Shown: one piece after another, positions 1 to 44,729 of the stretch
How the letters are laid out: the number at the start of each line of letters is the position of its first letter
How positions within the stretch are numbered: the stretch's first letter is position 1
Source: a virus
UHGV virus genome: UHGV-0045723
Reading direction: 5' to 3' (one strand)
DNA length: 44,729 bases
Position numbers and translations under genes: made by a program
Notes under the pieces: generated by a model
What the model was told of the DNA's origin: nothing
The model's input: only the letters and a program-made list of their open reading frames with translations
The model's database searches: none

Positions 1-49
1 GAAACGGCTGGCTAATTCTGTACAGACTGTAATCTAAGGACGATAACGC

Positions 50-3000
50 ATGACATATCAGGCAATTTTCACTGGCTGGGATGATCTGACGATTGAAGAC
101 CTTCTGGTCGCTTACCGGAAAGCAAAAGCCGATAGCTTCTTTGAGAATACATTTCCTGTTGCTATCAAATTTGCCGAGTATGAGCAGGAATTACTTGAAA
201 ACCTGCAAAAACTCTTAGATCTTTTGCAGAGCGAAGATGGATTCAGTAGCAATAAGAAGTTGATTGGCAAATTTCGTTTGTTACCGAAAAAATTAACCAC
301 AAAGAAAAAACATGAATCCCAAAATGGACACGTCCACTTTTCTAATCCTAAACGAGCAGCCGACCATTTATTTAATAATTTTGATCTGATACCAGAGTTT
401 CGTATTATTGGTGACTTCCCGGTTGATAGTCACATTATCTCTGCACTATGGATTAACATGGTCGGGCATAAATTTGATGCCAGCTTAGATAACTGTTGCT
501 ATGGCGCGCGGCTAAAGCGTATTCGTAATGATGAATTATTTAGCAATGAGCAGGATAATCCATTCCATATCAGTGCCGTGGGTTCTTTTAGCCCCTACTT
601 CCAGCCCTACCAAAAATGGCGTGGTGATGGCTTAAAAGCTATACGTGACGAGTTGGAAAAAGATCGTGACATTATCGCCGCCTCACTGGATTTAAAAAGT
701 TACTATCATTTTATTGATCCACTGGCTATAACCTCTGATGATCTCTATAACACACTAAACATAAAACTGACTGAGGATGAAAAAGCGTTTACTGCACAGT
801 TAGCAGTATTCTTAAAGCACTGGTCTGACGGCGCAGCGGCATTTGGAAAGAAAATAGCGTACAAAACACCTGTTATTAATGGTGGTCTGGTCATTGGATT
901 AACAGCCAGTCGGATCATTTCAAATATATTGCTACACCATTGGGATAAATTAGTCATTGAAAAACTATCACCAATTCACTACGGTCGTTATGTCGATGAT
1001 ATGTTCCTTGTAATACGCGATACAGGGACAATTACTAATAATCACGAATTTATGTTATTGCTGCAAGATAGGCTTGGCAATGATTGCGTTTATTTGAAAA
1101 ACGAGCAAAAACAAATATGGCAAATACAGCAGGGCGAGCATTTCCAGGGTAAGACCACCATCCAGTTACAATCCGATAAGCAAAAACTTTTCGTGCTTCA
1201 AGGGAGGGCTGGAATAGACCTGCTCGACAGTATCGAAAAGGAGATCTACGAGCTTTCTAGTGAACACCGCTTGATGCCTTCACCGGATCAACTGGAACAC
1301 TCCACCGCAGCTAAAGTCCTTTCCGCTGCCGGTAGTGTAGGTGAAAATGCCGATACTCTGCGCCGTGCGGATGGATTAACCATTCGTCGTTTGGGCTGGT
1401 CACTGCAATTACGCTACGTTGAAACACTGGCACGAGATCTGCCTCCAAGTGAATGGAAAGAACAGCGGGAAGAGTTTTATCAGTTTGCCTACAACCATAT
1501 TCTTAGGGCTGATAATCTATTTGCACATTTTAGTTATCTGCCAAGGCTGCTTGGCTTTGCTATCAGTATGAATGAATGGCAGCACGCGGAAAAAATTGTA
1601 CTTAAAGCTTACGAATCCATCAACCTGTTGGCATCGGTGATTACTTCAGGTAAGGAAGTGAATATAAATGGTTGCAAAACTCGAGCAGTAAATGATCTTT
1701 GGCGCTGTATAAAAGGCACATTAAGCTGGCTATTTGTTGATGCAGCGACACGATATTACAGTCCTGACAGATTATTTCTTGATAAACGTTCAAAGAAAGA
1801 AGAGTGCCTTGCGGATACATTTTTTAATCATATTTCACAAAGTCTGACGAATCTAAAGGATTTACTGGATCTTCGCTTTGATTCAGCAGATTTTTATTTA
1901 AAAGCGCCATTGGTAGCTCGAGCTGATTTAGCAAAGGAACCTTATAAACAGATCGTAAAGAGTCAGTCGGCAGAAAAACTTGTTAATCAGCGTGATAGTA
2001 AAAAAGAAGTTAAAATACTGAAATTAATGAGCGACTCATCGCTTATTGATATTGACGTTATTAAGCTATTTTTGAAATCAACCAAGAATACCCGACTGGA
2101 AAAAGTGGCTAAAGGAAATCGTAAAAACGAAAGTTACCTACCTTACATTTTCCCTACACGTCCTTTAACACCCGCTGAAATATCAGAACTGGCCCCCGAA
2201 TGTGTTGGATTACCCTCCACATCCGACAAAAAACCAGATGAGAGACCGTCCACCATTTGGGCAAAATATACTCAAGCATTACGCGGAGTATGGATCAAAC
2301 CGACGTTGCTAGCATCGGAGCAGGACTCAGATGAAGCGACAAAAAAAGCTCGGCCTAAGAAATTCATTCATATTGGCACAGACAGGAAACATAAAGTTGT
2401 CGTTGCGCTAACCAGCATTAAAACAGAGGAGGACGACTGGGCTAAAATGGCCTGCAATAAATCTAACTTGTCCCGTTCAAGGTACCAGCGGATTTCTGAA
2501 CTGGTTAATGCAACATTGAAACTATCTCCTAAACCTGATTATGTTTTATTCCCTGAGCTTTCAATCCCGTTACGCTGGGTTAACAGTATTGCTGATCGTT
2601 TGAGTTCGGCGGGTATCAGTCTAATTGCGGGAACAGAATACCGCCACTTAGACGATAATCAACTGAAGAGTGAGGCCGTACTTGTCCTTTCAGATAACAG
2701 ACTCGGCTATCCAGCGAGTGTCAAAATATGGCAACCCAAGCTGGAACCCGCCGTAGGTGAAGATGAGGCATTATTTTCAACTTATGGTAAGTCTTGGGAT
2801 TCGACACTTAATGTTAAACAACGTAAGCCGGTATATATTCATCACGGCGTCAATTTTGGCGTTATGATTTGCTCTGAACTCCAGAATAGTAAAGCGAGGA
2901 TCCGTTTTCAGGGCGCACTCGATGCATTAATGGTATTGAGCTGGAATAAAGATCTAGATACGTTTGCATCGTTGATTGAATCAGCAGCGCTGGATATTCA

Positions 3001-3259
3001 TGCCTATACTATTTTAGTGAATAACCGAAAATACGGCGATAGTCGCGTACGTTCCCCGGCAAAAGAACCCTTTATGCGTGATATTGCTCGTGTGAAGGGC
3101 GGTGATAATGACTTTGTGGTCGCTGCAACGCTGGATATCGACTCGTTAAGGGCATTTCAGAGCAGGGCAAAACGCTGGCCTAAAGGCGGCGATAAATTCA
3201 AACCGTTACCTGAAGGATTCCAGTTGGCAAAGAACCGCAAAAAGCTACCGCCAAAATAA
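50..3259 (+). CDS. Defence-type (UG/Abi) reverse transcriptase fused to C-terminal nitrilase domain; DRT type 1 (UG1)-like
   Basis: 1069-aa ORF; RT motif C YVDDMF (HYGRYVDDMFLVIRD) in N-terminal half; C-terminal half has nitrilase-superfamily Glu/Lys/Cys context (VLFPELS, KIWQPK, VMICSELQ). Confidence 0.85.
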   Translation: MTYQAIFTGWDDLTIEDLLVAYRKAKADSFFENTFPVAIKFAEYEQELLENLQKLLDLLQSEDGFSSNKKLIGKFRLLPKKLTTKKKHESQNGHVHFSNPKRAADHLFNNFDLIPEFRIIGDFPVDSHIISALWINMVGHKFDASLDNCCYGARLKRIRNDELFSNEQDNPFHISAVGSFSPYFQPYQKWRGDGLKAIRDELEKDRDIIAASLDLKSYYHFIDPLAITSDDLYNTLNIKLTEDEKAFTAQLAVFLKHWSDGAAAFGKKIAYKTPVINGGLVIGLTASRIISNILLHHWDKLVIEKLSPIHYGRYVDDMFLVIRDTGTITNNHEFMLLLQDRLGNDCVYLKNEQKQIWQIQQGEHFQGKTTIQLQSDKQKLFVLQGRAGIDLLDSIEKEIYELSSEHRLMPSPDQLEHSTAAKVLSAAGSVGENADTLRRADGLTIRRLGWSLQLRYVETLARDLPPSEWKEQREEFYQFAYNHILRADNLFAHFSYLPRLLGFAISMNEWQHAEKIVLKAYESINLLASVITSGKEVNINGCKTRAVNDLWRCIKGTLSWLFVDAATRYYSPDRLFLDKRSKKEECLADTFFNHISQSLTNLKDLLDLRFDSADFYLKAPLVARADLAKEPYKQIVKSQSAEKLVNQRDSKKEVKILKLMSDSSLIDIDVIKLFLKSTKNTRLEKVAKGNRKNESYLPYIFPTRPLTPAEISELAPECVGLPSTSDKKPDERPSTIWAKYTQALRGVWIKPTLLASEQDSDEATKKARPKKFIHIGTDRKHKVVVALTSIKTEEDDWAKMACNKSNLSRSRYQRISELVNATLKLSPKPDYVLFPELSIPLRWVNSIADRLSSAGISLIAGTEYRHLDDNQLKSEAVLVLSDNRLGYPASVKIWQPKLEPAVGEDEALFSTYGKSWDSTLNVKQRKPVYIHHGVNFGVMICSELQNSKARIRFQGALDALMVLSWNKDLDTFASLIESAALDIHAYTILVNNRKYGDSRVRSPAKEPFMRDIARVKGGDNDFVVAATLDIDSLRAFQSRAKRWPKGGDKFKPLPEGFQLAKNRKKLPPK

Positions 3260-3421
3260 GAAACTGATTTTCGCTATTAATAATCAGGGTATTTTTGCGT
3301 GAGATGTCGGTAAACATGATGTAGCCCTTGCCACTCATGACCAATCGCAGTATCTTTCTCCCGCGCCTGCAAAATCAGGCGTCGGGATTAGCCTCCTGAA
3401 GAAATCTTATCGGCGACACAT

Positions 3422-3442
3422 GACGCGCCAGCGTCTTTTTTT
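3422..3442 (+). terminator. Putative rho-independent terminator downstream of RT-nitrilase gene
   Basis: GACGC-gcca-GCGTC hairpin followed by a run of 7 T. Confidence 0.4.
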
Positions 3443-3605
3443 GTGTTGTTCGCACGGTTACATCTCAATGGTGGGCCGGGCGGGGGCGGCGCAAGACGCG
3501 CCAGTGTCCGATAAGGCTGGTAAGGCTAACCCTGCCCGGTTCCACCACCCGCGAGATTAGCCTCTCCGGTGGTGGCTTGAACACCCACTTATCGGAGGTT
3601 GCCCT

Positions 3606-4076
3606 ATGGCTACAATCCTCACCACTGACAGCGATTTACTCGATCTATTGACCGTCCCCTTCAATGCCACCACGGATTTCACTGTCCTTGCTGACTACTG
3701 CGCCCGCTTTGCCGAAACCCTGATTGAAACCGACGATCCAGCGCTACGACTGGCGCTCTGCGGGCGGCTTCACGCGGCTCTTGCGCTACTGCAACCCACA
3801 CTACACGACCCCATCCCACCGCATCTTACCGAAAGCCTGACCGTGGATACCCTTCCCGCCACACCAGAGCACTTTATTTCCGAACCTGATTCCTTGTGCG
3901 AATACTGCCTCGCACTACTCCAGCTTCTGCTGGAACGTCCGGCGGAACCAAAAATGGAGCAAACCCTGACCGGGCTGCTGTGTGAGCTGGTCTGGAATTT
4001 CACGGAAGGACTCAAATCCCCGCGCTGGCTGCGTACCGCCGACGGCGTAAAATTTATCAGTGAGGTGGCCGCATGA
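3606..4076 (+). CDS. Hypothetical protein (island cargo)
   Basis: 156-aa ORF, GC-rich, no recognisable motif; an overlapping antisense ORF exists so strand is uncertain. Confidence 0.35.
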
Positions 4077-4200
4077 TGCAACAGGACTGACATTCCGCCG
4101 ACATTATTGCGGTGCTGAAAAAGCGGGGAACGCCTCTGGCGGCACAGAGAAAAACTCATTGCGGAAGCGCTGTAAATATCGCCAGAAATCATCTGGTCCT

Positions 4201-4428
4201 CAAGGTACTTTGATAGCAAAGGCAAGCTGGCTGGTTCAGTCCGGAGTCTCTCTTCTTGCACTTAAAGAGATGGGAGGATGGGAAACTCTTGAAATGGTTC
4301 GTCGTTAGGCTCACCTTTCAGCCAGGCATTTCACCGGGCACGCGAGCAAAATCGATGCGATTATAAGTCGCAATGGCACAAATACGGCACAAGAGGAGAA
4401 CGTGGTGTATTTAAATATGGGGTAACTA
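4201..4428 (+). pseudogene. Tyrosine integrase C-terminal remnant (in-frame stop)
   Basis: Translation [28 protein letters not shown]-stop-AHLS... parallels the C-terminus of the intact integrase at 43516-44679 ([37 protein letters not shown]). Confidence 0.6.
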
Positions 4429-4486
4429 CTTGATTTTAATGGTGCCGATAATAGGAGTCGAACCTACGACCTTCGCATTACGAATT
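4429..4486 (-). repeat. att-type direct repeat: 3' ~47 nt of tRNA-Thr(CGU) plus short flank
   Basis: tggtgccgataataggagtcgaacctacgaccttcgcattacgaat matches the tRNA-Thr 3' end through the anticodon and diverges at the anticodon stem; a near-identical copy starts at 44694. Confidence 0.7.
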
Positions 4487-4705
4487 ATAAGAATCCGCTT
4501 CTAATTCAAAGCATTACCCCATCAACACTGCGCTCACACGTCCCACCACATCAAAACATGTAAAGCCTTGCAAGCCATTGTGAGGCCTTATGTGTCTCAG
4601 TTTTGTCCCACTACGACCTGCACAGAAAATAAGAAAATAGCGGTGATATCAAACAGTACAGAAGTCTTTTTTCTTTCAAATGGAGAAACTGATTAACCCG
4701 TTTAA

Positions 4706-4933
4706 TTGTACTCCTCATGGGTAATCAGCAGTCCTCAGAGTAATGGAATGGCAGAAAGGTTCGTGAAAACGATGAAGGAAGTCTACATCGCGTTCATGCC
4801 GAAACCGAATGTAAGAACGGCATTGCATAATCTTGCAGTGGCGATCGAATATTACAATGAAAACCATCCGCACAGTGCGTTGGGTTATCGCTCTCCGCGA
4901 GAATATCGACGTCAGCGGGTAACGTTAACTTAA
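4706..4933 (+). mobile_element. IS3-family transposase (OrfB) C-terminal fragment
   Basis: 75-aa fragment with [14 protein letters not shown] and [17 protein letters not shown], typical of the DDE transposase C-terminus; no upstream catalytic region. Confidence 0.6.
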
Positions 4934-4974
4934 GATACACCCCCTGTCTGGAAATAAGGGGGCAAGAACAATGA

Positions 4975-5727
4975 TCAGATTCCCTGGTGAGTAAGAATTT
5001 TACTTTCTGAACTCCTCTGAGAGTATTGACTTGGAGAAACACCAAAATAACGTCTAAATACATAAGTAAAGTATGAGACACTGGCATAACCACAGACCTT
5101 AGCTACTTTACTAATAGGATAACAACGAGTGCTGAGTAAATATTCAGCCATTTGCATCCTCTCATCAAGTATGATCTTACTGAATGATACCCCCTCTTCT
5201 TTCAATTTCCTCTTTAGTAAACTTTCGCTGAGATATAATCTTGATGATATATCCTTAAGACGCCATGGTGCAGATAAATCCGTATGAATAATCGTTTTAA
5301 CTTTAGCCCCTGTGCTTTTCAAACATCCAAACAGAAATACTCCAAATTGTTTTTCAGAAGAAAATGCAGAGAGACATGTAAAAGCAATAGACTCATCAAA
5401 AATTTCTATGTATTCAGCACAGTGATTAGCCCAACTAATTAATCCTTTAATTAAACTGAAGTCAGCAAAGTTTATTTTTAAATAAGATGGATATTCCCTA
5501 CAATCAGAAATATCCCTTAAGTTATTAGCTTTCAAATAGCGACTAATAAACTCAGCGCCAAAATCCGCCACTATCACTCTTTCAGGATATGTCAGGAAAA
5601 AATCTCTAGAGCTAGAGTCGACAAGTACAGATGAACCTCTCTCCAGAAACACACTCTCTTTTCCGAAATAAACATCAAAGGACTCCAAAATCAATATAAC
5701 TGAACATGTAGTTGCCATATCATCCAC
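4975..5727 (-). CDS. AraC-family transcriptional regulator
   Basis: 250-aa ORF in AT-rich DNA; C-terminal dual HTH (ISKVAKVCGYASVSYFTYVFRRYFGVSPSQY). Confidence 0.8.
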   Translation of the reverse strand: MDDMATTCSVILILESFDVYFGKESVFLERGSSVLVDSSSRDFFLTYPERVIVADFGAEFISRYLKANNLRDISDCREYPSYLKINFADFSLIKGLISWANHCAEYIEIFDESIAFTCLSAFSSEKQFGVFLFGCLKSTGAKVKTIIHTDLSAPWRLKDISSRLYLSESLLKRKLKEEGVSFSKIILDERMQMAEYLLSTRCYPISKVAKVCGYASVSYFTYVFRRYFGVSPSQYSQRSSESKILTHQGI

Positions 5728-6300
5728 CCAATTTAACTGAAACCAGGATGAAGTATATGTATATAAAGTTCACTTTGCCAAACTTCAGTATAAAAAACCA
5801 CTAAAAATAGGGTGTGATAAAAAATACCGTAACAATAAAGCAAAGGATTATAAATTCCGTTACAGTTACAAATGATACTCAAGAAACAATTCCTTAGGAA
5901 AAACTTATTTACAGCCAATAAGTAAGACACTTATATGATATCAAGTTTTCATAAAACATAACTAGGCTAAATAGCTGCGCCTAATACCGCTACACTTTTG
6001 CCAGCCCATGTTTGCCTCCGGGTATTGACCCCTTCTCTACGCAACTTCAGTTCCCACCACCAACTTTGCGGCAGCTTTGTAGGATCAATGTCTAAAAGAA
6101 TAATGGTGACCGATAAGAAAACGACTGAATAACTGCAGATTTTCGCTCGAAACCTTCCTGTCAGATCCATAGCGAATCAAGTGCTGAATGTCACAGTATC
6201 GAACAGAAAACAGTGACGATCTAACCCTTCAAGAATATTCTACGATTGTTCTGTTTAGGAAAAGCAAGGCGGGAAGTCGGGAGATAAGTCATTGATAAAG

Positions 6301-6366
6301 TGGCGGAGAGAGGGGGATTTGAACCCCCGGTAGAGTTGCCCCTACTCCGGTTTTCGAGACCGGTCC
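6301..6366 (-). tRNA. Partial tRNA-Ser(CGA) 3' fragment (att-site remnant, not a complete gene)
   Basis: Reverse complement reads GGACCGGTCTCGAAAACCGGAGTAGGGGCAACTCTACCGGGGGTTCAAATCCCCCTCTCTCCGCCA: anticodon loop CGA, long variable arm, T-arm and CCA, but no matching 5' acceptor/D-arm. Confidence 0.6.
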
Positions 6367-6446
6367 AATCATCAAACGAAACATAAAATTAATTCACATT
6401 ATGAGGAAAAGTATCTTTTTTGTACTATGTAAATTCAAAGACTTAG

Positions 6447-7316
<870 letters not shown>

Positions 7317-7376
7317 GTCTTTAAGTGATAAGCATAAACCGCAGCACGATCTTCTTGCATACGACGTGCTACGGTT

Positions 7377-7931
7377 TCATTTATCTCCGACCGGAAACTT
7401 CTTATACAGTGTCGATATACCAACATCATAGATGATCGCCACCTTCTGGCGAGGAACGCCTGATGCAATTAATCGTCCGGCCTGCTCCCATTGTTCTGGT
7501 GTAAGTTTGGGACGACGTCCACCAATTCGTCCCTGTGCGCGAGCTGCTTCCAGTCCAGCTTTTGTTCGTTCAACAATCAGTTCACGCTCCATTTCAGCCA
7601 GGGCACCCATCACATGAAAGAAAAAGCGCCCCATTGGGGTACTGGTATCAATTGAATCCGTCAGACTACGAAAGTTGATGCCTCGTTCGCGCAACTCCTC
7701 CACCAGCACGACAAGATGCCGCATACTGCGCCCCAGTCGGTCCAGTTTCCAGACCACCAGCGTGTCACCTGCCGATAATGTCCTGAGCAGCTTTTTCAGT
7801 CCTGGTCTGTCGGACTTTGTACCGCTTATCTTGTCTTCAAAAATCAGCTCACATCCTGCACAGTTCAGCGCATTACGTTGTAGATCGGTATTCTGGTCAT
7901 TTGTTGATACACGTATATAGCCAATAAGCAT
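7377..7931 (-). CDS. Serine recombinase / DNA invertase (Gin/Cin/Pin/Hin family)
   Basis: MLIGYIRVSTNDQ catalytic-serine N-terminus, resolvase core, C-terminal HTH; adjacent to invertible tail-fibre segment. Confidence 0.9.
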   Translation of the reverse strand: MLIGYIRVSTNDQNTDLQRNALNCAGCELIFEDKISGTKSDRPGLKKLLRTLSAGDTLVVWKLDRLGRSMRHLVVLVEELRERGINFRSLTDSIDTSTPMGRFFFHVMGALAEMERELIVERTKAGLEAARAQGRIGGRRPKLTPEQWEQAGRLIASGVPRQKVAIIYDVGISTLYKKFPVGDK

Positions 7932-7985
7932 GTTAAATCCCCCTGGTAAAAGCAGGAATGATGCCATTTGCTTGTTATTTCTTCA

Positions 7986-8011
7986 TTTTCATAAACGTTG
8001 GTTTGGGAGAA
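7986..8011. repeat. Invertase crossover site (gix/cix-like), left copy
   Basis: Reverse complement ttctcccaaaccaacgtttatgaaaa; first 14 nt identical to the copy at 9813-9838, in inverted orientation. Confidence 0.7.
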
Positions 8012-8413
8012 GGCTCTGCATTACCCGTAGGTGTGCCTGTTCCGTGGCCTTCAGTCACACCGCCAACAGGTTGGCTGAAATGCAACGGTGCAGCTTTTTC
8101 TGCCGAAGAGTATCCGGAACTGGCAAAAGTTTATCCGACAAATAAATTGCCAGATTTACGCGGCGAATTCATTCGTGGGTGGGATGATGGAAGAGGAATT
8201 GATTCAGGACGGACTCTCCTGTCTGCTCAGGACGGGAGCATTGAGGCACACGGCCATGATTACAATGGGGCCATCTATACTTCTAGCGGTCCTTCCTGGG
8301 CTAATACGACGGATGCGGGACACCGGGCATATTCGGGATTTACATCATCATATGGCGGGAGTGAAACCCGTCCACGAAATATTGCATTTAACTTTATCGT
8401 GAGGGCTGCATAA
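8012..8413 (+). CDS. Alternative tail-fibre C-terminal segment (silent orientation of invertible segment)
   Basis: PVGVPVPWPSVTPPTGWLKCNGAAFSAEEYPELAKVYP...NIAFNFIVRAA resembles lambda Stf-type fibre C-termini; reading frame joins GLGE at the crossover site. Confidence 0.65.
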   Translation, partial: GSALPVGVPVPWPSVTPPTGWLKCNGAAFSAEEYPELAKVYPTNKLPDLRGEFIRGWDDGRGIDSGRTLLSAQDGSIEAHGHDYNGAIYTSSGPSWANTTDAGHRAYSGFTSSYGGSETRPRNIAFNFIVRAA

Positions 8414-9015
8414 TGGATAACGCCGTATTAAATAGCGAGCTTATTGCCACGAAGGCGGGGAATATTACCGTCTATAACTATGATGGTGAAACTCGGGAAT
8501 ATATTTCCACTTCAAATGAATATCTTGCCATTGGTGTCGGTATCCCTGCATATTCCTGTTTAGATGCCCCTGGCACACATAAGGCGGGTTATGCTATCTG
8601 CCGTTCGATGGATTTAAACTCATGGGAATATGTGCCAGACCATCGCGGTGAAATCGTTTATAGCACCGAAACAGGAGAATTGAAAGAAATCACAGGTCCG
8701 GGTGATTATCCTGAAAATACGACCACTATCGCCCCGTTAACGCCATACGATGAATGGGATGGTGAGAAATGGGTGACGGATACCGAGGCACAGCATAGCG
8801 CCGCAGTAGATGCAGCAGAAGCACAGCGCCAGTCGCTTATTGATGCTGCTATGGCTTCCATCAGTCTGATTCAACTGAAATTGCAGGCCGGACGGAAGTT
8901 GATGCAGGCAGAAACAACTCGCCTTAACGTTGTGCTGGATTATATCGACGCGGTGACGGCAACAGATACCAGCACCGCGCCGGATGTCATCTGGCCTGAA
9001 CTGCCGGAGGCGTAG
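8413..9015 (+). CDS. Tail fibre assembly protein (alternative copy)
   Basis: 200-aa ORF directly after the alternative fibre segment; C-terminal TDTSTAPDVIWPELPEA mirrors TSTAPDIEWPTPPA in the minus-strand copy. Confidence 0.7.
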   Translation: MDNAVLNSELIATKAGNITVYNYDGETREYISTSNEYLAIGVGIPAYSCLDAPGTHKAGYAICRSMDLNSWEYVPDHRGEIVYSTETGELKEITGPGDYPENTTTIAPLTPYDEWDGEKWVTDTEAQHSAAVDAAEAQRQSLIDAAMASISLIQLKLQAGRKLMQAETTRLNVVLDYIDAVTATDTSTAPDVIWPELPEA

Positions 9016-9430
9016 GCCATTCAATATCGGGGGCTGTTGAAGTATCAACACGCATCAGCAGCACACGGTATTTCTTCCATTGGGTGAGAGTTGAAGTTTC
9101 TTCATCAGTTGCAATGCCCGCATCAACAGCATCCTGACGCCAGGATATTTCACTGTCAGCTTTTGCACGAAATGTGGCTTTCATGTTTTCTGCATCTGAT
9201 ATTTTCTGTTCTGGTGAAAGCGGCGGCTCATCAACCCATGCAAGGGCCCCTGAAACCATTCCCAGCATTTTTCCTGTTGGCTTATTTCCCCCATTAAATC
9301 TGACAGCATCCTCATCGCTGATTTCAATACCATCCTGCGGCCATGTCCCCTCCTTGATATAACTTTCGTATAGCGCTGCGTTGTAGATTGCATTTTCGGA
9401 AGGGCTGTAAACACTTTTAACTTTATTCAT
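8987..9430 (-). CDS. Tail fibre assembly protein (active orientation)
   Basis: 147-aa ORF immediately downstream of the tail-fibre gene on the same strand. Confidence 0.7.
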   Translation of the reverse strand: MNKVKSVYSPSENAIYNAALYESYIKEGTWPQDGIEISDEDAVRFNGGNKPTGKMLGMVSGALAWVDEPPLSPEQKISDAENMKATFRAKADSEISWRQDAVDAGIATDEETSTLTQWKKYRVLLMRVDTSTAPDIEWPTPPAVQAR

Positions 9431-9434
9431 TCTG

Positions 9435-10115
9435 TTATCTCCCTTTCGCTATATAGCAAAGATTAAACCCACCGCTACCTGACATACGGGCTGTAAAACC
9501 CGTTCTTGAAGTACCAGTTGAGTTAACTCCATAAGCAGGCATGGTTGTTGGAGAAAGCAGAGACTCCTGGATATCTGCCATTGTCAGTGTAATTGATTCG
9601 ACCCGCGCGGGGAAAGGTAGCGGGAAAACAACATTCGTCCCTGTCTGTCCAACGGGGAAACCGAAAATACCCCATTGTGTAATTACCCCATCCGGCCCCT
9701 TACTCCATCCAGATTTAGGATTCGGCCAGTCTGCTGCTCCAGAGTGCCCCGTTGTAAAACTACTCATATCTGGTACTTGCCCGGTATCCGTTCCGACGTT
9801 CCTCGTTGCCGCTTCTCCCAAACCAAGGTTTTCGAGAGCCGTTTTCACCGTGCCATCCGATTTGATATCGCCAAACGGATTCTTGCGGCTTAACAGCAGC
9901 GCACGAAGCGCGGTAAGCAGCTGGTCGTGCCGCGCCTTCTCCAGACTGGCACCGGATGCCTCCACCACGCTACAAAGTTCTTCCTGCAACATGTCAAAGT
10001 AGTCATCATCCAGATCGGTGGCAGGTGTGCCGGTCTGGGGGTTACCACGGGTAAAACCGTTCTTACCCGCGCCGAACTTATCCTTCTGCGCGGTTTTCGT
10101 GTCTATACGATGCAT
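9435..10115 (-). CDS. Tail fibre protein (constant N-terminus + invertible C-terminus)
   Basis: 226-aa ORF; crossover site lies inside the coding sequence at the ENLGLGE position. Confidence 0.75.
9813..9838. repeat. Invertase crossover site (gix/cix-like), right copy
   Basis: ttctcccaaaccaaggttttcgagag; two 12-bp half-sites around a central dinucleotide, inside the tail-fibre gene. Confidence 0.7.
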
Positions 10116-10118
10116 GGA

Positions 10119-10771
10119 TTACTCCGGATATTTAAAAATTACGTAGGTATGCGACGGGCAGAGTTTGTTAAGCACACACTCGACAACGGTGTCGCCCCAG
10201 ATACGCAGCGCGGAATCACAGGGATCGCCACATGTCATCCAGGTGGTGTTTGTGGCGGCCGGCGGGCTTTTCTCCCCGTCCCTACCCCCCCCCCCCCCCC
10301 CCCCCCCCCCCCGNNNNNNNNNNNNNNNNNNNTTTTGCCCTGCCAGTAATACCGCCATTCCGGCGCATTCACCGCGTCAGTACAGGCCGATGAGCAGGTG
10401 AACGTGCTTTTGTCGTATCGCGTGATGGTAGCGTCTGGTCTGCCCAGGGCAGCAAGCTGTGCAAGATAAAAATTCTCGTTGATGCCGCCCGCCAGGTTAA
10501 CCTTCGCATCCAGCCGTTGCTGACGCTGGCGAAGGGTCTGCGTCCCTGCCGGAATACATTCATCCGGCAGACCGCACAGACGCTCCCAGCGGTTTATCAG
10601 TTCAGTGGTGGTGCGCGGATCCAGCTCCCGCATCAGGGCATCCGCACGCTGATGAACACGGGTTAATGACGGTGCCGCACCGGCAATCGCCGGATCGCTG
10701 GCTGACCACGCCGGACCGGGCGGCAACAGTGCCGATAACAGGCGGATGTAATCATCGTTTGTCACGTCCAT
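10119..10771 (-). CDS. Mu gp48 / YmfQ-like tail protein (frame broken by assembly gap)
   Basis: N-terminus [22 protein letters not shown]...; two ORF pieces (10235-10771, 10119-10358) flank the poly-C/N gap. Confidence 0.55.
10285..10332. other. Assembly gap: 28-nt poly-C followed by 19 N
   Basis: Homopolymer abutting an N-run; disrupts the reading frame of the gene below. Confidence 0.9.
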
Positions 10772-11820
10772 GAAATCGTCCCCAGTACCGCCAGTTCGTT
10801 TTTCGCAATGGAGATATTGTCCACCGGTGCAAGCAACTGATGGCTGTATTCCCCGTTCGCACCGGAAATCGCCTCACTGATACGCGATACCTTGAGTTCT
10901 CCCTGCGGATAACCATCACGCAGCAGGAACGAACGCAACTCCGCGGTAATGGCAGCCCGTATTTCTGGTGTGTCCGGCGTCACGCGGATATGAAAATCCA
11001 CCGTATGTGCCACCGGCCTGAACACATACAAATCAGAGCCTGCCACCGGGGCCAGTGGCTCGATATGTTGTCTTGCCGCCGTTTCCGTTGATTCTTCCGG
11101 AATGGGATTAATCAGGTCACTGCTGGCAATCATCACACCGACAGTTCCCGTTCCCATCCAGTGACGGTATGTCCATGCGCGGGTAATGCCGGGCACTTCT
11201 TTAGCCCAGACGACATAGTCCCCGTCAGCCCCGCCCTGCGGCGTCCAGTAATACCGCTCAATGACGCGGGCGCGCCACGTTTCCAGCTCTTCAGTATCAA
11301 ATCCGCCTGTCAGGGTGTCAGCCACACCGGAAGACGGCAGACCATTCACCGGCGTGACCAGGATTAATGCCGTACCGTCGTCAGCGTTACCGACCGCGCC
11401 TGCATTTGAGCAGGCGATCGGCACGCGCAGGACACCACCGGAGCTGGTTGCATCGGCAGTTGCAGTATACTGAACCAGGTCATCGCGCTGAATAACACTC
11501 CCGGCGGTCACCTTCAGGCCATCGCTGACACCTTCCCAGCGCATATACCCGCTGGCAGCCGTGGCCCCCTTGCGCGGACACCGTTTCATCGCAGCATGTC
11601 GCGCCAGCCAGGACTCATCGCACAGGTCAGGCAGCATGTTCATTGCCAGATAATCGATGTACCCGTAAACCGTATGCAGCGCCGCCGCATACACCTTTGC
11701 CCGCACGTCTTCATCCATGCGCCGGAGCGTGTCGCTGACGTCCAGCCTGGCGAATAAATCGTTACGGAGCATACTGATATTTTCTGCCAGCGTCGGGCGC
11801 TGAAATTCACTGTCCGCCAT
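10762..11820 (-). CDS. Baseplate J-like protein (Mu gp47-like)
   Basis: 352-aa ORF; position in Mu-like baseplate cluster. Confidence 0.8.
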
Positions 11821-12235
11821 GCGTTATCGCACTCCACAGATCATCAAAAGAAATCATTACCGGTCCGTCACGACGCCAGAGAGTGATACTGTTACCCAGT
11901 TCATTAATCCCGGTGCGGCGGATATCCAGATCAATACGGGACACCACGCCGTCATCAATCATCCATTGCAGGCATTCGCGGATATACCCCCTTACCGTCA
12001 GCACCAGCTGATTGGTCAGTTTGCTGCGCTGAAGCAGCCACAGCCGGGAGCCGTAACGGTCATTCTGTACCGCAGGCCAGGTATCCCCCCACCATCCCAT
12101 CGGGACGTCGGCATTGTCATCAGGCTCCGCCCGCCGCCAGGTGAACAGGGAAATCACCACGGCGCGGGTCAGCGGATCCAGCGGTGCGCTGGCGCAGGTG
12201 CGTTTACCGTTCACCGTCAGCCACAGTTCCATCAT
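11807..12235 (-). CDS. Baseplate protein (Mu gp46-like)
   Basis: 142-aa ORF overlapping neighbours in operon. Confidence 0.7.
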   Translation of the reverse strand: MMELWLTVNGKRTCASAPLDPLTRAVVISLFTWRRAEPDDNADVPMGWWGDTWPAVQNDRYGSRLWLLQRSKLTNQLVLTVRGYIRECLQWMIDDGVVSRIDLDIRRTGINELGNSITLWRRDGPVMISFDDLWSAITHGGQ

Positions 12236-12780
12236 GCCTCCATCGCTTTATCAGGTTTGTCGGTGTTACTGCCCTGACCGTTCTCTCTGTGACGATGCCC
12301 GTTATAGGCAAGCCGCATCGCTGACATGGTGGTGCCGCCGGAGTCGCACAGGTCTTTCACCTGTCCGGTCACTTCCAGGTCCATTTCAAAACGTGCTCTG
12401 GGCGCATTGCGAAACGTGATCGTTTTACCTGCACCGTCCACCACGATCCCCTCCCGGGTCAGCGTCACGGACTGCCCCTGATCGTCATAGACAGCCACCT
12501 CCCCCGTTTGCAGCCCTTTCAGGCGGTAGCGACGGTCCGACACCGTAACAACCACCGCATGAGAACGGTCGCCATCCGGAAACAACACCACCGCTTCCGC
12601 ACCGCTGTTTGCCCTTGCGGTAAAACCGTAGGGTTCAAGATGTTCAACCCCGGCTTTGGGTTCACCGGCAATCAGGGACACATCCACGGTCTGACATTTC
12701 GTGGCGGCACTGATGCTTTTCACCACGGCCCGCCCAATCAGGCCGAGGAGTTGTCGCTGCATGGCTTCAATCGTCCTCAT
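12232..12780 (-). CDS. Baseplate assembly/spike protein V-like (Mu gp45-like)
   Basis: 182-aa ORF; position in Mu-like baseplate cluster. Confidence 0.75.
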   Translation of the reverse strand: MRTIEAMQRQLLGLIGRAVVKSISAATKCQTVDVSLIAGEPKAGVEHLEPYGFTARANSGAEAVVLFPDGDRSHAVVVTVSDRRYRLKGLQTGEVAVYDDQGQSVTLTREGIVVDGAGKTITFRNAPRARFEMDLEVTGQVKDLCDSGGTTMSAMRLAYNGHRHRENGQGSNTDKPDKAMEA

Positions 12781-13859
12781 CAGAACGGTTCCTCCTGTAC
12801 TCTGGCTTTTTTCTTTTTCCGCGCGCCGGGGGCTTCGGGTTCAGGCAGATAAGCATCAGGTGGGCCGACACGGATTTCCGTCAGGGTGCCGTTCTGGTCC
12901 TGAGTAAACGTGACTTCCGAGACAAGCAGTTCGGTATTGTCGAAACCACAGACCGGATCGAAGACAATCACCCGCTGGTTGGGCTGCCACAGCGTACCGT
13001 TATCCTGTCGCCAGCCCTGAACCACATAGGTGGTTTCATCCGTCCGCGCCGCCCGTTGTCGGGCTTCAAAGTCCGCACGGGCAATACAGCCTGCCCCCGT
13101 AGCCTGCCCTGTCTGCCTGATATACATCGGACGGTAACGGGCAATAAATGCGTCCTCTGTGCGGGCCCGCAGCGCGGTGGTGGTGGCCTCACCGAAATCA
13201 TCGTCGTTTCCGGCACGCTGCCCCGCCACCTGGTAAACAGAAAACCGCTCCCGGATACTCTTCTCCGTATCGCAGGAAAGGATGTTTTCCCCGAGTACCA
13301 GCGCAGTATGTGCCCGCGTTGAGCCAATACCGCCAATCACCAGCCTGCCGTGCGGGTCGTCGTAAGCCAGTGCCTGCTGCTGACCGAGTATTTTGTTGAT
13401 TACCTCAATCACCGTTTCACCGTGATCAGGCTGGACATCAGGAATAACACCCGACGGCGCACCGTTGTTCACCACCTCAATGCCGAAAGGCGCAGCAAGC
13501 ACCTGCGCAATCTGTACCAGCGATCGTCCGTTAAACTGTGTCGGTTCGGCTGCACAGTCAATCAGGTCAGCGGTCAGACTGCGTCCGGCAATACCGGTGC
13601 TGACCGAACGGGCATCGTAACGAACGGGCGTCGCCTCCACCCAGCCGGTGATCACCAGCTCATCACCAATCAGCACCTCCACTTTTGAACCGTTTTTAAT
13701 GCGCGGCTGAAGCGTGGTAATACCCTCATCTCCCGGCCACTGGCGGGTGATCTCCACACTGAAATCCCGCGCCAGCCGTTCAATACCGGCACCGATGCGC
13801 ACCGATGTCCAGCCATTCCACTCCCGGCCATTTACCCGTAGCGTGACATTGTCGTTCAT
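12780..13859 (-). CDS. Tail/baseplate hub protein (Mu P / gp44-like)
   Basis: 359-aa ORF between gpV-like and DNA circulation genes. Confidence 0.7.
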   Translation of the reverse strand: MNDNVTLRVNGREWNGWTSVRIGAGIERLARDFSVEITRQWPGDEGITTLQPRIKNGSKVEVLIGDELVITGWVEATPVRYDARSVSTGIAGRSLTADLIDCAAEPTQFNGRSLVQIAQVLAAPFGIEVVNNGAPSGVIPDVQPDHGETVIEVINKILGQQQALAYDDPHGRLVIGGIGSTRAHTALVLGENILSCDTEKSIRERFSVYQVAGQRAGNDDDFGEATTTALRARTEDAFIARYRPMYIRQTGQATGAGCIARADFEARQRAARTDETTYVVQGWRQDNGTLWQPNQRVIVFDPVCGFDNTELLVSEVTFTQDQNGTLTEIRVGPPDAYLPEPEAPGARKKKKARVQEEPF

Positions 13860-15190
13860 TGCACTGGCACCTTCAGAGGGATCACCGGCACAAAGCCGGG
13901 ATGCGTAATGGCATTACGCCGGATAATGTCCGCGTCACGCGCCGCGTTATCAAACCAGGTCGCCGCCAGCACCAGCGCGGGTAAAACCTCATCCGGTGTG
14001 CGCTGAATGATCCGTGCAGACTGTTCAAGGCGCGTGTTGATATCCGCATTCAGATCTGCTTTCACCCGGCGCAGCGCCAGAAACAGCGCATCACTGGTTG
14101 TACGGGACAATTCCTTATCAATTGCCGTATTCAGTGTGTCGCGAATGTCAGTCAGTTCTTCCCACGTCGGCAGGTCAACCGTGTTTTTCACCGCCGGTGC
14201 ATTGTTCAGTGCCGGATGCGTGACGGAAGGCCAGCCAGTGCTCTGCGCAGGTGTTGTTGCCTGCCCCACTGCGGAATTCTGCATCACCGCGGAAGTTGTT
14301 GGCGCAGGCAATCGGGTGACGGCATACGCCGCTTCGCTGATTGCGGTCGTACGAAGGGTGCTGGCAACCACGTTACGCTGCTGCGTCGCCGTGGCGGTGG
14401 TTTTACTGTCCGTTTTCCAGACGCCGCGCGGTTGCAGATCGCTGCCGAGGCTGACACCGGAAAGCGTTTTGATCATGGTGACCAGGTCGCTGGCGTTACC
14501 ATAAAGGCGTTTCCCGGTACGCCACATTTTCTGCACCTGCTCAACGAAATTTTTGCCTGACGATGGCGGCGGCAGAAGTACCGAGATATCCCCCTGCAAC
14601 AGCCTGGCGGCATCCGATACGGCAGAATCCACCACTTTCATCGCATCAGAAACATACCCCAGCATTATGCTGGCATTACCGATAACATCGTTCTGCACGA
14701 AATCCGCCACACCATCGATACTGAAACCGCTGAAGCTGTCACTGATGCAGTCATCCAGTGCAGAACAGGATGACATCAGCGTCTGCGCCGTCGCCGCACC
14801 TGATGTGGGGTAAGAGAGTTCTCCTGCTTCGACAAACTTCAGGTCAAAGCGGACAATACGCCCTTCATTTTTCGATGTGCTGACCCGAACTTCCCCGTCA
14901 ACACAGACTTTCAGCTCACCATATGTCGGGTGGACCAGCGTGCCGGGACCGGGTTTATTCAGCGCGTCAATCAGGCGATCGCGCTGGTCAAAGCAGTCAT
15001 CTCCCACCACATAAGCTGTGATGGACGGGCGGAAAGTGACTTTTCCCAGATCTTCGGTATAGGGCTTGTCGCGGTTCGGGTATTCATGTGTTTCCACACG
15101 GCGACCGGTTCCCGCACTTTCTTCTTCAACCTTAAACGGCACACCTCGAAATGACGCATCCTGAAGCCTGTCTTTCCACGTCATATACAC
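13856..15190 (-). CDS. DNA circulation protein (Mu N / gp43-like)
   Basis: 444-aa ORF, N-terminus MYMTWKDRLQDASFRGVPFKVEE; follows tape measure in Mu-like order. Confidence 0.8.
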   Translation of the reverse strand: MYMTWKDRLQDASFRGVPFKVEEESAGTGRRVETHEYPNRDKPYTEDLGKVTFRPSITAYVVGDDCFDQRDRLIDALNKPGPGTLVHPTYGELKVCVDGEVRVSTSKNEGRIVRFDLKFVEAGELSYPTSGAATAQTLMSSCSALDDCISDSFSGFSIDGVADFVQNDVIGNASIMLGYVSDAMKVVDSAVSDAARLLQGDISVLLPPPSSGKNFVEQVQKMWRTGKRLYGNASDLVTMIKTLSGVSLGSDLQPRGVWKTDSKTTATATQQRNVVASTLRTTAISEAAYAVTRLPAPTTSAVMQNSAVGQATTPAQSTGWPSVTHPALNNAPAVKNTVDLPTWEELTDIRDTLNTAIDKELSRTTSDALFLALRRVKADLNADINTRLEQSARIIQRTPDEVLPALVLAATWFDNAARDADIIRRNAITHPGFVPVIPLKVPVQ

Positions 15191-15194
15191 TCCG

Positions 15195-15226
15195 AAAATA
15201 AAAAAGCCACCTATTAGAAGGTGGCC
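15195..15226 (-). terminator. Rho-independent terminator after tail moron
   Basis: Minus-strand GGCCACC-ttctaata-GGTGGC hairpin followed by TTTTTTATTTT. Confidence 0.6.
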
Positions 15227-15245
15227 TTGTAATGAATTTTATTAA

Positions 15246-15776
15246 TTAGCGAGTCAGAAACAACGAATCTTTATACTTTTGCTGTTGTTCATTTAAATAC
15301 TTAGCTGTTTCATCGCTGGCAAATGGAAATATTACCGTATTTTTAGGCATGGTAATTTCTTTTTTGTCCAGCGTCAGAGTAAACATAGGAACATACTGAG
15401 CAGAGTAACGCACCGCAGAAACGAGCTCTAGTTTAGACTCTTCAATAACACTTAAATTATCCAGGCTAACTTTCTCTTCATCTTTTTTCTTTGACGCATT
15501 TAAAGTTTTTATTACTTTATTTAATTTCTCCTGAAAATCCTCCTTAAAGTTTTCAGGATTGCCGTCGACAACAAGAATCTGTTCACCCTGATTATCTGGA
15601 AAAATAATCTTTGCACTTATCAATTTATTTTCTTTATAAACATCACCAAGTTTTATGGCTCCTCCAGATAACTGAATAATATGTTCATCTTTAAAGGAGA
15701 TGTTGCCAGAGATTATGAGAGATGAAAAAATAGCCGCTACTCCAAGAATTACACTTGCTGTGATATAGCCTTTCAT
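15246..15776 (-). CDS. Moron: membrane-anchored or secreted protein of unknown function
   Basis: 176-aa ORF in AT-rich DNA between tape-measure and DNA-circulation genes; N-terminal hydrophobic segment ITASVILGVAAIFSSLIISG; own terminator. Confidence 0.6.
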   Translation of the reverse strand: MKGYITASVILGVAAIFSSLIISGNISFKDEHIIQLSGGAIKLGDVYKENKLISAKIIFPDNQGEQILVVDGNPENFKEDFQEKLNKVIKTLNASKKKDEEKVSLDNLSVIEESKLELVSAVRYSAQYVPMFTLTLDKKEITMPKNTVIFPFASDETAKYLNEQQQKYKDSLFLTR

Positions 15777-15867
15777 TTTTCGCCTATTAACATTTTTCTA
15801 AATGTGCATTAATTCTATCACTCTATTTATGACTTACAACCAGCAATACATGTGAGGGGAATCCTGG

Positions 15868-17700
15868 CTACCAAAATCGGGTATAGCCAACATCGTGATT
15901 TATATCAATGCCACTGGAGCGTGTTTCCGTAACCCGCATACCTGGTGGCATATTTATAAATGATACCTTGATCTCACCATCAACTTTTGGCGCGGTAGCT
16001 TTATTAATCATGAAGGGATTCGAGCCTGTGGCATCGGAGGCGTTGTTTGCCTGAGCCGGATCCACCGCCGGATAAGGAGTGTATCCCCGTGCCGGTATTC
16101 CCGTCCCATAAGCATCATAAGCACCCGCGCCCCACTGCGCAGAGTTAATGGCATCGACCGTGTCACCGGAACTGTCGGTAAACCACTCAATAATTGGCTT
16201 CAGCTTGTCCCACATATCCTGAAACCACTTAACAACCGGTCCCCAGTTATTGATTACCATCCCCAGCGGCGACCAGGCAAAAACCTTCTTCAGAAGTTCC
16301 CAGCCAGCCTCAAAATAAGGACCAATGGTTTCCCAGAGCTTCTTGAAATAAGGTCCGACAACATCCCAATTAGTGATAATTAATCCCGCAGCCAGGGCTA
16401 TCGCCGTCGCAATCATTCCAATCGGCGTCATCGACATGATCCTGCTGACAATACTGATGGCACCGCCAACGCCCATCAATCCCAGTTTCAGAATCGCAAG
16501 ACCGGCAGCAAGCCCGACGACGCCGCGAATAACCCGGGGATTTTCATCCGCAAACTTCGTGAATTTCTCCCCCAACTCCCCCAGCCATTGCGTGATATTT
16601 TTGGCGTCACCAGAAAATGCGCCGCCAATAGCCGCAAGGCCGTTAGTTGCGGTCCCTGTCATTGCCTCCCACAGGTTGGACAGCGTACCAAGCTGTGCCT
16701 GAACACGTTTATTCAGGCTGGCCTGTTTATTCATCTTCTGCTGGATCTGATCGTAGCCATCCTTTCCTTTATCGATTAGTGCATTGACCACCTGAAGGGT
16801 TTCGGCATCATCACCAAATATTGCCTTAAGTACACCGGTTCGCTTAACGTCGGTCAGTTTTCGCAGCTTTGCCAGTTGCCTGAACATGTTATCAAGACCG
16901 CCAAAACTCCCTTTGCCATCAGTAAAATCGAGCTGTACCCCGAGTTTCTGGCGGGCCATGACTTTATTGACGTCCCTGATTTTCTTAACGCTTAATCCGG
17001 ACTGGATAACTTTTCGCAGGGCATTACCTGCCGACTCCCCGTTCATCCCCATCTGATCCATCATGACGCTGATGGGGGCAAGGCTCTGTGCAGCCTGAAG
17101 ACCGTCCTTGTTCACCATCTTCAGAACAGAACTGGTTTTAGTGAAGAAGGACAACATGTTGGTATCGTCAACGCCCAGATAAAACGCCTTCTGGATAGTG
17201 TCGAACAGCCCCATCATGTCTTCTGACGCCGTTCCGGTAGCATCCTGCATCTTTGCAGCAAACTCAGCAGCCGCTTCCGGTGTTTTTTTCAGTTGTACCG
17301 CAAGATAAGCTGTCGCTTTACCCACACCACCCAGAATGTTTTCTGCCGGGATCCCCTGACGCACCAGCATCTGCATCATGTTCTGGAAATCAGCCGTTGT
17401 ACCGGGTAGCTGGTTACCCAGGCCAATAGCCAGTTTATTGATGTCCTGAAAGCTCTTTCCAACCTCGCCGTTCGCATCCATCATGGCGACTTTCAGCCCG
17501 GTGGCGGCGTTTTCCTGATCGGCATAAGATTTCAGGGAAAGCGTCAGACCCGCTGCCAGTCCGCCACCAAGCGCCAGCCCACCCTGTGACGCTTCTTCCG
17601 CCTGGCGTTTAAATCCCCGGATTTTCTTTTGCATTTTCGACAGCGCGGGAGAAAGCCTGTCGACACCGGTGATCAACGCCTTAAGCTCAAATTCCGCCAT
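15868..17700 (-). CDS. Tail tape measure protein
   Basis: 610-aa ORF, Gly/Ala-rich with hydrophobic central segments; position after chaperone. Confidence 0.85.
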   Translation of the reverse strand: MAEFELKALITGVDRLSPALSKMQKKIRGFKRQAEEASQGGLALGGGLAAGLTLSLKSYADQENAATGLKVAMMDANGEVGKSFQDINKLAIGLGNQLPGTTADFQNMMQMLVRQGIPAENILGGVGKATAYLAVQLKKTPEAAAEFAAKMQDATGTASEDMMGLFDTIQKAFYLGVDDTNMLSFFTKTSSVLKMVNKDGLQAAQSLAPISVMMDQMGMNGESAGNALRKVIQSGLSVKKIRDVNKVMARQKLGVQLDFTDGKGSFGGLDNMFRQLAKLRKLTDVKRTGVLKAIFGDDAETLQVVNALIDKGKDGYDQIQQKMNKQASLNKRVQAQLGTLSNLWEAMTGTATNGLAAIGGAFSGDAKNITQWLGELGEKFTKFADENPRVIRGVVGLAAGLAILKLGLMGVGGAISIVSRIMSMTPIGMIATAIALAAGLIITNWDVVGPYFKKLWETIGPYFEAGWELLKKVFAWSPLGMVINNWGPVVKWFQDMWDKLKPIIEWFTDSSGDTVDAINSAQWGAGAYDAYGTGIPARGYTPYPAVDPAQANNASDATGSNPFMINKATAPKVDGEIKVSFINMPPGMRVTETRSSGIDINHDVGYTRFW

Positions 17701-17875
17701 GTGCGCGTTTCTCCTGCTCTATCCTGTTTGCCTGACTGACCAGCAAGGGAATTTCACTGATCGGCATATTCAGCAATTCGAAGGGATTAATGCGCCAGTA
17801 GCTGGCGCAGTCAAAGAAGCGATCAGTGAGGTATTCAGCCGTCAGGCCTGGAGGAAAAAACCAGCCACAAGCCAC
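17687..17875 (-). CDS. Tail assembly chaperone -1 frameshift extension (GT-like)
   Basis: Overlapping -1 frame ORF entered at the slippery heptamer; runs to the tape-measure start. Confidence 0.5.
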   Translation of the reverse strand: MACGWFFPPGLTAEYLTDRFFDCASYWRINPFELLNMPISEIPLLVSQANRIEQEKRAHGGI

Positions 17876-18111
17876 GCCGCTGCATTCAGGTCTGCCGGAG
17901 ACATCTGGTCGACAGAGCTTTGCGGCACTTTCGCCAGCCGCACAATGTATTTCGATACAACATGCGCCAGAAGTCTGACGGACTCATCCTGATTCATCTG
18001 GTAGGGATACCCCAGCTCGCGGACATCTTTCCCGGTGGGCTCATCAAACTCCAGTACGGAGAGTGTCTCGCCATGAGCGGTAATCGGTTTCTTTAACTCA
18101 AGCTCTTTCAT
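17842..18111 (-). CDS. Tail assembly chaperone (G-like)
   Basis: 89-aa ORF between tube and tape measure; ends just after a TTTTTTC slippery heptamer. Confidence 0.7.
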   Translation of the reverse strand: MKELELKKPITAHGETLSVLEFDEPTGKDVRELGYPYQMNQDESVRLLAHVVSKYIVRLAKVPQSSVDQMSPADLNAAAWLVAGFFLQA

Positions 18112-18467
18112 TACTGGTAATCCCCTTCTTCACCGTGGAACTCAAGATCAACCGTGCCTTCTTCGGCATTATGGTTCGCTTCGCCGTGCAGCCAGGCTGA
18201 CGACAATACATAGACCTGACCGTTCGCCAGCTCAGCAGTGATGGTCATCTCATCAGACGAGGTGATTTTGTTCACCGGAAAATTCTTCGGCACCTTGAAA
18301 GTCCCTTTGACATAAGGCGCACGGTGAGTTTCCTTGCGGTCCACTGAACCGTCCAGGCCGATGATGTCATCATTGACCGTCCTGTTCATGGGCACCTCAA
18401 TGCCGCCGGTCAGCGATAGCTGTTGACCGTCAATTTTGAAATAACAGGTTCCCCCGATACGGGCCAT
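18111..18467 (-). CDS. Tail tube protein (Mu M-like)
   Basis: 118-aa ORF directly downstream of sheath gene. Confidence 0.8.
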   Translation of the reverse strand: MARIGGTCYFKIDGQQLSLTGGIEVPMNRTVNDDIIGLDGSVDRKETHRAPYVKGTFKVPKNFPVNKITSSDEMTITAELANGQVYVLSSAWLHGEANHNAEEGTVDLEFHGEEGDYQ

Positions 18468-19963
18468 TATGCAGACTCCTCTGAATACTGAAGACGGAAC
18501 TGGTTAACCACGGCAAAGACACGCAACTGGTTAACATAGTCAGGCGGGAACAGCGTGTTCAGGCGGTTCGGATCGCTGGCATCACGCTCCACAACCAGGT
18601 ACTGCTTAAACAGTTCGTAGTTTTCCACGATCCCCGCACGCTCAAGCTGACGGTAGGTTGCCAGCAGTTCCCCTTTGATCACCGCCGGTGTGACAATCGC
18701 CTGACCGGGACCAAAGCGGGTACCGTCGCTGGCAAGCTTGTGACGCCCGTACTTACTGGTAATGACGGATTTCAGTTTGCGCAGCACATACGCGCTGGTA
18801 TGCAGCGTCTCGCTGTCGAGGTAGCTGTTATCCGCAACACCGTAAGCGTTTTTCCTGTACGTGGTGACATCACGCTGAATGCGCAGCACCCCGCTTTCGA
18901 CATACGCCGTTGCCACGCCATGAGACAGCAGGGTCTGTTGTTCGGTCATCGTGAACCGTTTCCCCTTCGGCGCAGGCAGCATACCCACCAGCTCACCGGT
19001 CTGTGTGGGACGTGCCGGATCGTTGCGAATAAACACCGCTGCGCGGGCGGTACGGCTTGCCGCCAGCTCGTCGGCAGGCGTCTGGGTCTCTTTTTCGTAT
19101 CCCGCCAGGGTAATATGCTGCTGGTTAAACTGGTCACCTGCGGTCACCAGTTCTGACAGCGTGCCGATCTTTGCCGTATACACATGACCATACAGCTGAC
19201 GCGCATAGCTCCAGCGACCGCTGGTATCGTTCATCTCGGTCACCAGCGTGTTAACGGAGGCCGTGTCGTTGAACGGCAGGCCGATATAATCAAACGGCTC
19301 ATCCGCCATTGCAGCCACCGCGCCGGTGAGAACCGGAGCACCCGTTCCGGCGGTACCCGTCGCCACGGCAATCTGTACGCCCGCTGGCAGCACTTCGCCC
19401 CCACCAAAGCCGTAGTAATTGAGGCTGACAGGAATTTCATTCCCGCAAAGCCCCTTATGACGCGCGGTCAGTGTGACCACGCCTGCCGATGATGAAGCCG
19501 TAAACGGCAGGGCCGGAACGGCATTGATGGCATCTTTGATACTGCTGGCAATCGTCGTGACGTTATCGCCGTTGGTCACCGGAGCCTGCACGCGGGTACG
19601 TCCCACATAGACATTCACCGTGCCGGTTTCGGTTGCCGCCCCGGTCACCGTCAGCGTAACCGTTGCCGCCGCGCCTGTGGATTCAGGAACGGCAATCACA
19701 TACAGCTCACCAAACGGGTCGGTCTGGCGATAAGCCTCGACCATACGCGCCAGCTGACTTCCCGCACCACAAATCTGGCGTGCATAGTCTGCCGACGGCA
19801 TCAGTACCAGACTGTTGGCAACAATCTCTGCACCGTTATTGGCATGACCAATCAGCAGCGATGCTCCGCTGTCCTGTGCAGTATTCGCCGCCGAGTTATC
19901 CATTTCCGCATAAAACAACGGAACCAGCGTATTCGACGGAATGGTGTTAAAGCTTATCGTCAT
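18467..19963 (-). CDS. Contractile tail sheath protein (Mu L-like)
   Basis: 498-aa ORF; size and position typical. Confidence 0.85.
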   Translation of the reverse strand: MTISFNTIPSNTLVPLFYAEMDNSAANTAQDSGASLLIGHANNGAEIVANSLVLMPSADYARQICGAGSQLARMVEAYRQTDPFGELYVIAVPESTGAAATVTLTVTGAATETGTVNVYVGRTRVQAPVTNGDNVTTIASSIKDAINAVPALPFTASSSAGVVTLTARHKGLCGNEIPVSLNYYGFGGGEVLPAGVQIAVATGTAGTGAPVLTGAVAAMADEPFDYIGLPFNDTASVNTLVTEMNDTSGRWSYARQLYGHVYTAKIGTLSELVTAGDQFNQQHITLAGYEKETQTPADELAASRTARAAVFIRNDPARPTQTGELVGMLPAPKGKRFTMTEQQTLLSHGVATAYVESGVLRIQRDVTTYRKNAYGVADNSYLDSETLHTSAYVLRKLKSVITSKYGRHKLASDGTRFGPGQAIVTPAVIKGELLATYRQLERAGIVENYELFKQYLVVERDASDPNRLNTLFPPDYVNQLRVFAVVNQFRLQYSEESA

Positions 19964-20125
19964 CGGTATTCACCTTTTTATTCACGCGCCGGATATCACC
20001 CGCTGCTTCACGGCGCAGCCAGTAGTTGTTCTCGTCAACATTTCGCCCTTCGGCGGGCAAAAGGTCGCCGCGGGCAGGGTCAGGAACTGACCGCCCTTTA
20101 ACAGGTTTCACAAACATGAAGATTC

Positions 20126-20686
20126 TCAGGAAGGAAGGGTTATTTCGGTGTGATGTTCGATATCGCCGTCAGGCCCGTTACCGGGATCGAGATAATCAAC
20201 ATCAATCGCCAGCGTTCGCAGTTCATCCAGACTGTTCAGGTCATCCTGCTGGCGGGTATCGTCTTCAGTCAGCTCGCTGATGACCGAAAAATCGAACTGA
20301 TAAATCAGCTCATGACGATTCAGATCCAGCAGCGTGCCGCCGTCATAGGTAATCGGGTTACCGCACGCCTCCGGGTTCCAGCCCAGCAGAGCCTTAAAGA
20401 GCATCTGCCGGACATCGTCCACCACATCATACGAGGCAAACTGACCGCGCTCATCACGCCCGTTACTCAGTATGACAACCACGGAGAAACCCTCTTTCAG
20501 CTCCTGCCAGTAGTCGGTCTGGCTTTTGTTTTCTCCCGGAGAATCATCACCCGGTACAACATATGCCGCCGGGAGTTTCAGCTTTCCGACCTCCGGCAGA
20601 TTTTTGAACTGGGCCGCGCCTGCAACCCGGTTTTCAAAATACGGACAGCGGGCACGCAGTGCAGCAATAACAGGCGTCAGTTTCAT
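20126..20686 (-). CDS. Virion/tail-completion protein (Mu gp37-like)
   Basis: 186-aa acidic ORF between head-tail joining genes and sheath. Confidence 0.5.
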   Translation of the reverse strand: MKLTPVIAALRARCPYFENRVAGAAQFKNLPEVGKLKLPAAYVVPGDDSPGENKSQTDYWQELKEGFSVVVILSNGRDERGQFASYDVVDDVRQMLFKALLGWNPEACGNPITYDGGTLLDLNRHELIYQFDFSVISELTEDDTRQQDDLNSLDELRTLAIDVDYLDPGNGPDGDIEHHTEITLPS

Positions 20687-21189
20687 CTGTGTCGTCGCTC
20701 CGGCTTCAGTGATTTACGCAATTCCCGCGCCAGAAAATAGCGTGTCCAGCTGCGGTTCTTTTCAAGAGTTTCCACCATGAAGTTATTACGTGGAGCCAGT
20801 CGCCAGCCGCTGCCACCGGATGCACCACGATGATGACTACGACGACGTTTTGCTCCTCCCCGGACACCAAAAAACAGAAATGCCGGATAGAAGTCACCAG
20901 AGATCATCCGGTTCCCCTTCCCGTTGCGCTGGTTAGGGGCAATGCGTGTCATAAAACCGGCTCGCTTTTTACTGGCTCTCGGCACCATATAACCAATCGA
21001 ACGAGCCAGGCGTCCGGTCTGATAACCGGGGTTTTCACCTGGTACCGACCGCGCACGGCGCATCACCAGCCGACGGGCATCACGCATATGACGCTGCCCA
21101 ATCGTGACAAACGCCCGCCGGACACGGGCGCGGTTAAAGCGCATCTCGGCGGGCTGCTGAACATCAACGTGAAAAAAGGGAGTCGCCAT
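20683..21189 (-). CDS. Virion morphogenesis / tail-component protein (HK97 gp10-like or Mu G-like)
   Basis: 168-aa basic ORF in head-tail joining cluster. Confidence 0.5.
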   Translation of the reverse strand: MATPFFHVDVQQPAEMRFNRARVRRAFVTIGQRHMRDARRLVMRRARSVPGENPGYQTGRLARSIGYMVPRASKKRAGFMTRIAPNQRNGKGNRMISGDFYPAFLFFGVRGGAKRRRSHHRGASGGSGWRLAPRNNFMVETLEKNRSWTRYFLARELRKSLKPERRHR

Positions 21190-21574
21190 TGCTGCCTCCG
21201 TGACTCTGCCTACATTCGCCCAGCTCCGTACACTCCAGCAGCAGAAAGCGCCGCGCCCCGTTCAGATCACGCTGACGTTTCACCCGGTACACACTGTCAT
21301 CACAGACCACCTCATAATCAGCAGTGATCCCCCGGCGGTAACGAATGGTGATGTAATGGGTGATGGCGTCCCCGGTCTGCGCGGTTTCCTGCCAGGTGGT
21401 GGCACTGGTCTGGATAACCTTCGCCCATGTCCGGAACGTAACCGGGTATTGAGGCTCCACGCCAAAGTTATCCGCGGGCATATCCACCCGCTGGCGGATC
21501 AGGACGCGTTTATTCAGTTCACCGGGGTCCGGCAGAATGTAGGTTGCGCTGGTCTGCGCCTGACGAATTTTCAT
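21164..21574 (-). CDS. Head-tail adaptor / head closure protein
   Basis: 136-aa ORF in head-tail joining cluster. Confidence 0.5.
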   Translation of the reverse strand: MKIRQAQTSATYILPDPGELNKRVLIRQRVDMPADNFGVEPQYPVTFRTWAKVIQTSATTWQETAQTGDAITHYITIRYRRGITADYEVVCDDSVYRVKRQRDLNGARRFLLLECTELGECRQSHGGSNGDSLFSR

Positions 21575-21894
21575 TGCGGAAAGTACCTGTACGGGCCGAC
21601 AAGCCAGCCAAAACTCTGCGGCATGTCGAGTTTCTCCACTTCAGTAACCGACGAGCGGTTTTCGTAAAAATGGCTGATAAGCATCAGCATCCCCAGACGA
21701 ATATCATCCGGCAGGTGCAGCCCGTCCGGATCGCTGTCCGGAATGGTTTCATCCGGTGCATAGAGCTTCCGGTTCAGATACGTTTCCGTCCGCTTTTGTG
21801 CCGCACAGGCCAGCAGTTGCAGATGGCGGTCATCAGTATCGAAATCCTCATCCAGCCGGAGTTGGGCTTTAATCTCTTCCATTGTCAGAAGCAT
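21571..21894 (-). CDS. Head-tail connector protein (gp6-like)
   Basis: 107-aa ORF with N-terminal EEIKAQLRLDEDFDTDD pattern typical of the family. Confidence 0.7.
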   Translation of the reverse strand: MLLTMEEIKAQLRLDEDFDTDDRHLQLLACAAQKRTETYLNRKLYAPDETIPDSDPDGLHLPDDIRLGMLMLISHFYENRSSVTEVEKLDMPQSFGWLVGPYRYFPQ

Positions 21895-21896
21895 AC

Positions 21897-22097
21897 TCAG
21901 CCCTCTTTACTGGTCGTGGCTTTTTTCTCTTTTGCCGCTTTACTGCTTTTTGCACTGATTCCGCGCTCTGCTAACCCGGCCTGAAGTGCAATCTCCTGCA
22001 CCCGGGCAGGAAGCGCCCCGTCGTCATACTCACCGGCCCGAATGACCTCAACACGCATACCGTCCGGTGACCATTTCAGATCTTGTTTCAGGATCAT
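21897..22097 (-). CDS. Small hypothetical head-associated protein
   Basis: 66-aa ORF just downstream of major capsid gene; Lys-rich tail. Confidence 0.4.
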   Translation of the reverse strand: MILKQDLKWSPDGMRVEVIRAGEYDDGALPARVQEIALQAGLAERGISAKSSKAAKEKKATTSKEG

Positions 22098-22146
22098 GAT
22101 TCTTCACCCGTCAGAACAGGGGGCGCGGTTCCGCGCCCCTGAGTGA

Positions 22147-23352
22147 TTACGCCGCTGCAATCTTCAGCAGTTTGATGGCCTGCGAATCGACCAGCATCCC
22201 GCCGGTGCGCTTGGTGGTATAAAAACCGACAAACGGTTTATTGGTGTACGGGTCACGCAGAATGCGGGTGCCGATACGGTCAACGATGGTGTAACCCCGT
22301 TTGAAGTTACCAAATGCAATGGCTTTCGCATCAGCGGCGATATCCGGCATCTGTTCGTTTTCAGCGATACCGTAACCCGCCAGAGAGGACGGCTGCCCCA
22401 GTTCCAGCCCCGGACGCCACAGATAGTTACCCTCGGTGTCTTTCAGCAGACGGATGGCAAACAGGCTGTTGTTGTTCATCATGAACTTCGCGCCAGTGCG
22501 GTGTGCCTTACGCAGCGTGTAAATCAGTTTGATAATGGCGTCTGCGGTCACCGCGGTCGCTTCGCCGGATACAATATGCTGAAGTTTGCCGAACGCCCGG
22601 ACCTTGTCGGTTTCATCAGTGGATTCATACGCCAGGAACCCTTTCGGCTTCTTGGTGCCATCGCCTGAGGTAAAGGCAATTTCTTCCTGTTCGGCAAATT
22701 CGGTTGCCAGCTCGCTGTTAATCCAGGCCTCCACGTTGAAGAAGGCATCGTCCAGCATTTTCTGAGTAGCCTGCGGGTTGCCGTAGATTTCCCCCATGAG
22801 AGGTTCAATCAGCTCCAGTCTGGAGGTGGCAGTCTGGGATCGCGTATCCGTTTCCCCCACCCATCCGGAAGCCGTACCGCCCAGATTCACCAGTTTTTTG
22901 TAGTCGGAACCGCCAACGGTGATCACCGTGGCTTCCTGACGCATCACCACTTCATCTTTCAGCAGGTTAAGAATGTTGCGATCCAGTTCTTCCGGCACGG
23001 CGTAGCCACCGTCTTCATCGGTACCCACCTGCAATGCCTTACGCTCCAGATCGCGCAGACCGTCTTCACGGCCTTTACGTAGAAAGCCCACAAACGCCTC
23101 TTTATGCTCGGTGGCCAGTTTATTTTGCGCTCCACCTGCCGGACGTTTCAGCTCAAGCAGCTCTTTTTCAAGGTCGCTTTTGAGATTTTCCAGCTCGCTG
23201 AGTTTCCCGTTCAGGGTTTCCACCTGCCCGGCAAGCTTGCCTTTTTCCTGCTCAATCGCATCCACGCGCTTGTCGTTCTTTGCTTTGAAGTCGTCAAACT
23301 TCTGCTGCAGCTCCTGCGCGACCTGTTCGACATCTTTAATATCAACCGCCAT
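22147..23352 (-). CDS. Major capsid protein (HK97 family)
   Basis: 401-aa ORF with coiled-coil N-terminal delta-domain-like region; follows prohead protease. Confidence 0.85.
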   Translation of the reverse strand: MAVDIKDVEQVAQELQQKFDDFKAKNDKRVDAIEQEKGKLAGQVETLNGKLSELENLKSDLEKELLELKRPAGGAQNKLATEHKEAFVGFLRKGREDGLRDLERKALQVGTDEDGGYAVPEELDRNILNLLKDEVVMRQEATVITVGGSDYKKLVNLGGTASGWVGETDTRSQTATSRLELIEPLMGEIYGNPQATQKMLDDAFFNVEAWINSELATEFAEQEEIAFTSGDGTKKPKGFLAYESTDETDKVRAFGKLQHIVSGEATAVTADAIIKLIYTLRKAHRTGAKFMMNNNSLFAIRLLKDTEGNYLWRPGLELGQPSSLAGYGIAENEQMPDIAADAKAIAFGNFKRGYTIVDRIGTRILRDPYTNKPFVGFYTTKRTGGMLVDSQAIKLLKIAAA

Positions 23353-23366
23353 CGTATTTCTCCTGA

Positions 23367-24053
23367 TTAGAAGTTCAGATTTTTCAGTGCATTCAGTGCA
23401 GAGCCCACATCCTCAGCGTCGCGCAGGGACAGTGCGCCATAGCCCCCGGCCATGAATGCTTTGGCCTGGGTACGGGAGAGTCCGACATCACGCAGGACTC
23501 TTTCGATTTTTTTCTGTTCGGGGATTTCCCCGCGGGCCAGCGCGTTCTTGACGTCGCTGATCCGCGCCTCGTCGTTAGACGGAAACGTCACCAGACTGAC
23601 TTCCCAGAGGTCGATTTCTTTCAACAGAAAGGCTTCTTTGCTCCGGTCGTATTCCCAGTCTTTCAGGACGTACCCAATAGAAAGGCCGGTTAACGAACCG
23701 GCCTTCATGTGTGCATGTGCGCGTTTTGCGAGGGGATCATCATCAATGAGCAACCGCCCCCTGACGTAAAGCCCGACATCGTCTTCCTTCATTTCGGTGT
23801 AAACACCGATGGGTTCATCCATGCGGTGCTGCCAGAGCAGCGCAGGTAACGCTTTTCTGTCACTCCACGCCCGCAGGGAAGCAGCAAATGCCCCGGACAT
23901 CACCACATCATCGTGGCTGTCCTTTACACCAAAGACGGAGCCATACCCTTCAAACTCACCGGAGTCACTGACAGATTTCAGACTCAGCGGTACATCAAGA
24001 CGTTGTTTCGTCTGCATTGGCGTTATCCTTCTGCTTACCGGCTTTACTGCCAT
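23367..24053 (-). CDS. Prohead protease (HK97 family)
   Basis: 228-aa ORF between portal and capsid. Confidence 0.8.
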   Translation of the reverse strand: MAVKPVSRRITPMQTKQRLDVPLSLKSVSDSGEFEGYGSVFGVKDSHDDVVMSGAFAASLRAWSDRKALPALLWQHRMDEPIGVYTEMKEDDVGLYVRGRLLIDDDPLAKRAHAHMKAGSLTGLSIGYVLKDWEYDRSKEAFLLKEIDLWEVSLVTFPSNDEARISDVKNALARGEIPEQKKIERVLRDVGLSRTQAKAFMAGGYGALSLRDAEDVGSALNALKNLNF

Positions 24054-25236
24054 CGGAGGGTTTCGTGGTCATGTTCATCGGTGTGAGATAGACATCCCCA
24101 CCGGGACGCGGATTCATATCTTCCAGGTCGCGGCAGTCATTGGGAGAGTAAATTCCCCAGTTAATCCCGGTGGCGTAGGCTTCAAAACGGGACTTCATAT
24201 CCCCGCGCAGTAACGCCCCGGCGTTAAATTTGGCGTAATAAACGCCCTGCTTACTTTTTCGTACCAGTCCGGTGTTGATCCGCTGCTCAATGCGGGTCAG
24301 ATACGGCACCAGTGAATAGTTGATAAATCCGAGCCCCAGCTCTTCGATATTGTTGAAGGTGGCGCGATCGGTGTTCTGCACCATGTGCAATGGCACACGG
24401 AACAGACGACAAATTTCTTCAAGCTGAAACTTGCGGGTTTCCAGGAACTGGCTGTCCTCTGCGTTCAACGCCATCGACTTCCAGTCCAGCCCCATCTCAA
24501 GGATCATCGGGCGGTGAGCATTGCCAAGCCCGGTGTGACGCTCCTCAAAATCTTTCTTCAGGCGCTCATAAGCCTGATCCGACAGCGTCTGCTCTGTACG
24601 CAAAACACCCGACGTCACCGCGCCATTGCTGAACAGTCTGGCCCCGTGCTCTTCGGTCGCTGCCGCCAGCGATATTGCCTCGCGGGCATAGGCGATGGGA
24701 TTCAGCCCCACCAGTCCGTCCAGCGTCAGCGTACGCACATGCCAGATATCCTCTTGGCTCAGTACATCCGTGGAGCCATCCGGGAATGTGACCTGATAGA
24801 CCGGTTCCCAGCTACTGTTAAGCTTCGGTACCACACAGCCGGGATCGACGGGCAGCAGTTCAGCCACTTCGCCAAATGCTTTCACTTTGTAGGCGTAAAA
24901 GTTTCCCCTCAGGCACAGACAGGTGACCACCAGCTCCCAGAACTCCTGCGGCGTCATATAGCCATTGGGATGCGTGGAGATCAGTTTATGCAGACGTTCG
25001 CCGGTGGCTCTCTGCTTCAGGCTGCCGTTCAGGTGATACAGATTGCAGGGCAACATCCCGACCGACTCTGCCAGCACTCTGACGCAGGAAAAAACCGCCG
25101 TCAGTCGCATAGCCCGCTGACTGCTGATCTGCTTTCCGGTATAGGTGTCATACGACAGCCCGATGGCATCCGCCAGCTCTGCTGGCGTGGTCACCGGTGC
25201 GTCACTTTTTCGTTGAAATAATCCCGAAAAGAACAC
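23995..25236 (-). CDS. Portal protein (HK97 family)
   Basis: 413-aa ORF downstream of large terminase. Confidence 0.85.
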   Translation of the reverse strand: MFFSGLFQRKSDAPVTTPAELADAIGLSYDTYTGKQISSQRAMRLTAVFSCVRVLAESVGMLPCNLYHLNGSLKQRATGERLHKLISTHPNGYMTPQEFWELVVTCLCLRGNFYAYKVKAFGEVAELLPVDPGCVVPKLNSSWEPVYQVTFPDGSTDVLSQEDIWHVRTLTLDGLVGLNPIAYAREAISLAAATEEHGARLFSNGAVTSGVLRTEQTLSDQAYERLKKDFEERHTGLGNAHRPMILEMGLDWKSMALNAEDSQFLETRKFQLEEICRLFRVPLHMVQNTDRATFNNIEELGLGFINYSLVPYLTRIEQRINTGLVRKSKQGVYYAKFNAGALLRGDMKSRFEAYATGINWGIYSPNDCRDLEDMNPRPGGDVYLTPMNMTTKPSDGSKAGKQKDNANADETTS

Positions 25237-25418
25237 TATTTACCTCCGCCGACAGACGACTGTGTACGGTCGAGATATCGCGCCACCAGCCACGACCAGA
25301 ACAGGCACAGCGCCCCGGCAACAACAAAACCCGCCGGGGGATAAATCAGCCAGGCACCATACGCCAGCAAAAGCGCACCCAGCACGCCCACCAGAGGCGC
25401 GAGAATCAGCATGATCAT
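25236..25418 (-). CDS. Small membrane protein (hypothetical)
   Basis: 60-aa ORF with two hydrophobic helices, between terminase and portal. Confidence 0.4.
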
Positions 25419-25429
25419 AATTACCTCAG

Positions 25430-27163
25430 TTAAAGCGAGCGGATCCCGTAGGACTCAATGTGATCAGACAGCGTGTCTTCTTTCTCGTACAGCATGGTTC
25501 TGCCAACCGCCATAATCAGCGCAACTGCACCATCGATTTTGTTTTCCGCCTGCTCCTTGACGGGCTTCACCACATCATCGTTACCCGGAATGGTTTTGCC
25601 GACCACGTTGCCGATACACCAGGTCATGATGGGATTGCCGTCATGATGAAAGCGCCCCGATTCAATCGCCGCTTCCAGCTCTTTCATCGGATCGGACATG
25701 TTGGTGTAGTTCTGAATGATGGTGACGGGGTTCAGGTCTTCATCAGCAAGGTCATGTGACAGCCCGGTCGCCCCGAAGGGGTCGATGGGTGACTCACTGA
25801 CCGGGCTGATTTTGTTCGCCGCTTTGGCCTCTTCGAGGATGTAGCGATAATCCACCTCCGCACCATCGGTAACGGTCAGAACGCCCATTTCCACCCATTT
25901 CTGAAAGCGTTCGGCTGTCCGGCGATCTTCATTTTTCTCGACGCTGTACACCGTGTCATACGGTACCCAGAAACGCGGGGCCACACTGTAGTAATGCGTT
26001 TTACCGTCAATCTCGCGGGTATAAAGTCGCGCCATGCTGTTCATATCCAGCTTACGCGCCAGGTCAAAGGCCAGAATGCACGGCTGCCCCTCGAACTGCT
26101 CAAGGGTCAGTGATTTATCCTCGCAGCTCTGCCAGCTCACCAGGTTGAAATACGCCGAACGCGCCGACACCCAGATATTGAGGTGTTTTGTTTTAAAGAC
26201 GTTTGCCAGACGGGCGTTATTTTTCGCACGCTGCTGCTGACTTAACAAAAATTCGCGATAAACCGACACGCCAATATTTGGATTGGCTTTTTCCAGCACC
26301 TGCGGGTCGGTCCAGTCGTCACCTTCATCAACGGTATAGATGATCCCGAACAGTTCATCGTTTGGCACCGAGCCGTTGAGCATCTCGATGACTTCCCGCC
26401 GTTTGTCGTAGCACGGCCCCTCAATGTTGTACCCGGCGGTGGTAATGGCCCACATCAGTGGCTGGCGTCGCGCCCCCATCCCGGTAAGCATCGTGGTGTA
26501 AAGCGCATCTGTGGCGTGCTCGTGATATTCATCCACCACGGCACAGTGGGGTGATGAACCATCACCGGGGTTACCGATCAGCGGTTCAAACCGCGCACCA
26601 TCCTCCGGACGGTTCATGTTTGAGGCGTTAACCTCAATCCCGAACGCTTCCGTCAGCATGGGTGTGCGTTTACACATCAGTCGTGCCGGACGAAAGACTT
26701 CCCACGCCTGTTTCTCCGTCGTGGCACCGGAATACACTTCCGCGCCGAACTCGTTATCACAGGCAAAACAATACAGGGCAACACCGGCAGAGATTGCCGA
26801 TTTGCCGTTCTTACGGGGAATTTCGGTATACACCTCCCGGAAGCGGCGCAACCGGGTGCCTTTATTGACCCAGCCAAACGCACAGCAGATCACAAATAGC
26901 TGCCACGGCTCCAGCGTGATGGGCATCCGTTTAAATGCCCACTCACCCTTGGTGTGCGGCAACAGCTGAATAAATTTGGCGGCCCGTTCAGCCAGGTCCT
27001 TGTCGAAGCGGTAACGAAACGACTTACTTTTTTCCGCCATCAGGTCATCAAGATGGCGCTGGCAGGCCTGAATCACAAACTGGCAGGCAATAATCTTTCC
27101 GCGCACGACATCCCGGGCATACTGATTTGCAGCATTTACGTTGGGGTAAGATTTCCGGCTCAT
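25430..27163 (-). CDS. Terminase large subunit
   Basis: 577-aa ORF; size and position typical. Confidence 0.9.
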
Positions 27164-27187
27164 GATTCGATAATTTTCAGAAACGGG

Positions 27188-27724
27188 TTAGTGGCTTTCT
27201 TCTTCCCCGCCAGGCCAATCAGACGCTGGCGGCTGCTGGGGGCGNNNNNNNNNNNNNNNNNNNNNNNNNNNNNNNNNNNNNNNNNNNNGGCGGCTGCTGG
27301 GGTCGAGTCCGAGCATTGCCCCCGTACTGCTCATCTCGGACTCCTGTTCTTTTTTGGCGGTCAGCTCCGGATTTTTGACCATACCGCCCATTGCACCGGT
27401 GATGGTGTTGCCCTGTCTGGCAATATTTTTCACGGCACGTCGCCAGAACTCGTAGGCCACGCACCACCGTTCAAGCACCGCGAGGTCAGTCACGCACAGC
27501 AGGCCCTGACCGCAGAGTTCTTTGGTTGTCAGTTGCCACATGATCGTGGCGAGAGGGAGATCTTCTTCAGCGAACCACTCCGGTGGCTCAACACCTTTGA
27601 TGGGCGTAAAAACAGGTTCATCTTTATTCAGGGCTCGCTTGCCGGGGTTTCCGGCCAGCGCCTTGCGCGCCGTTGGCTTGGGGCGACGCCCGGAACGCCC
27701 CGCCGTTCCAGCCATATGCGGCAC
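27188..27724 (-). CDS. Terminase small subunit (P27-like), interrupted by gap
   Basis: 178-aa ORF with basic N-terminus MPHMAGTAGRSGRRPKPTARK; immediately upstream of large terminase. Confidence 0.7.
   Translation of the reverse strand: MPHMAGTAGRSGRRPKPTARKALAGNPGKRALNKDEPVFTPIKGVEPPEWFAEEDLPLATIMWQLTTKELCGQGLLCVTDLAVLERWCVAYEFWRRAVKNIARQGNTITGAMGGMVKNPELTAKKEQESEMSSTGAMLGLDPSSRXXXXXXXXXXXXXXXRPQQPPASDWPGGEEESH
27245..27288. other. Assembly gap (44 N) flanked by duplicated ggcggctgctgggg
   Basis: N-run inside the small terminase ORF with the same 14-mer on both sides. Confidence 0.9.
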
Positions 27725-27840
27725 TCCTGGTTAAATTTCATTTTTCGCGGGTATAAAAAAACGATGGGGCGGGCAGTCCGGAAGACGTCAGGCCGCAGGG
27801 ATTTGACCCGCCCCTCCCCTCAGGCAGTTGAGAATCATTA

Positions 27841-28191
27841 TCACTTCAACCGTTCACGGGCCGTCTTCGCCTTATGACACGGCCAGCACAGACTCTGCAG
27901 ATTACAGTCGGCATCAGTGCCGCCATGCGCTTTAGGGATGATGTGGTCAACAGTTTTCGCCTCACGCACCACACCAGCACGCAGACATAGCTGACACAGG
28001 CCTTTGTCACGCTTCAGGACACGCACGCGGATAACATCCCACTTCGAACCATAACCGCGCTGATGACGAGATTGTCCTGGCTTGTATTGCTTCCAGCCTT
28101 CGCTTTTATGGCTTTCGCAATAGCCTGACGGGTCAGTAGTGGTATTGCGGCAACCGCGAACGCGGCAGGCTTTTGGTGTTCGTGGCGGCAT
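27841..28191 (-). CDS. HNH endonuclease (terminase-associated)
   Basis: Cys-rich 116-aa ORF with VDHIIPKAHGG...CWPCHKAK motif. Confidence 0.85.
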   Translation of the reverse strand: MPPRTPKACRVRGCRNTTTDPSGYCESHKSEGWKQYKPGQSRHQRGYGSKWDVIRVRVLKRDKGLCQLCLRAGVVREAKTVDHIIPKAHGGTDADCNLQSLCWPCHKAKTARERLK

Positions 28192-28243
28192 ATCTACTCC
28201 AATGAAAAAGCCACCGGTTGATAACCGATGGCTTTGATTGTTC

Positions 28244-28438
28244 TTACCTGTTTTGAAGAATCTCCCGCTTTCTCACAATACATTCCGTCGTTTCTCTATA
28301 GCTGCACACGTGCTCCCGTGAACATTGGTATGTGTGCAATTCGCCGATGGCATCACCGATACCAGTCAGCACATCTTTTTCATGCAGAATGGTCACCTGC
28401 AGACGGTTGGTTGGGCAGATAATGTTTGAATAGTTCAT
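28244..28438 (-). CDS. Small Cys-containing hypothetical protein
   Basis: 64-aa ORF from ATG at 28438 with AAGGAGA RBS; the ORF track extends it to a TTG at 28615. Confidence 0.4.
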   Translation of the reverse strand: MNYSNIICPTNRLQVTILHEKDVLTGIGDAIGELHTYQCSREHVCSYRETTECIVRKREILQNR

Positions 28439-28612
28439 TTTGGTGTCTCCTTTGCTTTCGAGACACCAAAATCCCATCACGACACGTTTACCGCCACAAA
28501 CATTATTGCAGGCACCCATTGAATACCTGCGGGACTGATAAACACAGCCTCCTCCATACGTAGTGAAACCATTTTCATATCTCCAGTAATGAATTCTTTG
28601 AAGAGTCGCAAT

Positions 28613-28635
28613 CAATACGACTCACTAATGGGGAG
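28613..28635 (+). promoter_or_regulatory. T7 RNA polymerase promoter-like sequence
   Basis: caatacgactcactaatggggag: 14 contiguous matches to TAATACGACTCACTATAGGGAGA. Confidence 0.5.
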
Positions 28636-28669
28636 GCATGTCCAACGCGTTGGACGAGTTGCCTACTTG

Positions 28670-28690
28670 ATTTAGGTGACACTTTAGAAG
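28670..28690 (+). promoter_or_regulatory. SP6 RNA polymerase promoter-like sequence
   Basis: atttaggtgacactttagaag: one mismatch to ATTTAGGTGACACTATAGAAG. Confidence 0.5.
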
Positions 28691-28808
28691 GACAGAATGC
28701 CTTCCTCACTCAAATAACATCAATTAAGGAGGTTCAACATGCTTCGTTCCAAAAGTCAGTTGACTGTAATTATTACTACGTCACCTTATGCCGAAGACCT
28801 TTTCCGCT

Positions 28809-29084
28809 TCACTTTGAGCCTGATTCACTTCTACCTGACCGGCTCGCCTCTATCCTTCTGATCCCCGCTTTATCCAGATTGCACTGCCCTAGCGCCGACA
28901 ACAGACTGACATTCAAATCTAGGCTACCCGCATAAGTCAGCGGTTCAGAAATGGCTGGTTGCGGGGTTTCAGCGGTCAGACTCGCCGGTAACGGTATAGC
29001 CGGAACTGGCACGTAAACTGTCCGCGAACTTTCGCAACCGGTCAGCAGCGGCAGCAGGCACAGGGCGTACAGCACAATCATCAT
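28809..29084 (-). CDS. Rz1-like o-spanin lipoprotein (overlapping Rz)
   Basis: Alternate frame within and beyond Rz; lipobox LLTGC after a hydrophobic signal; Pro-rich. Confidence 0.55.
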   Translation of the reverse strand: MMIVLYALCLLPLLTGCESSRTVYVPVPAIPLPASLTAETPQPAISEPLTYAGSLDLNVSLLSALGQCNLDKAGIRRIEASRSGRSESGSK

Positions 29085-29361
29085 CCGCAACAGCCACTTT
29101 GATATCAGCCTGGGTTCTCTGTGACTCCAGTGCGATCTGCTGTTTTGCATGCTGGTTAGCCTCCAGAACTGTATTGACGATTTGCAGTGATTGCAGGACG
29201 TTATTGGTAATAGCGGTTGCCGATTCGGCATTTTGTACAGCCTCATCAGCACGTTTCTTTTCGCGCTGGTATTTGCTGTGGTAGTGGTTAGCTGACCAGA
29301 CGAGAGAACCGAATAAAGTCAGGAGGAAAGCAGAAATAACCAGCTTATAGCGAAGTTTCAT
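28969..29361 (-). CDS. Rz-like i-spanin
   Basis: N-terminal TM helix LVISAFLLTLFGSLVW then coiled-coil; directly after endolysin. Confidence 0.75.
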   Translation of the reverse strand: MKLRYKLVISAFLLTLFGSLVWSANHYHSKYQREKKRADEAVQNAESATAITNNVLQSLQIVNTVLEANQHAKQQIALESQRTQADIKVAVADDDCAVRPVPAAAADRLRKFADSLRASSGYTVTGESDR

Positions 29362-29821
29362 TAACCACCCCGCCAGCTTCTTTGAATTTGGCAATCAGAC
29401 TATCGATCTTGTGTTCATACTGACCGTAGCCAGCACCGGGCAATGAAGCCCAAATATTGCTGCAACGATCAATAGCCTGACGAATATCACCCCGATCAAT
29501 CAGCGGCAGCGCGCCGCGTTCTTTAATCTGCTGTAACGCCACCGCATCCTGGCTTTTCGGGGAGAAATCTTTCAGTCCAAGCTGTTTACGGTAGGCGTCC
29601 CACCATTTCGACAGCAGTTGATAACGCCCGGCGGCGGTGGATTTCAGTTTCGGGTTAAGCGTAACCAGCTTACGTGGATGATCGGAGTAATCAGTAAGCA
29701 GTTCGCCACCAACGATAACGTCATAACCATGATTTCTGGTCTTCTGCCATCCGTTATCAGTTCCTTCTGACCACGCCAACATATCGAGAAAAGCTTTACG
29801 CTGGGAATTTAGTACCTGCAT
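29345..29821 (-). CDS. R: Endolysin, lambda R-like
   Basis: 158-aa ORF nearly collinear with lambda R as I recall it (NSQRKAFLDMLAWSEGTDNG...HGYDVIVGGEL...). Confidence 0.9.
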   Translation of the reverse strand: MQVLNSQRKAFLDMLAWSEGTDNGWQKTRNHGYDVIVGGELLTDYSDHPRKLVTLNPKLKSTAAGRYQLLSKWWDAYRKQLGLKDFSPKSQDAVALQQIKERGALPLIDRGDIRQAIDRCSNIWASLPGAGYGQYEHKIDSLIAKFKEAGGVVNETSL

Positions 29822-29824
29822 AAA

Positions 29825-30151
29825 TTACTCCTTCGAGCTACCAAATTTGTTGCCGATTACTCTCATTGCAGCACCACGAATAGCATCGACGCCGATCAGC
29901 CCAACGCCGCCACCAATGGCAACAGAAAGTGATTTAGGCCATCCGACATACTCAAGCGCGGATGCAAAGGTCAGCGTCAGAGCGCCACAGAGCAAAATCT
30001 CGAGCGTTTTTCTCTTCCAGCCACCACCACCGCCAAAATAGGCAATGCGCAAGCCAGCCATAACGATCGACATAATCACTGCGCCCAGCGGTGTGTCTCC
30101 ACGCCACCAGCTCTGGACCAACTCCAGCCAAGTATTTGGGTTATGAGGCAT
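29825..30151 (-). CDS. Holin
   Basis: 108-aa ORF with hydrophobic helices, immediately upstream of endolysin. Confidence 0.7.
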   Translation of the reverse strand: MPHNPNTWLELVQSWWRGDTPLGAVIMSIVMAGLRIAYFGGGGGWKRKTLEILLCGALTLTFASALEYVGWPKSLSVAIGGGVGLIGVDAIRGAAMRVIGNKFGSSKE

Positions 30152-30303
30152 TTGTAGTTATCTCTCACCTCGCTGATACAGCAGGTGCAAATTGAGGAAA
30201 CATCATGTACCGCAAATCAGAAGCGGAAACGTCAAAGAAGCCGAGCCAATGGATAACTGCGGGATAGACTAGGCCCAACGAATCCCCAGGCCCAGAAACG
30301 ACA

Positions 30304-30325
30304 AAACCCGCTCGACGGCGGGTTT
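30304..30325 (-). terminator. Stable hairpin upstream of holin; candidate tR'-type terminator
   Basis: AAACCCGC-tcgacg-GCGGGTTT, 8-bp stem; only a weak U-tract on the minus strand. Confidence 0.3.
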
Positions 30326-30442
30326 AAGCTGTGTGGCGAAGTAACCACTCTTAACACAATACAATACTTTTTGCGTACGCGTTAGTGTTTTGATAGAATT
30401 TTCAGCCACATAAAAATTCATTCTTATAATTCGGGATATATA

Positions 30443-31618
30443 ATGGATATAACTTGTTTAGAATGTGGCAATGTTCTTGACGACCCAACTGTAGCTTGCG
30501 ATAAATGCGGTGCCACGCCTCATGTTGTAGTGCTGGGCAAACAATCGTACTTTCCTATTGGTGCTGTAACAGCAAATCTTGAAAAAAATGATTCAAGAGC
30601 ATTTGATTATCGATTAGGTGAAGTTTGGGATCTAAAAAATGAAGTCACATCTGAATTCATAACCAGAATTGAGAAAAAATTTAGCCGAAAAAACAAATTT
30701 CATAACTTCCTAGACTCAGATCACAACCCTTCATCCATTCCTACGATCCTAAAAAAATACATTAATAAAAATAATGAATTCATTGATTTATCTAGAGCTA
30801 TAATAGAGAAGCTTAAACATAATGCTAATAACGAATCGAGAGTTGCCCAACTTCAGGGGGGGAGCGTTGTTTTCATCCACTATAAGTCTACCGAACCAGA
30901 GGATTTGGGGAAACTTCTAATCGTAATGGTTGATAAACAAAGCGCCTATGACTTTGATTCGGATAAGTTGACCCCAACAAGATTAAATCCAATTAATACC
31001 GATGCCTTACGGCAGGCTGCGATGTTCGATTTAACTTTATTCGAAGCCAGTTATCCAGAAAACAAGGGTGACTCATATGTACATTTCTTGCAAGGTAAAT
31101 CTAAAAGCGATTTTTTCAAAGACTCATTAGGTTGCCGACATGATTCGGACAATAAAAGAAGCATTCAGCAATTATTCAGTGCTATAGATATTTTTGCTAG
31201 TAAAAACTCACTCGGTCGTGTACTGCGTGATACTATTGACAATGAAGTTAAATCCTTACTGGAAAAAAAATCAAAAGATAAACACGGAAATAAGTCCGTT
31301 AAGATAGAGGATATTTCAAAAATAATTGACTCATGCCTGACTGATTCACACAAATGTAAGGGAACGTTTGTCGATTTTGTTAATCTTAATGGTTTCCAGA
31401 TTGACCCTCAATTTGAACCAACTCCTAAAGCAGCTGAAAGCGCGCTTACAATTGAAGTGGCAGATAACGACAATAATTTTAAGTTGAAAATAATGCGTGG
31501 AGCTATTGGAGACGAAAAGTCAAATAAGCCTGTAATTCTCACTGACAACAAATGCGAAATTGTGATAAAATTGAGTCAGGCAAATTATGATGAACTCAAA
31601 AGATATAGAGACAGCTAA
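30443..31618 (+). CDS. Zinc-ribbon protein with NdpA/YejK-like (NA37) nucleoid-associated domain; candidate defence gene A
   Basis: 391-aa ORF in AT-rich DNA; N-terminal CLECG-x12-CDKCG; central GGSVVFIHY, LLIVMVDK, YVHFLQGKSKSDFFKDSLG resemble E. coli YejK as I remember it. Confidence 0.7.
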   Translation: MDITCLECGNVLDDPTVACDKCGATPHVVVLGKQSYFPIGAVTANLEKNDSRAFDYRLGEVWDLKNEVTSEFITRIEKKFSRKNKFHNFLDSDHNPSSIPTILKKYINKNNEFIDLSRAIIEKLKHNANNESRVAQLQGGSVVFIHYKSTEPEDLGKLLIVMVDKQSAYDFDSDKLTPTRLNPINTDALRQAAMFDLTLFEASYPENKGDSYVHFLQGKSKSDFFKDSLGCRHDSDNKRSIQQLFSAIDIFASKNSLGRVLRDTIDNEVKSLLEKKSKDKHGNKSVKIEDISKIIDSCLTDSHKCKGTFVDFVNLNGFQIDPQFEPTPKAAESALTIEVADNDNNFKLKIMRGAIGDEKSNKPVILTDNKCEIVIKLSQANYDELKRYRDS

Positions 31619-31620
31619 TA

Positions 31621-32835
31621 ATGACAATTGCTGATGACTTATCAAGATTAGCGCAGATTATTAACGGAGCCTCAAGCAGAGTTGAGGGCTACTACACTGT
31701 CATAAGTCTTGAAGAAAGCATTGTTATTGTAAATAGTTCTGAAATAATTAGACTGTTACAATCTATAGGTTATAAAAAGGCAACAACCTGCATCGAAAAT
31801 AATGAAATTTGGCTAGATCGCCAAGCTTCATCTTGGGATGACGCTATAATTTATGAGAATGTTGAGTCTTTTTGGTCTAGAGTAAACACCCAAAACGCTC
31901 TTCCGAAAAATTATATCATCGGAACGCCGTTAATACTCCCTACTTCTAAGAATGAAAGCATCGAAAAAATCCATATTTTCTTTATGTGGAAAGATATCCT
32001 TTCATTAATTGCTGATCATCATAACAGTGACTGCTCTGTCTTATTTTTCACCAATGAAGACAAAAGTTATACAGTCGAACTCACGCATTTTTTACAATAT
32101 AGCGAGATTAATCGCTTATCGAACTCGTCTCTTAAATATGAAATTATAAAGGAGCTTCTCGACACAATAAAAATCAATGATTTACACAAAAGCGAGCGCA
32201 AGCTCGTTATACGCTCAGCCATAAACGAAGTATTTAAAGCAAATGGTACGTTCAATTTCTTTGACTTGCTTAACTCTACTGAACTCGTCAGGAAAAAATA
32301 TGATGAACTATATGAGATTTACACAAAGAGGTTTTCTGTAAATAAAATTCTTAACGAACTCGATGAGAAAAATCTTGAGTTCACGAGTAAAATTAACGAA
32401 TTCATATCATCTAATCAGACAAAAGCATTGACTATTCCCGGTGCATTAATAGCAGCTGGTGGCTTAGTGAAGGCTAATGAAACAACCGAAGCAATATTGA
32501 TTATCGCAGGACTTTGGATGATAAAAAAAGTCAATTACATTTCTATTGAGATATTCAATGAAACATTCGACAACTTACGTTCTCGAGTGGAGTCCGCTTT
32601 CGATAAGTATTTAAAGTTTGAAGAAAATAAAGAAATCAAAGATAATGCAGATAGTATTAAGAGTAGCATTACAGGTTTGATTGATAAAGCTAAAAAAAGG
32701 ATGAGAACTGTTAAATATCTCGCATCAGCCATGTTTTATGGAGGCCTTATTTACGTTGGATATAAACAGTTCCCAGTCTTTTTTGAAAAATCGGCAGTAA
32801 ATCTATTTTATTTTTTATGCCATACTATAAGCTAA
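31621..32835 (+). CDS. Membrane protein with helical N-terminal domain; candidate defence gene B
   Basis: 404-aa ORF starting 2 nt after gene A stop; hydrophobic helices ALTIPGALIAAGGLV...ILIIAGLWMI and YLASAMFYGGLIYVGY. Confidence 0.7.
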   Translation: MTIADDLSRLAQIINGASSRVEGYYTVISLEESIVIVNSSEIIRLLQSIGYKKATTCIENNEIWLDRQASSWDDAIIYENVESFWSRVNTQNALPKNYIIGTPLILPTSKNESIEKIHIFFMWKDILSLIADHHNSDCSVLFFTNEDKSYTVELTHFLQYSEINRLSNSSLKYEIIKELLDTIKINDLHKSERKLVIRSAINEVFKANGTFNFFDLLNSTELVRKKYDELYEIYTKRFSVNKILNELDEKNLEFTSKINEFISSNQTKALTIPGALIAAGGLVKANETTEAILIIAGLWMIKKVNYISIEIFNETFDNLRSRVESAFDKYLKFEENKEIKDNADSIKSSITGLIDKAKKRMRTVKYLASAMFYGGLIYVGYKQFPVFFEKSAVNLFYFLCHTIS

Positions 32836-33186
32836 CATTGCTAAACAGCCGTCAACAAACCCCATTGCAGTTTGCAGTTCCTTCCTAATTGTGCCATCAG
32901 AGCATTTTCTCTTCTTCGCAATAGTGCGTAATGAGATACCGATAACAAAGTGGGCGATGATGAGCTCATATTCCTCTGGTTTATACCTTCTCAACCGAGC
33001 CACACAACTGTCTATCATGATGCCTTCGTCATCATCACACTGAATCCGTGACTTTTTGCCATGAGGTAAAAGTCCCTTGAAACCAGCCGCTATCGGCTGC
33101 CAGTCCACTCCGCTATTGTCTGAAGCAGCCCAAGCTCCCCAACGATCCATTACTTCATACATATCACGCATCAACTTTCTCCACAA
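32815..33186 (-). CDS. Late-gene antiterminator Q (phage 82-type)
   Basis: 123-aa ORF with RWGAWAA...SIAAGFKGLL...C..DDD...C....RL pattern; position ahead of lysis genes. Confidence 0.8.
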   Translation of the reverse strand: MWRKLMRDMYEVMDRWGAWAASDNSGVDWQPIAAGFKGLLPHGKKSRIQCDDDEGIMIDSCVARLRRYKPEEYELIIAHFVIGISLRTIAKKRKCSDGTIRKELQTAMGFVDGCLAMLAYSMA

Positions 33187-33188
33187 AA

Positions 33189-34184
33189 TCAGGCCAGCAC
33201 ACCAATTGCCAGCGCACGATCGATAAAACGAAATATCAACTCCAGCTGGGAGCCATACTTCTCTTCAAATGCCACGGTATCCGCATGCAGCTCGTCGTGA
33301 TGCTTTCTGCACAAAGGCAACACAAAGAGATCATGCGCTTTTGTACCCATTCCCCCCTGACCGTGGCCTATCAGATGGTGGGGATCATCAGCAGGCTTTC
33401 CACAACATGCACACGGCTGCGTCTTAACCCAGCGCGTGTACTTTTCATTAACCCAGCGGCGACGTTTTGGGCGTAACATAAAAGACTCCGGCGACTCTGG
33501 ATCCACTTTCAGCGCCAGCACCTTTTTCGCTTTATCCTGGATAATGCTGGTGGCAGGAACCGAAGGAACAAGGTCACTCTCCAGGGTGACAGACGGCACA
33601 ACAGGCTTCGGTAATCTCAGTGCCTTACGGGCTGCACTTTCCGGTAAGGCATCAGCCAGGTCATTACGAACCAGCCACCAGCACAGTTCCGGCATTGTCA
33701 CAACGTGACTGTCATCAAAACCGAGATCACGGCGCACAACAGATAACACCCAGCGGGCACAGTTATCCGTTGCCATTGATTCCAGCCGTTCCGTGAACTG
33801 ATCGCGCAGCTGGTTATCGCAGTGCCAGCACAGACGGATTGCGCCCGGCGCGTGTCGCATTGTGGTCATGTTCTCGCTGTGCCAGTCGGAATGAGGCCAC
33901 TGGCAGCCTTTTTCACGAAGTAACCAGCTTTCAAGACATTCCACGCCACCAGCACGACGGATCACTGCCTCATTGCGGAACACGGCCCGAACGGCAGGAT
34001 CATCCGCCAGCGGTTGTGATGCCGCCGGAACGGCACCACTGGCGAAAGATGAATAACGTTCCGGCTCAGGCTCCAGCAGGACACGCCCCTGCATAAACAG
34101 GGGCATCAACTCTGAACCTGGCCTGAACAATACGATCCCCATACGCGGGGCAATTTCAGGGGTCAGTAGTGCTCTCACGGTCAC
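33189..34184 (-). CDS. DUF968-family protein (YdfU-like, HNH-like C-terminus)
   Basis: 331-aa ORF; C-terminal CACCGKPADDPHHLIGHGQGGMGTKAHDLFVLPLCRKHHDELH. Confidence 0.65.
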   Translation of the reverse strand: MTVRALLTPEIAPRMGIVLFRPGSELMPLFMQGRVLLEPEPERYSSFASGAVPAASQPLADDPAVRAVFRNEAVIRRAGGVECLESWLLREKGCQWPHSDWHSENMTTMRHAPGAIRLCWHCDNQLRDQFTERLESMATDNCARWVLSVVRRDLGFDDSHVVTMPELCWWLVRNDLADALPESAARKALRLPKPVVPSVTLESDLVPSVPATSIIQDKAKKVLALKVDPESPESFMLRPKRRRWVNEKYTRWVKTQPCACCGKPADDPHHLIGHGQGGMGTKAHDLFVLPLCRKHHDELHADTVAFEEKYGSQLELIFRFIDRALAIGVLA

Positions 34185-34185
34185 C

Positions 34186-34983
34186 TCAATGAACGGTATC
34201 GAGCAGCTTTAACAGCTCAGGGAATCGGGATTCGAAGAAATGCGGCTGCGTCTCGCGCGGATTTGCGGGACTGGTGATATTCTTGCCGAACATGCAGCCT
34301 TTCGCTGTCAGCGACCAGAATTTTTTGATGTTGTTAATCGCGGTACGACTGTATCGTTCGCGTTGTTCAACGATCCCCAGCTTCGCCATCTGGTGATATG
34401 CCTGATTAGCCGTCAGGCGGATACCATACTGCTTCAGCAGTGCACTCAGTGACAGCGTGGGGCGGCTTGAGCCATCAGGCGCGTCAGCAGGAGCATCAAT
34501 GGCATAGCGCGGTGCCAGATTCGGTAAGCCAACAGCCTCCTGGAGTTTCTGACAGGCCCCAAGCACTGAAGAGTTAGACAGGTTTAATTCCCGGCGCATA
34601 AAGTCCAGCAGGATCACACCAGCCTGCATCTTGTCAGCAGCCTGTCCGGATAATTTTTCCGGTGCGCTGGTTACCATATCGAAAGTACGGATCACCTTCA
34701 GATGGAATGACGGGCTGATCCACATTGCATAGGCATACACCAGTTCTTTGCAGACATACGTCCCCTGGTTATTTCCGCCACGAATAACGTTAACTGGCTC
34801 TATATTGACCGAGTTGCAAATCTGCAACTCGCTTATTAAACGTTCAGTTTGCTCATTGCGGAGCCAGAATGCAGGCTTATGCTTATCCAGAGAACCGGCA
34901 GCCCTGTGCAGATCGTTCAGGCTGTAACGACCATAAGCATCACGACGAACTTCAATACCATCAATGACCATCAGATTATTCAT
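34186..34983 (-). CDS. KilA-N domain protein
   Basis: N-terminus MVIDGIEVRRDAYGRYSLNDLHRAAG. Confidence 0.65.
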   Translation of the reverse strand: MNNLMVIDGIEVRRDAYGRYSLNDLHRAAGSLDKHKPAFWLRNEQTERLISELQICNSVNIEPVNVIRGGNNQGTYVCKELVYAYAMWISPSFHLKVIRTFDMVTSAPEKLSGQAADKMQAGVILLDFMRRELNLSNSSVLGACQKLQEAVGLPNLAPRYAIDAPADAPDGSSRPTLSLSALLKQYGIRLTANQAYHQMAKLGIVEQRERYSRTAINNIKKFWSLTAKGCMFGKNITSPANPRETQPHFFESRFPELLKLLDTVH

Positions 34984-35002
34984 TCTTCGTTTCTCCTCTT
35001 AA

Positions 35003-35392
35003 TCAGGCGGCTGCACCCGCCGTTTTCTCGTACTTACTGATAGTGATCTCGACCTTCCCTTCCGGGATAACCGGTCCCCACTCCACCAGCATTCTTTTCA
35101 CCTGACTGTCGTCTTCCCACACACCCGCGTGGGTCAGGGCGTCAAACAGCGCCTTGTTATAGTTGTCCAGATCGCGGATCCGGTTATCCGGAGGAAACAA
35201 CACGATCTCCACTGAAGCAGGTGCCGACGTTGGTTTTGGCAGACGACGTAACTGCTCAACTATTGCTGCACACGCCGCGCTCTGGAATTTGCGCCCCGCC
35301 GCGCTTATCAGGCTCTTACCTGCAAACGCCCCTTTGTTGGGGTGTCGCCAGTACGTGTTCACGCTGGGCGGGAAAGGCAGGATCAGCTTCAT
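35003..35392 (-). CDS. rusA: Holliday junction resolvase RusA
   Basis: 129-aa ORF with LPFPPSVNTYW, RDLDNYNKALFDALTHAGVWEDDSQV. Confidence 0.85.
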   Translation of the reverse strand: MKLILPFPPSVNTYWRHPNKGAFAGKSLISAAGRKFQSAACAAIVEQLRRLPKPTSAPASVEIVLFPPDNRIRDLDNYNKALFDALTHAGVWEDDSQVKRMLVEWGPVIPEGKVEITISKYEKTAGAAA

Positions 35393-35715
35393 ACTTTCAG
35401 GCCCCTCTCATGTAACCAGTGGGCTGCACGCAGCCTGGCGTTTTCCTCACCGACAAGCAGTGAGCGGATAATCCCGACCGCCTCGCTGTCGTCGTCCTTC
35501 ACCGCGGTATGAAGCGTGATGCCCCGGGCCACGCCACGCTTTATCGTGATGACGCCTTTTTTCTCCAGTGCGCGAAGATGTTCTACCGCTGCATTCACTG
35601 AACGGTATCCCAGCATGGTTGCCACCTCCTGATTGGTTGGCGGGAAGCCACGTTCTTTCTGATAAGAAATCAGCATATCCAGCACCTGCTGCTGGCATTG
35701 AGTTAACGTCGTCAT
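35389..35715 (-). CDS. LexA DNA-binding-domain protein (no peptidase domain)
   Basis: QQVLDMLISYQKERGFPPTNQEVATMLGYRSVNAAVEHLRALEKKGVI matches the LexA winged-helix N-domain; ORF too short for an S24 domain. Confidence 0.6.
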   Translation of the reverse strand: MTTLTQCQQQVLDMLISYQKERGFPPTNQEVATMLGYRSVNAAVEHLRALEKKGVITIKRGVARGITLHTAVKDDDSEAVGIIRSLLVGEENARLRAAHWLHERGLKV

Positions 35716-36365
35716 GCCACCATCTCCCTGACCAGTTTTTCTGCCTGCTGGCGAACCTGCGCCAGAAAGGCCTCACCACATGCCTCAAGTTCATCGCGCC
35801 CGATGTAGCTGATTGCCGGTCCCTTCCAGGTCTTGTCGAAAACAGCAATAGCACCAGCGAAGAAAGCTCCTGTCGGCACCTGCTTCTCATCCTTCGGGAT
35901 AAACCAGGCTGGCAGTTCAAAACCAATACGCCCGCGAATAAAAGCAATATGGTCTGCATCTTCCGGCCACCAAACTTCGCTGGTGGCAGCTTTGATCAGG
36001 AAAACATAGCGCCCGCCTTTATCACGCATAGCACTGGCATGTTTCATGATGTAACGCATGCCGGTGATGTATTGCCCCTCATGCTGACTGGCGCGGCTGT
36101 ACGGGGGATTACCAAAGGCAGCACCTTTAAGCTCCGCAAGACGTTCAGACCAGTCATGCGCCAGCGCGTTGTCTTCCGCAGTGTAATAAGCGGCACATTT
36201 GGCGTTATCACCATCAGTGAACAGATCCAGAACAAACGGGCCAAACAGGGTGTTAATTCCCCAGAAAATGTTGTCCGGCGTGCGCCACTGATCGCCCACT
36301 TCCTTCAGTTCATGGGCTGGTTTGTTCCGCAGCTCCACCAGCGCCTGGCAATATTTATTACTCAT
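35712..36365 (-). CDS. Phage N6-adenine DNA methyltransferase (Dam-like)
   Basis: NPPY motif (AAFGNPPYSRA); start taken at the Met giving a TAATG overlap with the upstream gene. Confidence 0.8.
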   Translation of the reverse strand: MSNKYCQALVELRNKPAHELKEVGDQWRTPDNIFWGINTLFGPFVLDLFTDGDNAKCAAYYTAEDNALAHDWSERLAELKGAAFGNPPYSRASQHEGQYITGMRYIMKHASAMRDKGGRYVFLIKAATSEVWWPEDADHIAFIRGRIGFELPAWFIPKDEKQVPTGAFFAGAIAVFDKTWKGPAISYIGRDELEACGEAFLAQVRQQAEKLVREMVA

Positions 36366-36859
36366 TAAGCCCCCACGTAATTCCCTGACAGATACCACTC
36401 TTCACCCGATGCAGCGCGCTTGCTGCTTTTCCGTAAGCACCGCTCACGATGCGCCAGAAAATTGTTTCGTTCTGGCTGGGAGTGGCTTTCACGGAATGCC
36501 TCCATCCACACCGTTGCAGCTCGACGGAATAAGCCCCTGGACTCCAGTTCTTCAGCCTGGCGGGTCAGGCACAAAATCACCTGGGGATCGTTAGTGCCGA
36601 CATAGAAATTGCGCACAGGTCTGGTTTCACGAACTGGTTGTGGTTCCGGCTCCTGCGCTCTCTCAGTCAGGTGCGGGAAATGTCTGCGTGTATCCCCTTC
36701 ACAACGGTGAGCCACACGCCCACTCTGACGTAACTTGCTTGCTGACTGCAGAACGCGCTGCCGTGAGTAACCAGCAAAAGCATCTGCAATGTCTCCGGAA
36801 GTACACCCCGGATGGGCTTCAATGAATTTCTGAACGTCATTTAACAGACTCATGATCAC
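36365..36859 (-). CDS. PerC-family transcriptional regulator-like protein
   Basis: C-terminal LESRGLFRRAATVWMEAF...RERCL resembles the PerC/Pch signature. Confidence 0.55.
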   Translation of the reverse strand: MIMSLLNDVQKFIEAHPGCTSGDIADAFAGYSRQRVLQSASKLRQSGRVAHRCEGDTRRHFPHLTERAQEPEPQPVRETRPVRNFYVGTNDPQVILCLTRQAEELESRGLFRRAATVWMEAFRESHSQPERNNFLAHRERCLRKSSKRAASGEEWYLSGNYVGA

Positions 36860-37767
36860 CCCCTGAATCCTGCCGGGATCTGGCTGTAGTCCACGTTGTC
36901 GTAACTGGATTTGAAGTACGGGTCTTCGCGTTTTTCGGTGTACGTGCTGACGGACGGCGATAAGCGCAGGGAAAGCTCATCCCATTTTTCCCGCAGCTTC
37001 GACGGGCTGAGCACGTTACGGCACCAGAACGGATCGCGGCTGACGCGGCTGTACATCTCGCAGATTTGTTTGTGAGTACGACCATCCTGCACACACATCA
37101 GGCGAATTTCGTTTGCCCAGGCTGTCCAGTTCGGTTCTTTGGGACGAACCACCTCGCCGTCACATTCGGCAGCCTGCTCGTACAGGGCGATGATTTTTTT
37201 CCAGAGCCACTGTGCGCAGGTCAAATCATCCTGCGTCCCCCACTGGCGCTTTTTAGGGCTGAATACAACCGCATCAGGATGGCGAGTTAAAAAATCCTGT
37301 TCATCCGTCTGCGTGTCCGGTTGCGAAGCGTCCGGACGAGAAGTTTTTTTATCTGACGGATCATGTTTTGATTTTACTGACGGATCCCCGCCAGATTCTG
37401 ACGGGTGAAAACCCGCTTTTTTGCCAGATTTCGACGCATCAAATTTTGACGGGTCAGAATCTGACAGTTGAGAAAATGCCGCTGCCTGAAGCTTCGCAAC
37501 GTTAAGCTGATAAACATTCGACGCATTGCGGTTACCCTGGCGACGCGCCTTACGCGTTAACCAGCCTTCTGCTTCCAGCCGTGCGATAGCCGTTCTGACG
37601 GTACTCATCCCCGCGCCAATCTGGCGGGCAATGGTTTCAATTGATGGCCAGCACACACCTTCGTCATTACTGAAATCAGCCAGGCGGGCCATAATTGCCA
37701 CGCTGGATAATTTCATGCCTGACGCAGCGCAACCATCCCATACATAGCCGGTTAATTTAGTGCTCAT
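36856..37767 (-). CDS. Replication initiation protein (winged-helix N-terminus)
   Basis: N-terminal LSSVAIMARLADFSNDEGVCWPSIETIARQIGAGMSTVRTAIARLEAEGWL; position after cro/cII-like genes. Confidence 0.65.
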   Translation of the reverse strand: MSTKLTGYVWDGCAASGMKLSSVAIMARLADFSNDEGVCWPSIETIARQIGAGMSTVRTAIARLEAEGWLTRKARRQGNRNASNVYQLNVAKLQAAAFSQLSDSDPSKFDASKSGKKAGFHPSESGGDPSVKSKHDPSDKKTSRPDASQPDTQTDEQDFLTRHPDAVVFSPKKRQWGTQDDLTCAQWLWKKIIALYEQAAECDGEVVRPKEPNWTAWANEIRLMCVQDGRTHKQICEMYSRVSRDPFWCRNVLSPSKLREKWDELSLRLSPSVSTYTEKREDPYFKSSYDNVDYSQIPAGFRG

Positions 37768-37776
37768 GACCGACCT

Positions 37777-38115
37777 CTATTTCCCTGAATTTACAACGAA
37801 ACTGTTCGAGCGGGCTGAAGCACTCATGCTCATAGCCTTCACGGAGGTAGATAACCCGTTGTGTTTCCGGCTCCCAACGAATGACTCTGACGGGCACTCC
37901 GTAGTGATCTTTGAACCAGCGGTTAACTTGTCGCAAAGGACTGTCTCCTTCTGCCGGTTGAAATCACCCACAGCCCACTCTGCAAAGCTGTGGGTTACAA
38001 TTTCCCTGTCACCTAGTACATTTACTGCATAGCAATACTCCACCTTCGCTTTTCCACCCGGTACAGGAAGCGCAATCAGTTGCGAGCGACGGTAGTGTGT
38101 TGTTAAACTGTTCAT
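37777..38115 (-). CDS. Hypothetical protein
   Basis: 112-aa ORF exactly filling the gap between neighbours with a 4-nt start/stop overlap; an antisense ORF exists. Confidence 0.4.
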
Positions 38116-38675
38116 GCGTTAGTTTCTCCACAGTCACGACACGCCACGGCGCCCGGAGCTGCACACTCGCGGGCGTCACTACTTTCTGAAACGCAAAAGA
38201 TTTTGTAGACCAGTGCTGCATGCTCCTGCAGCTTCGAAATTGAGAGGTACAGCTCATCGTTAATTGCTGTCTTCTCATGCGGTTCCACTACACCGTCTTC
38301 AATTGCTGAACGAATCTGTTTTGAATAACTGCCGATCTGTTCAATGACTTCCAGCAGGCGTTGGTTGATATCGGCGTTGTCCACATCCTCGACGTCAGGA
38401 AGAGACACAAAGACGCCATTTGCAGACTGCGCCACAGCATCAGCAATGAAGTGAGTGCCACCAGCACGCTGTAAAACCATTGCCCATCCCAGCGGGAAAA
38501 TCTGATCGCCATCTGCACGAAGGCGGTTGAATAAAGCGTTTTCTGTTACATCGAGCCAGTCAGCCGCTTCAGCGTAACCACCCGGCAACGCCGCGATAGT
38601 TTTTCTGACAGCTTTCACGTACCACTCAGGCTGTTTTTCTATTTTCCAGTGATGCTTACCCACGGTTAGCCTCAT
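38112..38675 (-). CDS. Putative early regulatory protein (CII/YdaT-like)
   Basis: 187-aa ORF directly downstream of cro-like gene; family assignment tentative. Confidence 0.45.
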
Positions 38676-38706
38676 CGTTCTGTGGTTAAAAATTGAAAGT
38701 GTTCTG

Positions 38707-38907
38707 CTAATCTTTCGGATAGATATCCGGTCTTAAGTCAGATTTCGTAATTGCACCTGACGTGCATTGCTCAAGTTTTTTAGCCAGCACAAAACTGGCT
38801 TTTTTATAGCCATTGAAAACCAGCCGTAAGTAGCCAGGTGTTGAGCCAACTTTTCCGGCCAACTCGCCCTGCTGTTCTTTGGTTAAAGAGTCCCAATACG
38901 CTTTCAT
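38707..38907 (-). CDS. Cro/YdaS-like HTH repressor
   Basis: 66-aa product MKAYWDSLTKEQQGELAGKVGSTPGYLRLVFNGYKK; divergent from the CI-like gene across an operator region. Confidence 0.7.
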   Translation of the reverse strand: MKAYWDSLTKEQQGELAGKVGSTPGYLRLVFNGYKKASFVLAKKLEQCTSGAITKSDLRPDIYPKD

Positions 38908-38910
38908 ACA

Positions 38911-38982
38911 ATATGTACCTCCGGTGTACATATTACATGATTGAAATGAACCTTCAAGATACTTGTACCTTAACGGTACAAG
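38911..38982. promoter_or_regulatory. Operator/promoter region (oR-like) between cro-like and cI-like genes
   Basis: Two perfect inverted repeats: ATATGTAC-n7-GTACATAT (38911-38933) and CTTGTACC-n5-GGTACAAG (38962-38982). Confidence 0.6.
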
Positions 38983-38997
38983 GGTTTTAATTTCGTT

Positions 38998-39672
38998 ATG
39001 AAAACAATCCATGACATCCGGCGGTCTAACGCCAGAAAACTGAGAGATGGTGTTGGCGGGAATTCTTCCTTTGCCACTATGATTGATCGCGAGCCAACCC
39101 AGACCAGCAGGTTTATGGGAGATGGTGCTACTAAAAATATCGGTGACAGCATGGCACGACACATCGAAAAATGTTTCGACCTGCCTGTCGGATGGCTCGA
39201 TCAAGAACACCAGACAACGAACATCACAAAAAAACCTGATGTTTCAATCACTAATAAACAAATCACATTAGTCCCTGTCATATCATGGGTACAGGCCGGA
39301 GCATGGAAAGAAGTTGGATATTCTGAGGTTGATTTGAGCACAGCAGAAACGTATCCCTGCCCTGTACCCTGTGGGGAAATGACTTATATCTTGCGGGTGA
39401 TAGGTGATTCAATGATTGATGAGTACCGCCCGGGAGACATGATTTTTGTCGATCCTGAAGTACCTGCCTGCCACGGTGACGACGTTATTGCATTGATGCA
39501 CGATACAGGCGAAACCACCTTCAAAAGGTTGATAGAAGATGGGACACAGCGTTATCTCAAAGCGTTAAACCCAAACTGGCCTGAGCCTTACATTAAGATC
39601 AACGGTAATTGCTCTATAATTGGTACAGTGATTTTCTCAGGAAAACCAAGAAGATACAAAATCAAAGCCTAA
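38998..39672 (+). CDS. CI-like repressor (HTH + S24 LexA-like peptidase domain)
   Basis: 224-aa ORF; C-terminal RVIGDSM...GDMIFVDPE...FKRL. Confidence 0.85.
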   Translation: MKTIHDIRRSNARKLRDGVGGNSSFATMIDREPTQTSRFMGDGATKNIGDSMARHIEKCFDLPVGWLDQEHQTTNITKKPDVSITNKQITLVPVISWVQAGAWKEVGYSEVDLSTAETYPCPVPCGEMTYILRVIGDSMIDEYRPGDMIFVDPEVPACHGDDVIALMHDTGETTFKRLIEDGTQRYLKALNPNWPEPYIKINGNCSIIGTVIFSGKPRRYKIKA

Positions 39673-39684
39673 TCAATGTTTATG

Positions 39685-39707
39685 AACCTGCTTCGGCAGG
39701 TTTTTTT
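39685..39707 (+). terminator. Rho-independent terminator after cI-like gene
   Basis: AACCTGC-ttcg-GCAGGTT hairpin followed by 7 T. Confidence 0.6.
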
Positions 39708-39710
39708 ATA

Positions 39711-39746
39711 CTTGACAATGTACCTTTGAGATACATAATGTACCCA
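39711..39746 (+). promoter_or_regulatory. pL-like promoter with TGTACC operator half-sites
   Basis: TTGACA-16 nt-CATAAT; ATGTACC repeated within and just after the promoter. Confidence 0.4.
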
Positions 39747-39916
39747 AGCGAAACAACGAACAGGCAGGACGCCCACGAAGTAGCCGCCTGGGGCATATGA
39801 AGTCTAGGATGATTCGTTGAGTCATGTTGTGCCACCAGGCACTCATGTTAAAGCAGGTGTATGAAATGAAAGTCCAGATTTTAAACAATAACTGTGAAGT
39901 CGTTTGGGCGTAAAAC

Positions 39917-40123
39917 ATGACCGCGCGTAGACCAAGGGAGGAAAAAGTGGGAATAGTTAGAAATCAAGCAGATATATTGAAAATCAGCTCTGAATTACTT
40001 GGAGTTTTGAAAAGTGAGCTCACCGCACATGGCATCGAGCCCACTGACGAAAATTTAAGTTGGGTTTTGTCGATTATTCAACAATCACTCAAGCCCAGCC
40101 TCAGCAAACTTTTTATCGAGTAG
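39917..40123 (+). CDS. Small hypothetical early protein
   Basis: 68-aa ORF; a likelier start is the GTG at 39947, preceded by AGGGAGG. Confidence 0.35.
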   Translation: MTARRPREEKVGIVRNQADILKISSELLGVLKSELTAHGIEPTDENLSWVLSIIQQSLKPSLSKLFIE

Positions 40124-40276
40124 TGCTTCGAACTTATCGTAAAGCTTGCTTATGTCGTCTATCGGGTTTTCTGACGTACTGTAATTTTTATCTGATGTCA
40201 TGGCAGCAGTCTGATATGCAGTGTGAGTCTTAACCGATAGTTGGAATAAATAAAGAATTTTTTCTTCTTTGGTCAT
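40085..40276 (-). CDS. Small hypothetical protein (AT-rich, antisense to early-left operon)
   Basis: 63-aa ORF from the ATG at 40276 with AAGGA RBS. Confidence 0.3.
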   Translation of the reverse strand: MTKEEKILYLFQLSVKTHTAYQTAAMTSDKNYSTSENPIDDISKLYDKFEALLDKKFAEAGLE

Positions 40277-40399
40277 AACTATTTCCTTCTTGGCTATATG
40301 AAAACACCAAGATACCACCGAGCCTGAAGTGGTGAAAAGACAGGCACATAACAGCTAAGTATTTTCAACCAAAGAGAATCCTTAGCGTTGTGGTGAATG

Positions 40400-40690
40400 C
40401 GGCTCAGCGCACGCGGGTTAAGGTTGAGGCTGACAGTCGACCTTCTGTGGATACCCACCCGTCTGGTGTGCAACCTTCGCCAGGCACCGGGAGGCACCCG
40501 GCACCACAACTTTATGCTGTATGTAGTCCTGGCGGTACCAGTTTGTACCCTTGCTTCCGGCTGGTACCGTCCTTTTTACAAAACAGAGAAGAGCATCACC
40601 GGACGACGGGCTCATAACCCAATCCATCCGGGCGGCTGCCACCGCAGGTGTTCTTCTCTGTTTTGTGGAGAAACTAATCGGCCTTGCAGG
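40400..40690. other. Structured non-coding region (candidate ncRNA or leader)
   Basis: 15-bp perfect stem (40578-40592 with 40652-40666), GGCGGTACCAG...CTGGTACCG hairpin plus T-run at 40541-40577, CCGGG/CCCGG hairpin near 40487-40501; ORFs here have implausible composition. Confidence 0.3.
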
Positions 40691-40822
40691 GTCGATATGA
40701 TGAGGAGCAGCAAAATGGCTAGCGAACGCAGTACTGATGTGCAGGCATTTATCGGGGAGCTGGACGGCGGCGTATTTGAAACCAAAATCGGCGCAGTTCT
40801 CAGTTAAGTCGCTTCCGGTGTG

Positions 40823-41077
40823 ATGAACACGAAAACCAAAGGTAAGGTCTCACTCAACCTGGAAATCGAACCATTTGATGAGAACCGTGTGAAAATCAAA
40901 CACAAACTCTCATATGTTCGCCCGACTAACCGCGGGAAAATTTCCGAAGAAGACACCACCGAAACGCCGATGTATGTCAATCGCGGTGGTCGCCTGACTA
41001 TTCTGCAGGAAGACCAGGGACAGTTACTGACTCTTGCCGGTGAACCTGACGGAAAACTCCGCGCAGCAGGTCGTTAA
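40823..41077 (+). CDS. Hypothetical early protein, possible C-terminal part of a gene split by an in-frame stop
   Basis: 84-aa ORF from ATG; same frame as a 36-codon ORF at 40696-40807, separated by one TAA. Confidence 0.45.
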   Translation: MNTKTKGKVSLNLEIEPFDENRVKIKHKLSYVRPTNRGKISEEDTTETPMYVNRGGRLTILQEDQGQLLTLAGEPDGKLRAAGR

Positions 41078-41142
41078 TATCGTTTTTAATTAACTGATTA
41101 TTTATCTCATCACTGAATATCTTTATATAGTGAGGACTTATT

Positions 41143-41967
41143 ATGTCTCAGAACTTAGACGCAACCGCAATTAATCAAATCCATGCCCTTATTTCTGCTC
41201 AGGGTGTTAATGAAATTATCAGTAAGATTGGTGCCGATGCTGTGGCATTGCCTGAGAATTTCCGCATTCATGATCTGGAAAAATTTAATTTAAATCGCTT
41301 CCGTTTCCGTGGTGCGCTTTCCACTGCCAGCATCGATGACTTTACCCGTTATTCTAAAGATCTTGCAGATGAAGGCACCCGCTGCTTTATCGATGCTGAT
41401 AATATGCGTGCCGTCAGTGTGCTTAACCTGGGTACTATTGATGAACCAGGTCACGCAGATAACACCGCCACTCTCAAACTGAAAAAGACAGCACCGTTCT
41501 CTGCTCTGTTGTCTGTTAACGGCGAGCGTAACTCCCAGAAGTCACTGGCAGAATGGATTGAAGACTGGGCCGACTACCTTGTGGGCTTTGATGCTAATGG
41601 TGACGCCATTCAGGCAACAAAAGCGGCTGCGGCAGTCCGTAAAATCACAATTGAAGCGAACCAGACTGCTGATTTTGAAGACAATGACTTCAGCGGCAAA
41701 CGCTCCCTGATGGAGTCTGTCGAAGCGAAGACCAAAGACATTATGCCAGTGGCATTTGAATTTAAATGCGTTCCGTTTGAAGGCCTGAAAGAACGTCCAT
41801 TTAAATTACGACTCAGCATTATCACTGGTGATCGCCCTGTACTGGTTCTGCGCATTATTCAGCTGGAAGCAGTGCAGGAAGAAATGGCTAACGAATTTCG
41901 TGATCTGCTTGTTGAGAAATTCAAAGACAGCAAAGTCGAAACCTTTATTGGTACTTTCACCGCCTGA
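41143..41967 (+). CDS. DUF2303-type protein (YfdQ-like)
   Basis: 274-aa ORF; size and order match the CPS-53-type yfdQRST module as I recall it. Confidence 0.65.
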
Positions 41968-42094
41968 TTTCATTACTGCAAATGCCCCTGCGGGGGCATT
42001 TATGGAAACGTAATTAACTCAATAATCACCGGATGGTGAGGGCTTCCTTTTACCAGAATTCAGCGCGGTGCAGCGCATATACGTGGAGAACAAA

Positions 42095-42631
42095 ATGTCA
42101 TTTATTAAAACTTTTTCCGGGAAGCATTTTTATTATGACAGGATAAATAAAGACGACATCGTGATTAACGATATCGCAGTTTCCCTCTCAAATATCTGTC
42201 GCTTTGCAGGGCATCTTTCACACTTCTACAGCGTCGCCCAACATGCGGTGCTTTGCAGCCAGCTGGTACCGCAGGAGTTTGCTTTCGAAGCGTTAATGCA
42301 TGATGCAACAGAAGCGTATTGTCAGGACATTCCCGCACCACTGAAACGCCTTCTTCCTGACTATAAACAAATGGAAGAAAAAATAGACGCCGTAATCCGT
42401 GAGAAATACGGGTTACCCCCAGTTATGAGTACGCCCGTGAAATATGCCGATCTCATCATGCTGGCAACCGAACGCCGCGATCTCGGGCTTGATGATGGCT
42501 CTTTCTGGCCTGTACTGGAAGGTATCCCGGCAACAGAGATGTTCAACGTGATTCCACTGGCACCGGGCCATGCCTACGGGATGTTTATGGAACGCTTTAA
42601 CGAGTTATCGGAGTTACGCAAATGCGCATGA
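42095..42631 (+). CDS. yfdR: HD-domain 5'-deoxynucleotidase (YfdR-like)
   Basis: 178-aa product from MSFIKTFSGKHFYYD; HD context FAGHLSHFYSVAQHAVLC...LMHDATEAY. Confidence 0.7.
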   Translation: MSFIKTFSGKHFYYDRINKDDIVINDIAVSLSNICRFAGHLSHFYSVAQHAVLCSQLVPQEFAFEALMHDATEAYCQDIPAPLKRLLPDYKQMEEKIDAVIREKYGLPPVMSTPVKYADLIMLATERRDLGLDDGSFWPVLEGIPATEMFNVIPLAPGHAYGMFMERFNELSELRKCA

Positions 42632-42984
42632 ATGTTTTCGAAATGGAAGGGTTTCTTCGTGGGAGATGTGTACCGCGAGATCTGAAAGTAAATGAAACAG
42701 ATGCTGAATACCTGGTGCGTAAATTCGATGCGCTTGAAGCTAAATGTGCAGCACAGGAAAACAAAGTAATACCAGTGTCAACTGAACTGCCACCAGCAAA
42801 TGAAAGTGTTTTGTTATTCGATGCTAACGGAGAAGGCTGGCTAATTGGCTGGCGTTCTCTCTGGTACACCTGGGGACAAAAAGAAACCGGAGAATGGCAG
42901 TGGACATTTCAGGTCGGGGACCTTGAAAACGTCAATATCACTCACTGGGCAGTAATGCCAAAAGCACCGGAGGCTGGAGCATAA
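42622..42984 (+). CDS. YfdS-like protein
   Basis: 120-aa ORF overlapping neighbours in operon. Confidence 0.6.
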   Translation: MRMNVFEMEGFLRGRCVPRDLKVNETDAEYLVRKFDALEAKCAAQENKVIPVSTELPPANESVLLFDANGEGWLIGWRSLWYTWGQKETGEWQWTFQVGDLENVNITHWAVMPKAPEAGA

Positions 42985-43289
42985 TGACCACTTTTACCGA
43001 CAAAGAACTGATTAAAGAAATTAAAGAGCGTATCAGCAGCCTTGACGTGCGAGACGATATTGAGCGCCGTGCTTATGAAATCGCACTCCTATCTCTGGAA
43101 GTAGAACCAGATGAACGCGAAGCTTATGAATTATTCATGGAAAAGCGTTTCGGTGACTTAGTAGATCGTCGGAGAGCAAAAAACGGCGATAACGAATACA
43201 TGGCATGGGATATGACTCTCGGTTGGATCGTCTGGCAGCAACGAGCTGGTATCCATTTTTCAACAATGTCACAGCAAGAGGTGAAATAA
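42984..43289 (+). CDS. YfdT-like protein
   Basis: 101-aa ORF; stop overlaps the next start. Confidence 0.6.
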   Translation: MTTFTDKELIKEIKERISSLDVRDDIERRAYEIALLSLEVEPDEREAYELFMEKRFGDLVDRRRAKNGDNEYMAWDMTLGWIVWQQRAGIHFSTMSQQEVK

Positions 43290-43639
43290 TGGAGCCATAC
43301 AGCCTCACACTCGATGAGGCCTGTCATTTTCTCAAGATATCCAGACCGACTGCCATTAACTGGATACGCACAGGGCGTCTTCAGGCAACACGCAAAGATC
43401 CCACTAAGAATAAATCTCCTTACCTCACAACACGACAAGCCTGCATTGCGGCTCTTCAGTCTCCGCTGCATACTGTCCAGGTGAGCGCGGGTGATGGCAT
43501 AACAGAGGAAAGAAAATGTCACTCTTCCGCAGAGGTGAAATATGGTACGCCAGTTTCACATTGCCGAACGGTAAAAGATTTAAACAGTCTCTTGGAACAA
43601 AGGACAAAAGGCAGGCGACAGAACTCCATGACAAGCTAA
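43289..43639 (+). CDS. Excisionase-like HTH protein
   Basis: N-terminal [31 protein letters not shown]; directly upstream of and overlapping int; 3' end uncertain. Confidence 0.5.
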
Positions 43640-44679
43640 AGGCTGAAGCATGGCGGGTCAGCAAACTTGGTGAAATACCTGATATAACGTTCGAGGAAGC
43701 GTGTGTCAGGTGGCTTGAAGAGAAAGCACATAAAAAATCACTGGACGATGACAAAAGCCGGATCGGATTCTGGCTTCAACATTTCGCAGGAATGCAACTA
43801 AGAGACATTACTGAATCAAAAATTTATTCAGCAATGCAGAAAATGACGAACCGGCGTCATGAGGAAAACTGGAAACTCAGGGCAGAAGCATGCAGAAAAA
43901 AAGGGAAACCTGTTCCAGAATACACGCCAAAACCAGCGTCCGTTGCAACGAAGGCTACGCATCTTTCATTTATAAAGGCCCTACTAAGAGCCGCAGAGCG
44001 TGAATGGAAAATGCTGGATAAGGCACCAATTATTAAAGTGCCTCAACCAAAGAATAAACGGATCCGCTGGCTGGAGCCTCATGAAGCACAAAGGCTGATT
44101 GATGAATGTCCGGAGCCATTAAAGTCTGTTGTTGAATTTGCACTGGCAACAGGCTTAAGACGCTCGAACATCATCAACCTTGAATGGCAACAAATAGATA
44201 TGCAGCGCCGGGTGGCATGGATAAACCCGGAAGAGAGTAAATCAAACCGCGCAATTGGCGTTGCGCTGAATGATACTGCATGTCGCGTATTGAAAAAACA
44301 AATCGGGAATCATCACCGTTGGGTATTTGTGTACAAGGAAAGCTGTACCAAACCAGACGGAACGAAAGCGCCAACAGTCAGGAAGATGCGGTATGACGCA
44401 AACACAGCCTGGAAAGCGGCGCTGAGACGAGCTGGTATTGATGATTTCAGATTTCATGACTTGAGACACACCTGGGCAAGTTGGCTGGTTCAAGCCGGTG
44501 TCCCGTTGTCAGTGTTACAGGAAATGGGAGGCTGGGAGTCTATCGAAATGGTTCGTCGATATGCTCACCTCGCACCTAATCACCTTACCGAACACGCACG
44601 GCAAATAGACTCGATCCTGAACCCATCGGTCCCAAATTTGTCCCAGTCAAAAAATAAGGAAGGTACTAATGATGTGTAA
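43516..44679 (+). CDS. int: Tyrosine integrase
   Basis: 387-aa ORF with C-terminal [40 protein letters not shown]; ends 14 nt from the tRNA. Confidence 0.9.
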
Positions 44680-44693
44680 CTTATTGATTTAAA

Positions 44694-44729
44694 TGGTGCC
44701 GATAATAGGAGTCGAACCTACGACCTTCG
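44694..44729 (-). tRNA. thrW: tRNA-Thr(CGU) 3' end, truncated by window edge
   Basis: tggtgccgataataggagtcgaacctacgaccttcg is the reverse complement of the tRNA-Thr T-arm/acceptor end with CCA. Confidence 0.7.

Follow-up and report, generated by a model that had tools for sequence, protein, structure and literature searches.

A stand-alone reverse transcriptase (RT)-nitrilase gene of the UG5-large (DRT11) type lies at the beginning of the window (the whole 44,729-nt stretch of virus genome UHGV-0045723 analysed here). Judged by profile scores, its 1069-aa product belongs to UG5-large and is a distant cousin of DRT1 (UG1), the family to which the earlier note had assigned it. We give a probability of about 80% to the reading that it is a stand-alone UG5-large defence RT-nitrilase of the DRT11/DRT5L family, with a mechanism modelled on its characterised relatives. 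The RT-nitrilase fusion is real and intact, and it appears to be an essentially ordinary defence gene of the UG/Abi type, with no sign of a new kind of system.

Family assignment and closest relative

The PADLOC model RT_UG5-nitrilase (PDLC03780) matched aa 1-1068 of the protein to profile positions 9-901 of 907 (E = 0, 1034 bits), and the runner-up family scored no more than 188 bits; in this placement the profile scores stand in for a phylogeny of the RT domain with a reference set. The characterised protein DRT11, a UG5-large RT-nitrilase from Sinorhizobium meliloti RMO17 pSymA (WP_040120558.1; PMC13436386, 2026), aligned with it collinearly in blastp (residues 13-1067 against 2-999, 449 bits, about 30% identity), and tblastn to the DRT11 gene on pSymA covered 99% of the query at 29.8% identity (E = 8e-121). 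The two proteins share the domain order, and YVDD and the nitrilase E/K/C/E residues are aligned residue for residue. In DRT11, the mutations DD296-297AA (within YVDD 294-297) and C876A abolish defence (PMC13436386). DRT11 is also a single-gene system with no transmembrane (TM) partner and no ncRNA, and its locus is a variable defence region with an AbiEii-like neighbour, just as AbiE adjoins the E. coli gene. The two differ in length (1005 aa for DRT11) and in location, DRT11 being carried by an alphaproteobacterial megaplasmid and the present gene by a gammaproteobacterial chromosomal tRNA island.

Domains and conserved residues of the protein

The range of the gene holds a single ORF with an ATG start, and the RT and nitrilase motifs quoted in the earlier note are all present: YVDDMF (aa 314-319), FPELS (834-838), KIWQPK (892-897) and MICSELQ (939-945). 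The features are summarized in Table 1. In the alignment, the catalytic lysine K897 is the second K of KIWQPK; YVDD, E836, K897 and C941 are invariant in 67 of 67 relatives, and position 943 is E in 52 of them and D in 15. The catalytic set of the fusion, E836/K897/C941/E943, is thus intact and aligned to DRT11 residues, and the nitrilase triad is not degenerate. The UG/Abi profile search likewise returned an RT of the UG type, and clustering with non-UG RTs was not seen, so that the general idea of the earlier note survives and the family label alone changes.

Table 1. Features of the RT-nitrilase gene and of the adjoining island and prophage borders (window coordinates)
Feature	Position	Strand	Evidence
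Likely Shine-Dalgarno AAGGA	37..41	+	Read from sequence, function inferred; ATG 9 nt downstream
UG5-large (class 3 UG/Abi, DRT11-type) RT-nitrilase gene, intact	50..3259	+	ORF, PADLOC, DRT11 homology, dN/dS
RT domain, ~aa 124-410	419..1279	+	PADLOC UG/DRT RT models, PDB profile match, Foldseek
YVDD RT active site, aa 314-317	989..1000	+	Alignment with relatives and DRT11
Predicted flexible/low-confidence segment after RT domain, aa 398-465	1241..1444	+	Model pLDDT <50
S404 codon, candidate priming serine, motif S/A/T-S-E-x-R-x-M/L-P	1259..1261	+	Conservation
Alpha-helical RT-to-nitrilase linker, ~aa 466-782	1445..2395	+	Model, mostly helical
Nitrilase domain, PADLOC RTasNitrilase match aa 783-1058	2396..3223	+	PADLOC 147 bits, Foldseek
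Nitrilase catalytic Glu E836	2555..2557	+	Invariant; aligned to DRT11 E772
Nitrilase catalytic Lys K897	2738..2740	+	Invariant; aligned to DRT11 K833
Nitrilase catalytic Cys C941 and second acidic E943 (C-S-E)	2870..2878	+	Aligned to DRT11 C876/E878
C-terminal F-K-P-L-P-E-G-F, aa 1050-1057, candidate domain-swapped active-site lid	3197..3220	+	Conservation, HMMER to DRT1
C-terminal remnant of island tyrosine integrase (pseudogene)	4222..4425	+	RefSeq annotation
46-nt thrW (tRNA-Thr) 3'-end copy, left side of duplication	4440..4485	-	Identity to strain VCSW5 thrW
Start of intact thrW, cut by window end; direct-repeat partner	44694..44729	-	Repeat match

The AlphaFold2 model was poor (pLDDT 60, pTM 0.53; a shallow alignment of 41 sequences, with homologues at 69% identity or more) and was used solely for domain-level fold matches. 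With this model, Foldseek matched the RT part to DGR, DRT2, UG15, DRT9 and AbiA/AbiK RTs, and the nitrilase part to the nitrilase filament 8UXU, cyanide dihydratases, Lnt and formamidase, which independently supports the predicted folds of both domains. An extension like the helical linker between them is common to class 3 RTs (PMC9226505). The Pfam search of the protein returned zero domains and the NCBIfam search weak RT-core matches alone, which explains the label 'hypothetical' of this gene; as the earlier note had expected, standard annotation misses it, RefSeq calling it 'hypothetical protein' or 'RNA-directed DNA polymerase'.

Distribution, selection and spread

The gene is carried by 261 of 5,426 complete E. 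coli genomes (about 5%), including enteroaggregative strain 042 (EAEC), and members of its clade from across the Gammaproteobacteria are roughly 70% identical. MS 69-1 is another carrier. Of the 261 E. coli carriers, 260 have an unbroken ORF, and with a dN/dS of 0.03-0.06 against enterobacterial orthologues the gene shows strong purifying selection. The E. coli and Salmonella loci become homologous about 60 nt 5' of the ATG, just before window position 1, and remain so up to the stop codon, with nothing beyond. The neighbours are those of defence islands, AbiE here and type I restriction-modification, BREX, or hsdRMS with Kiwa at related loci, and no neighbour gene is conserved across 80 related loci. 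The RT-nitrilase gene thus moves between defence islands as a single-gene module.

Among 50,697 phage records, no homologue was found that would indicate carriage by phages or satellites. Matches on E. coli plasmids consisted of a 64-kb frameshift-rich duplicate of a chromosomal region and a 35-kb contig, and both were treated as assembly artefacts. A partnership with Kiwa was also considered and rejected: kwaA/kwaB lie directly upstream of the gene in Salmonella, Yersinia and Citrobacter, but they score as a separate known system and are missing from most other loci.

Partner genes and the self-sufficiency of the system

The sole UG5-large system of E. coli tested to date is the RT-nitrilase + 1TM of strain E101, located in a hotspot of P4-like satellites (Rousset et al. 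2022, PMC9122126) and named 'DRT5L' by Neville et al. 2026. It is reported to depend on the downstream TM protein, and its defence was recorded at room temperature only. E101 DRT5L resembles the present protein in its UG5-large membership, its host species, its carriage by a mobile element, an S-S motif and a C-terminal P-P-G-F tail, but it has 947 aa, is about 27% identical (26-29% in two separate segments; blastp, 83+73 bits) and depends on a 229-aa 1-TM protein.

The requirement in E101 raises the alternative that the present gene is an orphaned, non-functional UG5-large member which lost such a partner and persists as mere cargo of a decaying island. The state of the island (an integrase pseudogene and no distal att), the scan of the upstream region, which gave no convincing sigma-70 promoter, and the separation of the gene from the hsdRMS-kwaAB array found in other enterobacteria are in keeping with this alternative. 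However, tblastn with the E101 TM protein found no match in the window or in the 80 related loci; no TM ORF adjoins the RT-nitrilase gene in the window, and an adjacent ORF with at least two TM segments occurs at 3 of the 80 loci, the remaining 77 having none. A TM neighbour is also optional in the family at large, being present in 31 of 299 UG5-large members (Mestre et al., PMC9226505). Together with the low dN/dS, the near-universal integrity of the ORF and a much greater closeness to the self-sufficient, TM-less DRT11 than to E101 DRT5L, these observations make an orphaned gene unlikely, roughly a one-in-ten prospect in our judgement.

The region upstream of the gene had no Rfam match and no unusual structure (fold z = -0.22). 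The isrK/C4 RNAs located downstream are not conserved with the gene. Together with the limits of the DNA shared with the Salmonella orthologue, this leaves the RT-nitrilase gene without an associated ncRNA, as is usual in class 3, and it has no partner protein either.

Comparison with DRT1 and UG5-small

The earlier note took the RT-nitrilase architecture as defining DRT1. This premise does not hold, because UG1, UG5-large and UG29 all possess the fusion (PMC9226505), and the combination of the fusion with a C-terminal lid motif, which occurs in both UG1 and UG5-large, does not discriminate between these two. A UG1 member working exactly as the DRT1 of structure 9YFD would nevertheless explain several features of the protein: the order RT-helical-nitrilase is that of class 3, no solved structure is closer in sequence than the DRT1 cryo-EM structure (PMC13275509), and both proteins have a K-x-x-P-x-G-F lid motif at the C-terminus. 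The two also resemble each other in a predicted flexible, Ser-bearing loop at a similar position after the RT. The scores, on the other hand, refute the family membership. The PADLOC model Drt1a (PDLC03745) reached 89 bits, restricted to the RT core (aa 151-409), against the 1034 bits of the full-length UG5-nitrilase match, and PDLC02171 reached 34 bits; in blastp, DRT1 gave 42+31 bits against the 449 bits of DRT11. Structure 9YFD was matched with 30 bits by single sequence and 59 bits by profile, the alignable parts being the RT palm and the C-terminal half of the nitrilase. DRT1 itself has 1229 aa and belongs to another UG group; UG1 proteins are 1200-1300 aa long (PMC9226505), a range outside which the present protein falls, and the UG5 RTs form a clade apart from UG1 in published work (Rousset et al. 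PMC9122126; Mestre et al. PMC9226505). We therefore regard the UG1 reading as highly improbable.

The RT domain is also related to that of the UG5-small systems with a separate nitrilase (cluster 249, 'DRT5S'; 67 bits), with which it shares the invariant S-S-x motif. There, the nitrilase has a gene of its own, whereas here it is fused to the RT; the present nitrilase domain matched the PADLOC RTasNitrilase model with 147 bits.

The AbiE neighbour and non-defence readings

In all E. coli carriers examined, an AbiEi/AbiEii pair lies upstream in the opposite orientation, 315 bp from the gene, with the last 49 nt of this intergenic stretch inside the window, and an AbiEii-like gene adjoins DRT11 as well, which might suggest a composite system made up of the RT-nitrilase and the divergent AbiE pair. 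However, phmmer with both AbiE proteins matched none of the 80 relatives within 8 kb on either side of the RT gene, hsdRMS-Kiwa takes the upstream position in the enterobacterial orthologues, and AbiE is by itself a complete type IV toxin-antitoxin system; we see very little chance of such a composite. Least probable is a role outside defence, as the RT of a retron, group II intron or DGR or as a housekeeping fusion with a nitrilase. The RT core resembles retron and other RT models weakly, in matches of no more than 30-32 bits confined to the palm motif, Rfam gave no msr/msd, intron or DGR RNA in window positions 1-9000 or upstream, and the gene lies consistently in defence islands.

The host island and the thrW repeat

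The gene sits on a decayed thrW island. Its GC content is 0.40-0.42, against about 0.55 in the adjoining prophage. The decayed island beside the prophage and the integrase pseudogene described in the earlier note were confirmed; in the integrase remnant, a stop codon replaces the position of the catalytic Tyr of the prophage integrase (VRR*AHL against VRRYAHL). The partial att repeat is likewise real, but it is not the island's own. The segment 4440-4485 is identical to thrW of the prophage-free strain VCSW5 up to position 4485 and diverges after it, and the window contains two exact 36-nt copies of the repeat, where none would be expected by chance. Strains without the insert of remnant plus prophage have an intact thrW at the same spot, and no second repeat copy was found on the far side of the RT island. 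Based on these sequence comparisons, the repeat is better attributed to a thrW duplication that brackets the remnant and the prophage, and arose with their insertion, than to the RT island. ARAGORN found no tRNA in the window, because the window ends inside thrW.

A candidate priming serine and a candidate C-terminal lid

Synthesis by DRT1 and DRT5S/L is template-free and protein-primed, and DRT1 needs each of its two active sites, RT and nitrilase, for defence (PMC13275509). In DRT1, the priming serine is carried by loop 382-478, which is unresolved in the structure (PMC13275509); the DNA adduct of DRT1 was mapped by EThcD MS/MS. The segment of aa 398-465 in the present protein, with its low confidence in the model, may be the positional counterpart of that loop, and S404 within it is a candidate priming site. 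S404 is invariant in 67 of 67 relatives at 24-72% identity and is also found in E101 DRT5L and in the UG5-small DRT5S. MAFFT placed T-S of DRT1 on the S404 columns, while the HMM alignment stopped at DRT1 residue 366, short of S402; the putative equivalence of S404 and DRT1 S402 is thus one of position only, and according to Neville et al. the conservation of S402 does not extend to the other class 3 DRTs.

At the C-terminus, HMMER aligned the conserved motif to K1219-T-Q-P-A-G-F1225 of DRT1, with K1219 on K1051. Among the 67 relatives, K1051 and P1054 are each conserved in 66, P1052 in 65 and G1056 in 63. DRT1 is inactivated by K1219A, A1223F and C-terminal deletions. Taking both elements together, we tentatively suggest, at somewhat less than even odds, that UG1, UG5-large and UG5-small share one mechanism, in which a serine in a flexible loop after the RT primes synthesis and a C-terminal K-P-x-P-x-G-F lid controls the nitrilase.

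Proposed mechanism

For the present protein, we infer from the characterised relatives that it primes DNA synthesis and at which residue, that its tail acts as a lid, that infection is aborted and that a phage cue sets the system off. The RT domain would synthesize short, template-independent ssDNA in a protein-primed reaction and keep it covalently on the enzyme, the candidate attachment site being the invariant S404. The attached DNA would lead to oligomerisation through the nitrilase and thus to a poised, auto-inhibited assembly, in which the C-terminal K-P-x-P-x-G-F tail would shut the nitrilase active site of the neighbouring subunit. A cue from the replication stage of the phage would then release the nitrilase, which would attack an essential metabolite and bring about abortive infection. 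For DRT1, the phage trigger was the Dda helicase. Neither an ncRNA nor a partner protein would be needed in this scheme.

Implications

As to annotation, roughly one in twenty complete E. coli genomes carries a mislabelled UG5-large defence RT, of a kind first validated in 2022 and 2026. If the shared mechanism is true, S404 would correspond to DRT1 S402, contrary to the published view that this serine is not conserved outside DRT1, and the E. coli clade would represent a natural, minimal and partner-free version, about 70% conserved in Gammaproteobacteria, which could be modelled in its native host. Since no partner gene accompanies it, the native host is tractable and the clade is unusually conserved, the gene may provide a convenient model system for class 3 DRTs, which would serve the questions of the nitrilase substrate, the DNA-priming residue and the phage cue.

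Family assignment of the RT-nitrilase protein

The RT-nitrilase gene is one long ORF of 1069 amino acids, and all the motifs quoted in the earlier note were found: the RT motif YVDD (residues 314-317) and the nitrilase motifs FPELS (834-838), KIWQPK (892-897) and MICSELQ (939-945). The GC content of the gene is 0.40-0.42, versus about 0.55 in the adjoining prophage.

The earlier note held that this architecture defines DRT type 1 (UG1). However, a C-terminal CN-hydrolase is common to UG1, UG5 and UG29, and UG5-large has the architecture of UG1, with a transmembrane (TM) gene 'sometimes' downstream (31/299 members; Mestre et al., PMC9226505); therefore, DRT1 is not defined by the RT-nitrilase fusion. 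The PADLOC scores were decisive: RT_UG5-nitrilase (PDLC03780) matched the whole protein (residues 1-1068, 1034 bits, E=0), whereas Drt1a (UG1) scored 89 bits, confined to the RT core. The protein is also shorter than the 1200-1300 amino acids of UG1 proteins (PMC9226505). We thus rejected the DRT1 identity; the protein is UG5-large, and 'DRT1-like' was a mislabel. The stand-alone PADLOC model of the RT-associated nitrilase matched residues 783-1058 (147 bits). Because the Pfam search gave no domain and the NCBIfam search only weak RT-core matches, the RefSeq label is uninformative ('hypothetical protein' or 'RNA-directed DNA polymerase'), as the earlier note had anticipated.

Comparison with characterised relatives

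In work of 2026, DRT11, the UG5-large gene of plasmid pSymA in Sinorhizobium meliloti RMO17, conferred MOI-dependent protection against rhizosphere phages; this required only its RT (DD296-297) and nitrilase (C876), without an ncRNA or a TM partner (PMC13436386). The tblastn alignment with the DRT11 locus covered 99% of the query (29.8% identity, E=8e-121), and blastp gave one collinear HSP of 449 bits. YVDD aligned with DRT11 residues 294-297, and E836, K897, C941 and E943 with E772, K833, C876 and E878; the nitrilase catalytic set is intact.

The RT-nitrilase of the E. coli E101 system, which also has a 1TM protein (Rousset et al. 2022, PMC9122126), and 'DRT5L' of Neville et al. 2026 are the same protein; it is remoter than DRT11 from the present protein (83+73 bits, 26-29% identity). 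The closest solved structure, DRT1 (PDB 9YFD), could be aligned in just two parts, the RT palm and the C-terminal half of the nitrilase (30 bits from the sequence alone and 59 bits from a profile; DRT1 by blastp, 42+31 bits). Despite the low confidence of the AlphaFold model (pLDDT 60), Foldseek gave two clean sets, one of RTs (DGR, DRT2, UG15, DRT9, AbiA/AbiK, DRT4 and DRT6) and one of CN-hydrolases (the 8UXU nitrilase filament, cyanide dihydratase, Lnt and formamidase).

The island at thrW

Prophage-free strains such as VCSW5 carry, one after the other, a ykgR remnant, AbiEii, AbiEi (-), the RT-nitrilase gene (+), 'ash', the 156-aa ORF, the integrase C-terminal remnant, thrW (tRNA-Thr) and proA. 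The locus is a decayed integrative island at thrW, and the integrase pseudogene proposed earlier is this remnant, which reads VRR*AHL versus VRRYAHL in the intact prophage integrase. The 'partial att repeat' of the earlier note also exists, as a copy of the thrW 3' end, but it was misplaced in meaning: the two thrW copies flank a remnant and a ~37-kb prophage with its own integrase, and no copy was found on the ykgR side of the island; therefore, the repeat marks a later thrW insertion and not the ends of the RT island.

Features of the window around the RT-nitrilase gene and the thrW repeats
Feature	Position	Strand	Remark
Candidate ribosome-binding site AAGGA	9 nt 5' of ATG		plausible, read from sequence
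RT-nitrilase gene	50-3259	+	start ATG
a1/b1 C4 target	3350-3402	+	near-threshold Rfam match
isrK	3363-3441	+	full-length Rfam match, 68.8 bits
'ash family protein' CDS (RefSeq)	3396-3560		overlaps isrK / C4 RNAs
C4 antisense RNA	3464-3552	+	full-length Rfam match, 65.7 bits
156-aa ORF	3606-4076		no Pfam, PHROG or PADLOC match
Integrase C-terminal remnant	4222-4425		stop codon replaces catalytic Tyr
thrW 3'-end copy	4440-4485		46 nt, identical to thrW 3' end
Remnant between thrW repeat and prophage	4486 to ~7350		contains the next three features
IS3-family integrase-core fragment	4706-4933
AraC-family regulator	4975-5727	-	GC 0.34
LEM-3-like GIY-YIG protein	6543-7316		phrog_5356 match, 477 bits
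pinE (PinE invertase) and adjacent tail-fibre / tail-fibre-assembly segment	~7377-9100
Low-GC block in prophage	~30300-32800		GC 0.35
VRRYAHL of intact prophage integrase	~44540-44570
Second thrW copy	44694-44729		window ends inside real thrW

Directly downstream of the RT gene, isrK, the C4 RNA and the C4 target (3350-3552) jointly resemble an immunity RNA cassette of the P1/P7 type, and the 'ash' CDS may have been called wrongly. In Salmonella, the cassette has not been conserved along with the RT gene. The low-GC block separates the lysis genes from the Q antiterminator. It codes for a 'nucleoid-associated protein' and a hypothetical protein of 404 residues, on the strand opposite to that of the phage genes around it; it resembles a moron and might itself be further defence or exclusion cargo.

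In strain MS 69-1, 'plasmid unnamed3' (NZ_CP146678.1, 64,057 bp) copies the chromosomal ykgR-ecp-pao-AbiE-RT-prophage region with many genes frameshifted; rather than a plasmid, it is probably an artefact of assembly or DNA produced by prophage replication in situ. The PinE-adjacent tail-fibre segment lies in opposite orientations in the chromosome and this RefSeq record, suggesting that Pin-mediated inversion was active in the sequenced population. CP088862.1, a 'plasmid' contig of 35 kb from E. coli, also terminates in the RT-nitrilase gene.

Neighbouring genes and the transferable unit

No conserved neighbour gene family was found among 80 related loci from many phyla; the neighbours seen repeatedly were type I R-M, in 11 loci, and BREX genes, in about 9-10. 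An adjacent ORF with at least two predicted TM segments was present in 3/80 loci by a crude hydropathy test, and no homologue of the E101 TM protein was found in the window or the related-locus DNA searched. The upstream intergenic region showed neither an Rfam match nor an unusual fold (z = -0.22). This clade is without a partner gene.

In about nine distant relatives (~30% identity; DNA records L030, L034, L038, L048, L061-L063, L066 and L074), UG5-large lies inside BREX arrays among PglZ-, PglX- and BrxC-like neighbours, often with start/stop overlaps of 3-4 nt, suggesting operonic embedding of the RT-nitrilase in these loci.

In E. coli, AbiEi/AbiEii are divergent, 315 bp upstream of the RT-nitrilase gene and just outside the window. 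In every E. coli carrier examined, this intact type IV toxin-antitoxin pair (10045-11734 of record L001, immediately before the window) and the RT gene together make up a small defence island of two systems. DRT11 is also adjoined by an AbiEii gene (PMC13436386); AbiE was found in 0/80 related loci.

The orthologue in Salmonella, Yersinia and Citrobacter (76% identity) is downstream of hsdRMS and two genes scoring as KwaA and KwaB, which are a separate Kiwa system. The records of these orthologues (L086-L089) show a tight hsdR-hsdM-hsdS-kwaA-kwaB-RT array adjoining an integrase, in which a spacer of just 12 nt separates the RT gene from kwaB. This spacer and the final ~50 nt of kwaB can still be recognised in the DNA preceding the E. 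coli gene and mark the recombination junction. At the nucleotide level, the E. coli and Salmonella loci are homologous only from ~60 nt 5' of the ATG through the stop codon; therefore, the transferable unit is the single gene.

Distribution and selection

The protein cluster comprises 1122 sequences, and 560 contigs carry the identical sequence. Among 5,426 complete E. coli genomes, 261 carry the gene, with at least 99% identity in all but one and an IS-interrupted copy in one. Relatives of ~70% identity are spread over Gammaproteobacteria and beyond. The dN/dS values against the Salmonella and Citrobacter orthologues were 0.03-0.06, with dS saturated. The gene is a genuine, intact member of UG5-large, of the DRT11 type, and is maintained by selection.

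A possible priming serine and C-terminal lid

DRT1, DRT5S and DRT5L synthesize template-free DNA from dNTPs that is covalently attached to the protein (Neville et al., PMC13275509). According to the same study, DRT1 primes on S402, within an unresolved loop (382-478); the attached DNA drives the assembly of its nitrilase-mediated tetramers into dormant filaments; its nitrilase site is closed by a domain-swapped C-terminal tail, in which K1219 and A1223 are essential; its activity requires the T4 Dda helicase; and the outcome is abortive infection. The present protein may act by this scheme, which its C-terminal tail and S404 fit.

The tail F1050-K-P-L-P-E-G-F1057 is nearly invariant among 67 aligned UG5-large homologues (K 66/67, P 65/67 and 66/67, G 63/67), and HMMER aligned it with DRT1 K1219-T-Q-P-A-G-F1225. 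S404 is present in 67/67 of these relatives (24-72% identity), within an otherwise variable stretch and in the motif S/A/T-S-E-x-R-x-M/L-P; the surrounding residues 398-465 are predicted with low confidence in the AlphaFold model. The S-S pair is present in both E101 DRT5L and the UG5-small DRT5S. In the MAFFT alignment, DRT1 T401-S402 share columns with S403-S404; since the HMM alignment ends at DRT1 residue 366, the equivalence of S404 and S402 is positional and unproven. S404 is a candidate priming residue; its equivalence to S402 would run counter to the statement of Neville et al. that other class 3 DRTs do not conserve S402 (PMC13275509).

The UG5-large system type is already known and was validated recently, and the locus is of modest interest on three grounds: the corrected annotation, the candidate priming serine and a lid motif common with DRT1.

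Follow-up and report, generated by a model that had tools for sequence, protein, structure and literature searches.

The left junction of the analyzed DNA is, as judged by alignment, the ordinary attL of an SfIV-like prophage in the tRNA gene thrW, lying beside an older island and a dead integrase stub. The window, by which we mean the whole analyzed stretch of 44,729 nucleotides, carries the island at its left end, the prophage over most of its length and the 3' end of thrW at its right end. It is very probable that at this attL the SfIV-like phage came to lie beside an already decayed composite, that at least three successive integrations occurred at the one tRNA gene, and that the stub now forms a repeat of ~200 bp of the prophage int gene. 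The stub most likely marks a third element, almost fully deleted, and would not be the integrase of the island that carries the DRT gene. The coordinates of all features are collected in Table 1.

Table 1. Features of the window at and around the two prophage junctions
Feature	Position	Strand	Basis
Variable cargo slot of the old thrW island	1-3326	+	Backbone comparison with strain 2/0
Predicted UG5 RT-nitrilase (DRT) gene, 1069 aa	50-3259	+	PADLOC RT_UG5-nitrilase
Small "ash family" gene	3396-3560	+	PGAP annotation of the identical MS 69-1 and VCSW5 loci
156-aa hypothetical gene	3606-4076	+	PGAP annotation of the identical MS 69-1 and VCSW5 loci
Ner-like HTH pseudogene	4072-4225	+	Aligned to the intact 84-aa homologue of isolate SC418 (L010 10686-10940)
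Putative deletion junction, GGCAA microhomology	4221-4225		HTH homology ends at 4225, integrase homology starts at 4221
Integrase remnant, last 68 codons of a P22-family tyrosine integrase	4222-4425	+	Alignment, Pfam, PGAP
46-nt thrW 3' fragment (tRNA-Thr CGU, positions 31-76), attL core	4440-4485	-	Junction alignments
P' arm of the prophage attachment site	4486-4610		~125 bp near-identical to SfIV attP
SfIV/SfII/SfI/SfV-like myovirus prophage, ~40.2 kb	4486-44691		Nucleotide identity to Sf phages, annotation of identical loci
Excisionase-like HTH gene, overlapping the start of int	43289-43639	+	Pfam HTH_17, E 3e-8; SfIV record and MS 69-1 annotation
Intact tyrosine integrase of the prophage, 387 aa, oriented toward thrW	43516-44679	+	PF00589
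attR core and 3' end of functional thrW	44692-44729	-	tRNA from 44694, truncated by the end of the window

The initial annotation had described positions 4201–4486 as a diverged copy of the right-hand junction and had proposed a pairwise alignment of the two as the check. Local alignment of 4201–4439 with 44440–44692, with the tRNA part left out, gave a score of 57. The chance level was 9.4 ± 1.3 in 500 shuffles (maximum 14), and the maximum among 1000 random window segments was 15. The similarity is therefore far above chance, and the description held with slightly refined coordinates. Positions 4201–4220 belonged to a Ner-like HTH pseudogene, integrase homology began only at 4221/4222, and the tRNA fragment ended at 4485 rather than 4486, the latter base being phage DNA already. 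In the right copy the integrase tail occupied 44475–44679, with its stop codon at 44677–44679, and was followed by a spacer of 14 bp; a spacer of 14 bp also separated the remnant from the tRNA fragment in the left copy. Of the right-hand tRNA, the first 36 nt from 44694 onward fall within the window. Between the two integrase tails, identity was 61% without gaps over 204 nt and 148 of 224 columns with gaps, falling from 72% in the first 102 nt to 51% in the last 102 nt. At the protein level, 36 of 68 residues matched (53%). The att core AATGGTGCC...CGCATTACGAAT (...ACGAAT) is an exact 48-bp repeat, with its left copy at 4438–4485; of the right copy, the window contains 38 bp, all identical to the left. 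In the matching record of Escherichia coli MS 69-1 the right-hand tRNA was complete, a 76-nt tRNA-Thr(CGU), which is thrW, followed by proA and proB. ARAGORN detected no complete tRNA anywhere in the window, and ARAGORN and Rfam detected no functional tRNA at the left copy. No Rfam families and no unusual promoter or terminator signals were found at the tRNA fragment and its surroundings.

Integration was analyzed with a four-way alignment of SfIV attP, the prophage-free thrW region of VCSW5 as attB, the left junction of the window and the right junction of MS 69-1. The left junction equaled the island–thrW junction of VCSW5 through ...CGCATTACGAAT and then continued into ~125 bp of the SfIV P' arm. 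The right junction consisted of an SfIV-type int arm and the core, after which came the 5' half of thrW. The identical block opens at the 5' edge of the anticodon loop (tRNA position 31) and extends through CCA. The direct repeats on either side thus equal the 3' part of the tRNA, attR contains a regenerated tRNA, and attL and attR are reciprocal recombinants of SfIV attP and VCSW5 attB, as in Campbell-type integration. A 46-bp attP has been reported for SfIV, SfI and SfV, with thrW as the site used (PMC3851460). On the basis of the alignment and the published SfIV attP, 4438–4485 was assigned to attL, the sequence from 44692 onward to attR, and 4486–44691 to the prophage. This bears out the earlier proposal that the prophage had inserted into the tRNA between thrW and older DNA. 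In mechanistic terms, the P22-family Int of the incoming phage recombined the 46-bp core of attP with its identical counterpart at the 3' side of thrW, which extends from the anticodon loop to CCA. The 46-nt piece of tRNA displaced in this way stayed at the far end of the prophage, and a complete thrW was rebuilt beside int.

The prophage integrase matched PF00589 over its full length (1–171/172, E 3.2e-48) and contained the motifs GLRRSN, HDLRHTW and RRYAH, so that the catalytic domain is complete with Arg, His-x-x-Arg and Tyr. Its amino acid identity was 100% to SfIV, 98.5–99.5% to SfV, SfI and SfII, and 90% to the P22 group (ST64T, L, BTP1), which places it, by similarity, among the P22/SfV-family tyrosine integrases specific for thrW. 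In the SfIV record an excisionase is annotated at the same position as the HTH_17 gene, and both int and the xis-like gene of the prophage appear intact. The segment 4487–29000 was 97% identical at the nucleotide level to the Sf phages SfI, SfII, SfIV and SfV over 55–72% of its length, with the match beginning at the first query base, position 4487. The annotation of identical loci includes tail, head, terminase and lysis genes.

Several further features of the prophage were recorded. Directly after the P' arm, where SfIV has O-antigen modification genes, lie an IS3-family transposase remnant (rve_3, 4706–4933) and, on the minus strand, an AraC-family regulator (4975–5727). The same cargo region next to attP, the gtr slot of the Sf phages, contains a GIY-YIG gene on the plus strand (6492–7316), which matched the PD-T4-3 defense profile almost end to end (PADLOC E 2.7e-140) and LEM-3_GIY-YIG in Pfam. 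A Pin-type invertase adjoins an invertible tail-fiber segment (7377–10115). Both orientations of this segment are present in the MS 69-1 assembly (NZ_CP146678.1, L004), that of the window in "plasmid unnamed3" and the other in the chromosome. The window and the MS 69-1 chromosome differed by 129 bp somewhere inside the prophage. The 64-kb "plasmid unnamed3" was considered as an excised circle of island plus phage. This was rejected on account of its many frameshifts and the absence of int; it contains a chromosomal stretch with ykgR, ecp and pao genes to the middle of the prophage and is most likely an assembly artifact. A two-gene insert on the plus strand (30443–32835), opposite to the surrounding phage genes, encodes a 391-aa protein of the NA37 nucleoid-associated family and a 404-aa protein for which no match was found in Pfam or PADLOC. 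The insert is possibly a moron or an unrecognized defense pair.

The remnant at the left junction lacks everything N-terminal of its 68 codons, including the His-x-x-Arg box (~316 codons compared with an intact 384-aa integrase). A TAG codon (4306–4308) occupies the position of the catalytic tyrosine, converting RRYAH to RR*AH, and the natural stop codon is TAA at 4423–4425. With the internal stop read as Tyr, the remnant matched profile positions 137–170 of PF00589 with an E value of 8.8e-6 and a score of 26.0 bits, slightly below the cut-off of 27.1 bits. Since the tyrosine, the His-x-x-Arg box and the N-terminal domains are missing, the remnant can have no recombinase function; with its integrase homology and the loss of essential parts it is a pseudogene, and PGAP already labels it "integrase; internal stop; incomplete." The Ner-like gene upstream of it is also damaged: TGA stands in place of a Trp codon, the gene has an internal deletion and another stop, and the last ~12 codons are gone. 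The pentamer GGCAA is shared, in that the HTH homology closes with it and the integrase homology opens with it. This join of a truncated Ner-like gene to the stub carries what appears to be the signature of an illegitimate deletion.

The island to the left of the stub is a mosaic of conserved backbone and variable cargo. The product of the DRT gene matched PADLOC PDLC03780 (RT_UG5-nitrilase) over residues 1–1068 with 1034 bits and an E value of 0, and a Pfam search of the 1069-aa protein gave no match. By this profile match the gene is a real UG5 RT-nitrilase, with a predicted role in defense. A UG5 system is reported to be active in Sinorhizobium (PMC13436386). The 156-aa gene product matched nothing in Pfam or PADLOC. 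In BLAST comparisons between loci, the AbiE side and the side from ash to the stub were 93–94% identical to the ST131-type GI-thrW (described in PMC3203889) of strain 2/0; the cargo slot held the DRT gene in the window versus a type I restriction-modification (R-M) system in strain 2/0, and homology of the backbone to other alleles resumed at position 3327. The conserved right-hand module of ash and the 156-aa gene (3396–4076) was represented by 988 records that covered at least 80% of 3300–4215. A pair of 156-aa gene and Ner-like HTH gene was also observed, with 67–71% nucleotide identity, at the edges of Rhs/PAAR toxin islands elsewhere in E. coli (L010 10228–10940 and L011 10262–10973, the latter adjoining a tRNA-Asn gene). 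The pair appears to be a recurrent module of island ends.

At the opposite end of the island the situation differed between strains. In strain 2/0 the same backbone begins, distal to thrW, with another thrW fragment (L013 3288–3342), followed by a 439-codon pseudogene of a P4-type integrase that reads inward; directly outside this distal thrW fragment lies an integrase tail of the SfIV/P22 type. TUM13936 retains the last 224 bp of the P4-type integrase. In MS 69-1 the distal integrase is wholly gone and a ykgR fragment abuts AbiEii. An integrase of its own beside an att of its own, as in P4/CP4-6-like islands, is therefore absent from MS 69-1 and is present as a pseudogene in strain 2/0. A third att copy to the left of the island was sought in MS 69-1, VCSW5 and TUM13936 with a 32-mer allowing up to 3 mismatches and with the best ungapped match to the 48-bp core, and nothing above shuffles was found. 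Within 9.4 kb in MS 69-1, the best match to the core of a distal att was 24 of 48, the level of shuffles, and alignment of the left island boundary with the att junctions gave no homology. Att copies of its own delimit the prophage. The old island has no distal att within 9.4 kb in this lineage, its relative in strain 2/0 has one, and the boundaries of the island in the lineage of the window are drawn from other strains by comparison. The layout of strain 2/0 recurs in K-12 CP4-6, where intF lies distally next to a thrW fragment. IntF of K-12 was considered as a distal integrase of the GI-thrW type and rejected, with an identity of only 22%. Outside the distal thrW fragment of CP4-6 in K-12 MG1655 (L014 38100–38300), we observed an unannotated ~68-bp tail of an integrase of the stub type, and this K-12-like scar is present in many genomes.

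The closest intact relative of the stub was the integrase of a thrW prophage in 81EVA, with 92.6% nucleotide identity and 61 of 68 identical amino acids, compared with 61–66% nucleotide identity to int of the prophage in the window. The 81EVA prophage is a P22-like podovirus with a P22-type capsid, gp4, gp10, ejection proteins and a tailspike. This strain (L005, L015; NZ_CP138397.1) is a natural double lysogen at thrW with the opposite order: the P22-like podovirus, which has the integrase of the stub type, lies next to thrW and is followed by a thrW fragment and an SfIV-like myovirus. The integrase of this myovirus and that of MS 69-1 share one protein accession.

The survey of complete E. 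coli genomes addressed the comparison with one-element genomes that the initial annotation had proposed. VCSW5 and many others have the island only, in the order AbiEii/AbiEi, 1069-aa gene, ash, 156-aa gene and the same stub against an intact thrW, followed by proA. In raw counts, in which many genomes may come from few clones, the segment 4080–4439, including the truncation junction between the Ner-like gene and the integrase, was at least 99% identical in 530 records. A flank of stub, full thrW and proA was found at a query coverage of at least 80% in 894 genomes, a count that may include intact integrases of the same type, since no more than the final 204 nt of the integrase were part of the query. 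The tandem junction of integrase tail, core and Sf-type P' arm was found in only 44 genomes, ~17 of them at an identity of at least 98%. The stub was at least 99.9% identical in strains without the prophage, and the same truncation occurred in prophage-free genomes of several diverged alleles. Because the stub is incapable of integrating anything and its truncation is shared by prophage-free genomes, the prophage is taken to be the later arrival. This agrees with an experimental double lysogen in which SfX was followed by SfI, the two phages lying in tandem at thrW with the second next to proA/thrW (PMC3306764). Occupancy of thrW varied among related genomes, which contained the island only, the tandem, a chimeric scar, two live prophages or CP4-6. 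With many genomes carrying the island only and few carrying the tandem junction, the data support an independent acquisition of the DRT gene, itself assigned by the UG5 profile match, and the prophage, as had been proposed earlier.

The simplest history of the site comprises four steps. First, thrW would have received an island carrying a P4-type integrase at its distal end, and a P22-like phage would then have integrated between the island and thrW. A deletion at GGCAA would have removed the right end of the island, the intervening att copy and all of the phage except 204 bp of int. The P4-type integrase of the island and the distal thrW fragment were presumably lost separately at the left end. 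The SfIV-like phage finally integrated beside the decayed composite, which consisted of the AbiE toxin-antitoxin, the UG5 DRT, ash, the 156-aa gene, the Ner-like pseudogene and the 204-bp integrase tail. The intermediate state, an island with an intact right end, an att fragment and a P22-like prophage, was not found in any genome, and so we infer rather than observe the step of the third element. In every allele examined the stub accompanied the backbone of the island, and it could have traveled with the island as part of one mobile unit.

Three other explanations were weighed against this history. According to the initial annotation, only two elements were ever involved, and it was the AbiE/DRT island's own integrase that decayed into the stub. 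The stub does always adjoin the module of ash, 156-aa gene and HTH gene of the island, and it sits where P22-family elements keep int, proximal to thrW. However, in strain 2/0 the opposite end of the same backbone has a P4-type integrase together with a separate thrW fragment, and TUM13936 retains a stub of that integrase; moreover, it is in a P22-like podovirus that the stub has its closest intact relative, and the join of the stub by microhomology to a truncated gene indicates illegitimate deletion and not decay in place. These three observations led us to favor a third element, and we regard the two-element version as unlikely. The notion of an older island with a decayed integrase was therefore not upheld for this stub, a P22-family tail.

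The reverse order, in which the prophage came first and the island with its integrase later entered the fragment at the prophage attL and then decayed, is formally conceivable: the core is present in attL, which would permit secondary integration there, and the arrangement of the genes alone gives no order. It is nevertheless highly improbable in view of the identical truncation junction in hundreds of prophage-free genomes and several diverged alleles, a truncated integrase that lacks Tyr, the position of the later phage next to thrW/proA in the Shigella experiment, and a prophage Int identical to that of a living phage. The least probable explanation, to the point of being negligible, is that the left copy arose by duplication and divergence from the int–att end of the prophage, or resembles it by chance. 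Nothing but the similarity itself speaks for it; it had already been refuted by the alignment score, about 38 standard deviations above shuffles, and it is contradicted by the much closer match of the stub to another integrase and by the near-identical stub in strains without the prophage. The preferred reading remains that of a third element, once located between the island and thrW and since deleted almost entirely.

Chimeric stubs were found in EC21Z-151 and B20105. They have the same GGCAA junction and are clean chimeras, of the stub type of the window up to 4266 and of the SfIV int type from 4269 to 4429, with 62 consecutive informative sites. The chimeric stubs lie at L012 2423–2626 and L009 9143–9346, corresponding to window positions 4222–4425, with a single crossover at 4266–4269, and the switch falls in the conserved block coding for EMGGWE..EMVRRY. 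At a query coverage of at least 80%, the chimera was present in 260 complete E. coli genomes, again as a raw count. As a direct repeat of ~200 bp of the incoming int, the stub could recombine with it and thereby delete the prophage. The most economical reading of the chimeras is that they arose by homologous recombination between stub and int, in which the prophage would have been deleted and the scar rewritten; gene conversion is the alternative. It is conceivable, with a probability we would put slightly below even, that integrase-tail scars act more generally as homology anchors that allow the loss of each new P22-family prophage independently of Int and Xis, with the scar rewritten as a chimera each time. 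If so, the scar in any E. coli lineage would record which type of phage last occupied and left thrW, and the chimeras in the 260 genomes would be the first read-out. Two alleles of thrW itself were observed, in L012 and L005 versus the window (4449/4463). They differ by a compensatory T-stem pair, U-A versus G-C (GATAATAGG...CCTACG versus GATAAGAGG...CCTCCG). As the whole T-arm lies inside the 46-nt segment that comes from the integrating element, the thrW allele may track the last integrant.

The junction is ordinary in kind and leaves the current understanding of tRNA-targeted integration unchanged. Integration of P22/SfV-family phages into thrW, tandem lysogeny at this site and the role of thrW as a hotspot in E. 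coli are already established, and tRNA hotspots collect mobile DNA by the well-known route seen at the left junction. The layering of the site and the chimeric scars are details of modest interest. The analysis provides exact boundaries for the prophage. Given the PD-T4-3 match of the GIY-YIG gene, the thrW locus combines AbiE and a UG5 DRT on the island with PD-T4-3 on the prophage. The DRT/AbiE island and PD-T4-3 reached the locus by separate events, and the defense cluster of the strain is therefore a product of accretion and not a single unit. The stub is also an example of how annotations of the type "integrase, partial" can mislead with respect to the element of origin.

The prophage resembles the Sf phages SfIV, SfII, SfI and SfV at thrW in its 46-bp attP core, its P' arm and the position of int and xis beside attP, with an Int identical to that of SfIV, as well as in its Mu-like tail, its HK97-like head and the site in thrW next to proA. 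It differs from them in its cargo, since gtrA, gtrB and the type-specific gtr of the Sf phages are replaced by the IS3-family remnant, the AraC regulator and the PD-T4-3 gene, and in its host, which is E. coli rather than Shigella flexneri, the host of the serotype-converting Sf phages. CP4-6 and the ST131 GI-thrW are likewise islands at the thrW hotspot, with the integrase distal to thrW beside a thrW fragment, and GI-thrW shares with the window the backbone from AbiE to ash, the 156-aa gene and the stub. Unlike both, the copy in the window has no distal integrase or att, and in place of the type I R-M system of GI-thrW it carries the UG5 RT-nitrilase. The window also shares its arrangement with the SfX plus SfI double lysogen (PMC3306764), with two tandem elements, a copy of att between them and the later one nearest to thrW/proA. 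The older neighbor in the window, however, is a 204-bp integrase stub fused to a decayed island and no live phage. The natural counterpart of that tandem is 81EVA, in which a P22-like and an SfIV-like prophage are separated by a thrW fragment.

Follow-up and report, generated by a model that had tools for sequence, protein, structure and literature searches.

A Pin-type tail-fibre inversion switch, orthologous to the e14 P segment, in a complete Mu-tailed prophage

The stretch of DNA analysed here (the window; 44,729 nucleotides of the virus genome UHGV-0045723) carries a DNA invertase gene, pin, beside a segment of about 1.8 kb that is bounded by inverted crossover sites and holds two tail-fibre C-termini, each with its own assembly chaperone (Table 1). 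The locus closes the tail operon of a complete prophage of around 38–40 kb that is SfIV-like and Mu-tailed, integrated at thrW and bracketed by thrW repeats, partial copies of which were found in the window by direct matching. ARAGORN reported no complete tRNA in the window; a serU-like 3′ fragment was spotted by eye at around 6303–6368. The gene beyond pin is PD-T4-3 (6537–7316). Poly-C/N gap artefacts occur in the draft assembly that seemingly lies behind the window.

Table 1 Features of the switch locus, in window coordinates
Feature	Coordinates	Strand	Description and evidence
pin, DNA invertase, 184 aa	7377..7931	-	Pfam, PDB, PHROG, PinE identity
Putative recombinational enhancer	7847..7909	-	Two Fis-consensus sites within the pin 5′ end
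Invertase-proximal crossover site, 26 bp	7986..8011	-	TTCTCCCAAACC-AA-CGTTTATGAAAA on minus strand; core 7998-7999
Invertible segment	8000..9824	.	1,825 bp between core dinucleotides; 1,827 bp core to core
Sv′, silent alternative fibre C-terminus	8012..8413	+	Tail-collar domain, StfE-like; Pfam Collar 8e-15
tfa′, silent-cassette tail-fibre assembly chaperone, 200 aa	8413..9015	+	TfaE-like; Pfam Caudo_TAP 9e-30
tfa, expressed-cassette tail-fibre assembly chaperone, 147 aa	8987..9430	-	Pfam Caudo_TAP 7e-33
Sv, currently expressed variable fibre C-terminus	9435..9812	-	Pfam Gp53-like_C 2e-10, residues 141-226
Fibre-proximal crossover site, 26 bp	9813..9838	+	TTCTCCCAAACC-AA-GGTTTTCGAGAG; core 9825-9826
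Sc, constant fibre N-terminal part, ~92 codons, beyond the segment	9839..10115	-	PHROG 1396
Whole fibre ORF	9435-10115	-	Sc + site + Sv

The open reading frame of pin spans 7377–7967 on the minus strand, with the ATG at 7931 as the likely true start, from which the protein begins MLIGYIRVSTNDQ. Pin is a small serine recombinase with its catalytic Ser9 within YIRVSTNDQ and a helix-turn-helix at the C terminus (Pfam Resolvase, 9e-52; HTH_7, 4e-13), and has the recombinase architecture of about 185–195 residues that is typical of the Fis- and enhancer-dependent invertases Gin, Hin, Cin and Pin. It matches the Gin invertase structures 3uj3 and 4m6f over residues 1–181 (E = 1.5e-95) and PHROG 125, 'DNA invertase' (1.6e-97), is identical to K-12 PinE at 175 of its 184 residues (95%), and is annotated as pinE in RefSeq. 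Against NCBIfam, the invertase matched other serine recombinase families below threshold only, and the fibre and Tfa proteins gave no match. A promoter and terminator scan of 7200–10250, in which counts equalled those of the shuffled background, revealed no sigma-70-like promoter for pin above that background.

The two crossover sites, which read TTTTCATAAACGTTGGTTTGGGAGAA (invertase-proximal) and TTCTCCCAAACCAAGGTTTTCGAGAG (fibre-proximal), form the top inverted repeat of the region (20 nt, 95% complementarity) and consist of imperfect 12-bp half-sites around the same 2-bp core. Both are identical at 26 of 26 positions to their counterparts in K-12 e14, the former to the pinE-proximal site and the latter to the site on the stfP side, and both can be aligned, on the pattern TTNNNNNAAACC-NN-GGTTTNNNNNAA, with the gix sites taken from the Mu genome sequence. 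They share a 15-nt core, CTTCTCCCAAACCAA. Exactly two copies of the core 14-mer, inverted relative to each other, are present in the 44.7-kb window. A search of the same window allowing up to two mismatches to it found no extra crossover site, which would have pointed to a multi-site shufflon or a Min-type system, so that a switch with two sites suffices.

The segment between the sites has the layout of a tail-fibre inversion switch, with the constant N terminus outside and two Tfa-paired C-termini inside, each in frame with it. Sc matches PHROG 1396, 'tail fiber protein', over residues 1–102 and is 96% identical in nucleotides to the 5′ part of K-12 stfP, and the fibre-proximal site falls within the fibre frame, coding for ...ENLGLGE. 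Across the site edge (written /), the join reads ...ENLGLGE/AATRN in one frame and ...NVGLGE/GSALPV in the other. The orientation in the window gives a 226-aa fibre ending in the gp53-like domain; flipping the segment in silico gives an uninterrupted fibre of 234 aa ending in the tail-collar domain, a length equal to that of the coding sequence annotated in a flipped chromosome (see below). Sv′ matches PHROG 523, 'tail collar fiber protein' (8e-70). The stretch comprising the site and the start of this cassette (7376–8211) is around 92% identical in nucleotides to K-12 stfE, and the part of Sv′ at 8212–8362 has no nucleotide match in K-12. The chaperone genes, of which tfa matches PHROG 188 (3e-52) and tfa′ matches PHROG 105 (3e-96) with 89% nucleotide identity to K-12 tfaE, converge and overlap by 29 bp. 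The initial annotation had proposed this anatomy from the letters, and the reading frames and Pfam domains bear it out: the Gin/Pin-type invertase beside a segment of about 1.8 kb, the pair of 26-bp sites, the alternative fibre C-termini and two assembly genes in opposite orientations, and the join of both frames at GLGE are all present. Its shared site sequence is likewise found in both sites and needs only to be lengthened by one nucleotide.

A putative recombinational enhancer lies in the 5′ part of pin. Two matches to the Fis consensus KNNYRNNWNNYRNNM, at gene positions 30 and 78 (7895–7909 and 7847–7861), are centred on 7902 and 7854 and thus 48 bp apart, at positions shared by the window pin, K-12 pinE and Mu gin; in all three, 96.5 bp separate the centre of the first Fis site from that of the crossover site. 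Of dinucleotide-shuffled sequences, 0.8% had a pair with 48-bp spacing in their first 150 nt. At the level of sequence, the invertase gene thus matches the two-site enhancer plan of its family, and Fis would be predicted to bind there.

Genomes containing the segment show it in both orientations. The 2,901-bp sequence flipped in silico aligns in one piece and at 100% identity with the finished MS 69-1 strain chromosome, and the orientation in the window matches, also at 100%, a second record of the same assembly (NZ_CP146678.1; GCF_037094605.1). This record is colinear with the chromosome over around 64 kb, with 100% identity across flanking segments of 20.7 kb and 14 kb, and the sole rearrangement between the two is the 1.8-kb segment (8000..9824), aligned in reverse. 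In a census of 5,426 complete E. coli genomes, the junction seen in the window (pin next to the collar domain) was present in 834 and the flipped junction (Sc next to the collar domain) in 516. The initial annotation held that the window captures one orientation, and named a single orientation with degenerate sites as the outcome that would speak against a switch; we find intact sites and both orientations at 100% identity. Inversion of the orthologous e14 P segment has been observed in K-12 cultures that were clonal (PMC4272514); PinE and PinQ carry it out at these same repeats (PMC12529663).

Taken together, we conclude with high confidence that the locus is a functional site-specific inversion switch of the Pin type (Gin/Hin/Cin/Pin family) and an orthologue of the e14 P segment. 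Its anatomy, the identity of its sites with those of e14, the intact invertase and the coexisting orientations are observed directly, and the switch is active, both orientations being present at 100% within the assembly of one strain. In the mechanism that we propose, Pin dimers would first occupy both inverted 26-bp sites and, together with Fis on the enhancer near the start of pin, would assemble a synaptic complex; cleavage at the central AA/TT dinucleotide, followed by rotation and religation, would then invert the 1.8 kb. The data resolve the crossover to within the 15 identical bases, and the central dinucleotide is the position that we propose for cleavage within them. Because the fibre-proximal site sits within the fibre gene, at the codons for GLGE, inversion exchanges the C-terminal receptor-binding domain of the fibre, with the gene for the matching Tfa chaperone travelling along. 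The two fibre tips probably confer different host ranges.

A different purpose for the same inversion would be chiefly the defence of the host, with a silent-slot or flipped fibre made by the lysogen masking receptors. The fixed DNA supplies an in-frame ATG (7958/7961) that opens a 151-aa silent-slot ORF with the hydrophobic leader MMPFACYFFIFINVGLGE; the leader ORF that begins at 7958 shows conservation with K-12 stfE (MPFACYFFIFINVGLGE). StfE2 of the orthologous segment in K-12 e14 is reported to mask receptors against T2 (PMC12529663), and defence genes flank the switch, with PD-T4-3 here and mcrA in the same slot of e14. Against this, the Shine-Dalgarno spacing of the leader ATG is poor, and the cassette from which an StfE2 equivalent would be made is not the same as in K-12. 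The prophage, moreover, seems to be complete, having genes for head, tail, lysis, regulation and integrase, so that the classical role in phage host range applies directly. No promoter for the silent-slot ORF was detected in the scan of 7200–10250, in which counts were those of shuffled background. We therefore think it unlikely that the inversion serves mainly in defence, and hold to a similar degree of doubt the more specific proposal that the lysogen expresses the silent-slot ORF, its fixed 17-aa hydrophobic leader joined to a parked receptor-binding domain, for superinfection exclusion. If this were true, each flip would change both the host range of the phage and the immunity of the lysogen to other phages, as has been claimed for StfE2 of K-12 e14, and with the neighbouring PD-T4-3 it would make this end of the prophage a switchable defence locus.

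The enzyme responsible for the inversion is presumably the neighbouring Pin. Invertases of the Gin, Cin, Pin and Hin family complement one another, and it is conceivable, if improbable, that an invertase encoded elsewhere does most of the inversion and the adjacent pin contributes little. Family members could act in trans as PinQ of the Qin prophage does in K-12, where inversion of the e14 P segment by PinQ is stronger than by PinE (PMC12529663). In that strain, however, a pinE mutant was locked in one orientation (PMC12529663), and at the present locus the adjacent pin is intact and the geometry of the enhancer is conserved, arguing for the local enzyme.

The orientations in MS 69-1 could also be explained by a real second copy of the region, as a true 64-kb episome or a duplication, in which case current activity would be undemonstrated. 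The deposited entry for NZ_CP146678.1 is indeed that of a circular plasmid. The stretch colinear with the chromosome, however, starts midway through an oxidoreductase gene and stops midway through yfdQ, the annotation of the inspected parts lacks a plasmid replication gene, and housekeeping genes (pao, ecp, ykgMO) are aboard. Towards the ends of the record, identity falls to 99.6–99.8% with 15 and 37 gap openings, as expected of a low-coverage alternative contig. Even if the copy were real, the two would still differ by an inversion at exactly these sites. We judge a second copy very unlikely; the colinearity and the indel-rich ends suggest that the record reflects a mixed population. The 64-kb 'plasmid' in a RefSeq 'complete' genome is thus very probably a spurious product of population heterogeneity at the switch, which flags a problem of assembly quality. 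Scarcely credible, finally, is a frozen relic whose repeats and invertase were left over when this element lost inversion: e14-type elements are often defective, and the switch of SfIV is destroyed, its second tfa being followed by an IS element and the gtr gene, with no invertase, but the present invertase keeps its full length and catalytic motif, neither site has decayed and both equal the active sites of K-12, and both orientations occur at 100% identity inside one strain's assembly.

The active switch that we describe belongs to a type already known and well described, and the scientific gain from one further copy, well preserved and active, of a host-range switch that phage textbooks describe is small. 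It does show the e14 P switch where it presumably originated, in a complete prophage with a Mu-type tail, and combined with another fibre cassette, in keeping with the view that phages exchange fibre tips as modules together with their chaperones.

Comparison with known systems places the locus within the family. The Hin/hix system, which controls flagellar phase variation in Salmonella, uses an invertase of the same subfamily and 26-bp sites, and its recombinase gene carries a Fis-dependent enhancer at the 5′ end (PMC3798978). The comparison also drew on a hin sequence, which the ATTTA and TAATG motifs mentioned in PMC3798978 support indirectly. Hin differs in inverting a promoter, with its gene inside its own segment, whereas the invertase of the window lies outside the segment and coding 3′ ends are exchanged.

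The initial annotation had assigned the locus to the architecture of Mu G, P1 C and e14 P, and for Mu and K-12 e14 the gene order agrees and the sites align. As in Mu G (S-U-U′-S′-gin), the switch comes directly after the Mu-type baseplate genes gp45 to gp48, and the 26-bp sites share with those of Mu the plan AAACC-NN-GGTTT. The Mu segment is longer, however (~3 kb against 1.8 kb), as is its fibre (~500 aa against 226 or 234 aa), the core dinucleotide is GA/TC in Mu and AA here, and the variable domains are unrelated. The P1 C segment with Cin has the same kind of layout as Mu G. The Shigella phage SfIV resembles the window in its baseplate, fibre and tfa, which are around 92% identical over the aligned part; for the fibre and tfa stretch, the match is to the short tail fibre region of SfIV and covers only part of the query. 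SfIV differs in having an IS element and serotype-conversion genes in place of the invertase and the alternative fibre end. Integration at thrW, next to proA, presumably uses the same site as in the SfIV/SfV phage group.

The closest relative is the e14 P segment, in which the order ymfQ-stfP-tfaP-tfaE-stfE-pinE is that of the window, with pix sites and a PinE-like invertase beside stf/tfa cassettes downstream of ymfQ; the tfa genes converge with the same 29-bp overlap, and the StfE/TfaE-type cassette is around 89–92% identical where alignable. The expressed cassettes differ: that of the window, Sv included, has no nucleotide match to the variable part of K-12 StfP or to TfaP save in the last tfa codons, and the middle of the collar domain also diverges from K-12. 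Whereas e14 is a 15-kb defective prophage at icd with mcrA after pinE, the prophage here is complete, lies at thrW and has PD-T4-3 after pin. The thrW bracketing, the full-length prophage and the replacement of mcrA by PD-T4-3 show that this is the orthologous switch in a related phage and not e14 itself; in exact terms, the locus is an orthologue of the e14 Pin/P system housed in a complete thrW prophage.

We conclude with high confidence that region 7377–10115, with the pin invertase gene and the adjoining 1.8-kb segment, is best explained as a Pin/Fis-mediated switch of tail-fibre ends. Inversion would exchange the receptor-binding end of the fibre along with its chaperone, as in the Mu G and e14 P segments, and by analogy the swap would probably alter host range. 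The initial annotation had proposed a Gin/Pin-type invertase beside a segment of about 1.8 kb with inverted 26-bp sites, enclosing two alternative fibre C termini and two assembly genes in opposite orientations. Domain searches returned Resolvase, HTH_7 and Gin matches for the invertase, and all four units were found between the sites (see the table). Both fibre frames, as had been claimed, cross the sites at the residues GLGE, and in silico inversion yields a 234-amino-acid fibre without interruption. The constant fibre N terminus directly follows the Mu-type baseplate genes Gp45, GP46, Baseplate_J and YmfQ.

Features of the fibre switch in window coordinates
Feature	Position	Strand	Basis or sequence
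pin ORF	7377-7967	-	Pfam Resolvase 9e-52, HTH_7 4e-13
Invertase-proximal 26-bp site	7986-8011	read on minus strand	TTCTCCCAAACC-AA-CGTTTATGAAAA
Promoterless fibre C terminus, tail-collar domain	8012-8413	+	ORF, domain and PHROG search
tfa', second Caudo_TAP gene	8413-9015	+	ORF and domain search
tfa, Caudo_TAP chaperone gene	8987-9430	-	ORF and domain search
Expressed fibre C terminus, Gp53-like_C	9435-9812	-	ORF and domain search
Fibre-proximal 26-bp site	9813-9838		TTCTCCCAAACC-AA-GGTTTTCGAGAG
Constant fibre N terminus, outside segment	9839-10115		

Within 7300–10200, the best inverted repeat pairs 7993–8012 with 9812–9831 (20 nt, 95% complementarity). The 14-mer TTCTCCCAAACCAA occurs in exactly two copies, inverted relative to each other, with no third copy at ≤2 mismatches anywhere in the 44.7-kb window. 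The 26-bp sites match the two of K-12 e14 without a single difference.

The window at 7300–10200 is 100% identical to NZ_CP146678.1, a record of the finished Escherichia coli MS 69-1 assembly, and two other chromosomes match equally well. When the segment is flipped in silico, the sequence instead matches the MS 69-1 chromosome (NZ_CP146675.1, 4063511–4066411) at 100% in one piece, bearing out the proposal that the window holds one orientation of two. Both outer half-sites are unaltered in that flipped chromosome, so crossover is confined to 15 identical bases including the central AA, the finest resolution that the data allow. In a survey of 5,426 complete E. coli genomes, 834 had a match spanning the pin–collar junction (window state) and 516 one spanning the constant fibre–collar junction (flipped state), counts that are approximate owing to megablast thresholds and cassette diversity. 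These orientations agree with published data for the e14 P segment, which flips inside clonal K-12 cultures (PMC4272514) and is inverted in 33% of surveyed genomes (PMC12529663).

NZ_CP146678.1 ('plasmid unnamed3', 64,057 bp) was deposited as a plasmid in a RefSeq complete genome. It is colinear with the MS 69-1 chromosome at about 4,033,468–4,097,544, doubling ecp, pao, ykgMO and the whole prophage, and the reversed 1.8-kb segment is the sole structural difference between the two. The 20.7 kb and 14 kb that flank the segment are 100% identical to the chromosome; identity falls to 99.6–99.8% with numerous small indels towards the ends, both of which lie mid-gene. Such colinearity and the degraded ends make a true 64-kb episome improbable. 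The simplest reading is an alternative contig built from minority-orientation long reads, in which case both orientations would have coexisted in the sequenced DNA; the record is very probably an assembly artefact of inversion heterogeneity.

The most plausible start codon of pin is the ATG at 7931 (MLIGYIRVSTNDQ...), which gives a product of 184 residues, 175 of them identical in K-12 PinE; RefSeq labels the gene pinE. The product matches PHROG 125 ('DNA invertase') and, over residues 1–181, the crystallized Mu Gin invertase (E=1.5e-95). At its 5′ end, pin contains two Fis consensus matches with centres at 7902 and 7854, 48 bp apart. Their gene positions (30 and 78) are shared with K-12 pinE and Mu gin, and so is the 96.5-bp distance separating the first centre from that of the nearest crossover site. 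A pair so spaced in the first 150 nt arose in 0.8% of dinucleotide shuffles. Fis would be expected to bind here, and this putative pair fits the established enhancers of Gin and Hin, which sit inside the invertase gene according to references in PMC3798978. A promoter scan of 7200–10250 returned no promoter for pin or for the silent fibre-end ORF beside it.

Two further readings are compatible with Pin-mediated switching. Another invertase may act in trans; PinE and PinQ invert the e14 P segment at the same repeats (PMC12529663). The locus may also, by analogy, serve defence alongside host range: StfE2, the equivalent K-12 chimera, is claimed to block phage T2 adsorption (2025; PMC12529663), and the fixed-start ORF at 7958 is the stfE equivalent. 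Its in-frame ATG lies in the fixed stretch that separates pin from the crossover site (7958–8011, plus strand) and equips the silent cassette with a hydrophobic leader that is conserved, reading MMPFACYFFIFINVGLGE here and MPFACYFFIFINVGLGE in K-12. The parts are intact and both orientations occur, which contradicts the reading of a frozen relic that no longer inverts.

The switch is located at one end of a complete-looking prophage (terminase, portal, capsid, Mu-like contractile tail, lysis, Q, repressors and integrase) integrated at thrW, adjoining proA. The window ends within thrW (truncated copy at 44694–44729, minus strand), and a 64-bp repeat of the thrW 3′ end (61/64 identical) lies at 4422–4485 (minus strand). 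These copies enclose about 40 kb, comprising the prophage and a small stretch at 4486–6500 with an IS fragment, an AraC-type regulator and a serU-like tRNA 3′ fragment recognized by eye (about 6303–6368), which suggests that a second element once occupied this attachment site and left remnants there. Just beyond pin, a gene at 6537–7316 (plus strand) matches PD-T4-3, an anti-phage system of one gene, over its full length (PADLOC E=2.5e-140; Pfam LEM-3-like GIY-YIG nuclease) and fills the slot held by mcrA in K-12 e14; defence cargo may tend to accumulate at this prophage end. Outside the prophage, a 1,069-amino-acid ORF (50–3259, plus strand), labelled 'hypothetical protein' in RefSeq, matches the defence reverse transcriptase RT_UG5-nitrilase (DRT) at full length (PADLOC 1034 bits) and neighbours an AbiE toxin–antitoxin pair in the finished genome. 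Two artefacts of assembly gaps are present. At 10264–10334, a poly-C run and 19 N stand where the finished genome has 3 bases, breaking the ymfQ-like baseplate gene, and at 27242–27288 the terminase region contains a run of 44 N. Window ORFs called across these gaps are artefacts.

The switch is of an already known kind, the observation being confirmed and its interpretation supported. What is new is minor: the fibre cassette differs, the phage host is intact, and activity is documented by an assembly artefact. The proposed Mu G/e14 P architecture holds: gene order is that of the K-12 e14 P region (ymfQ-stfP-tfaP-tfaE-stfE-pinE), the layout is the S-U-U'-S'-gin of Mu, and the sites follow the AAACC-NN-GGTTT plan of gix sites taken from the Mu genome. 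The constant fibre part is 96% identical to that of e14 and the collar/TfaE cassette about 89–92% where alignable, whereas the gp53-like cassette that is expressed shows no similarity at the nucleotide level to either TfaP or the variable part of StfP in K-12. The convergent tfa genes share a 29-bp overlap (8987–9015), as in e14, and both Tfa proteins end in a TSTAPD(V/I)xWP motif. The 147-amino-acid Tfa has its last codons in common with K-12 TfaP in an otherwise unrelated cassette, suggesting that cassettes were exchanged at a breakpoint within the 3′ end of tfa. Fibre tips are known to be exchanged as modules, and the 88–91% identity of the collar/TfaE cassette to fibre ends of HK97, HK106, a P2-like phage, pro483 and Klebsiella phages fits such exchange. 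On the fibre side, the nearest sequenced phages are Shigella phage SfIV and its relatives (about 92% over the aligned part). The fibre and tfa of this switch persist in SfIV (NC_022749.1, 13926–21571), as does part of its second tfa, but SfIV carries an IS element and a serotype-converting glucosyltransferase where the window has the alternative fibre end and invertase; the SfIV locus is a decayed form of this switch.

Follow-up and report, generated by a model that had tools for sequence, protein, structure and literature searches.

The 176-residue open reading frame (ORF) that lies between two tail genes of the virus genome UHGV-0045723 is very probably part of a moron: a self-contained, AT-rich cassette of foreign origin, lodged in a polymorphic cargo slot of an SfV-like E. 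coli prophage. Its product appears to be a membrane-anchored protein facing the periplasm, for which we tentatively favour a role in superinfection exclusion. All coordinates below are positions in the whole stretch of DNA that was analysed (44,729 nucleotides), which we refer to as the window.

Morons have been defined as extra genes that are absent from otherwise closely related phages (Juhala et al. 2000, as quoted in PMC3594210). The cassette described here is absent from close relatives, deviates in composition from its surroundings and carries its own terminator (identified in silico). The moron call of a first-pass annotation of this DNA is upheld on all three points, as well as by a promoter-like site, by the survival of the gene after prophage decay and by the presence of alternative cargos at the same position in other prophages.

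The cassette and its place in the tail operon

The cassette and its two flanking genes comprise the following features:

15868..17700, minus strand: upstream flank, tail tape-measure protein (TMP) gene, 610 aa (PF10145 PhageMin_Tail, E=1e-26; tape-measure families phrog_28/17727)
15777..15867, minus strand: AT-rich spacer of 91 bp from the TMP stop to the moron ATG (direct sequence reading)
15812..15839, minus strand: sigma-70-type promoter-like site, TTGTAA, 16-nt spacer, extended -10 TGaTAGAAT (consensus scan, 9/12 matches plus TG)
15246..15776, minus strand: moron ORF, 176 aa, ATG start, member of phrog_5485
15193..15228, minus strand: predicted intrinsic terminator of the cassette, stem-loop 15228..15203 and T-run 15202..15193 (folding)
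13856..15190 (13856..15184 with the RefSeq start), minus strand: downstream flank, Mu gp43-like DNA-circulation/baseplate-hub gene (DNA_circ_N PF07157, E=3e-34; phrog_184 baseplate hub)

The moron ORF agrees in length and position with RefSeq WP_000679483.1 ('hypothetical protein'); for the DNA-circulation gene, RefSeq places the start at an ATG at 15184 instead of the GTG at 15190. The first-pass annotation had described an AT-rich ORF of 176 residues, wedged between tape-measure and DNA-circulation genes on the same strand, and both parts of that description hold, with PF10145 and PF07157 matches on either side and a GC content of 0.34 versus 0.52–0.56 in the flanks. The ORF itself has a GC of 0.341 and a GC3 of 0.30, compared to 0.516 and 0.56 for the TMP gene and 0.559 and 0.60 for the DNA-circulation gene, while the GC of the entire 677-bp block (15191..15867) is 0.34. 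The left junction of the cassette is the stop codon of the TMP gene, which is ∼97% identical to SfV orf14 except in its last few codons.

The tail module is of the Mu-type contractile kind (sheath, tube and homologues of gp43/44/45/46/47/48), and the region matches SfV-like phages, with an HK97-type head, a Mu-type contractile tail and lambdoid-type regulation that includes a Q antiterminator (a Q-family antiterminator is annotated in the matching record NZ_CP146678.1). The tail accordingly belongs to an SfV-like phage and not to a lambda-type siphovirus, and the comparison to lambdoid tail-region morons in the first-pass annotation is only loosely apt because the tail module is Mu-type. The matching record (L022) is 100% identical to our slot query of 1677 bp and carries the label 'plasmid unnamed3' of E. 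coli MS 69-1. It spans 64 kb and contains the prophage plus genes annotated as an MFS transporter, a LysR regulator and a ykgR fragment, and may be a misassigned chromosomal contig. Around pinE and the tail-fibre genes, its gene coordinates have no one-to-one correspondence to the window, a mismatch that would fit a difference in the invertible segment.

The spacer ahead of the moron gene, previously estimated at about 90 bp and measured here at 91 bp (15777..15867), is missing from SfV and SfII. It contains a weak AGG Shine-Dalgarno sequence, 6 nt before the ATG, and a promoter-like site at 15839..15812 that the first-pass annotation did not describe. Promoter-like matches in the region as a whole are not enriched over shuffles in the same consensus scan. 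The −35 TTG and −10 ...AAT of this site align at the same position upstream of orthologues that are 52–55% identical (L005, L007, L010 and L009).

The hairpin-plus-T-run terminator that had been noted at the cassette's far end was recovered in silico at 15228..15193. Its stem consists of 10 bp, including 5 G-C pairs, and is followed by TTTTATTTT; the predicted folding energy is −18.7 kcal/mol (z = −3.4 versus shuffles). The element adjoins the GGAG ribosome-binding site of the DNA-circulation gene. Cassettes carrying orthologues in Leclercia and Lelliottia have a predicted hairpin and T-run at the same place with a different stem sequence, as does an unrelated cassette in phage SKA5. A hairpin and T-run also lie between the tape-measure and DNA-circulation genes in the corresponding empty slots of SfV and SfII (L002, about 2199..2243; L003, 2192..2230), and the SfII record lists its copy as a putative terminator. 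All of the variants thus have a terminator-like element breaking up the late tail operon, with each cargo cassette supplying its own version.

Comparison of the moron ORF with orthologues from other genera yielded dN/dS values of 0.04–0.17 (0.078, at a dS of 1.07, for the best-determined pair), which establishes at the level of sequence evolution that the gene is under purifying selection. These values and the confidence of its AlphaFold model (pLDDT 91.9) indicate that the ORF is no chance reading frame; together with the 77 representatives of its family described below, they exclude a chance ORF in an AT-rich spacer.

A variable slot between two conserved tail genes

In SfV, SfII, SfI and vB_EcoM-689R6, flanks that are 96.8–97.5% identical to those in the window enclose no insert; the slot in these phages consists of ∼45 bp with a small hairpin, extending from the TMP stop to the ribosome-binding site of gp43. 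The moron gene is also absent from SfIV. Since the four phages with an empty slot are isolated and deposited phages, the gene is not needed for the tail, and these genome comparisons show that the cassette is dispensable for that structure. The first-pass annotation had named relatives lacking the insert as the informative comparison, and homologues acting as conserved structural tail components as the finding that would speak against a moron. The outcome is an empty slot between ∼97% identical flanks in SfV, SfII and SfI, all of which lack the gene. The same position in phage SKA5 is occupied by a 164/170-aa signal-peptide protein with its own hairpin; we considered whether this might be a diverged allele and found it to be unrelated (BLASTP E=2.9).

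A query spanning the slot matched through its flanks in 1093 of 5426 complete E. coli genomes, 171 of them with this insert. The insert alone was found in 179 of the 5426 genomes (∼3%) at ≥99% identity, in strains of diverse animal and human origin. Among the flank-matching E. coli genomes, 60 records sampled at even spacing had the following slot contents:

Empty: 28 records
This moron gene: 10 records
OB-fold (tRNA_anti-like) protein with an N-terminal transmembrane helix, 148 aa, opposite strand: 4 records
bPH_1 protein, 125 aa: 3 records
Lipoprotein, 225 aa, lipobox LLGGC: 2 records
SKA5-type secreted signal-peptide protein, 164 aa: 2 records
Match to the DNA-circulation flank only: 11 records

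The slot is thus polymorphic in E. coli, with at least four alternative genes able to fill it, and about half of the sampled prophages carry it empty. The five cargos are mutually unrelated. The four alternatives (from the E. coli prophages and phage SKA5 at L016, L017/L021, L018/L019, L020 and L001) have GC contents of 0.31–0.42; none matches a PADLOC family, and two are without a Pfam family. An export or anchor signal is present in four of the five cargo types and absent from the bPH_1 protein, so the slot is not reserved for envelope proteins.

Orthologues of the moron gene occupy the same slot in prophages of Leclercia (52–58% identity) and Edwardsiella (41%; the range across genera is 40–58%), in cassettes with a GC of 0.35–0.375 versus 0.51–0.56 in their flanks. 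In a Lelliottia genome the gene is found alone, beside icd. That copy retains ∼190 bp of upstream homology to a Leclercia-type prophage, including the 3' end of the TMP gene, and ∼57 bp downstream; judged from these remnants, the locus is a decayed prophage of which only the moron is left. Across 66 E. coli prophage loci, divergence from the window is 0.43% for the insert versus 2.1% for the DNA-circulation gene and 1.76% for the TMP gene, and the insert is less diverged than its flanks in 65 of these loci (which are not independent). Such low divergence fits either recent recombinational spread across diverged backbones or tighter constraint. Between genera the cargo protein has evolved more rapidly than its neighbours, at 40–55% identity compared to 68% for gp43 and 81–82% for a gpP-like protein. 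Taken together, the genome alignments show that the cassette is exchanged as a unit. The retention of the gene in this slot, at 40–58% identity in three genera, could instead reflect a functional tie to the neighbouring tail genes, which would count against the exclusion role discussed below.

In Leclercia-type prophages (L005–L008 and L010; for example L005 10013..11808), the DNA-circulation gene is separated from the gpP-like baseplate gene by two extra genes, encoding proteins of 503–520 aa and 94 aa without a Pfam match. Neither gene is present in the window or in SfV, and the site may be another variable position of the tail module.

The protein family, its predicted fold and its topology

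The moron protein matches phrog_5485 (PHROGs v4, 'function unknown') with E=6e-108, over residues 1–176 of the 176-position profile. A further, partial-length PHROG match was to phrog_34391, also of unknown function, and a match to the 'endonuclease' family phrog_15137 (E=0.014) was dismissed, as nothing else supported it. No Pfam family was found at E≤1, no NCBIfam match, none of the PADLOC-DB v2.0.0 families at E≤10, and nothing below E=0.3 in a profile search of PDB sequences.

An exhaustive profile search recovered 77 cluster representatives, nearly all of them 165–200 aa in length and sharing the hydrophobic segment at the N-terminus. Each of the 57 aligned relatives matches phrog_5485; a Pfam scan of these 57 gave scattered single matches near E=1e-3 only, which we treated as noise. 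A tblastn search of 50,697 deposited phage genomes yielded no close copy of the moron gene, viral contigs scanned with P0029 gave no match, and literature searches by RefSeq accession, PHROG id and slot returned no paper on the protein, the PHROG or the slot. The family ranges over SfV-like prophages, integrative elements and one virulent phage. Its distant members reside in small integrative elements of Pseudomonas-like genomes that encode a serine recombinase or integrase and a DUF5906 primase, with an Mrr-like restriction nuclease near the family member in one such element. In Pseudomonas-type elements (L011–L014; for example L011 7401..7943), a 180-aa signal-peptide protein is encoded 57 bp upstream of the family member on the same strand. 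It is no paralogue of the family (hhalign probability 0.6%) and may be a periplasmic partner in those lineages; the E. coli loci are without it.

Two regions can be distinguished in the protein:

15708..15764, minus strand: N-terminal transmembrane signal-anchor, residues 5–23, ITASVILGVAAIFSSLIIS (hydropathy; AlphaFold helix 2–23)
15249..15689, minus strand: predicted periplasmic alpha/beta domain, residues 30–176

The hydrophobic N-terminal anchor that the first-pass annotation had recognised corresponds to residues 5–23, with a mean Kyte-Doolittle value of 2.23. The AlphaFold model (pTM 0.76) consists of a single transmembrane helix and an alpha/beta domain in which two long helices are packed on a sheet. 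The domain is built from strands at residues 33–36, 39–42, 46–58 and 65–72, a helix at 74–93, strands at 114–126 and 132–143, and a helix at 149–171, and the most conserved motif, N-I-x4-G-x-V-x-L-G-x-V-Y-x-E, follows immediately after the anchor. Comparison of the model to PDB structures gave no convincing neighbour; as modelled, the fold of the family is confidently predicted and appears to have no solved counterpart.

We consider a periplasmic, membrane-anchored topology probable, on the basis of charge bias, N-terminally extended relatives and a lipoprotein homologue. The net charge on the N-terminal side of the hydrophobic segment is +1.9, the 15 residues after it average −0.6, and the bias runs in the positive-inside direction in 53 of the 57 family members. 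In three relatives (P0094, P0100 and P0088), 50–120 hydrophilic residues precede the hydrophobic segment, which must therefore be an internal anchor in those proteins. The moron protein has no lipobox, and a lipobox-like string is found in only 1 of the 57 members. The single significant BFVD match of the protein is the lipoprotein CNR37_00111 of the virulent Pseudomonas phage ventosus (Foldseek E=7e-7, TM 0.66 by target), which aligns to the family profile from just past its lipobox LLTGC (hhalign 86%, E=5e-6) and so has a lipobox in place of the transmembrane helix. The use of a transmembrane anchor in one lineage and a lipid anchor in another implies that the conserved domain is periplasmic and tethered to the membrane. 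Signal-peptide cleavage of the E. coli protein may occur after residue 24.

Possible functions of the moron protein

Small envelope-anchored exclusion proteins that act at the receptor or at DNA entry include P22 SieA, T4 Imm and Sp, T5 Llp, phi80/HK022 Cor and TP-J34 Ltp, and are attached through a transmembrane helix or a lipid. The moron family resembles this group in displaying both anchors (in E. coli a transmembrane helix, in phage ventosus a lipobox). The Bor, Lom and Cor proteins of lambda are likewise accessory envelope proteins that are encoded near the tail genes of temperate coliphages and expressed from the prophage. The first-pass annotation had likened the moron to lom, bor and cor; that likening is not borne out by homology or fold, as the moron protein has no Pfam match to those families and lacks both a lipobox and a barrel. 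Lom forms a beta-barrel in the outer membrane, and Bor and Cor are lipoproteins, whereas the moron protein is predicted to reside in the inner membrane.

The clearest parallel is HK97 gp15, a YebO-like superinfection-exclusion protein. Its moron lies next to the tape-measure gene, and the product inserts into the inner membrane and prevents the phage genome from entering (Cumby et al. 2012, as summarised in PMC3594210). Like the cassette studied here, which has a putative promoter, gp15 forms a promoter-ORF-terminator unit in the tail operon next to the TMP gene and is lacking from related phages, and like the moron protein (by prediction) it is a small, single-pass inner-membrane protein. A prophage-expressed block of genome entry without receptor masking has been demonstrated for gp15, according to the same source, and is what we tentatively propose for the moron protein. 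The two differ in that gp15 has 62 residues and almost no extramembrane domain, compared to 176 residues and a periplasmic domain of ∼150 residues here, and in that gp15 is encoded upstream of the TMP gene in a siphovirus, while the moron lies downstream of it in a Mu-type myovirus tail module. Homology to gp15, Bor, Lom or Cor was rejected: the moron protein has no match to these in Pfam (nor to YebO), and hhalign of gp15 to the family profile gave a probability of 0.1%. More generally, no homology or fold link to known exclusion or defence proteins was found.

By analogy with gp15, a prophage-expressed superinfection-exclusion factor is a plausible, if somewhat uncertain, identity for the moron protein. 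In such a mechanism a sigma-70 promoter belonging to the cassette would drive synthesis of the protein in the lysogen, at a time when the late operon is silent. The uncleaved signal-anchor would insert into the inner membrane with the N-terminus in and the C-terminus out, displaying the ∼150-residue alpha/beta domain on the periplasmic face. The domain would then interfere with an incoming phage after adsorption, while its tail tip, tape-measure protein and DNA traverse the periplasm and inner membrane, a form of superinfection exclusion known from HK97 gp15, P22 SieA and T4 Imm. In the lytic cycle, late transcription antiterminated by Q would read through the terminator of the cassette (read-through by Q-modified polymerase is established lambdoid biology), so that expression of the tail genes would not be interrupted. 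The prophage's own progeny may also be kept from injecting in vain into sister lysogens, and a related possibility is a progeny-protecting self-exclusion (bioRxiv 10.1101/2024.03.05.583538). Periplasmic tethering, combined with occurrence on a prophage, an integrative element and a virulent phage, points to envelope-level interference with incoming phages, and competition between phages is a selective pressure that all three kinds of carrier could share.

Weighed against exclusion, a lysogenic-conversion factor that benefits the host in ways unrelated to phages (stress tolerance, permeability, adhesion or serum resistance, as with lambda Bor and Lom) seems to us unlikely. A periplasm-facing anchored protein on a moron, with carriers from many animal and human sources, would suit such a role, and the fact that the cassette alone has been kept under purifying selection in the decayed Lelliottia prophage suggests a host benefit; the protein, however, matches neither Bor, Lom and Ail nor any other Pfam family and has no lipobox and no beta-barrel, and a virulence role in animal hosts fits poorly with relatives on integrative elements of environmental Pseudomonas-like genomes and in a virulent phage that infects a plant pathogen. 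The cassette might instead act in the lytic cycle through read-through of the late operon, by tuning lysis timing or release from the periplasm or by aiding penetration of the phage's own tail. The phage has a Q antiterminator and the cassette lies, on the same strand, inside its late tail operon, so that late transcription is expected whatever its own promoter does; its synteny with the TMP gene and gp43 is old (Escherichia, Leclercia and Edwardsiella), and the ventosus homologue belongs to a virulent phage. We nevertheless regard a lytic role as quite unlikely, given that SfV, SfII and SfI complete their cycle without the moron gene, that the gene persists as a stand-alone copy and on non-phage integrative elements, and that the position of the promoter-like site is conserved.

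Improbable, in our estimate, is a membrane effector of an abortive-infection type of defence, or a toxin that damages the envelope when triggered. Single-pass membrane proteins on mobile elements would be suited to this, and other defence genes are present in the window and an Mrr-like nuclease at distant loci, but only four residues are predicted to be cytoplasmic, which leaves no evident way to sense an intracellular infection. The protein has no PADLOC match, the E. coli loci have no conserved partner gene, and a soluble, folded domain in which two long helices pack against a sheet is unlike a pore former. The least credible of the alternatives, and a very improbable one, is that the ORF encodes a tail component with a structural or assembly role, or that it is a meaningless frame within an AT-rich spacer. 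The position between two same-strand tail genes is what speaks for a tail component; an N-terminal membrane anchor, occurrence outside phages and absence from functional close relatives speak against it, and the absence of the gene from SfV, SfII, SfI and SfIV, along with the unrelated gene in SKA5, refutes a structural role in SfV/Mu-type tails for practical purposes.

Two further systems bear comparison to the slot and its cargo. The old/tin and Z/fun hotspots of P2 hold alternative accessory genes (Rousset et al. 2022, as described in bioRxiv 10.1101/2024.10.15.618418). As in those hotspots, the cargo here sits at a fixed position between conserved phage genes and consists of an alternative, unrelated, AT-rich insert in each prophage; unlike them, the slot accommodates one small gene at a time and is bounded by the tape-measure and hub genes of SfV-like phages, with four of the five cargo types targeted to the envelope and none matching a known PADLOC defence system. 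Tab (from phage JBD26) and Tai are defences that prophages direct against tail assembly or the tape-measure protein (PMC10884400, PMC11364771). They share with the moron the form of single genes in or near temperate-phage late operons, and their target is the tail or tape-measure protein of a competitor. They act in the infected cell during tail assembly, and their carrier phages encode counter-defence genes (PMC10884400, PMC11364771), in contrast to the predicted periplasm-facing moron protein, which has no partner gene at its E. coli loci. PADLOC (2023 version, which may predate these systems) indicated no homology to Tab or Tai.

The protein is an uncharacterised example of a familiar kind, a tail-operon moron that encodes an envelope protein, to which the hotspot and the fold add value. 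A broader reading, which we consider doubtful, is that phrog_5485 represents an unrecognised family of membrane-tethered periplasmic exclusion factors whose fold is absent from solved structures, and that the slot is a dedicated exclusion hotspot with at least five swapped promoter-gene-terminator cassettes, four of them envelope-targeted and each perhaps blocking, at the cell envelope, a different step or set of phages. Among the main sources of phage resistance and host-fitness traits in E. coli are prophage morons, most of which are annotated as hypothetical. If the moron protein is an exclusion factor, it would represent a new family of proteins that act on contractile-tailed phage infection at its least understood step (the tail tip and DNA passing through the periplasm and inner membrane) and would bear on predictions of how susceptible clinical and veterinary E. 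coli are to phages; should it have no phage phenotype, it would be one more conserved hypothetical moron. The slot constitutes a natural panel of alternative cargos for comparison.

Outside the moron slot, the window contains several other accessory features:

50..3259, plus strand: RT_UG5-nitrilase (DRT) reverse-transcriptase defence protein, 1069 aa (PADLOC PDLC03780, E=0)
3363..3441 and 3464..3552, plus strand: isrK and C4 antisense RNA Rfam matches, downstream of the DRT gene
6492..7316, plus strand: PD-T4-3, a known anti-phage gene, AT-rich, with a LEM-3-like GIY-YIG domain (PADLOC PDLC04031, E=3e-140)
30443..32835, plus strand: second AT-rich block (GC ∼0.35), on the opposite strand to the moron, between the holin and the Q antiterminator

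The presence of PD-T4-3 and DRT at accessory positions is consistent with an anti-phage use of the moron. PD-T4-3 adjoins the pinE invertase at the tail-fibre end of the prophage, which is another accessory position. The second AT-rich block encodes an NA37-like nucleoid-associated protein (391 aa) and a 404-aa protein without a Pfam or PADLOC match, which makes it a candidate for an accessory or defence module of two genes. Known carriers of C4 antisense RNA include P1/P7 and P4, and the DRT gene with its neighbouring isrK/C4 region may be the remnant of a P4-like satellite that carries a DRT system next to the prophage.

Follow-up and report, generated by a model that had tools for sequence, protein, structure and literature searches.

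Two promoters of the type used by single-subunit phage RNA polymerases lie in tandem upstream of a small ORF in an HK97/SfIV-like prophage. They are part of a cassette of ~320 bp (28541-28861) in the stretch of 44.7 kb analysed here (the window). The cassette is a natural moron-like element. Judged by its sequence, it is probably a booby-trap defence: Because the promoter boxes precede the peptide gene, this gene should fire only on infection by phages that bring such polymerases. A literature search for a functional study of the cassette found none.

Location and distribution of the cassette

The cassette is inserted between the stop codon of the o-spanin gene Rz1 (lysC) and a module composed of an HNH endonuclease and the P27-family small and large terminases. 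HNH is encoded on the - strand at 27841-28191 (Pfam HNH, 5e-15). The 3' part of Rz1, taken from the ORF list, is located on the - strand at 28809-28997 (upper coordinate approximate) and both adjoins and overlaps the cassette. At the homologous position, lysC or Rz1 is annotated in RM10466 and SfIV. The Rz1 stop is also the boundary of homology to Klebsiella and Edwardsiella. In Edwardsiella, the Rz1 end is found ~50 nt from HNH with no cassette in between, and the cassette is therefore an insertion. S. flexneri SFBU0723 carries a different insert at the same site. The left arm (28541-28612, + strand), defined by alignment as what all loci with the cassette share in the interval bounded by the HNH start and box 1, is set apart from HNH in the window by an extra 64-aa moron. 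With 44% GC, the cassette is AT-richer than the window (50%). The window also contains two runs of N.

With a 341-bp segment as query, 627 RefSeq records were obtained (626 complete E. coli genomes). Among the 5,426 E. coli genomes that are complete, 628 carry the cassette, including that of the ST131 strain EC958. Identity to the segment ranges from 80 to 100%. The E. coli records originate from humans, cattle, poultry, deer, a swan and wastewater. In addition, the independently sequenced Shigella phage SfIV contains the segment. The cassette moves together with the HNH/P27-family small terminase/large terminase module; the HNH neighbour is kept in 77 of ~88 cassette loci, and the lysis cassette on the opposite side is variable. 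Downstream, SfIV-type lysis genes, bor plus lambda-type lysis genes, IS elements or antirepressor-like genes follow. Among 1,109 E. coli genomes with the HNH module, 57% have the cassette. It is missing from the HNH modules of 68 species-level genomes examined in other genera, which rules out that it is a general companion of this module.

An earlier note on this DNA had left a choice between DNA of vector origin, whether by contamination, by chimeric assembly or through engineering of the strain, and an unusual natural element. Three motifs of pGEM-type vectors within 130 bp and the two runs of N might suggest the former. The vector reading is rejected because the segment is distributed through natural isolates: The 627 RefSeq records and the temperate phage SfIV display coherent variation, and the same insert with coherent variants was found when the interval was compared in related prophages. 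A plasmid search yielded only three natural E. coli plasmids and no vector-like ones. Furthermore, the T7 and SP6 promoters of vectors face each other across the polylinker, whereas both boxes of the cassette point in the same direction, which argues against a vector of the pGEM/pSP type. Where box 1 departs from T7, it agrees exactly with Berlinvirus promoters. The palindrome between the boxes, which had been equated with that of vector polylinkers, is present at 28641-28654 (TCCAACGCGTTGGA), but it is the tip of a hairpin that varies among relatives, and this variation is compensated. The probability of a laboratory origin is next to nil, and the natural element is what stands.

Box 1 and box 2 resemble promoters of lytic phages

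Box 1 (28613-28635, + strand, -17 to +6, CAATACGACTCACTAATGGGGAG) is a promoter of the Berlinvirus type, assigned by its match to Kvp1 and by PWM. It contains the 14-nt run AATACGACTCACTA common to T7 that had already been noticed on the + strand, and its predicted start is the G at 28630. From -17 to +3, box 1 is identical to the annotated promoter phi1.1 of Kluyvera phage Kvp1 (Berlinvirus). PWMs were built from promoters of real phages, using each phage's own set. On the Kvp1 matrix, box 1 reaches 34.9 bits; the own promoters of Kvp1 score between 21.6 and 35.7 bits (leave-one-out) and the second-best site in the window 6.7 bits. One hundred dinucleotide-preserving shuffles yielded no match. 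The canonical T7 class III consensus TAATACGACTCACTATAGGGAGA does not match box 1 even at 3 mismatches: Differences are found at -17, -2, -1 and +4 to +6, and the specificity region from -12 to -8 is the same. The fitting reference is the Berlinvirus group (Kvp1, BA14, 285P, PYPS50) with promoters ending in ...ACTCACTAATGGGAGA. The 18-mer of box 1 occurs in several copies per genome in T7-like phages of 39-40 kb. Four of 23 positions vary among relatives, and the majority variant (-11A) equals a promoter of PYPS50/285P-type phages, the upstream ATC included.

Box 2 (28670-28692, + strand, -17 to +6, ATTTAGGTGACACTTTAGAAGGA) is an SP6-type promoter according to the SP6 consensus and PWM. The single mismatch noted earlier was confirmed: ATTTAGGTGACACTTTAGAAG (28670-28690) shares 20 of 21 positions with the SP6 consensus ATTTAGGTGACACTATAGAAG and deviates at -3 (A to T). 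Transcription is predicted to start at the G at 28687. Box 2 attains 31.4 bits on the SP6 matrix, for which the median of SP6's own promoters is 32.5 bits and the second-best site in the window 11.9 bits; again, 100 dinucleotide-preserving shuffles gave 0 matches. The -3T occurs in no phage promoter of IMG/VR and may weaken the box 2 of the window. In relatives, the majority box 2 is ATTTACTGGACACTATAGAAGGA, which is identical at 23 of 23 positions to two K1-5 promoters (K1-5/K1E type) and has several copies in Vectrevirus genomes. The majority box and that of the window differ at specificity positions, and variation is concentrated at -12 to -10. Neither the E-type box 2 (ATTTAATGGACACTATAGAG) nor the window type (-3T) has an exact counterpart in the phage genomes of IMG/VR.

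Both boxes are located 57 nt apart within 80 bp. A chance origin of the two is excluded, and they score like genuine promoters of their phages. As far as their sequences tell, the box variants differ in the real phage group that they match. As the earlier note had stated, the cognate polymerase is not encoded here: No gene for a single-subunit RNA polymerase is present in the 44.7 kb window, the longest ORF of which comprises 1,069 aa and lacks any Pfam match. A consensus scan detected no sigma-70-like promoter in the cassette of the window or in the majority E. coli variant. A search of 27700-29400 against Rfam was empty even with E up to 1, which rules out a known RNA family for the cassette. 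In RefSeq, no annotated feature lies beneath the promoter-leader part of the match.

A conserved hairpin between the boxes and a conserved leader before the SD sequence

A hairpin of 15 bp lies between the two boxes. Folding and covariation place it at 28630-28668 (+ strand), where it opens the box 1 transcript and is followed by a T-rich tail. Its tip reads TCCAACACGTTGGA, TCTCACACGTGAGA or TCTCACGCATGAGA in relatives. Among 14 distinct variants, 95.7% of the cells are paired, and two pairs show compensatory double changes. Several G.U pairs are possible in the + strand RNA only, and in four of five variants the + strand fold is 2.4-4.8 kcal/mol better than that of the - strand. Covariation together with these G.U pairs favours an RNA hairpin on the + strand. 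Candidate roles are a 5' stabiliser and/or an insulator-terminator against read-through. The hairpin of the majority variant scores terminator-like, and the hairpin with its T-rich tail could end box 1 transcripts ahead of the ORF, a point that counts against the defence reading.

The terminator-like score of the majority variant and the position of the region inside the late transcription unit could also mean that the palindrome with its flanks is an ordinary late-operon signal, e.g. for termination, processing or protein binding, with an incidental likeness to promoters. Two independent 23-nt matches of 31-35 bits cannot be incidental, and the + strand, on which the hairpin is terminator-like and forms its G.U pairs, runs opposite to the late operon. 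The chance that such a signal accounts for the boxes is very slight.

The leader of the box 2 transcript (28687-28725, + strand) was read from the sequence. It might form a 5' stem between GAAGG (28687-28691) and CCTTC (28700-28704); the retention of pairing via G.U in the variants GGAGG and GAGGG is weak evidence for it. Only five of 33 leader positions are variable. In 40 distinct cassette variants, box 1, the leader and the SD-ATG region are the least variable parts (12-17% of positions, compared to 38-58% elsewhere; 40% in the left arm).

The 40-codon ORF

The SD sequence AAGGAGG (28726-28732) and the ATG at 28739 are separated by 6 nt and not, as initially counted, by 7 nt; the motif itself, the start codon and the 40-codon ORF were found as described. 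Within the whole element (28726-28741, + strand), two of 16 positions vary among the 40 distinct variants. The ORF (MLRSKSQLTVIITTSPYAEDLFRFTLSLIHFYLTGSPLSF, 28739-28861, + strand) was taken from the ORF list and examined for conservation. All 95 loci examined have an ORF of exactly 40 codons, in 18 protein variants. Over its last 17 codons, the ORF runs antisense to the 3' end of Rz1. In codons 24-40, six of nine variable sites are third positions of the ORF and second positions of Rz1. Rz1 was therefore rejected as the cause of the C-terminal ORF conservation. Since the two genes overlap here, some conservation of the ORF could be shared with Rz1. The N-terminal half is not under purifying selection (pN/pS about 2, small counts). 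The sequence variation contains signs of translation.

With 0.9-1.4 in its best 19-residue Kyte-Doolittle window, the E. coli peptide stays below the value of 1.6 that is usual for a membrane helix and is only moderately hydrophobic. Neither the 40-aa ORF nor the Klebsiella peptides (see below) belong to a family in Pfam, PHROGs, NCBIfam or PADLOC. This includes the toxin families of NCBIfam and the 2023 PADLOC library of known and candidate defence proteins. The exact 40-aa sequence is present on 854 public contigs and named 'hypothetical' every time. In tblastn searches, the ORF matched temperate phages only and had no homologue in any Autographiviridae record, so capture from a lytic phage was ruled out. 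Similarly, alignment with a Berlinvirus promoter-plus-gene region showed homology only across the promoter and the generic SD sequence.

An analogous cassette in Klebsiella phages

Temperate phages of Klebsiella contain an analogous cassette, which is widespread in Klebsiella pneumoniae. It consists of a T7-like box, the same hairpin, the KP34-type promoter box TAATGTTAC(AC/CC)GAGTAGG, a strong SD sequence and a small ORF. The payloads are three unrelated hydrophobic ORFs of 37-38 aa with a best 19-aa hydropathy window of 1.8-2.3. The promoter of the KP34 polymerase was experimentally defined as TAATGTTACAGGAGTA (PMC6834552). The CCGG variant of the Klebsiella box is present in KP34-like genomes of 42-44 kb. 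A third box, TAAGTTACACAAKAGAA, was found in cassettes only and has no multi-copy phage match. The Klebsiella cassette joins promoters from two or more polymerase lineages, unrelated to one another, before unrelated small hydrophobic ORFs.

This arrangement bears on the view that the boxes are functionless relics, left over from recombination with phages of the T7 and SP6 types, which were captured with the small ORF and spread passively with the terminase module. Identities of 21-23 nt including the ATC that flanks box 1 suggest copying and not convergence, and the ORF lacks constraint in its N-terminal half. However, relics would have to explain why box 1, the leader and the SD-ATG region are the best conserved parts of an otherwise variable cassette, why hairpin pairing is preserved through compensatory change and why each variant fits its own real phage group. 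They would also have to account for the mixture of polymerase lineages before unrelated ORFs in Klebsiella and for an ORF without homologue in the Autographiviridae. We consider relics improbable.

Proposed mechanism

According to our proposal, the invader's own polymerase would switch on the small peptide, resulting in abortive infection or exclusion. We see this as evenly poised between right and wrong. A lytic podophage would infect the lysogen, and its early-made polymerase would initiate transcription at ~28630 and ~28687. Transcripts with 5' hairpins and a consensus ribosome-binding site would then allow synthesis of the 40-residue peptide in quantity only in infected cells. By analogy with the hydrophobic 37-38-residue Klebsiella peptides, it would probably act at the membrane. 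There, it would stop the invader or incapacitate or kill the cell before any progeny are formed, and sibling lysogens would be protected. Firing of the promoters during infection, the role of the peptide as effector and a defensive outcome are inferences. Besides possible termination at the hairpin, the modest hydropathy and unconstrained N-terminal half of the peptide, its overlap with Rz1, the -3T of box 2 and the lack of a match in the defence library, two more points count against defence: T7-like phages degrade host DNA, and one chromosomal copy may respond too late; and 43% of the E. coli genomes with the HNH module are devoid of the cassette.

Alternatively, the prophage might exploit the invader's polymerase for its own benefit in the manner of a satellite or hitchhiker, e.g. 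for transcription of downstream + strand genes, for a transcription-primed replication origin of the T7 kind or for an antisense RNA over the lysis genes. The primary origin of T7 consists of tandem phage promoters followed by AT-richer DNA, and the cassette with its 44% GC in a 50% GC window is similar. Furthermore, two cargo genes in the same orientation begin 1.6 kb downstream and encode an NA37-family protein (30443-31618, + strand) and an unknown 404-aa protein (31621-32835, + strand). For T7-like promoter islands, dependence on a helper phage was reportedly proposed by Chen and Schneider in 2006. On the other hand, the downstream genes are wholly different among contexts, and the SD-ATG with the small ORF is the only constant payload. 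In addition, a prophage cannot, to our knowledge, finish its own cycle within the latent period of a T7-type phage. A benefit of this kind is unlikely, though less so than relics.

Extended to all loci, the proposal of a peptide triggered by the invader would describe a DNA-only modular infection sensor that E. coli, Shigella and Klebsiella harbour in their temperate phages. Here, an array of T7-like, SP6-like and KP34-like promoters, swapped to match local predators, would drive a small membrane-active peptide. This generalization is tentative and leans slightly to the doubtful side.

Comparison with known systems

The boxes have the same 23-nt architecture and sequence as promoters of the Autographiviridae (Berlinvirus, Zindervirus SP6, Vectrevirus K1-5/K1E and Drulisvirus KP34). 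As in phage late genes, a 5' stem-loop and a strong SD sequence come after each of the boxes. In contrast to the Autographiviridae, the boxes reside in a temperate prophage without such a polymerase. Moreover, tandem promoters of mutually specific polymerase lineages precede a single gene, and we know of no lytic phage with this arrangement.

In 2006, Chen and Schneider reportedly described regions of enteric pathogens that look like prophages, lack a polymerase gene and contain T7-like promoters, two or three in tandem. Reportedly, there were 12 clusters, the islands spanned 4-13 kb, the promoters extended across 150-620 bp and 2-5 phage-related genes followed downstream. The cassette resembles these islands, as reported, in its two tandem promoters and in the lack of a cognate polymerase gene in the window. 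It differs from them in that its promoters are confined to 80 bp, the carrier is a full 40-kb prophage and a single 40-codon ORF follows. A review links the sit-associated prophage of CFT073 to the Chen and Schneider paper. This prophage contains one T7-like core only, just upstream of sitA, and the sit island was dismissed as a relative of the cassette, to which it has no sequence similarity.

Like the lambdoid morons bor and lom, the cassette is a small unit of lower GC content between two late genes that is absent from close relatives. Classical morons are transcribed from host sigma-70 promoters while the prophage is repressed, whereas the cassette without such a promoter should stay silent until infection by a specific phage. 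With type I toxins and abortive infection systems it shares the payload of 37-40 aa, which is clearly hydrophobic in Klebsiella, and the proposed death or arrest of the infected cell. Still, the peptides have no sequence relation to known toxin families, the Rfam search of 27700-29400 revealed no antisense RNA antitoxin, and the proposed trigger would be transcription by the invader's polymerase instead of antitoxin loss or sensing of a phage protein as in toxin-antitoxin and Abi systems.

An engineered phage-triggered suicide cassette in Lactococcus is attributed to Djordjevic et al. in 1997, and the principle of pET/T7 expression reportedly goes back to Studier's T7 system. In these man-made systems as in the cassette, a gene silent in the host would be turned on by a phage-specific transcription signal; the cassette, by contrast, is natural and combines several polymerase specificities. 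A further parallel are helper-dependent satellites. The late promoters of satellite P4 are activated by P2 Ogr, i.e. resident genes respond to the transcription machinery of an incoming phage, as would those of the cassette. Unlike satellites, the cassette has no genes for capsid size, replication or redirection of packaging, and its carrier is a complete temperate phage.

Implications

About one in nine complete E. coli genomes contains the cassette. It is invisible to current annotation, as its promoters are unlisted and its peptides named 'hypothetical'. For contamination screens, it follows that T7- and SP6-type promoter sequences can be natural E. coli DNA. Known anti-phage systems sense infection via proteins that bind phage molecules or register damage. 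If the proposed mechanism is true, a promoter would be the sole sensor, and the absence of a sensor protein would constitute a different and very economical principle. An exchange of ~23 bp could suffice to retarget such a system, and the variants found in nature look like exactly such swaps. T7-, SP6- and KP34-like phages are among those most used therapeutically. Because the cassette is common in E. coli and Klebsiella pneumoniae, it could influence the success of these phages in therapy.

Location and composition of the cassette

The window is a prophage with its integrase gene at 43516-44679. Its late genes are located on the - strand in the order holin (30151-29825), lysozyme (29821-29345), Rz, Rz1, cassette, a small extra gene, HNH endonuclease (28191-27841), P27-family small terminase and large terminase (27163-25430). 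The cassette, an insert of about 320 bp (28541-28861), carries on the + strand a T7-like box 1 (28613-28635, CAATACGACTCACTAATGGGGAG), a palindrome (28641-28654, TCCAACGCGTTGGA), an SP6-like box 2 (28670-28690, ATTTAGGTGACACTTTAGAAG, 20 of 21 positions identical to SP6), the Shine-Dalgarno sequence AAGGAGG (28726-28732) and a small ORF of 40 codons (ATG at 28739, end at 28861). An earlier note had listed all these elements, and each was found again; the spacer between AAGGAGG and ATG comprises 6 nt and not, as stated there, 7 nt. Matches to box 1 or box 2 were absent from 100 dinucleotide-preserving shuffles of the window. The note was also right that a cognate polymerase is missing: an ORF and Pfam survey of the window found no gene for a single-subunit RNA polymerase. 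The largest ORF (1,069 aa; 50-3259, + strand), near the left end and outside the recognised phage structural genes, has no Pfam family at E up to 1e-5, and the remaining ORFs are too small.

Just upstream of holin and opposite to the late operon lies a + strand unit of two genes (30443-31618 and 31621-32835), 1.6 kb downstream of the cassette promoters and in the same orientation. The first, without a PADLOC match, encodes a nucleoid-associated protein of the NA37 family (YejK-like), whose N-terminus bears a zinc-ribbon-like CxxC pair; the 404-aa product of the second has no Pfam match. Shigella phage SfIV and RM10466, a relative with a homologous locus, carry other + strand genes at this site. 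Two N runs, 10314-10332 (19 bases) and 27245-27288 (44 bases, within the small terminase gene), reflect gaps or masking of the source record and have nothing to do with the cassette.

Identity of the promoter boxes

The mismatches of box 1 to the T7 promoter at -2 and -1 vanish when the right reference, the Berlinvirus group, is used. Its 18-mer AATACRACTCRCTAATGG occurs in several copies per genome in T7-like phages of 39-40 kb: Yersinia phage PYPS50, Escherichia phage 285P, Kluyvera phage Kvp1 and relatives. The 14 annotated promoters of Kvp1 (PMC2579914) have the consensus (T/C)AATACGACTCACTA(A/T)TGGGAGA, and box 1 equals Kvp1 promoter phi1.1 without a difference from -17 to +3. Both boxes were scored with position-weight matrices from each phage's own promoters, which were rescored leave-one-out. 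Box 1 reaches 34.9 bits on the Kvp1 matrix (Kvp1 promoters 21.6-35.7, median 33.9; next best window site 6.7), and box 2 31.4 bits on the matrix of 11 SP6 promoters (SP6 median 32.5; next best window site 11.9). In sequence, both boxes are genuine phage-polymerase promoters.

Natural distribution

The earlier note weighed vector-derived DNA against an unusual natural element. The 341-base segment around the boxes is contained in 627 RefSeq records, among them 626 complete E. coli genomes, with at least 99% identity in 12 records and 80-90% in 605. Its hosts come from people, cattle, poultry, deer, swan and wastewater. It is also found in SfIV (97.7% identical) and several induced E. coli phages. 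Searching a plasmid collection yielded three natural E. coli plasmids and no vector. This spread and the plasmid result rule out a cloning vector as source, and the natural element is upheld. A tighter 146-nt promoter-region query matched 628 of 5,426 genomes, including ST131 strain EC958, and no RefSeq feature is annotated under the match. With 1,109 genomes containing the HNH gene, the segment accompanies about 57% of these packaging modules.

Variation of the boxes among relatives

Comparison of about 95 IMG/VR loci revealed 16 versions of the promoter region. The commonest box 2, ATTTACTGGACACTATAGAAGGA, is identical to two phage K1-5 promoters (23/23) and scores 36.8 bits on the K1-5 matrix. 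Genomes of 44-45 kb from the K1-5/K1E/AAPEc6 group contain it as multiple copies on one strand. Its differences from the SP6-type box of the window lie mainly at -12 to -10, where polymerase specificity is determined in this family. Box 1 most often has A at -11; this form, with the upstream ATC, equals a promoter of the PYPS50/285P phages. Two versions of box 2, including the -3T form of the window, have no exact counterpart in IMG/VR phage genomes. On the whole, variation of the promoter region follows real phages.

Among 40 distinct sequences, box 1 (17% of positions variable), leader (15%) and SD-ATG (12%) vary least; the left arm (40%), the hairpin (58%) and the first half of the ORF (38%) vary more. 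That the boxes are functionless relics of recombination is improbable; they are almost certainly natural, selected copies of phage-polymerase promoters. In one locus (starting AACGATGATCTGGCAGCC...), unrelated sequence replaces box 1 and the left hairpin arm; the junction lies inside the hairpin loop, and box 2, SD and ORF are intact. Since the box 1 side alone was replaced, this locus suggests that the boxes may be exchangeable as separate modules.

A conserved hairpin between the boxes

RNA starting at the predicted +1 of box 1 folds into a stem of 13-15 bp. The palindrome, which had been likened to a cloning polylinker, is the tip of this hairpin, and the MluI site is confined to the variant of the window. 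Across 14 distinct variants, 95.7% of cells pair; sliding the partners by 1-3 columns lowers pairing to 40-56%. In two pairs both partners are exchanged (C-G to U-A, A-U to C-G), and several pairs are G.U, possible only in + strand RNA. In four of five variants the + strand RNA is better folded than the - strand by 2.4-4.8 kcal/mol, and in the majority variant hairpin and T-rich tail score as a + strand intrinsic terminator. From pairing, strand bias and terminator score, the hairpin could insulate the ORF from host read-through and/or stabilise the 5' end of the transcript.

The small ORF

In all 95 loci the ORF is exactly 40 codons long, and it encodes 18 protein variants. The boundary of homology to Klebsiella phages lies at the Rz1 stop; therefore, codons 1-23 belong to the cassette. 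Codons 24-40 overlap the Rz1 tail in antisense orientation. Here, six of nine variable sites fall on third codon positions of the ORF, i.e., second positions of Rz1, and the two main haplotypes differ at three sites, each a synonymous change in the ORF. This pattern fits selection on the small ORF rather than Rz1, with small counts (binomial p ~0.04). The N-terminal half shows no purifying selection (pN/pS ~2). The peptide has no more than moderate hydrophobicity and matches no family in Pfam, PHROGs, NCBIfam or PADLOC. In this exact form it has been predicted on 854 public contigs, labelled 'hypothetical' throughout.

A discrete insertion

In Edwardsiella hoshinae, the Rz1 end is about 50 nt from the HNH start. 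S. flexneri SFBU0723 has a different AT-rich insert at the cassette site (1875-2500, locus coordinates) with a protein gene on the late-operon strand, for which reason the Rz1-HNH junction appears to be a hot spot for cargo. In E. coli, the HNH module is kept on one side of the segment in 77 of about 88 loci. The other flank varies between SfIV-type lysis genes, lambda-type lysis genes with bor, an IS element and antirepressor-like genes. Beside HNH homologues of other genera, the segment was found in none of 68 species-level genomes. With its discrete insertion, changing flank and lower GC content (44% vs 50% in the window), the segment bears the marks of a moron. A 64-aa gene (MNYSNIICPTNRLQ...; 28244-28438, - strand) between cassette and HNH has its own AAGGAGA ribosome site and nearby hairpins (~28432-28470, ~28508-28530). 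Its sole match is phrog_31491, a family with unassigned function. Present in just 5 of about 88 related loci, it represents a second, rarer moron.

An independent counterpart among Klebsiella phages

An analogous cassette, likewise abutting the Rz1 stop, is present in temperate phages of Klebsiella (Kp4864-1, for example) and in roughly a dozen or more contigs of IMG/VR. It comprises a T7-like box ATTAAGACTCACTATTAGGAAGG, the same hairpin GGCTTGTCCAACACGTTGGACA, TAATGTTACACGAGTAGG or TAATGTTACCGGAGTAGG, a third box TAAGTTACACAA(T/G)AGAA, a strong Shine-Dalgarno sequence and one of three unrelated, plainly hydrophobic ORFs of 37-38 residues (best 19-residue hydropathy 1.8-2.3). For the KP34 polymerase, experiments defined TAATGTTACAGGAGTA as the strong promoter (PMC6834552), and the CCGG variant is present in 42-44 kb KP34-like genomes. 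The third box, SP6-like in look, has no multi-copy phage promoter match in IMG/VR. The Kp4864-1 cassette (380-640, locus coordinates) has a perfect 10+10 palindrome, TTGTCTCTTATAAGAGACAA, upstream of the T7-like box. As T7-like and KP34-type promoters here precede unrelated small ORFs, the design recurs with different parts: promoters for several unrelated podophage polymerases followed by a tiny hydrophobic gene.

Proposed mechanism

In a consensus scan, neither E. coli type showed a sigma-70-like promoter before the ORF, and the prophage lacks a cognate polymerase. Therefore, in the simplest reading, the cassette would be silent until a Berlinvirus/T7-like or SP6/K1-5-like phage infects. The polymerase of the invader would transcribe it, and the consensus ribosome site would deliver a burst of peptide. 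Infection by such a phage dooms the lysogen in any case, so the gain would most likely be abortive infection or exclusion protecting sibling lysogens. This whole chain from silent cassette to defence has roughly an even chance of being correct. It is unlikely that the prophage instead uses the invader's polymerase for purposes of its own.

Tandem T7-like promoters without a polymerase gene were reportedly described in prophage-like islands of enteric pathogens by Chen and Schneider (Nucleic Acids Res 2006;34:1133). A review ties the sit island to that paper. In E. coli CFT073 (NC_004431.1), sitABCD is carried by a lambdoid prophage inserted in icd. This prophage has no similarity to the cassette and a single T7-like core, TAATTTTGCTCACTATAGGTACT, directly upstream of the sitA start codon (~45150-45185, locus coordinates, - strand), which may be among the promoter clusters reported in 2006. 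The kind of observation is known; literature searches turned up neither a functional study nor a mixed T7/SP6/KP34 promoter array before a small peptide gene. The mechanism proposed from these sequences would be easy to test.

What the first reader, a model, noticed from the sequence alone, without database searches (positions are those of the whole stretch)
30443..32835. Candidate undescribed two-gene system between Q and the holin: zinc-ribbon/NdpA-like protein plus membrane protein
Seen: two tightly coupled plus-strand genes (stop and start 2 nt apart) in visibly AT-rich DNA, opposite in orientation to the entire late operon, with the 3' end of gene B overlapping the 3' end of Q by 21 bp. 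Gene A (391 aa) opens with a CxxC-x12-CxxC zinc ribbon; its core (GGSVVFIHY, LLIVMVDK, LNPINTDALRQAAMFDLTLFE, YVHFLQGKSKSDFFKDSLG) tracks the NdpA/YejK nucleoid-associated protein as I recall it ([37 protein letters not shown]). Gene B (404 aa) is helical with two hydrophobic helices near the C-terminus. Established: the Q-to-S interval of lambdoid phages is a classic cargo site (for example Shiga toxin genes), and prophage-borne defence genes often pair a sensor with a membrane effector. Inference: a lysogen-expressed anti-phage or exclusion module in which a DNA-binding sensor controls a membrane effector. I know of no described defence system with this domain pair.
Basis: partly seen in the sequence, partly recalled or inferred. 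Interest (0 to 1): 0.85.

Follow-up and report, generated by a model that had tools for sequence, protein, structure and literature searches.

The report
Known DS-1 anti-phage system in prophage
The two genes are real and do form a phage-defence module, but it is already published: both proteins match "DS-1", a system cloned from E. coli and shown to block phages, so it is a correct rediscovery, not a new system.

Summary
Two coupled plus-strand genes (30443-31618, 391 aa; 31621-32835, 404 aa) sit in an AT-rich island (GC 0.33-0.38, against about 0.5 in the flanks) between Q and the holin of an E. coli prophage.

- **Gene A:** a YejK/NA37-family protein (Pfam E=1e-23; PDB YejK 9BE2 E=1e-9) with a conserved N-terminal four-cysteine zinc ribbon. 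The spacing is CxxC-x10-CxxC, not x12.
- **Gene B:** an acidic α/β N-domain followed by long helices with conserved hydrophobic segments.

The pair is not undescribed. NCBIfam has equivalog models DS1_1_antiphage and DS1_2_antiphage, and both proteins score above the curated cut-offs. Gene A is 100% identical to WP_000355468.1. Gene B matches all 399 printed residues of WP_000150292.1. Together these are system DS-1 (D390) of DeWeirdt et al. (bioRxiv 2025; Science 2026). DS-1 was cloned with its native promoter and shown to restrict Bas1 (about 10^7-fold), Bas26, Bas3, T3 and T5.

An April 2026 preprint (PANGU) gives a mechanism for this architecture. A nucleoid-bound NAP sensor is released when phage degrades the host genome, then binds the acidic domain of a membrane effector, causing abortive infection. 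I could not test whether DS-1 belongs to PANGU type II, because those sequences are not held.

Verdict: already known; low interest.

The parts
30390..30417 (+). Candidate promoter of the DS-1 operon (TTGATA-16-AAAAAT), 25 bp upstream of the gene A start codon
   Evidence: Consensus scan only, 9 of 12 matches. The number of promoter-like sites in the region is no higher than in shuffles, so this is weak evidence. The published construct carried the 'predicted native promoter region'.
30443..31618 (+). DS-1A: zinc-ribbon plus YejK/NA37-family nucleoid-associated protein, 391 aa (WP_000355468.1)
   Evidence: 100% identical to the sequence printed in Table S8 of PMC13092281. NCBIfam NF053868 DS1_1_antiphage scores 451 bits against a cut-off of 330. 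Pfam NA37 E=1.2e-23. phrog_3767. RefSeq annotates identical DNA with this accession.
30455..30508 (+). N-terminal zinc ribbon of DS-1A (C5, C8, C19, C22; CxxC-x10-CxxC)
   Evidence: Cysteine positions. All four Cys are invariant in the partner NA37 proteins of Yersinia, Serratia and Pseudoteredinibacter loci at 34-45% identity. Pfam zinc-ribbon models score below threshold (E=0.07-0.28). The paper's HHpred table lists a weak NinF/Zn-beta-ribbon match at residues 3-26.
30632..31570 (+). NA37 (YejK-like) domain of DS-1A, residues 64-376
   Evidence: Pfam PF04245 envelope. PDB 9BE2 YejK aligns to residues 64-324.
31621..32835 (+). DS-1B: 404-aa partner protein with no Pfam family (WP_000150292.1)
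   Evidence: Matches all 399 residues printed (truncated) in Table S8, and the length is the same. RefSeq annotates 100%-identical DNA as WP_000150292.1. NCBIfam NF053869 DS1_2_antiphage scores 375 bits against a cut-off of 315. phrog_5023.
31621..32265 (+). DS-1B N-terminal α/β domain (residues 1-215), net acidic; candidate NAP-binding module
32422..32535 (+). DS-1B conserved hydrophobic helical hairpin (residues 268-305, KALTIPGALIAAGGLV...AILIIAGLWMI); candidate membrane-insertion element
   Evidence: This lies in the most conserved stretch of the family: residues 241-280 show 85-87% majority identity, with invariant Q266, K268, A269, P273, A275 and A278. Family-mean hydropathy peaks here. 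The AF2 model is helical.
32716..32763 (+). DS-1B C-terminal hydrophobic helix (residues 366-381, YLASAMFYGGLIYVGY)
   Evidence: The family-mean hydropathy peak is conserved across homologues. The AF2 model is helical.
32815..33186 (-). Context: antiterminator Q, whose 3' end overlaps DS-1B by 21 bp
   Evidence: Pfam PF06530 E=3e-47. Homology of Q genes from other prophages stops at about 32843-32870, so the last codons of Q arrived with the cassette.
30304..30325 (-). Context: terminator-like hairpin upstream of the holin (candidate late-operon terminator tR')
   Evidence: Terminator scan: 8-bp stem with 5 GC pairs, followed by a T-run. It lies in the segment (about 30303-30400) that matches about 2600 E. 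coli genomes. Naming it tR' is inference.
29825..30151 (-). Context: lambda-family holin S, first gene of the lysis cassette
   Evidence: Pfam PF05106 E=6e-25.

Best explanation
This is the published two-gene anti-phage system DS-1 (DS-1A plus DS-1B), carried as cargo in the Q-to-holin slot of an E. coli prophage and transcribed from its own promoter, opposite to the late operon. That identity is shown, and I put it at about 0.97. The anti-phage activity is reported for the identical operon. The mechanism below is inferred by analogy with type II PANGU, and I put it at about 0.5-0.6. In an uninfected lysogen, DS-1A coats the nucleoid through its YejK-like domain and is kept apart from DS-1B, which sits at the inner membrane through its conserved hydrophobic helices. 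When an infecting phage degrades or remodels the host chromosome, DS-1A is released. DS-1A then binds the acidic N-terminal domain of DS-1B, and that binding activates the helical and hydrophobic part of DS-1B. Activated DS-1B compromises the membrane, so the infected cell stops supporting phage growth (abortive infection). The conserved zinc ribbon on DS-1A probably adds a DNA or partner contact; its role is unknown.
For: Identity: gene A is 100% identical to WP_000355468.1. Gene B matches all printed residues of WP_000150292.1. The published span is also 2393 bp (NZ_RRVY01000002.1 220602-222994). RefSeq uses the same accessions on 100%-identical DNA. Both NCBIfam equivalog models score above cut-off. 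Defence: Table S7 of PMC13092281 gives -log10 EOP values of 7.6 for Bas1, 2.7 for Bas26, 1.7 for Bas3, 1.7 for T3, 1.0 for T5 and 0.9 for T7, on a low-copy plasmid with the native promoter in MG1655. The system is flagged as replicated. Mechanism by analogy: the PANGU preprint shows that both genes of an E. coli NAP plus TM-effector operon are required, and that neither is toxic alone. It also shows that protection is abortive, that Pag2A-GFP leaves the nucleoid on T4 infection, and that the acidic N-domain of Pag2B binds Pag2A at KD 19 nM. The DS-1B architecture fits that description. Its N-domain is net negative in 49 of 49 homologues, its C-terminal part is basic, and its hydrophobic helices are conserved. 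The NA37 gene lies directly upstream of every DS-1B homologue examined, down to 30% identity. Those loci sit next to BstA, AbiEii and AAA_21 genes or in the same Q-holin slot.
Against: No mechanistic experiment on DS-1 itself is reported in the papers held here; the main text of the DefensePredictor paper never discusses it. The host ranges differ. DS-1 has no T4 entry among its seven rows in Table S7 but strongly blocks Bas1 and mildly blocks T5. PANGU-Ecu blocks T4, and T1 and T5 escape it. The DS-1B N-domain is only mildly acidic (pI 5.2, net -8 or -9), and no 'DNA mimic' or other fold relative was found. The hydrophobic segments are short for classical TM helices. The PANGU preprint does not mention a zinc ribbon.
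Confidence: 0.6

Rival explanations
1. DS-1 is a defence system, but it senses phage differently from PANGU. DS-1A would recognise a phage component directly, such as incoming phage DNA or a phage DNA-binding protein, possibly through its zinc ribbon, and would then activate or release DS-1B. Host genome degradation would not be the trigger.
For: The phage spectrum differs from PANGU-Ecu: strong against Bas1 with no T4 entry, versus T4-specific with T1 and T5 escaping. The zinc ribbon is invariant in the DS-1A subfamily and is not mentioned for PANGU NAPs. The DS-1B N-domain has no detectable relative among solved structures.
Against: The two-gene architecture, the acidic N-domain and the hydrophobic C-terminal part match the type II PANGU description. 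The spectrum differences could come from expression level, since a native promoter on a low-copy plasmid was compared with IPTG-induced codon-optimised operons.
Confidence: 0.25
2. The pair serves the prophage's own biology, for example lysis timing or superinfection exclusion of close relatives at the Q/holin junction, and the plasmid phenotype is a side effect.
For: It sits between Q and the holin and overlaps the 3' end of Q. A Yersinia homologue occupies the same slot in a different prophage.
Against: It protects MG1655 from unrelated lytic phages when cloned alone on a plasmid. Homologous pairs occur outside prophage lysis regions, next to BstA, AbiE and AAA_21 genes. A related prophage carries a different candidate defence system, PDC-M53, in the same slot, which points to a cargo hotspot.
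Confidence: 0.05
3. The pair is a classical toxin-antitoxin or addiction module that stabilises the prophage, with DS-1B as a membrane toxin and DS-1A as its antitoxin.
For: Two tightly coupled genes, one of them a putative membrane protein.
Against: For the analogous type II PANGU operon, neither gene alone was toxic and both were needed for defence. At about 390-400 aa, both proteins are far larger than typical TA components.
Confidence: 0.05

Closest known systems
DS-1 (working ID D390) of DeWeirdt et al., DefensePredictor (bioRxiv 10.1101/2025.01.08.631726; Science 2026, PMC13092281); NCBIfam NF053868 and NF053869
   Same: The proteins are the same: DS-1A is 100% identical, and DS-1B matches all printed residues and carries the same RefSeq accession. 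The operon length is also 2393 bp and the gene order is the same.
   Different: Nothing at the sequence level. The paper does not describe the Q-holin prophage context, the conserved zinc ribbon or the DS-1B architecture, and it tested no mutants for DS-1.
Type II PANGU (Pag2A NAP plus Pag2B transmembrane effector), Li et al., bioRxiv 10.64898/2026.04.06.716658
   Same: A YejK-like NAP gene is directly followed by an effector gene. The effector has an acidic N-terminal domain and a hydrophobic C-terminal part. The system is found in E. coli, is linked to defence islands, and defends against phage.
   Different: Sequence relationship is untested because the sequences are not held. The reported phage spectrum differs. 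The zinc ribbon is not mentioned for Pag2A. DS-1B has an extra ~100 residues of helix and a third hydrophobic segment after the hairpin. Neither paper cites the other.
E. coli YejK (NdpA), Pfam NA37 PF04245, PDB 9BE2
   Same: The NA37 domain scores above the Pfam gathering threshold, and the core motifs are shared.
   Different: DS-1A is not a YejK orthologue: NCBIfam YejK equivalog NF001557 scores 81 bits against a cut-off of 341. It also has an added N-terminal zinc ribbon, is encoded on a mobile element and is paired with an effector.
Type I PANGU (Pag1A NAP plus Pag1B GRel toxSAS; PDB 9UFP)
   Same: The sensing logic is the same: a NAP sensor and an effector that carries an acidic NAP-binding domain.
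   Different: The effector is a soluble alarmone synthetase, not a membrane protein. DS-1B has no toxSYNTH domain.

Membership tests
DS-1 anti-phage system (DefensePredictor) | DS-1A protein sequence (WP_000355468.1) | tested here: met
   391 of 391 residues are identical to the sequence printed in Table S8. NF053868 equivalog scores 451 bits against a cut-off of 330.
DS-1 anti-phage system (DefensePredictor) | DS-1B protein sequence (WP_000150292.1) | tested here: met
   399 of 399 printed residues are identical and the length is the same, 404 aa. RefSeq assigns this accession on 100%-identical DNA. NF053869 equivalog scores 375 bits against a cut-off of 315.
DS-1 anti-phage system (DefensePredictor) | Two-gene transcription unit, A then B, with a gap of 30 bp or less | tested here: met
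   The gap is 2 nt. The span is 2393 bp, as published.
DS-1 anti-phage system (DefensePredictor) | Reduces plating of phages when expressed from the native promoter | not testable with these tools
   Reported for the identical operon in Table S7: Bas1 7.6 logs, Bas26 2.7, Bas3 1.7, T3 1.7, T5 1.0.
NA37 / YejK nucleoid-associated protein family (PF04245) | Score above the Pfam gathering threshold | tested here: met
   84.5 bits against a cut-off of 24.6, covering 292 of 325 profile positions. PDB YejK matches at E=1.2e-9.
NA37 / YejK nucleoid-associated protein family (PF04245) | Orthology to chromosomal YejK (NCBIfam equivalog NF001557) | tested here: not met
   81 bits against a cut-off of 341. 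DS-1A is a family member but not YejK itself.
NA37 / YejK nucleoid-associated protein family (PF04245) | Binds DNA and localises to the nucleoid | not testable with these tools
   Inferred from family membership only.
Type II PANGU | YejK-like NAP encoded in a bicistronic operon (gap under 40 bp) | tested here: met
Type II PANGU | Effector with an N-terminal acidic 'DNA-mimicking' (DMK) domain | tested here: inconclusive
   The N-domain has net charge -8 or -9 and pI 5.2, and is net negative in 49 of 49 homologues. Acidity is moderate. Surface charge could not be computed, and no fold relative was found.
Type II PANGU | Effector with a C-terminal transmembrane region | tested here: inconclusive
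   Three conserved hydrophobic helical segments are present. They are short, only one 19-residue window exceeds KD 1.4, and no dedicated TM predictor was available.
Type II PANGU | Sequence homology to Pag2A and Pag2B (the authors' HMMs, Cluster 2) | not testable with these tools
   The sequences are in a supplementary table that is not held.
Type II PANGU | NAP relocates from the nucleoid on infection, and protection is abortive | not testable with these tools
   Experimental. Reported for PANGU-Ecu only.
Zinc-ribbon domain | Two CxxC knuckles, conserved | tested here: met
   C5, C8, C19 and C22 are invariant in 4 of 4 divergent partner proteins. Pfam zinc-ribbon models score below threshold, as is usual for such short motifs.

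The most novel reading that the evidence does not exclude
DS-1 may not be a member of PANGU type II. It could be a separate NAP-based defence lineage whose NAP carries an obligatory zinc ribbon. Its effector would combine an orphan-fold acidic domain with a pore-like helical hairpin. Its trigger, from T1-like Bas1 but not T4, would differ from EndoII-type genome degradation. If so, NAP-based sensing reads more than one kind of nucleoid perturbation.
Probability: 0.3. Interest if true: 0.4.

Novelty: already known. Interest (0 to 1): 0.15.

Why it matters
For the scan it matters little, because the system is published, validated and already in NCBI's annotation models. It does show that the first-stage reader can infer a real defence system from raw sequence alone. 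Some useful points remain:
- DS-1 (DefensePredictor) and type II PANGU appear to describe the same architecture, yet neither paper cites the other.
- The DS-1A subfamily carries an invariant zinc ribbon that neither paper discusses.
- The most conserved part of DS-1B is a Gly/Ala-rich hydrophobic hairpin, which makes it the obvious target for effector mutagenesis.
- The Q-holin slot of this prophage lineage swaps defence cargo: DS-1 here and PDC-M53 in a relative.
- The same prophage also carries a UG5-nitrilase DRT and PD-T4-3.

Tried and rejected
- **PADLOC-DB 2.0:** no hit for either protein. The library predates DS-1, so this is not evidence of novelty.
- **Phage genomes (INPHARED):** no match by megablast or tblastn. 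The cassette is seen only in integrated prophages and islands, not in deposited phage genomes.
- **Solved structures, by sequence:** the DS-1B profile matched nothing.
- **Weak Pfam hits for gene B** (SWIB, CdvA, UPF0184; E of 0.09 or higher): rejected as noise.
- **PANGU-Ecu sequences or accessions:** not held.
- **Late transcription reading antisense through the cassette:** considered and judged unlikely. The conserved terminator-like hairpin and the widely conserved segment lie between gene A and the holin, which places the late promoter region on the holin side of the cassette. This placement is inference.
Full report
**1. Observation**

The six-frame ORF list shows gene A at 30443..31618 (+ strand, 391 aa) and gene B at 31621..32835 (+ strand, 404 aa). 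On the opposite strand it shows Q at 32815..33186 and a holin at 29825..30151. The A/B junction reads AGC-TAA-TA-ATG, a 2-nt gap, and gene B overlaps the 3' end of Q by 21 bp. GC content is 0.33-0.38 across 30400-32800, against 0.44-0.58 on either side.

Two details need correcting:
- The zinc ribbon is C5-x2-C8-x10-C19-x2-C22, not x12.
- Gene B has three conserved hydrophobic helical segments, not two.

**2. What the proteins are**

- **Gene A:** it scores 84.5 bits on Pfam NA37 (cut-off 24.6) over residues 64-376. It is not YejK itself: the YejK equivalog model gives 81 bits against a cut-off of 341.
- **Gene B:** it has no Pfam family.
- **NCBIfam:** gene A hits NF053868 'DS1_1_antiphage, nucleoid-associated anti-phage protein' at 451 bits (cut-off 330). 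Gene B hits NF053869 'DS1_2_antiphage' at 375 bits (cut-off 315). Both are equivalog models.
- **Other libraries:** PADLOC-DB 2.0 (2023) has nothing for either protein. PHROGs has families for both, phrog_3767 and phrog_5023.

**3. The published source**

A full-text search led to DeWeirdt et al., 'DefensePredictor' (bioRxiv January 2025; Science 2026, PMC13092281). Its supplementary tables define system DS-1 (working ID D390) as NZ_RRVY01000002.1 220602-222994 on the + strand. That span is 2393 bp, the same length as this finding. It encodes WP_000355468.1 (391 aa, 'nucleoid-associated protein'; HHpred NA37 at residues 42-382) and WP_000150292.1 (404 aa, hypothetical).

- The window's gene A is identical to the printed WP_000355468.1 over all 391 residues.
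- Gene B is identical to the 399 residues printed for WP_000150292.1.
- A 100%-identical 2801-bp stretch in E. coli MLI107 is annotated by RefSeq with exactly these two accessions, between an 'antiterminator Q family protein' and a 'phage holin, lambda family'.

[quoted passage not shown] Table S7 has seven D390 rows:

| Phage | -log10 EOP | Note |
|---|---|---|
| Bas1 | 7.6 | |
| Bas26 | 2.7 | small plaques |
| Bas3 | 1.7 | small plaques |
| T3 | 1.7 | small plaques |
| T5 | 1.0 | |
| T7 | 0.9 | small plaques |
| SECphi27 | about 0 | small plaques |

DS-1 is flagged as replicated. The main text says only that a 'YejK nucleoid-associated domain' was newly validated in defence. DS-1 is not among the systems dissected by mutagenesis.

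**4. Published mechanism for this architecture**

A bioRxiv preprint of April 2026 (10.64898/2026.04.06.716658) defines 'PANGU' systems as a YejK-like NAP plus an effector.

- **Type I:** it pairs the NAP with a GRel toxSAS. Cryo-EM, T4 EndoII escape mutants and microscopy support a model in three steps. The NAP sits on the nucleoid. It is released when phage nucleases degrade host DNA. It then binds an acidic 'DNA-mimicking' (DMK) domain of the effector and activates it.
- **Type II:** it pairs the NAP (Pag2A) with a transmembrane effector (Pag2B) that has an N-terminal DMK domain and a C-terminal TM region.
- **The E. coli type II operon (PANGU-Ecu):** both genes are required, and neither is toxic alone. 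Protection against T4 is abortive, and Pag2A-GFP leaves the nucleoid on infection. The DMK domain binds Pag2A with KD 19 nM. How Pag2B is activated is stated to be unknown.

The preprint does not mention DS-1, DefensePredictor or a zinc ribbon. Its sequences are not held here.

**5. Tests of those features on DS-1**

*Gene B family*
- The family is small: 69 clusters at 90% identity. Almost all are from Enterobacterales, with a few from Pseudoteredinibacter or Pseudoalteromonas, and none has a Pfam domain.
- In a 49-sequence alignment the N-terminal domain (residues 1-215) is net negative in every member (mean -9.1). The C-terminal part is net positive (mean +3.3).
- The most conserved block is residues 241-280, which runs into a Gly/Ala-rich hydrophobic hairpin (KALTIPGALIAAGGLV ... 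AILIIAGLWMI). Q266, K268, A269, P273, A275 and A278 are invariant.
- A third hydrophobic helix (366-381) is also conserved.

*Structure of gene B*
- AlphaFold2 gives a confident model for the whole protein (pLDDT 85). It shows an α/β N-domain followed by long helices at 220-269, 271-282, 288-331, 337-383 and 385-403.
- The N-domain modelled alone reaches pLDDT 93 and pTM 0.86.
- Fold searches gave no specific relative. Foldseek against the PDB found nothing at E of 0.001 or below.

*Gene A and gene order*
- The four zinc-ribbon cysteines are invariant in the NA37 partners of three divergent loci at 34-45% identity.
- The NA37 gene lies directly upstream of the gene B homologue in every locus examined.
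- In Yersinia enterocolitica (38% identity) the pair again sits between a PF06530 Q and a holin of a different family, in the opposite orientation.
- In Serratia it lies beside a BstA_C gene and resolvases.
- In Pseudoteredinibacter it lies beside an integrase, an AAA_21 gene and AbiEii.

**6. Context in E. coli**

- The full cassette, always at 99% identity or more, occurs in 106 of 5426 complete E. coli genomes. It does not occur in deposited phage genomes.
- Homology to other prophages stops at about 30400 on the holin side and at about 32843-32870 inside the 3' end of Q. The AT-rich insert therefore supplies the last codons of Q.
- A terminator-like hairpin on the minus strand (30325..30304) lies in the widely conserved segment upstream of the holin. 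I infer that the late promoter and terminator region is on the holin side of the cassette, so late transcription need not cross it.
- A related prophage in E. coli 8178 has the same Q, DUF968, KilA-N and RusA genes and a lambda-family holin. It carries a different two-gene plus-strand cassette in the same slot, and that cassette matches the PADLOC candidate system PDC-M53A/B. The slot behaves as a defence-cargo hotspot.

**7. Explanation and its limits**

What is shown: the pair is DS-1, the identical proteins are reported to defend against phages, gene A is a YejK-family protein with a conserved zinc ribbon, and the two genes are evolutionarily linked.

What is inferred: DS-1 works like type II PANGU, by nucleoid release of the NAP, binding to the acidic domain of B, and membrane damage leading to abortive infection.

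Several things argue against simply equating DS-1 with PANGU-Ecu:
- The reported host range differs. DS-1 blocks Bas1 strongly and has no T4 entry, whereas PANGU-Ecu blocks T4 and T1 and T5 escape it. Expression conditions also differed.
- The N-domain is only moderately acidic.
- The hydrophobic segments are short.
- The sequence relationship could not be tested.

**8. Verdict**

Novelty: already known. Interest is low. The residual value lies in linking DS-1 to the PANGU architecture, in the conserved zinc ribbon and hydrophobic hairpin as mutagenesis targets, and in the hotspot context.

Noticed in passing
window 50..3259 (+): A 1069-aa ORF at the far end of the prophage has no Pfam hit at 1e-5. 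It matches PADLOC RT_UG5-nitrilase, a defence-associated reverse transcriptase (DRT), over its full length at 1034 bits.
   Followed up: partly
window 6492..7316 (+): A 274-aa GIY-YIG protein (Pfam LEM-3_GIY-YIG) matches the PADLOC model for the known system PD-T4-3 at 464 bits. With DS-1 and the DRT, this one prophage carries at least three defence systems.
   Followed up: partly
window 3363..3441 (+) and 3464..3552 (+): Rfam isrK (68.8 bits) and C4 antisense RNA (65.7 bits) both score above gathering thresholds. They lie side by side between the DRT gene and a 156-aa ORF with no family. This resembles a P1/P7-type immunity or antirepressor control region.
   Followed up: no
L009 2472..3960 (E. 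coli 8178, NZ_CP151934.1), equivalent to the window's Q-holin slot: A related prophage with the same Q, DUF968, KilA-N and RusA genes and a lambda-family holin carries a different two-gene plus-strand cassette in this slot. The cassette matches PADLOC candidate system PDC-M53A/B and also abuts the 3' end of Q. The slot looks like a defence-cargo exchange hotspot.
   Followed up: partly
window 32815..32870: Homology of Q genes from other prophages to this window ends about 8-35 bp inside the 3' end of Q. The C-terminal codons of Q therefore appear to have been supplied by the inserted AT-rich cassette. In Yersinia loci the Q/gene-B overlap is present in one variant and absent in two others.
   Followed up: partly
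window 30304..30325 (-) and 30303..30400: A terminator-like hairpin (AAACCCGCCGTCGAGCGGGTTT followed by a T-run) sits upstream of the holin, in a segment that matches about 2600 E. coli genomes. It is probably the late-operon terminator on which Q acts. That would place the late promoter between gene A and the holin, divergent from the DS-1 promoter.
   Followed up: partly
L002 7423..8334; L005 8617..12594: Divergent DS-1-like pairs lie in apparent defence islands. In Serratia the pair is next to a BstA_C-domain gene and resolvases. In Pseudoteredinibacter it is next to an integrase, an AAA_21/AAA_15 gene and AbiEii/DUF6088.
   Followed up: no

Follow-up and report, generated by a model that had tools for sequence, protein, structure and literature searches.

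The window analysed here is the whole 44,729-nucleotide stretch of virus genome UHGV-0045723, an SfV-like lambdoid prophage. Its cI repressor gene lies on the plus strand and its cro and cII-like genes on the minus strand, so the early-left operon is transcribed on the plus strand. The region under study lies in this operon, as originally predicted, 3′ of cI and of a candidate pL-like promoter and 5′ of yfdP (orf32 of Shigella phage SfV), the first conserved early-left gene. With SfV the flagged DNA shares 99.7% identity, and about half of complete E. coli genomes contain it. Approximately 640 nt separate the promoter in the window from the first of two folded elements, termed module A and module B, and this interval holds a convergent gene pair. 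The 63-aa minus-strand ORF of the pair matches phrog_2605, to which no function is assigned, and does not overlap the structured region. A 68-aa ORF that follows pL had no Pfam match and a PHROG of unknown function as its sole match, and no N-like gene was found. The public records inspected (phage and E. coli genomes, including SfV and ST64B) annotate no RNA at the region. We conclude that this stretch forms the untranslated leader of the operon and carries two conserved folded RNAs split by a terminator. A same-strand LexA/cI-type repressor ORF lies upstream (median distance 932 nt) at 81 of 91 loci with the leader form of module B (type 1). Positions of all features are collected in Table 1.

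Table 1. Features of the early-left leader and its surroundings in the window
Feature	Position	Strand	Description
cI repressor	38998-39672	+	
cro and cII-like genes		-	
cI terminator	39684-39703		just before the pL-like promoter
Candidate pL-like promoter	39712-39739	+	TTGACA, 16-nt spacer, CATAAT; 11 of 12 consensus matches (consensus match only)
Convergent gene pair, first gene	39917-40123	+	between the pL-like promoter and module A
Convergent gene pair, second gene	40085-40276	-	63-aa ORF
Upstream hairpin	40354-40386	+	GCUAAGUAUUUUC / GAGAAUCCUUAGC; 13 nt, 85% complementary; just 5′ of module A
Region under study	40387-40677	+	non-coding, strongly structured, conserved
Module A	40387-40510	+	pseudoknotted multi-helix RNA domain, ~124 nt, closed by GUUGUGGUG/CACCACAAC
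Module A, P1	40387-40395/40502-40510		perfect 9-bp long-range helix
Module A, H1	40398-40401/40408-40411		
Module A, P2	40414-40417/40458-40461		
Module A, pseudoknot	40420-40426 with 40471-40477		
Module A, H3	40462-40468/40478-40484		
Module A, H4	40487-40491/40497-40501		
Invariant 22-mer	40485-40506	+	CACCGGGAGGCACCCGGCACCA; inside module A
Linker	40511-40530	+	UUUAUGCUGUAUGUAGUCCU; 20 nt, predicted single-stranded
Intrinsic-terminator-like hairpin	40531-40577	+	13-bp stem 40531-40543/40559-40571, 15-nt loop, CUUUUU 40572-40577
Module B	40576-40668	+	three-way junction on a 20-bp closing stem (15 bp perfect)
Module B, closing stem	40577-40587 and 40589-40597 with 40647-40655 and 40657-40667		one bulge per strand
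Module B, perfect 15-bp stem	40578-40592 with 40652-40666		ACAAAACAGAGAAGA with TCTTCTCTGTTTTGT; 59 nt enclosed
Module B, arm 1	40599-40631		5 + 2 + 3 bp; loop CUCAUAA 40611-40617
Module B, arm 2	40632-40645		short variable hairpin
Conserved tail	40665-40677	+	GUGGAGAAACUAA; kept in type-1 copies
Small hairpin	40677-40696	+	segment 40677-40717: -10.4 kcal/mol, z -1.4, alone not significant
Shine-Dalgarno GAGGAG	40702-40707	+	ahead of yfdP
yfdP (SfV orf32) start codon	40715-40717	+	SfV annotation; first conserved early-left gene

The original prediction described a highly structured non-coding region with nested inverted repeats, a perfect 15-bp stem and a terminator-like hairpin with a T-run, and each of these elements was recovered. 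On the plus strand, 321 nt fold with -138.6 kcal/mol (z -4.9), and 0 of 100 shuffles folded equally well; the minus strand of the same 321 nt reached z -3.1. The nested repeats correspond to the P1 helix, which surrounds several hairpins, and the perfect stem sits inside a 25-nt inverted repeat that is 84% complementary. Folding also extends upstream of the region, where the segment 40305-40390 reaches z -3.0 and the sequence from about position 40310 onward is common to other leaders. Comparison with relatives, which had been suggested as a check, showed that pairing is conserved in both modules by compensatory changes.

Three ORFs overlap the region, at 40390-40617 (75 aa), 40397-40807 (136 aa) and 40418-40642 (minus strand), and a RefSeq ‘hypothetical protein’ underlies part of it in E. 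coli genomes. One could therefore read one of the two plus-strand frames as coding, or the locus as a type I toxin-antitoxin pair. We regard this as exceedingly improbable. Among the homologues of module B there are length differences of 1, 2, 4, 8, 23, 25 and 27 nt, so that no reading frame could survive in the region, and sequence change clusters at paired positions, where it is compensating. Neither the SfV nor the ST64B record has a gene at this place, and the ORF list holds no candidate toxin ORF beside or overlapping the structured region, the ORF at 40085-40276 lying outside it. On these grounds the coding and toxin-antitoxin readings were rejected; the ORFs are as implausible as first judged, and the suggestion of a type I antitoxin-like RNA falls with the missing toxin. 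A second suggestion, that of a phage sRNA, can be upheld for the first half of the region only, which is a sub-threshold relative of the STnc100/PasD RNAs with a terminator of its own. As to the suggested antitermination or processing site, the region shows no sequence likeness to HK022 put, and the long stem would make a plausible substrate for RNase III.

BLAST searches against phage genomes split the region at about position 40530 into two halves. The first half is common to SfV, ST64B, 118970_sal3 and Cronobacter phage phiES15, and the second is also present in mEp460, cdtI and many Stx2c phages from which the first is missing. The stretch consists of two separate, independently conserved modules, the second of them tRNA-like, an arrangement that the original prediction had not recognised.

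Module A was compared with Rfam. At gathering thresholds no family was found in the region; searches at E-values up to 10 returned a sub-threshold match to STnc100 (RF02076) for the first half, noise for the second half and no riboswitch. Module A aligned end to end with the STnc100 model at 39.6 bits, below the gathering cut-off of 47, with an E-value of 7e-7 in a 1.1-kb search and 2.8e-5 for the whole window. Its close relatives in phiES15 and ST64B scored 40.6 and 35.1 bits, respectively. The core of STnc100 is present in module A, namely the helix GYGGUG/CACCRC, the AAU that follows it and the hairpin CCGGG-AGGCA-CCCGG abutting the 3′ strand. The invariant 22-mer was found in at least 120 viral contigs, whose 108 distinct contexts fall into 32 clusters with little else in common. 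These sequences do share a plan. A closing helix and AAU are followed by a small hairpin, a variable middle and a further hairpin, the loop of which pairs back to the segment right after the first hairpin; a 5-bp hairpin then abuts the 3′ strand of the closing helix, and a linker of 30-60 nt leads to an intrinsic terminator.

Covariation supports the pairings of module A. In the alignment of the window clade (A5), the full structure pairs 90.9% of cells, against 34-42% when partners are slid, and 11 pairs have changed on both sides, including 5 of the 7 in the pseudoknot, whose helix is 96.3% paired. Between clusters the pseudoknot strands are unrelated in sequence, yet they remain complementary and constant in position: AAGGUUG/CAACCUU in the window, AAGGCUGG/UCAGCCUU in phiES15, and CCAGUC/GACUGG and AGACUGACAAA/UUUGUCAGUCU elsewhere. 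Across 103 family sequences the complementary run averaged 6.3, compared with 4.4 in shuffled loops. This pseudoknot is absent from the Rfam STnc100 model. Taken together, the comparisons show module A to be a real structured RNA and a divergent relative of STnc100, not a member by the Rfam criterion.

Canonical members of the STnc100 family are flanked by a Q-type antiterminator gene on one side and by holin/lysozyme or nanS-p esterase genes on the other. A sigma-70-type promoter (in one example TTGACA, 18 nt, TAAATT) was seen in 8 of 17 cluster representatives examined; its -10 element ends 8-9 nt before GGUGAAU, so the RNA would start at the closing helix. In all cluster representatives a hairpin with a U-run lies 3′ of the core. 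The layout is that of a constitutive late promoter with an immediate terminator. STnc100 copies are transcribed in EHEC, one of them confirmed by Northern blot (PMC5331693), and the STnc100-related PasD is an abundant Hfq-bound sRNA encoded beside Q (bioRxiv 10.64898/2026.05.13.724894); for STnc100 itself no function has been established (PMC12370729). Module A has in common with these RNAs the identical 22-nt core CACCGGGAGGCACCCGGCACCA, the closing helix with AAU and a hairpin directly after it, the 5-bp hairpin abutting the 3′ strand, the intrinsic terminator beyond a short linker and the position in a prophage operon that must pass a terminator. It differs in its first hairpin (UGCG/CGCA, against CCCCC/GGGG in STnc100), in its place in the early-left leader instead of the interval between Q and the lysis genes, and in lacking the closely spaced sigma-70 promoter of many canonical copies; a sigma-70 consensus scan of the window found no convincing promoter directly upstream of module A. 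A likeness of layout links it to lambda 6S RNA and to StxS, a terminated by-product of the late leader that acts as a regulatory sRNA (PMC7547250). In each case a promoter is followed by a structured RNA of about 100-200 nt, an intrinsic terminator and an operon that needs read-through, whereas lambda 6S RNA and StxS start at pR′ and their read-through depends on Q, and the operon of module A is the repressor-controlled early-left one. The 66-nt sRNA HnrS was considered and is unrelated.

The linker that follows module A is unpaired in the fold, and its consensus UUGCUGUGUGUAGUCUU recurs in related leaders whose module A interiors differ, which makes it a candidate seed or protein-binding segment. 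The best duplex of the linker with a target inside the phage had -21.1 kcal/mol, a value that shuffled linkers also reach (-17.3 to -22.7). The terminator-like hairpin beyond it folds with -20.5 kcal/mol (z -4.2 against shuffles) and has the G+C-rich hairpin and U-run of an intrinsic terminator; a consensus terminator scan, which accepts shorter loops only, did not pick it up. A hairpin with a U-run occupies the same position in nearly all relatives, with different stem sequences.

Module A is one of several cassettes that occupy this place. Among 103 distinct leaders with module B, 94 carry a cassette closed by GUUGUG...CACAAC upstream, 34 of them with the STnc100-type 22-mer. At least six unrelated types of interior occur among otherwise homologous leaders, and all of them keep the closing helix, the hairpin right after AAU and the hairpin beside the 3′ strand; the STnc100 model detects the 22-mer type and none of the other interiors. 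Since the interiors differ completely, a single shared molecular function of the interior cannot be assumed. At the Stx2c phage locus L006, a module-A-type cassette (GUUGUGGUGAAU...CACCACAAC) begins within roughly 15 nt of the pL promoter (TTGACA ... TACATT), and the terminator, module B and yfdP come next, with no ORF of at least 55 aa between. The gene after module B also varies, being yfdP, an rdgC-like gene or others.

A related arrangement exists in the late leader of lambda. Directly after tR′ and its U-run, lambda has a long stem (CACAACAGGUAAGAGCAU/GUGCUCUUUCCGUUGUG) and then a cassette closed by GUUGUGCUG/CAGCACAAC, a helix in which one pair has changed on both sides relative to that of the window. 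The model of module B scores 21.5 bits on lambda through the stem only, the interior being different and lacking the tRNA-like arms. Because lambda keeps the stem and not these arms, stem and junction may serve different purposes. Pantoea phage PA-1 has the same order as lambda, with the tRNA-like junction. Both the closed cassette and the scaffold made up of terminator, U-run and long stem are therefore old components of lambdoid leaders.

Module B folds far better than its shuffles (z -7.6 for the module alone). Among 27 distinct homologues, 97.9% of cells are paired, against 36-54% with partners slid, and 9 pairs have changed on both sides. RNAalifold on a MAFFT alignment recovered the closing stem and mis-paired the junction; the arms were therefore supplied by hand and tested with the slid controls. 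The covariance model R1 gave module B 112.1 bits on the plus strand and 37.1 on the minus strand, an asymmetry showing that the RNA has the same orientation as the operon. Among homologues the closing stem changes in sequence, and the length of arm 2 varies between 14 and about 40 nt. In arm 1 the distal 22 nt (GACGGGCUCAUAACCCAAUCCA) are almost invariant over at least 15 enterobacterial genera, among them Escherichia, Shigella, Salmonella, Citrobacter, Enterobacter, Klebsiella, Kosakonia, Leclercia, Phytobacter, Mixta, Erwinia and Pantoea, and the arm-1 core was found in 25 species genomes across Enterobacterales. Such an invariant arm implies a sequence-specific partner, for which factors that read CAU-type anticodon arms are candidates. 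At its base, module B may be joined to the terminator: GUGGAGA of the conserved tail can pair with the U-run and two further bases (UUUUUAC, 40573-40579), and the fold extends the stem to 40573/40671.

The tip of the invariant arm copies the anticodon arm of the initiator tRNA. Positions 40607-40620 are identical over 14 nt to CGGGCUCAUAACCC, the anticodon stem-loop of E. coli tRNA-fMet, including its three G:C pairs. The tRNA-fMet sequence was checked in E. coli genomes, where it belongs to an annotated tRNA-Met gene with 4 copies per genome. Copies of the ST64B type have the loop CUCAUUA in place of CUCAUAA. In the window this anticodon-arm mimic lies 47 nt upstream of the yfdP start codon.

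A second form of the junction (type 2) occurs in Klebsiella-type phages (GZ7, Chronis and IMG/VR contigs), in the late operon downstream of Q. There 6 nt separate it from the CCA of a preceding tRNA-Arg or tRNA-Asn gene; it is closed by a 6-bp stem (GGCCUG/CAGGCC) and measures about 70 nt in total. An A/G-CCA (NCCA) end is present in 13 of 14 variants, the helices are 99% paired, and arm 2 shows compensatory changes. The basal helix of arm 1 differs between the two forms in a compensating manner (CCUGA/UCAGG in type 2; CCGGA/UCCGG or CCGGG/CCCGG in leaders), and Pantoea copies have CGGAU/AUCCG and GUAUG/CAUGC. One contig (L210) carries the leader and late-operon forms together. Type 2 is thus tRNA-like in its size, its acceptor-like stem, its NCCA end and its place in a tRNA array; module B differs from a tRNA in having neither a D arm nor a T-loop motif, and in the window the ‘acceptor’ is a 20-bp stem without CCA. 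In standard and permissive modes ARAGORN predicted no tRNA in the window or in type-1 or type-2 copies, and its permissive mitochondrial mode gave inconsistent noise only. The Rfam tRNA model scored the neighbouring tRNAs at 64-66 bits and left the type-2 element unmatched at E-values up to 10. No Rfam family matches module B in its leader or late-operon form, and our literature search returned nothing on a tRNA-like or initiator-tRNA-mimic element in lambdoid leaders. Judged by these comparisons, module B is a conserved tRNA-like element outside every RNA family library searched. An origin from the phage tRNA(CAU) genes of the same loci was considered and rejected, little being shared beyond the anticodon loop.

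Known systems offer parallels for both parts of module B. The E. coli thrS operator is an anticodon-arm mimic, and RNase III sites occur in the lambda N leader and in T7 early RNA. As in those phage leaders, the untranslated stretch before the first gene contains, in module B, a stem of some 20-27 bp interrupted by one or two bulges; this stem is capped by a conserved three-way junction, not by a simple loop.

Our main reading, to which we assign a probability of roughly 45%, is that the region is an attenuated leader that yields a short terminated RNA and whose read-through transcripts carry an excisable tRNA-like RNA. It starts from the observed anatomy, strand, covariation, distribution and two genomic contexts; the efficiency of termination, the processing, the action in trans and the partner of the invariant arm are given here as we would expect them. 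Module A and the terminator would form an attenuator at which much of the transcription stops, at position 40577. The released product would be a compact pseudoknotted RNA, module A with the linker, ending in a short single-stranded tail. Such a product would match in its build the promoter-to-terminator RNAs of late leaders (STnc100/PasD, StxS and lambda 6S), some of which are Hfq-bound and trans-acting. Polymerases that read through would transcribe module B, whose long stem may pair with the U-run of the terminator and display the tRNA-like junction. In the leader form RNase III might cut the long stem and so free the junction as a small stable RNA, a cleavage assumed from helix length only; in the late-operon form tRNA-processing enzymes might excise it. 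A cut in the leader would also give the yfdP mRNA a defined 5′ end. Weighing against this reading are the distance of module A from the pL-like promoter, with a convergent gene pair between and no convincing promoter of its own, its score below the Rfam cut-off, the divergence of module A interiors, the lack of a target for the linker inside the phage and the loss of the tRNA-like arms in lambda.

Module A could instead be a cis-acting processive antiterminator of the kind of HK022 put that takes the place of an N protein, its nascent fold binding the RNA polymerase that made it so that this polymerase passes the terminator at 40531-40577 and later ones. The leader invites such a reading in that a terminator lies between pL and every early-left gene while no N-like gene is present; ST64B and the Stx2c phage lack an ORF between cI and yfdP, with none of at least 55 aa in L006, where the cassette begins right after the pL start site, as putL does (PMC9378689). 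The closing helix, AAU and flanking hairpins are moreover kept across variants. Like put, module A is a structured RNA that heads an early operon before terminators in a phage without an obvious N (PMC9378689). HK022 put, which suppresses downstream terminators in cis through the zinc-binding domain of the RNA polymerase beta′ subunit, is about 70 nt long with two stem-loops and occurs in both early operons, whereas module A is a closed pseudoknotted junction of about 124 nt, present as a single copy in the window and not in the early-right operon. Compared by eye, the HK022 putL and putR sequences show no likeness to module A in sequence or architecture, so that a put-type RNA is unsupported on that basis. 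Interiors differ radically among phages of the same hosts, in which the polymerase is identical; canonical STnc100 copies lie in late operons that already have Q, and the lambda counterpart lies downstream of tR′, where it is reached by Q-modified polymerase only. We think antitermination by module A unlikely. A sensory role is also conceivable, with module A as a riboswitch-like, tRNA-sensing or protein-sensing domain and the terminator as its expression platform, or with module B as a thrS-like translational operator through which a host factor for CAU-anticodon arms (MetRS, or IF3/30S at the P site) controls translation of the first gene. The succession of a complex, conserved, pseudoknotted fold, a terminator and genes would suit a sensor, and the position of the anticodon-arm mimic relative to the yfdP start codon would suit an operator. 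P1 and the terminator are nevertheless set apart by the 20-nt linker, no alternative pairing between them is evident, module A interiors differ where the downstream genes are the same, the gene after module B varies, and the type-2 copy lies beside no start codon. Either form of this explanation is very unlikely.

It is also doubtful that the first half alone is functional, as a trans-acting Hfq-type sRNA of the STnc100/PasD kind, with module B being a decayed tRNA remnant and a stabilising stem-loop at the yfdP 5′ end. Because tRNA genes are common at the 5′ end of lambdoid late operons (PMC8022706), tRNA remnants are to be expected there, and module B is rejected by ARAGORN and the Rfam tRNA model and reduced in lambda to its stem. 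The pattern of conservation nevertheless contradicts a neutral remnant: an arm of about 30 nt is almost invariant in at least 15 genera while the basal helix, arm 2 and closing stem change in a compensatory manner, the same junction is kept in two unrelated genomic contexts, and the strands differ by 75 bits. At the other extreme, and rather improbably in our estimation, module B may represent a new class of phage tRNA mimic, L-shaped and without a D arm, with an initiator/CAU-type arm. It would be made from terminator-distal transcripts only, that is, during lytic development, and its excision would fall to RNase III in leaders and to tRNA-processing enzymes in tRNA arrays. Acting in trans, it could serve as a decoy for a host factor that recognises this arm, such as a tRNA-fMet-cleaving anticodon nuclease of the VapC/MvpT kind, or alternatively modulate MetRS or initiation at the ribosomal P site. 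Module A and its relatives, including the cassette of the lambda late leader, would then be a second family of exchangeable cargo RNAs housed in leaders with terminators.

Lambdoid leaders are usually viewed as a promoter, a nut or qut site, a terminator and spacer. The ‘spacer’ here consists of exchangeable, strongly selected RNA folds that recur in prophages of Shigella and Salmonella as well as in phages of Klebsiella and Pantoea and have remote counterparts in the late leader of lambda. The widespread STnc100/PasD family gains a firmer, pseudoknotted model, a genomic logic (the head of an operon before a terminator) and an extension into early-left operons. For a tRNA-like RNA with an initiator anticodon arm, candidate roles in general are those of a processing signal, a translational operator or a decoy against tRNA-targeting factors. 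Several of the carrier phages are serotype-converting or Shiga-toxin phages, so how their early-left transcription, which includes the excision and integration genes, passes the leader terminator without N is a practical question.

Two further observations concern the 3′ part of module B. The 3′ strand of its stem reads UGCUCUUU, which was considered as a boxA and rejected, since the window copy has 2 mismatches and the element would be base-paired; the same boxA-like reading occurs in the module A flank of relatives and of lambda, and, with 36 found against 31 expected, the window shows no enrichment of boxA-like octamers. The tail GUUUUGUGGAGAAAC after module B resembles the degenerate start of another cassette.

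In the late leader of phage lambda, a long stem and a closed cassette follow one another between tR' and S, the cassette being closed by GUUGUGCUG...CAGCACAAC. This leader is homologous in layout to modules A and B of the window, with the long stem corresponding to module B (the tRNA-like three-way junction) and the closed cassette to module A (the pseudoknotted domain related to STnc100). The lambda stem and cassette are covered by no Rfam family. In the late region of the window, two plus-strand ORFs part the Q-type gene from the lysis genes, and no copies of module A or module B were found in the late leader (30443-33186).

The reading (G)UGCUCUUU or UGCUCUC is shared by the 3' strand of the module B stem and, in the relatives, by the sequence immediately before GUUGUGG; the copy in the window reads UGUUCUUC. 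With a GU-rich run after it, this sequence is a candidate likeness of the boxA element known from nut and rrn sites; it is not enriched within the window. Approximately 40-70 nt upstream of the module A cassettes in four related leaders (L005, L210, L227 and L235), a hairpin, GGUCCGUUCGAUUCGGAC, resembles a tRNA T-arm and is a further tRNA-like fragment in these leaders.

Positions of features in the window and in related phage leaders (L237, phage lambda; L005, L134, L210 and L235, other leaders)
Feature	Position	Strand	Remarks
Long stem and closed cassette	L237 985-1142 (lambda 44784-44941)		between tR' and S
BoxA-like sequence	window 40647-40655; L237 1048-1056; module A flanks in L005, L134, L210, L235		
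Q-type antiterminator gene	32815-33186	-	PF06530
ORF between Q and lysis genes	30443-31618	+	
ORF between Q and lysis genes	31621-32835	+	
68-aa ORF	within 39917-40276	+	phrog_15476, function not assigned
63-aa ORF	within 39917-40276	-	phrog_2605, function not assigned
isrK	within 3350-3552	+	Rfam 68.8 bits, above cut-off
C4 antisense RNA	within 3350-3552	+	Rfam 65.7 bits, above cut-off

Between the pL-like candidate promoter and module A, the 68-aa and 63-aa ORFs are convergent and overlap by 39 nt. Upstream of ~40305 the window and SfV no longer agree, and this small-ORF pair therefore looks like a swapped insert. The first early-left gene, yfdP, is probably a pseudogene in this prophage, because a G to T change at 40805 converts GAA to TAA, an in-frame stop that is absent from SfV and from all other yfdP copies fetched (75/75).

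The Rfam search also placed isrK and C4 antisense RNA next to each other in the window, together with a sub-threshold match to the c4-a1b1 target at 3350-3402. This arrangement suggests a locus for antirepressor control of the P1/Gifsy type, and the isrK/C4 pair was also found beyond cII in the ST64B and Stx2c phage loci. Sub-threshold Rfam matches included IS009 at 9036-9225 on the minus strand (50 bits against a cut-off of 117) and, at 6304-6382, overlapping weak matches, one of which is tRNA-Sec-like and scores 29.7 bits; both regions may be other structured spots.
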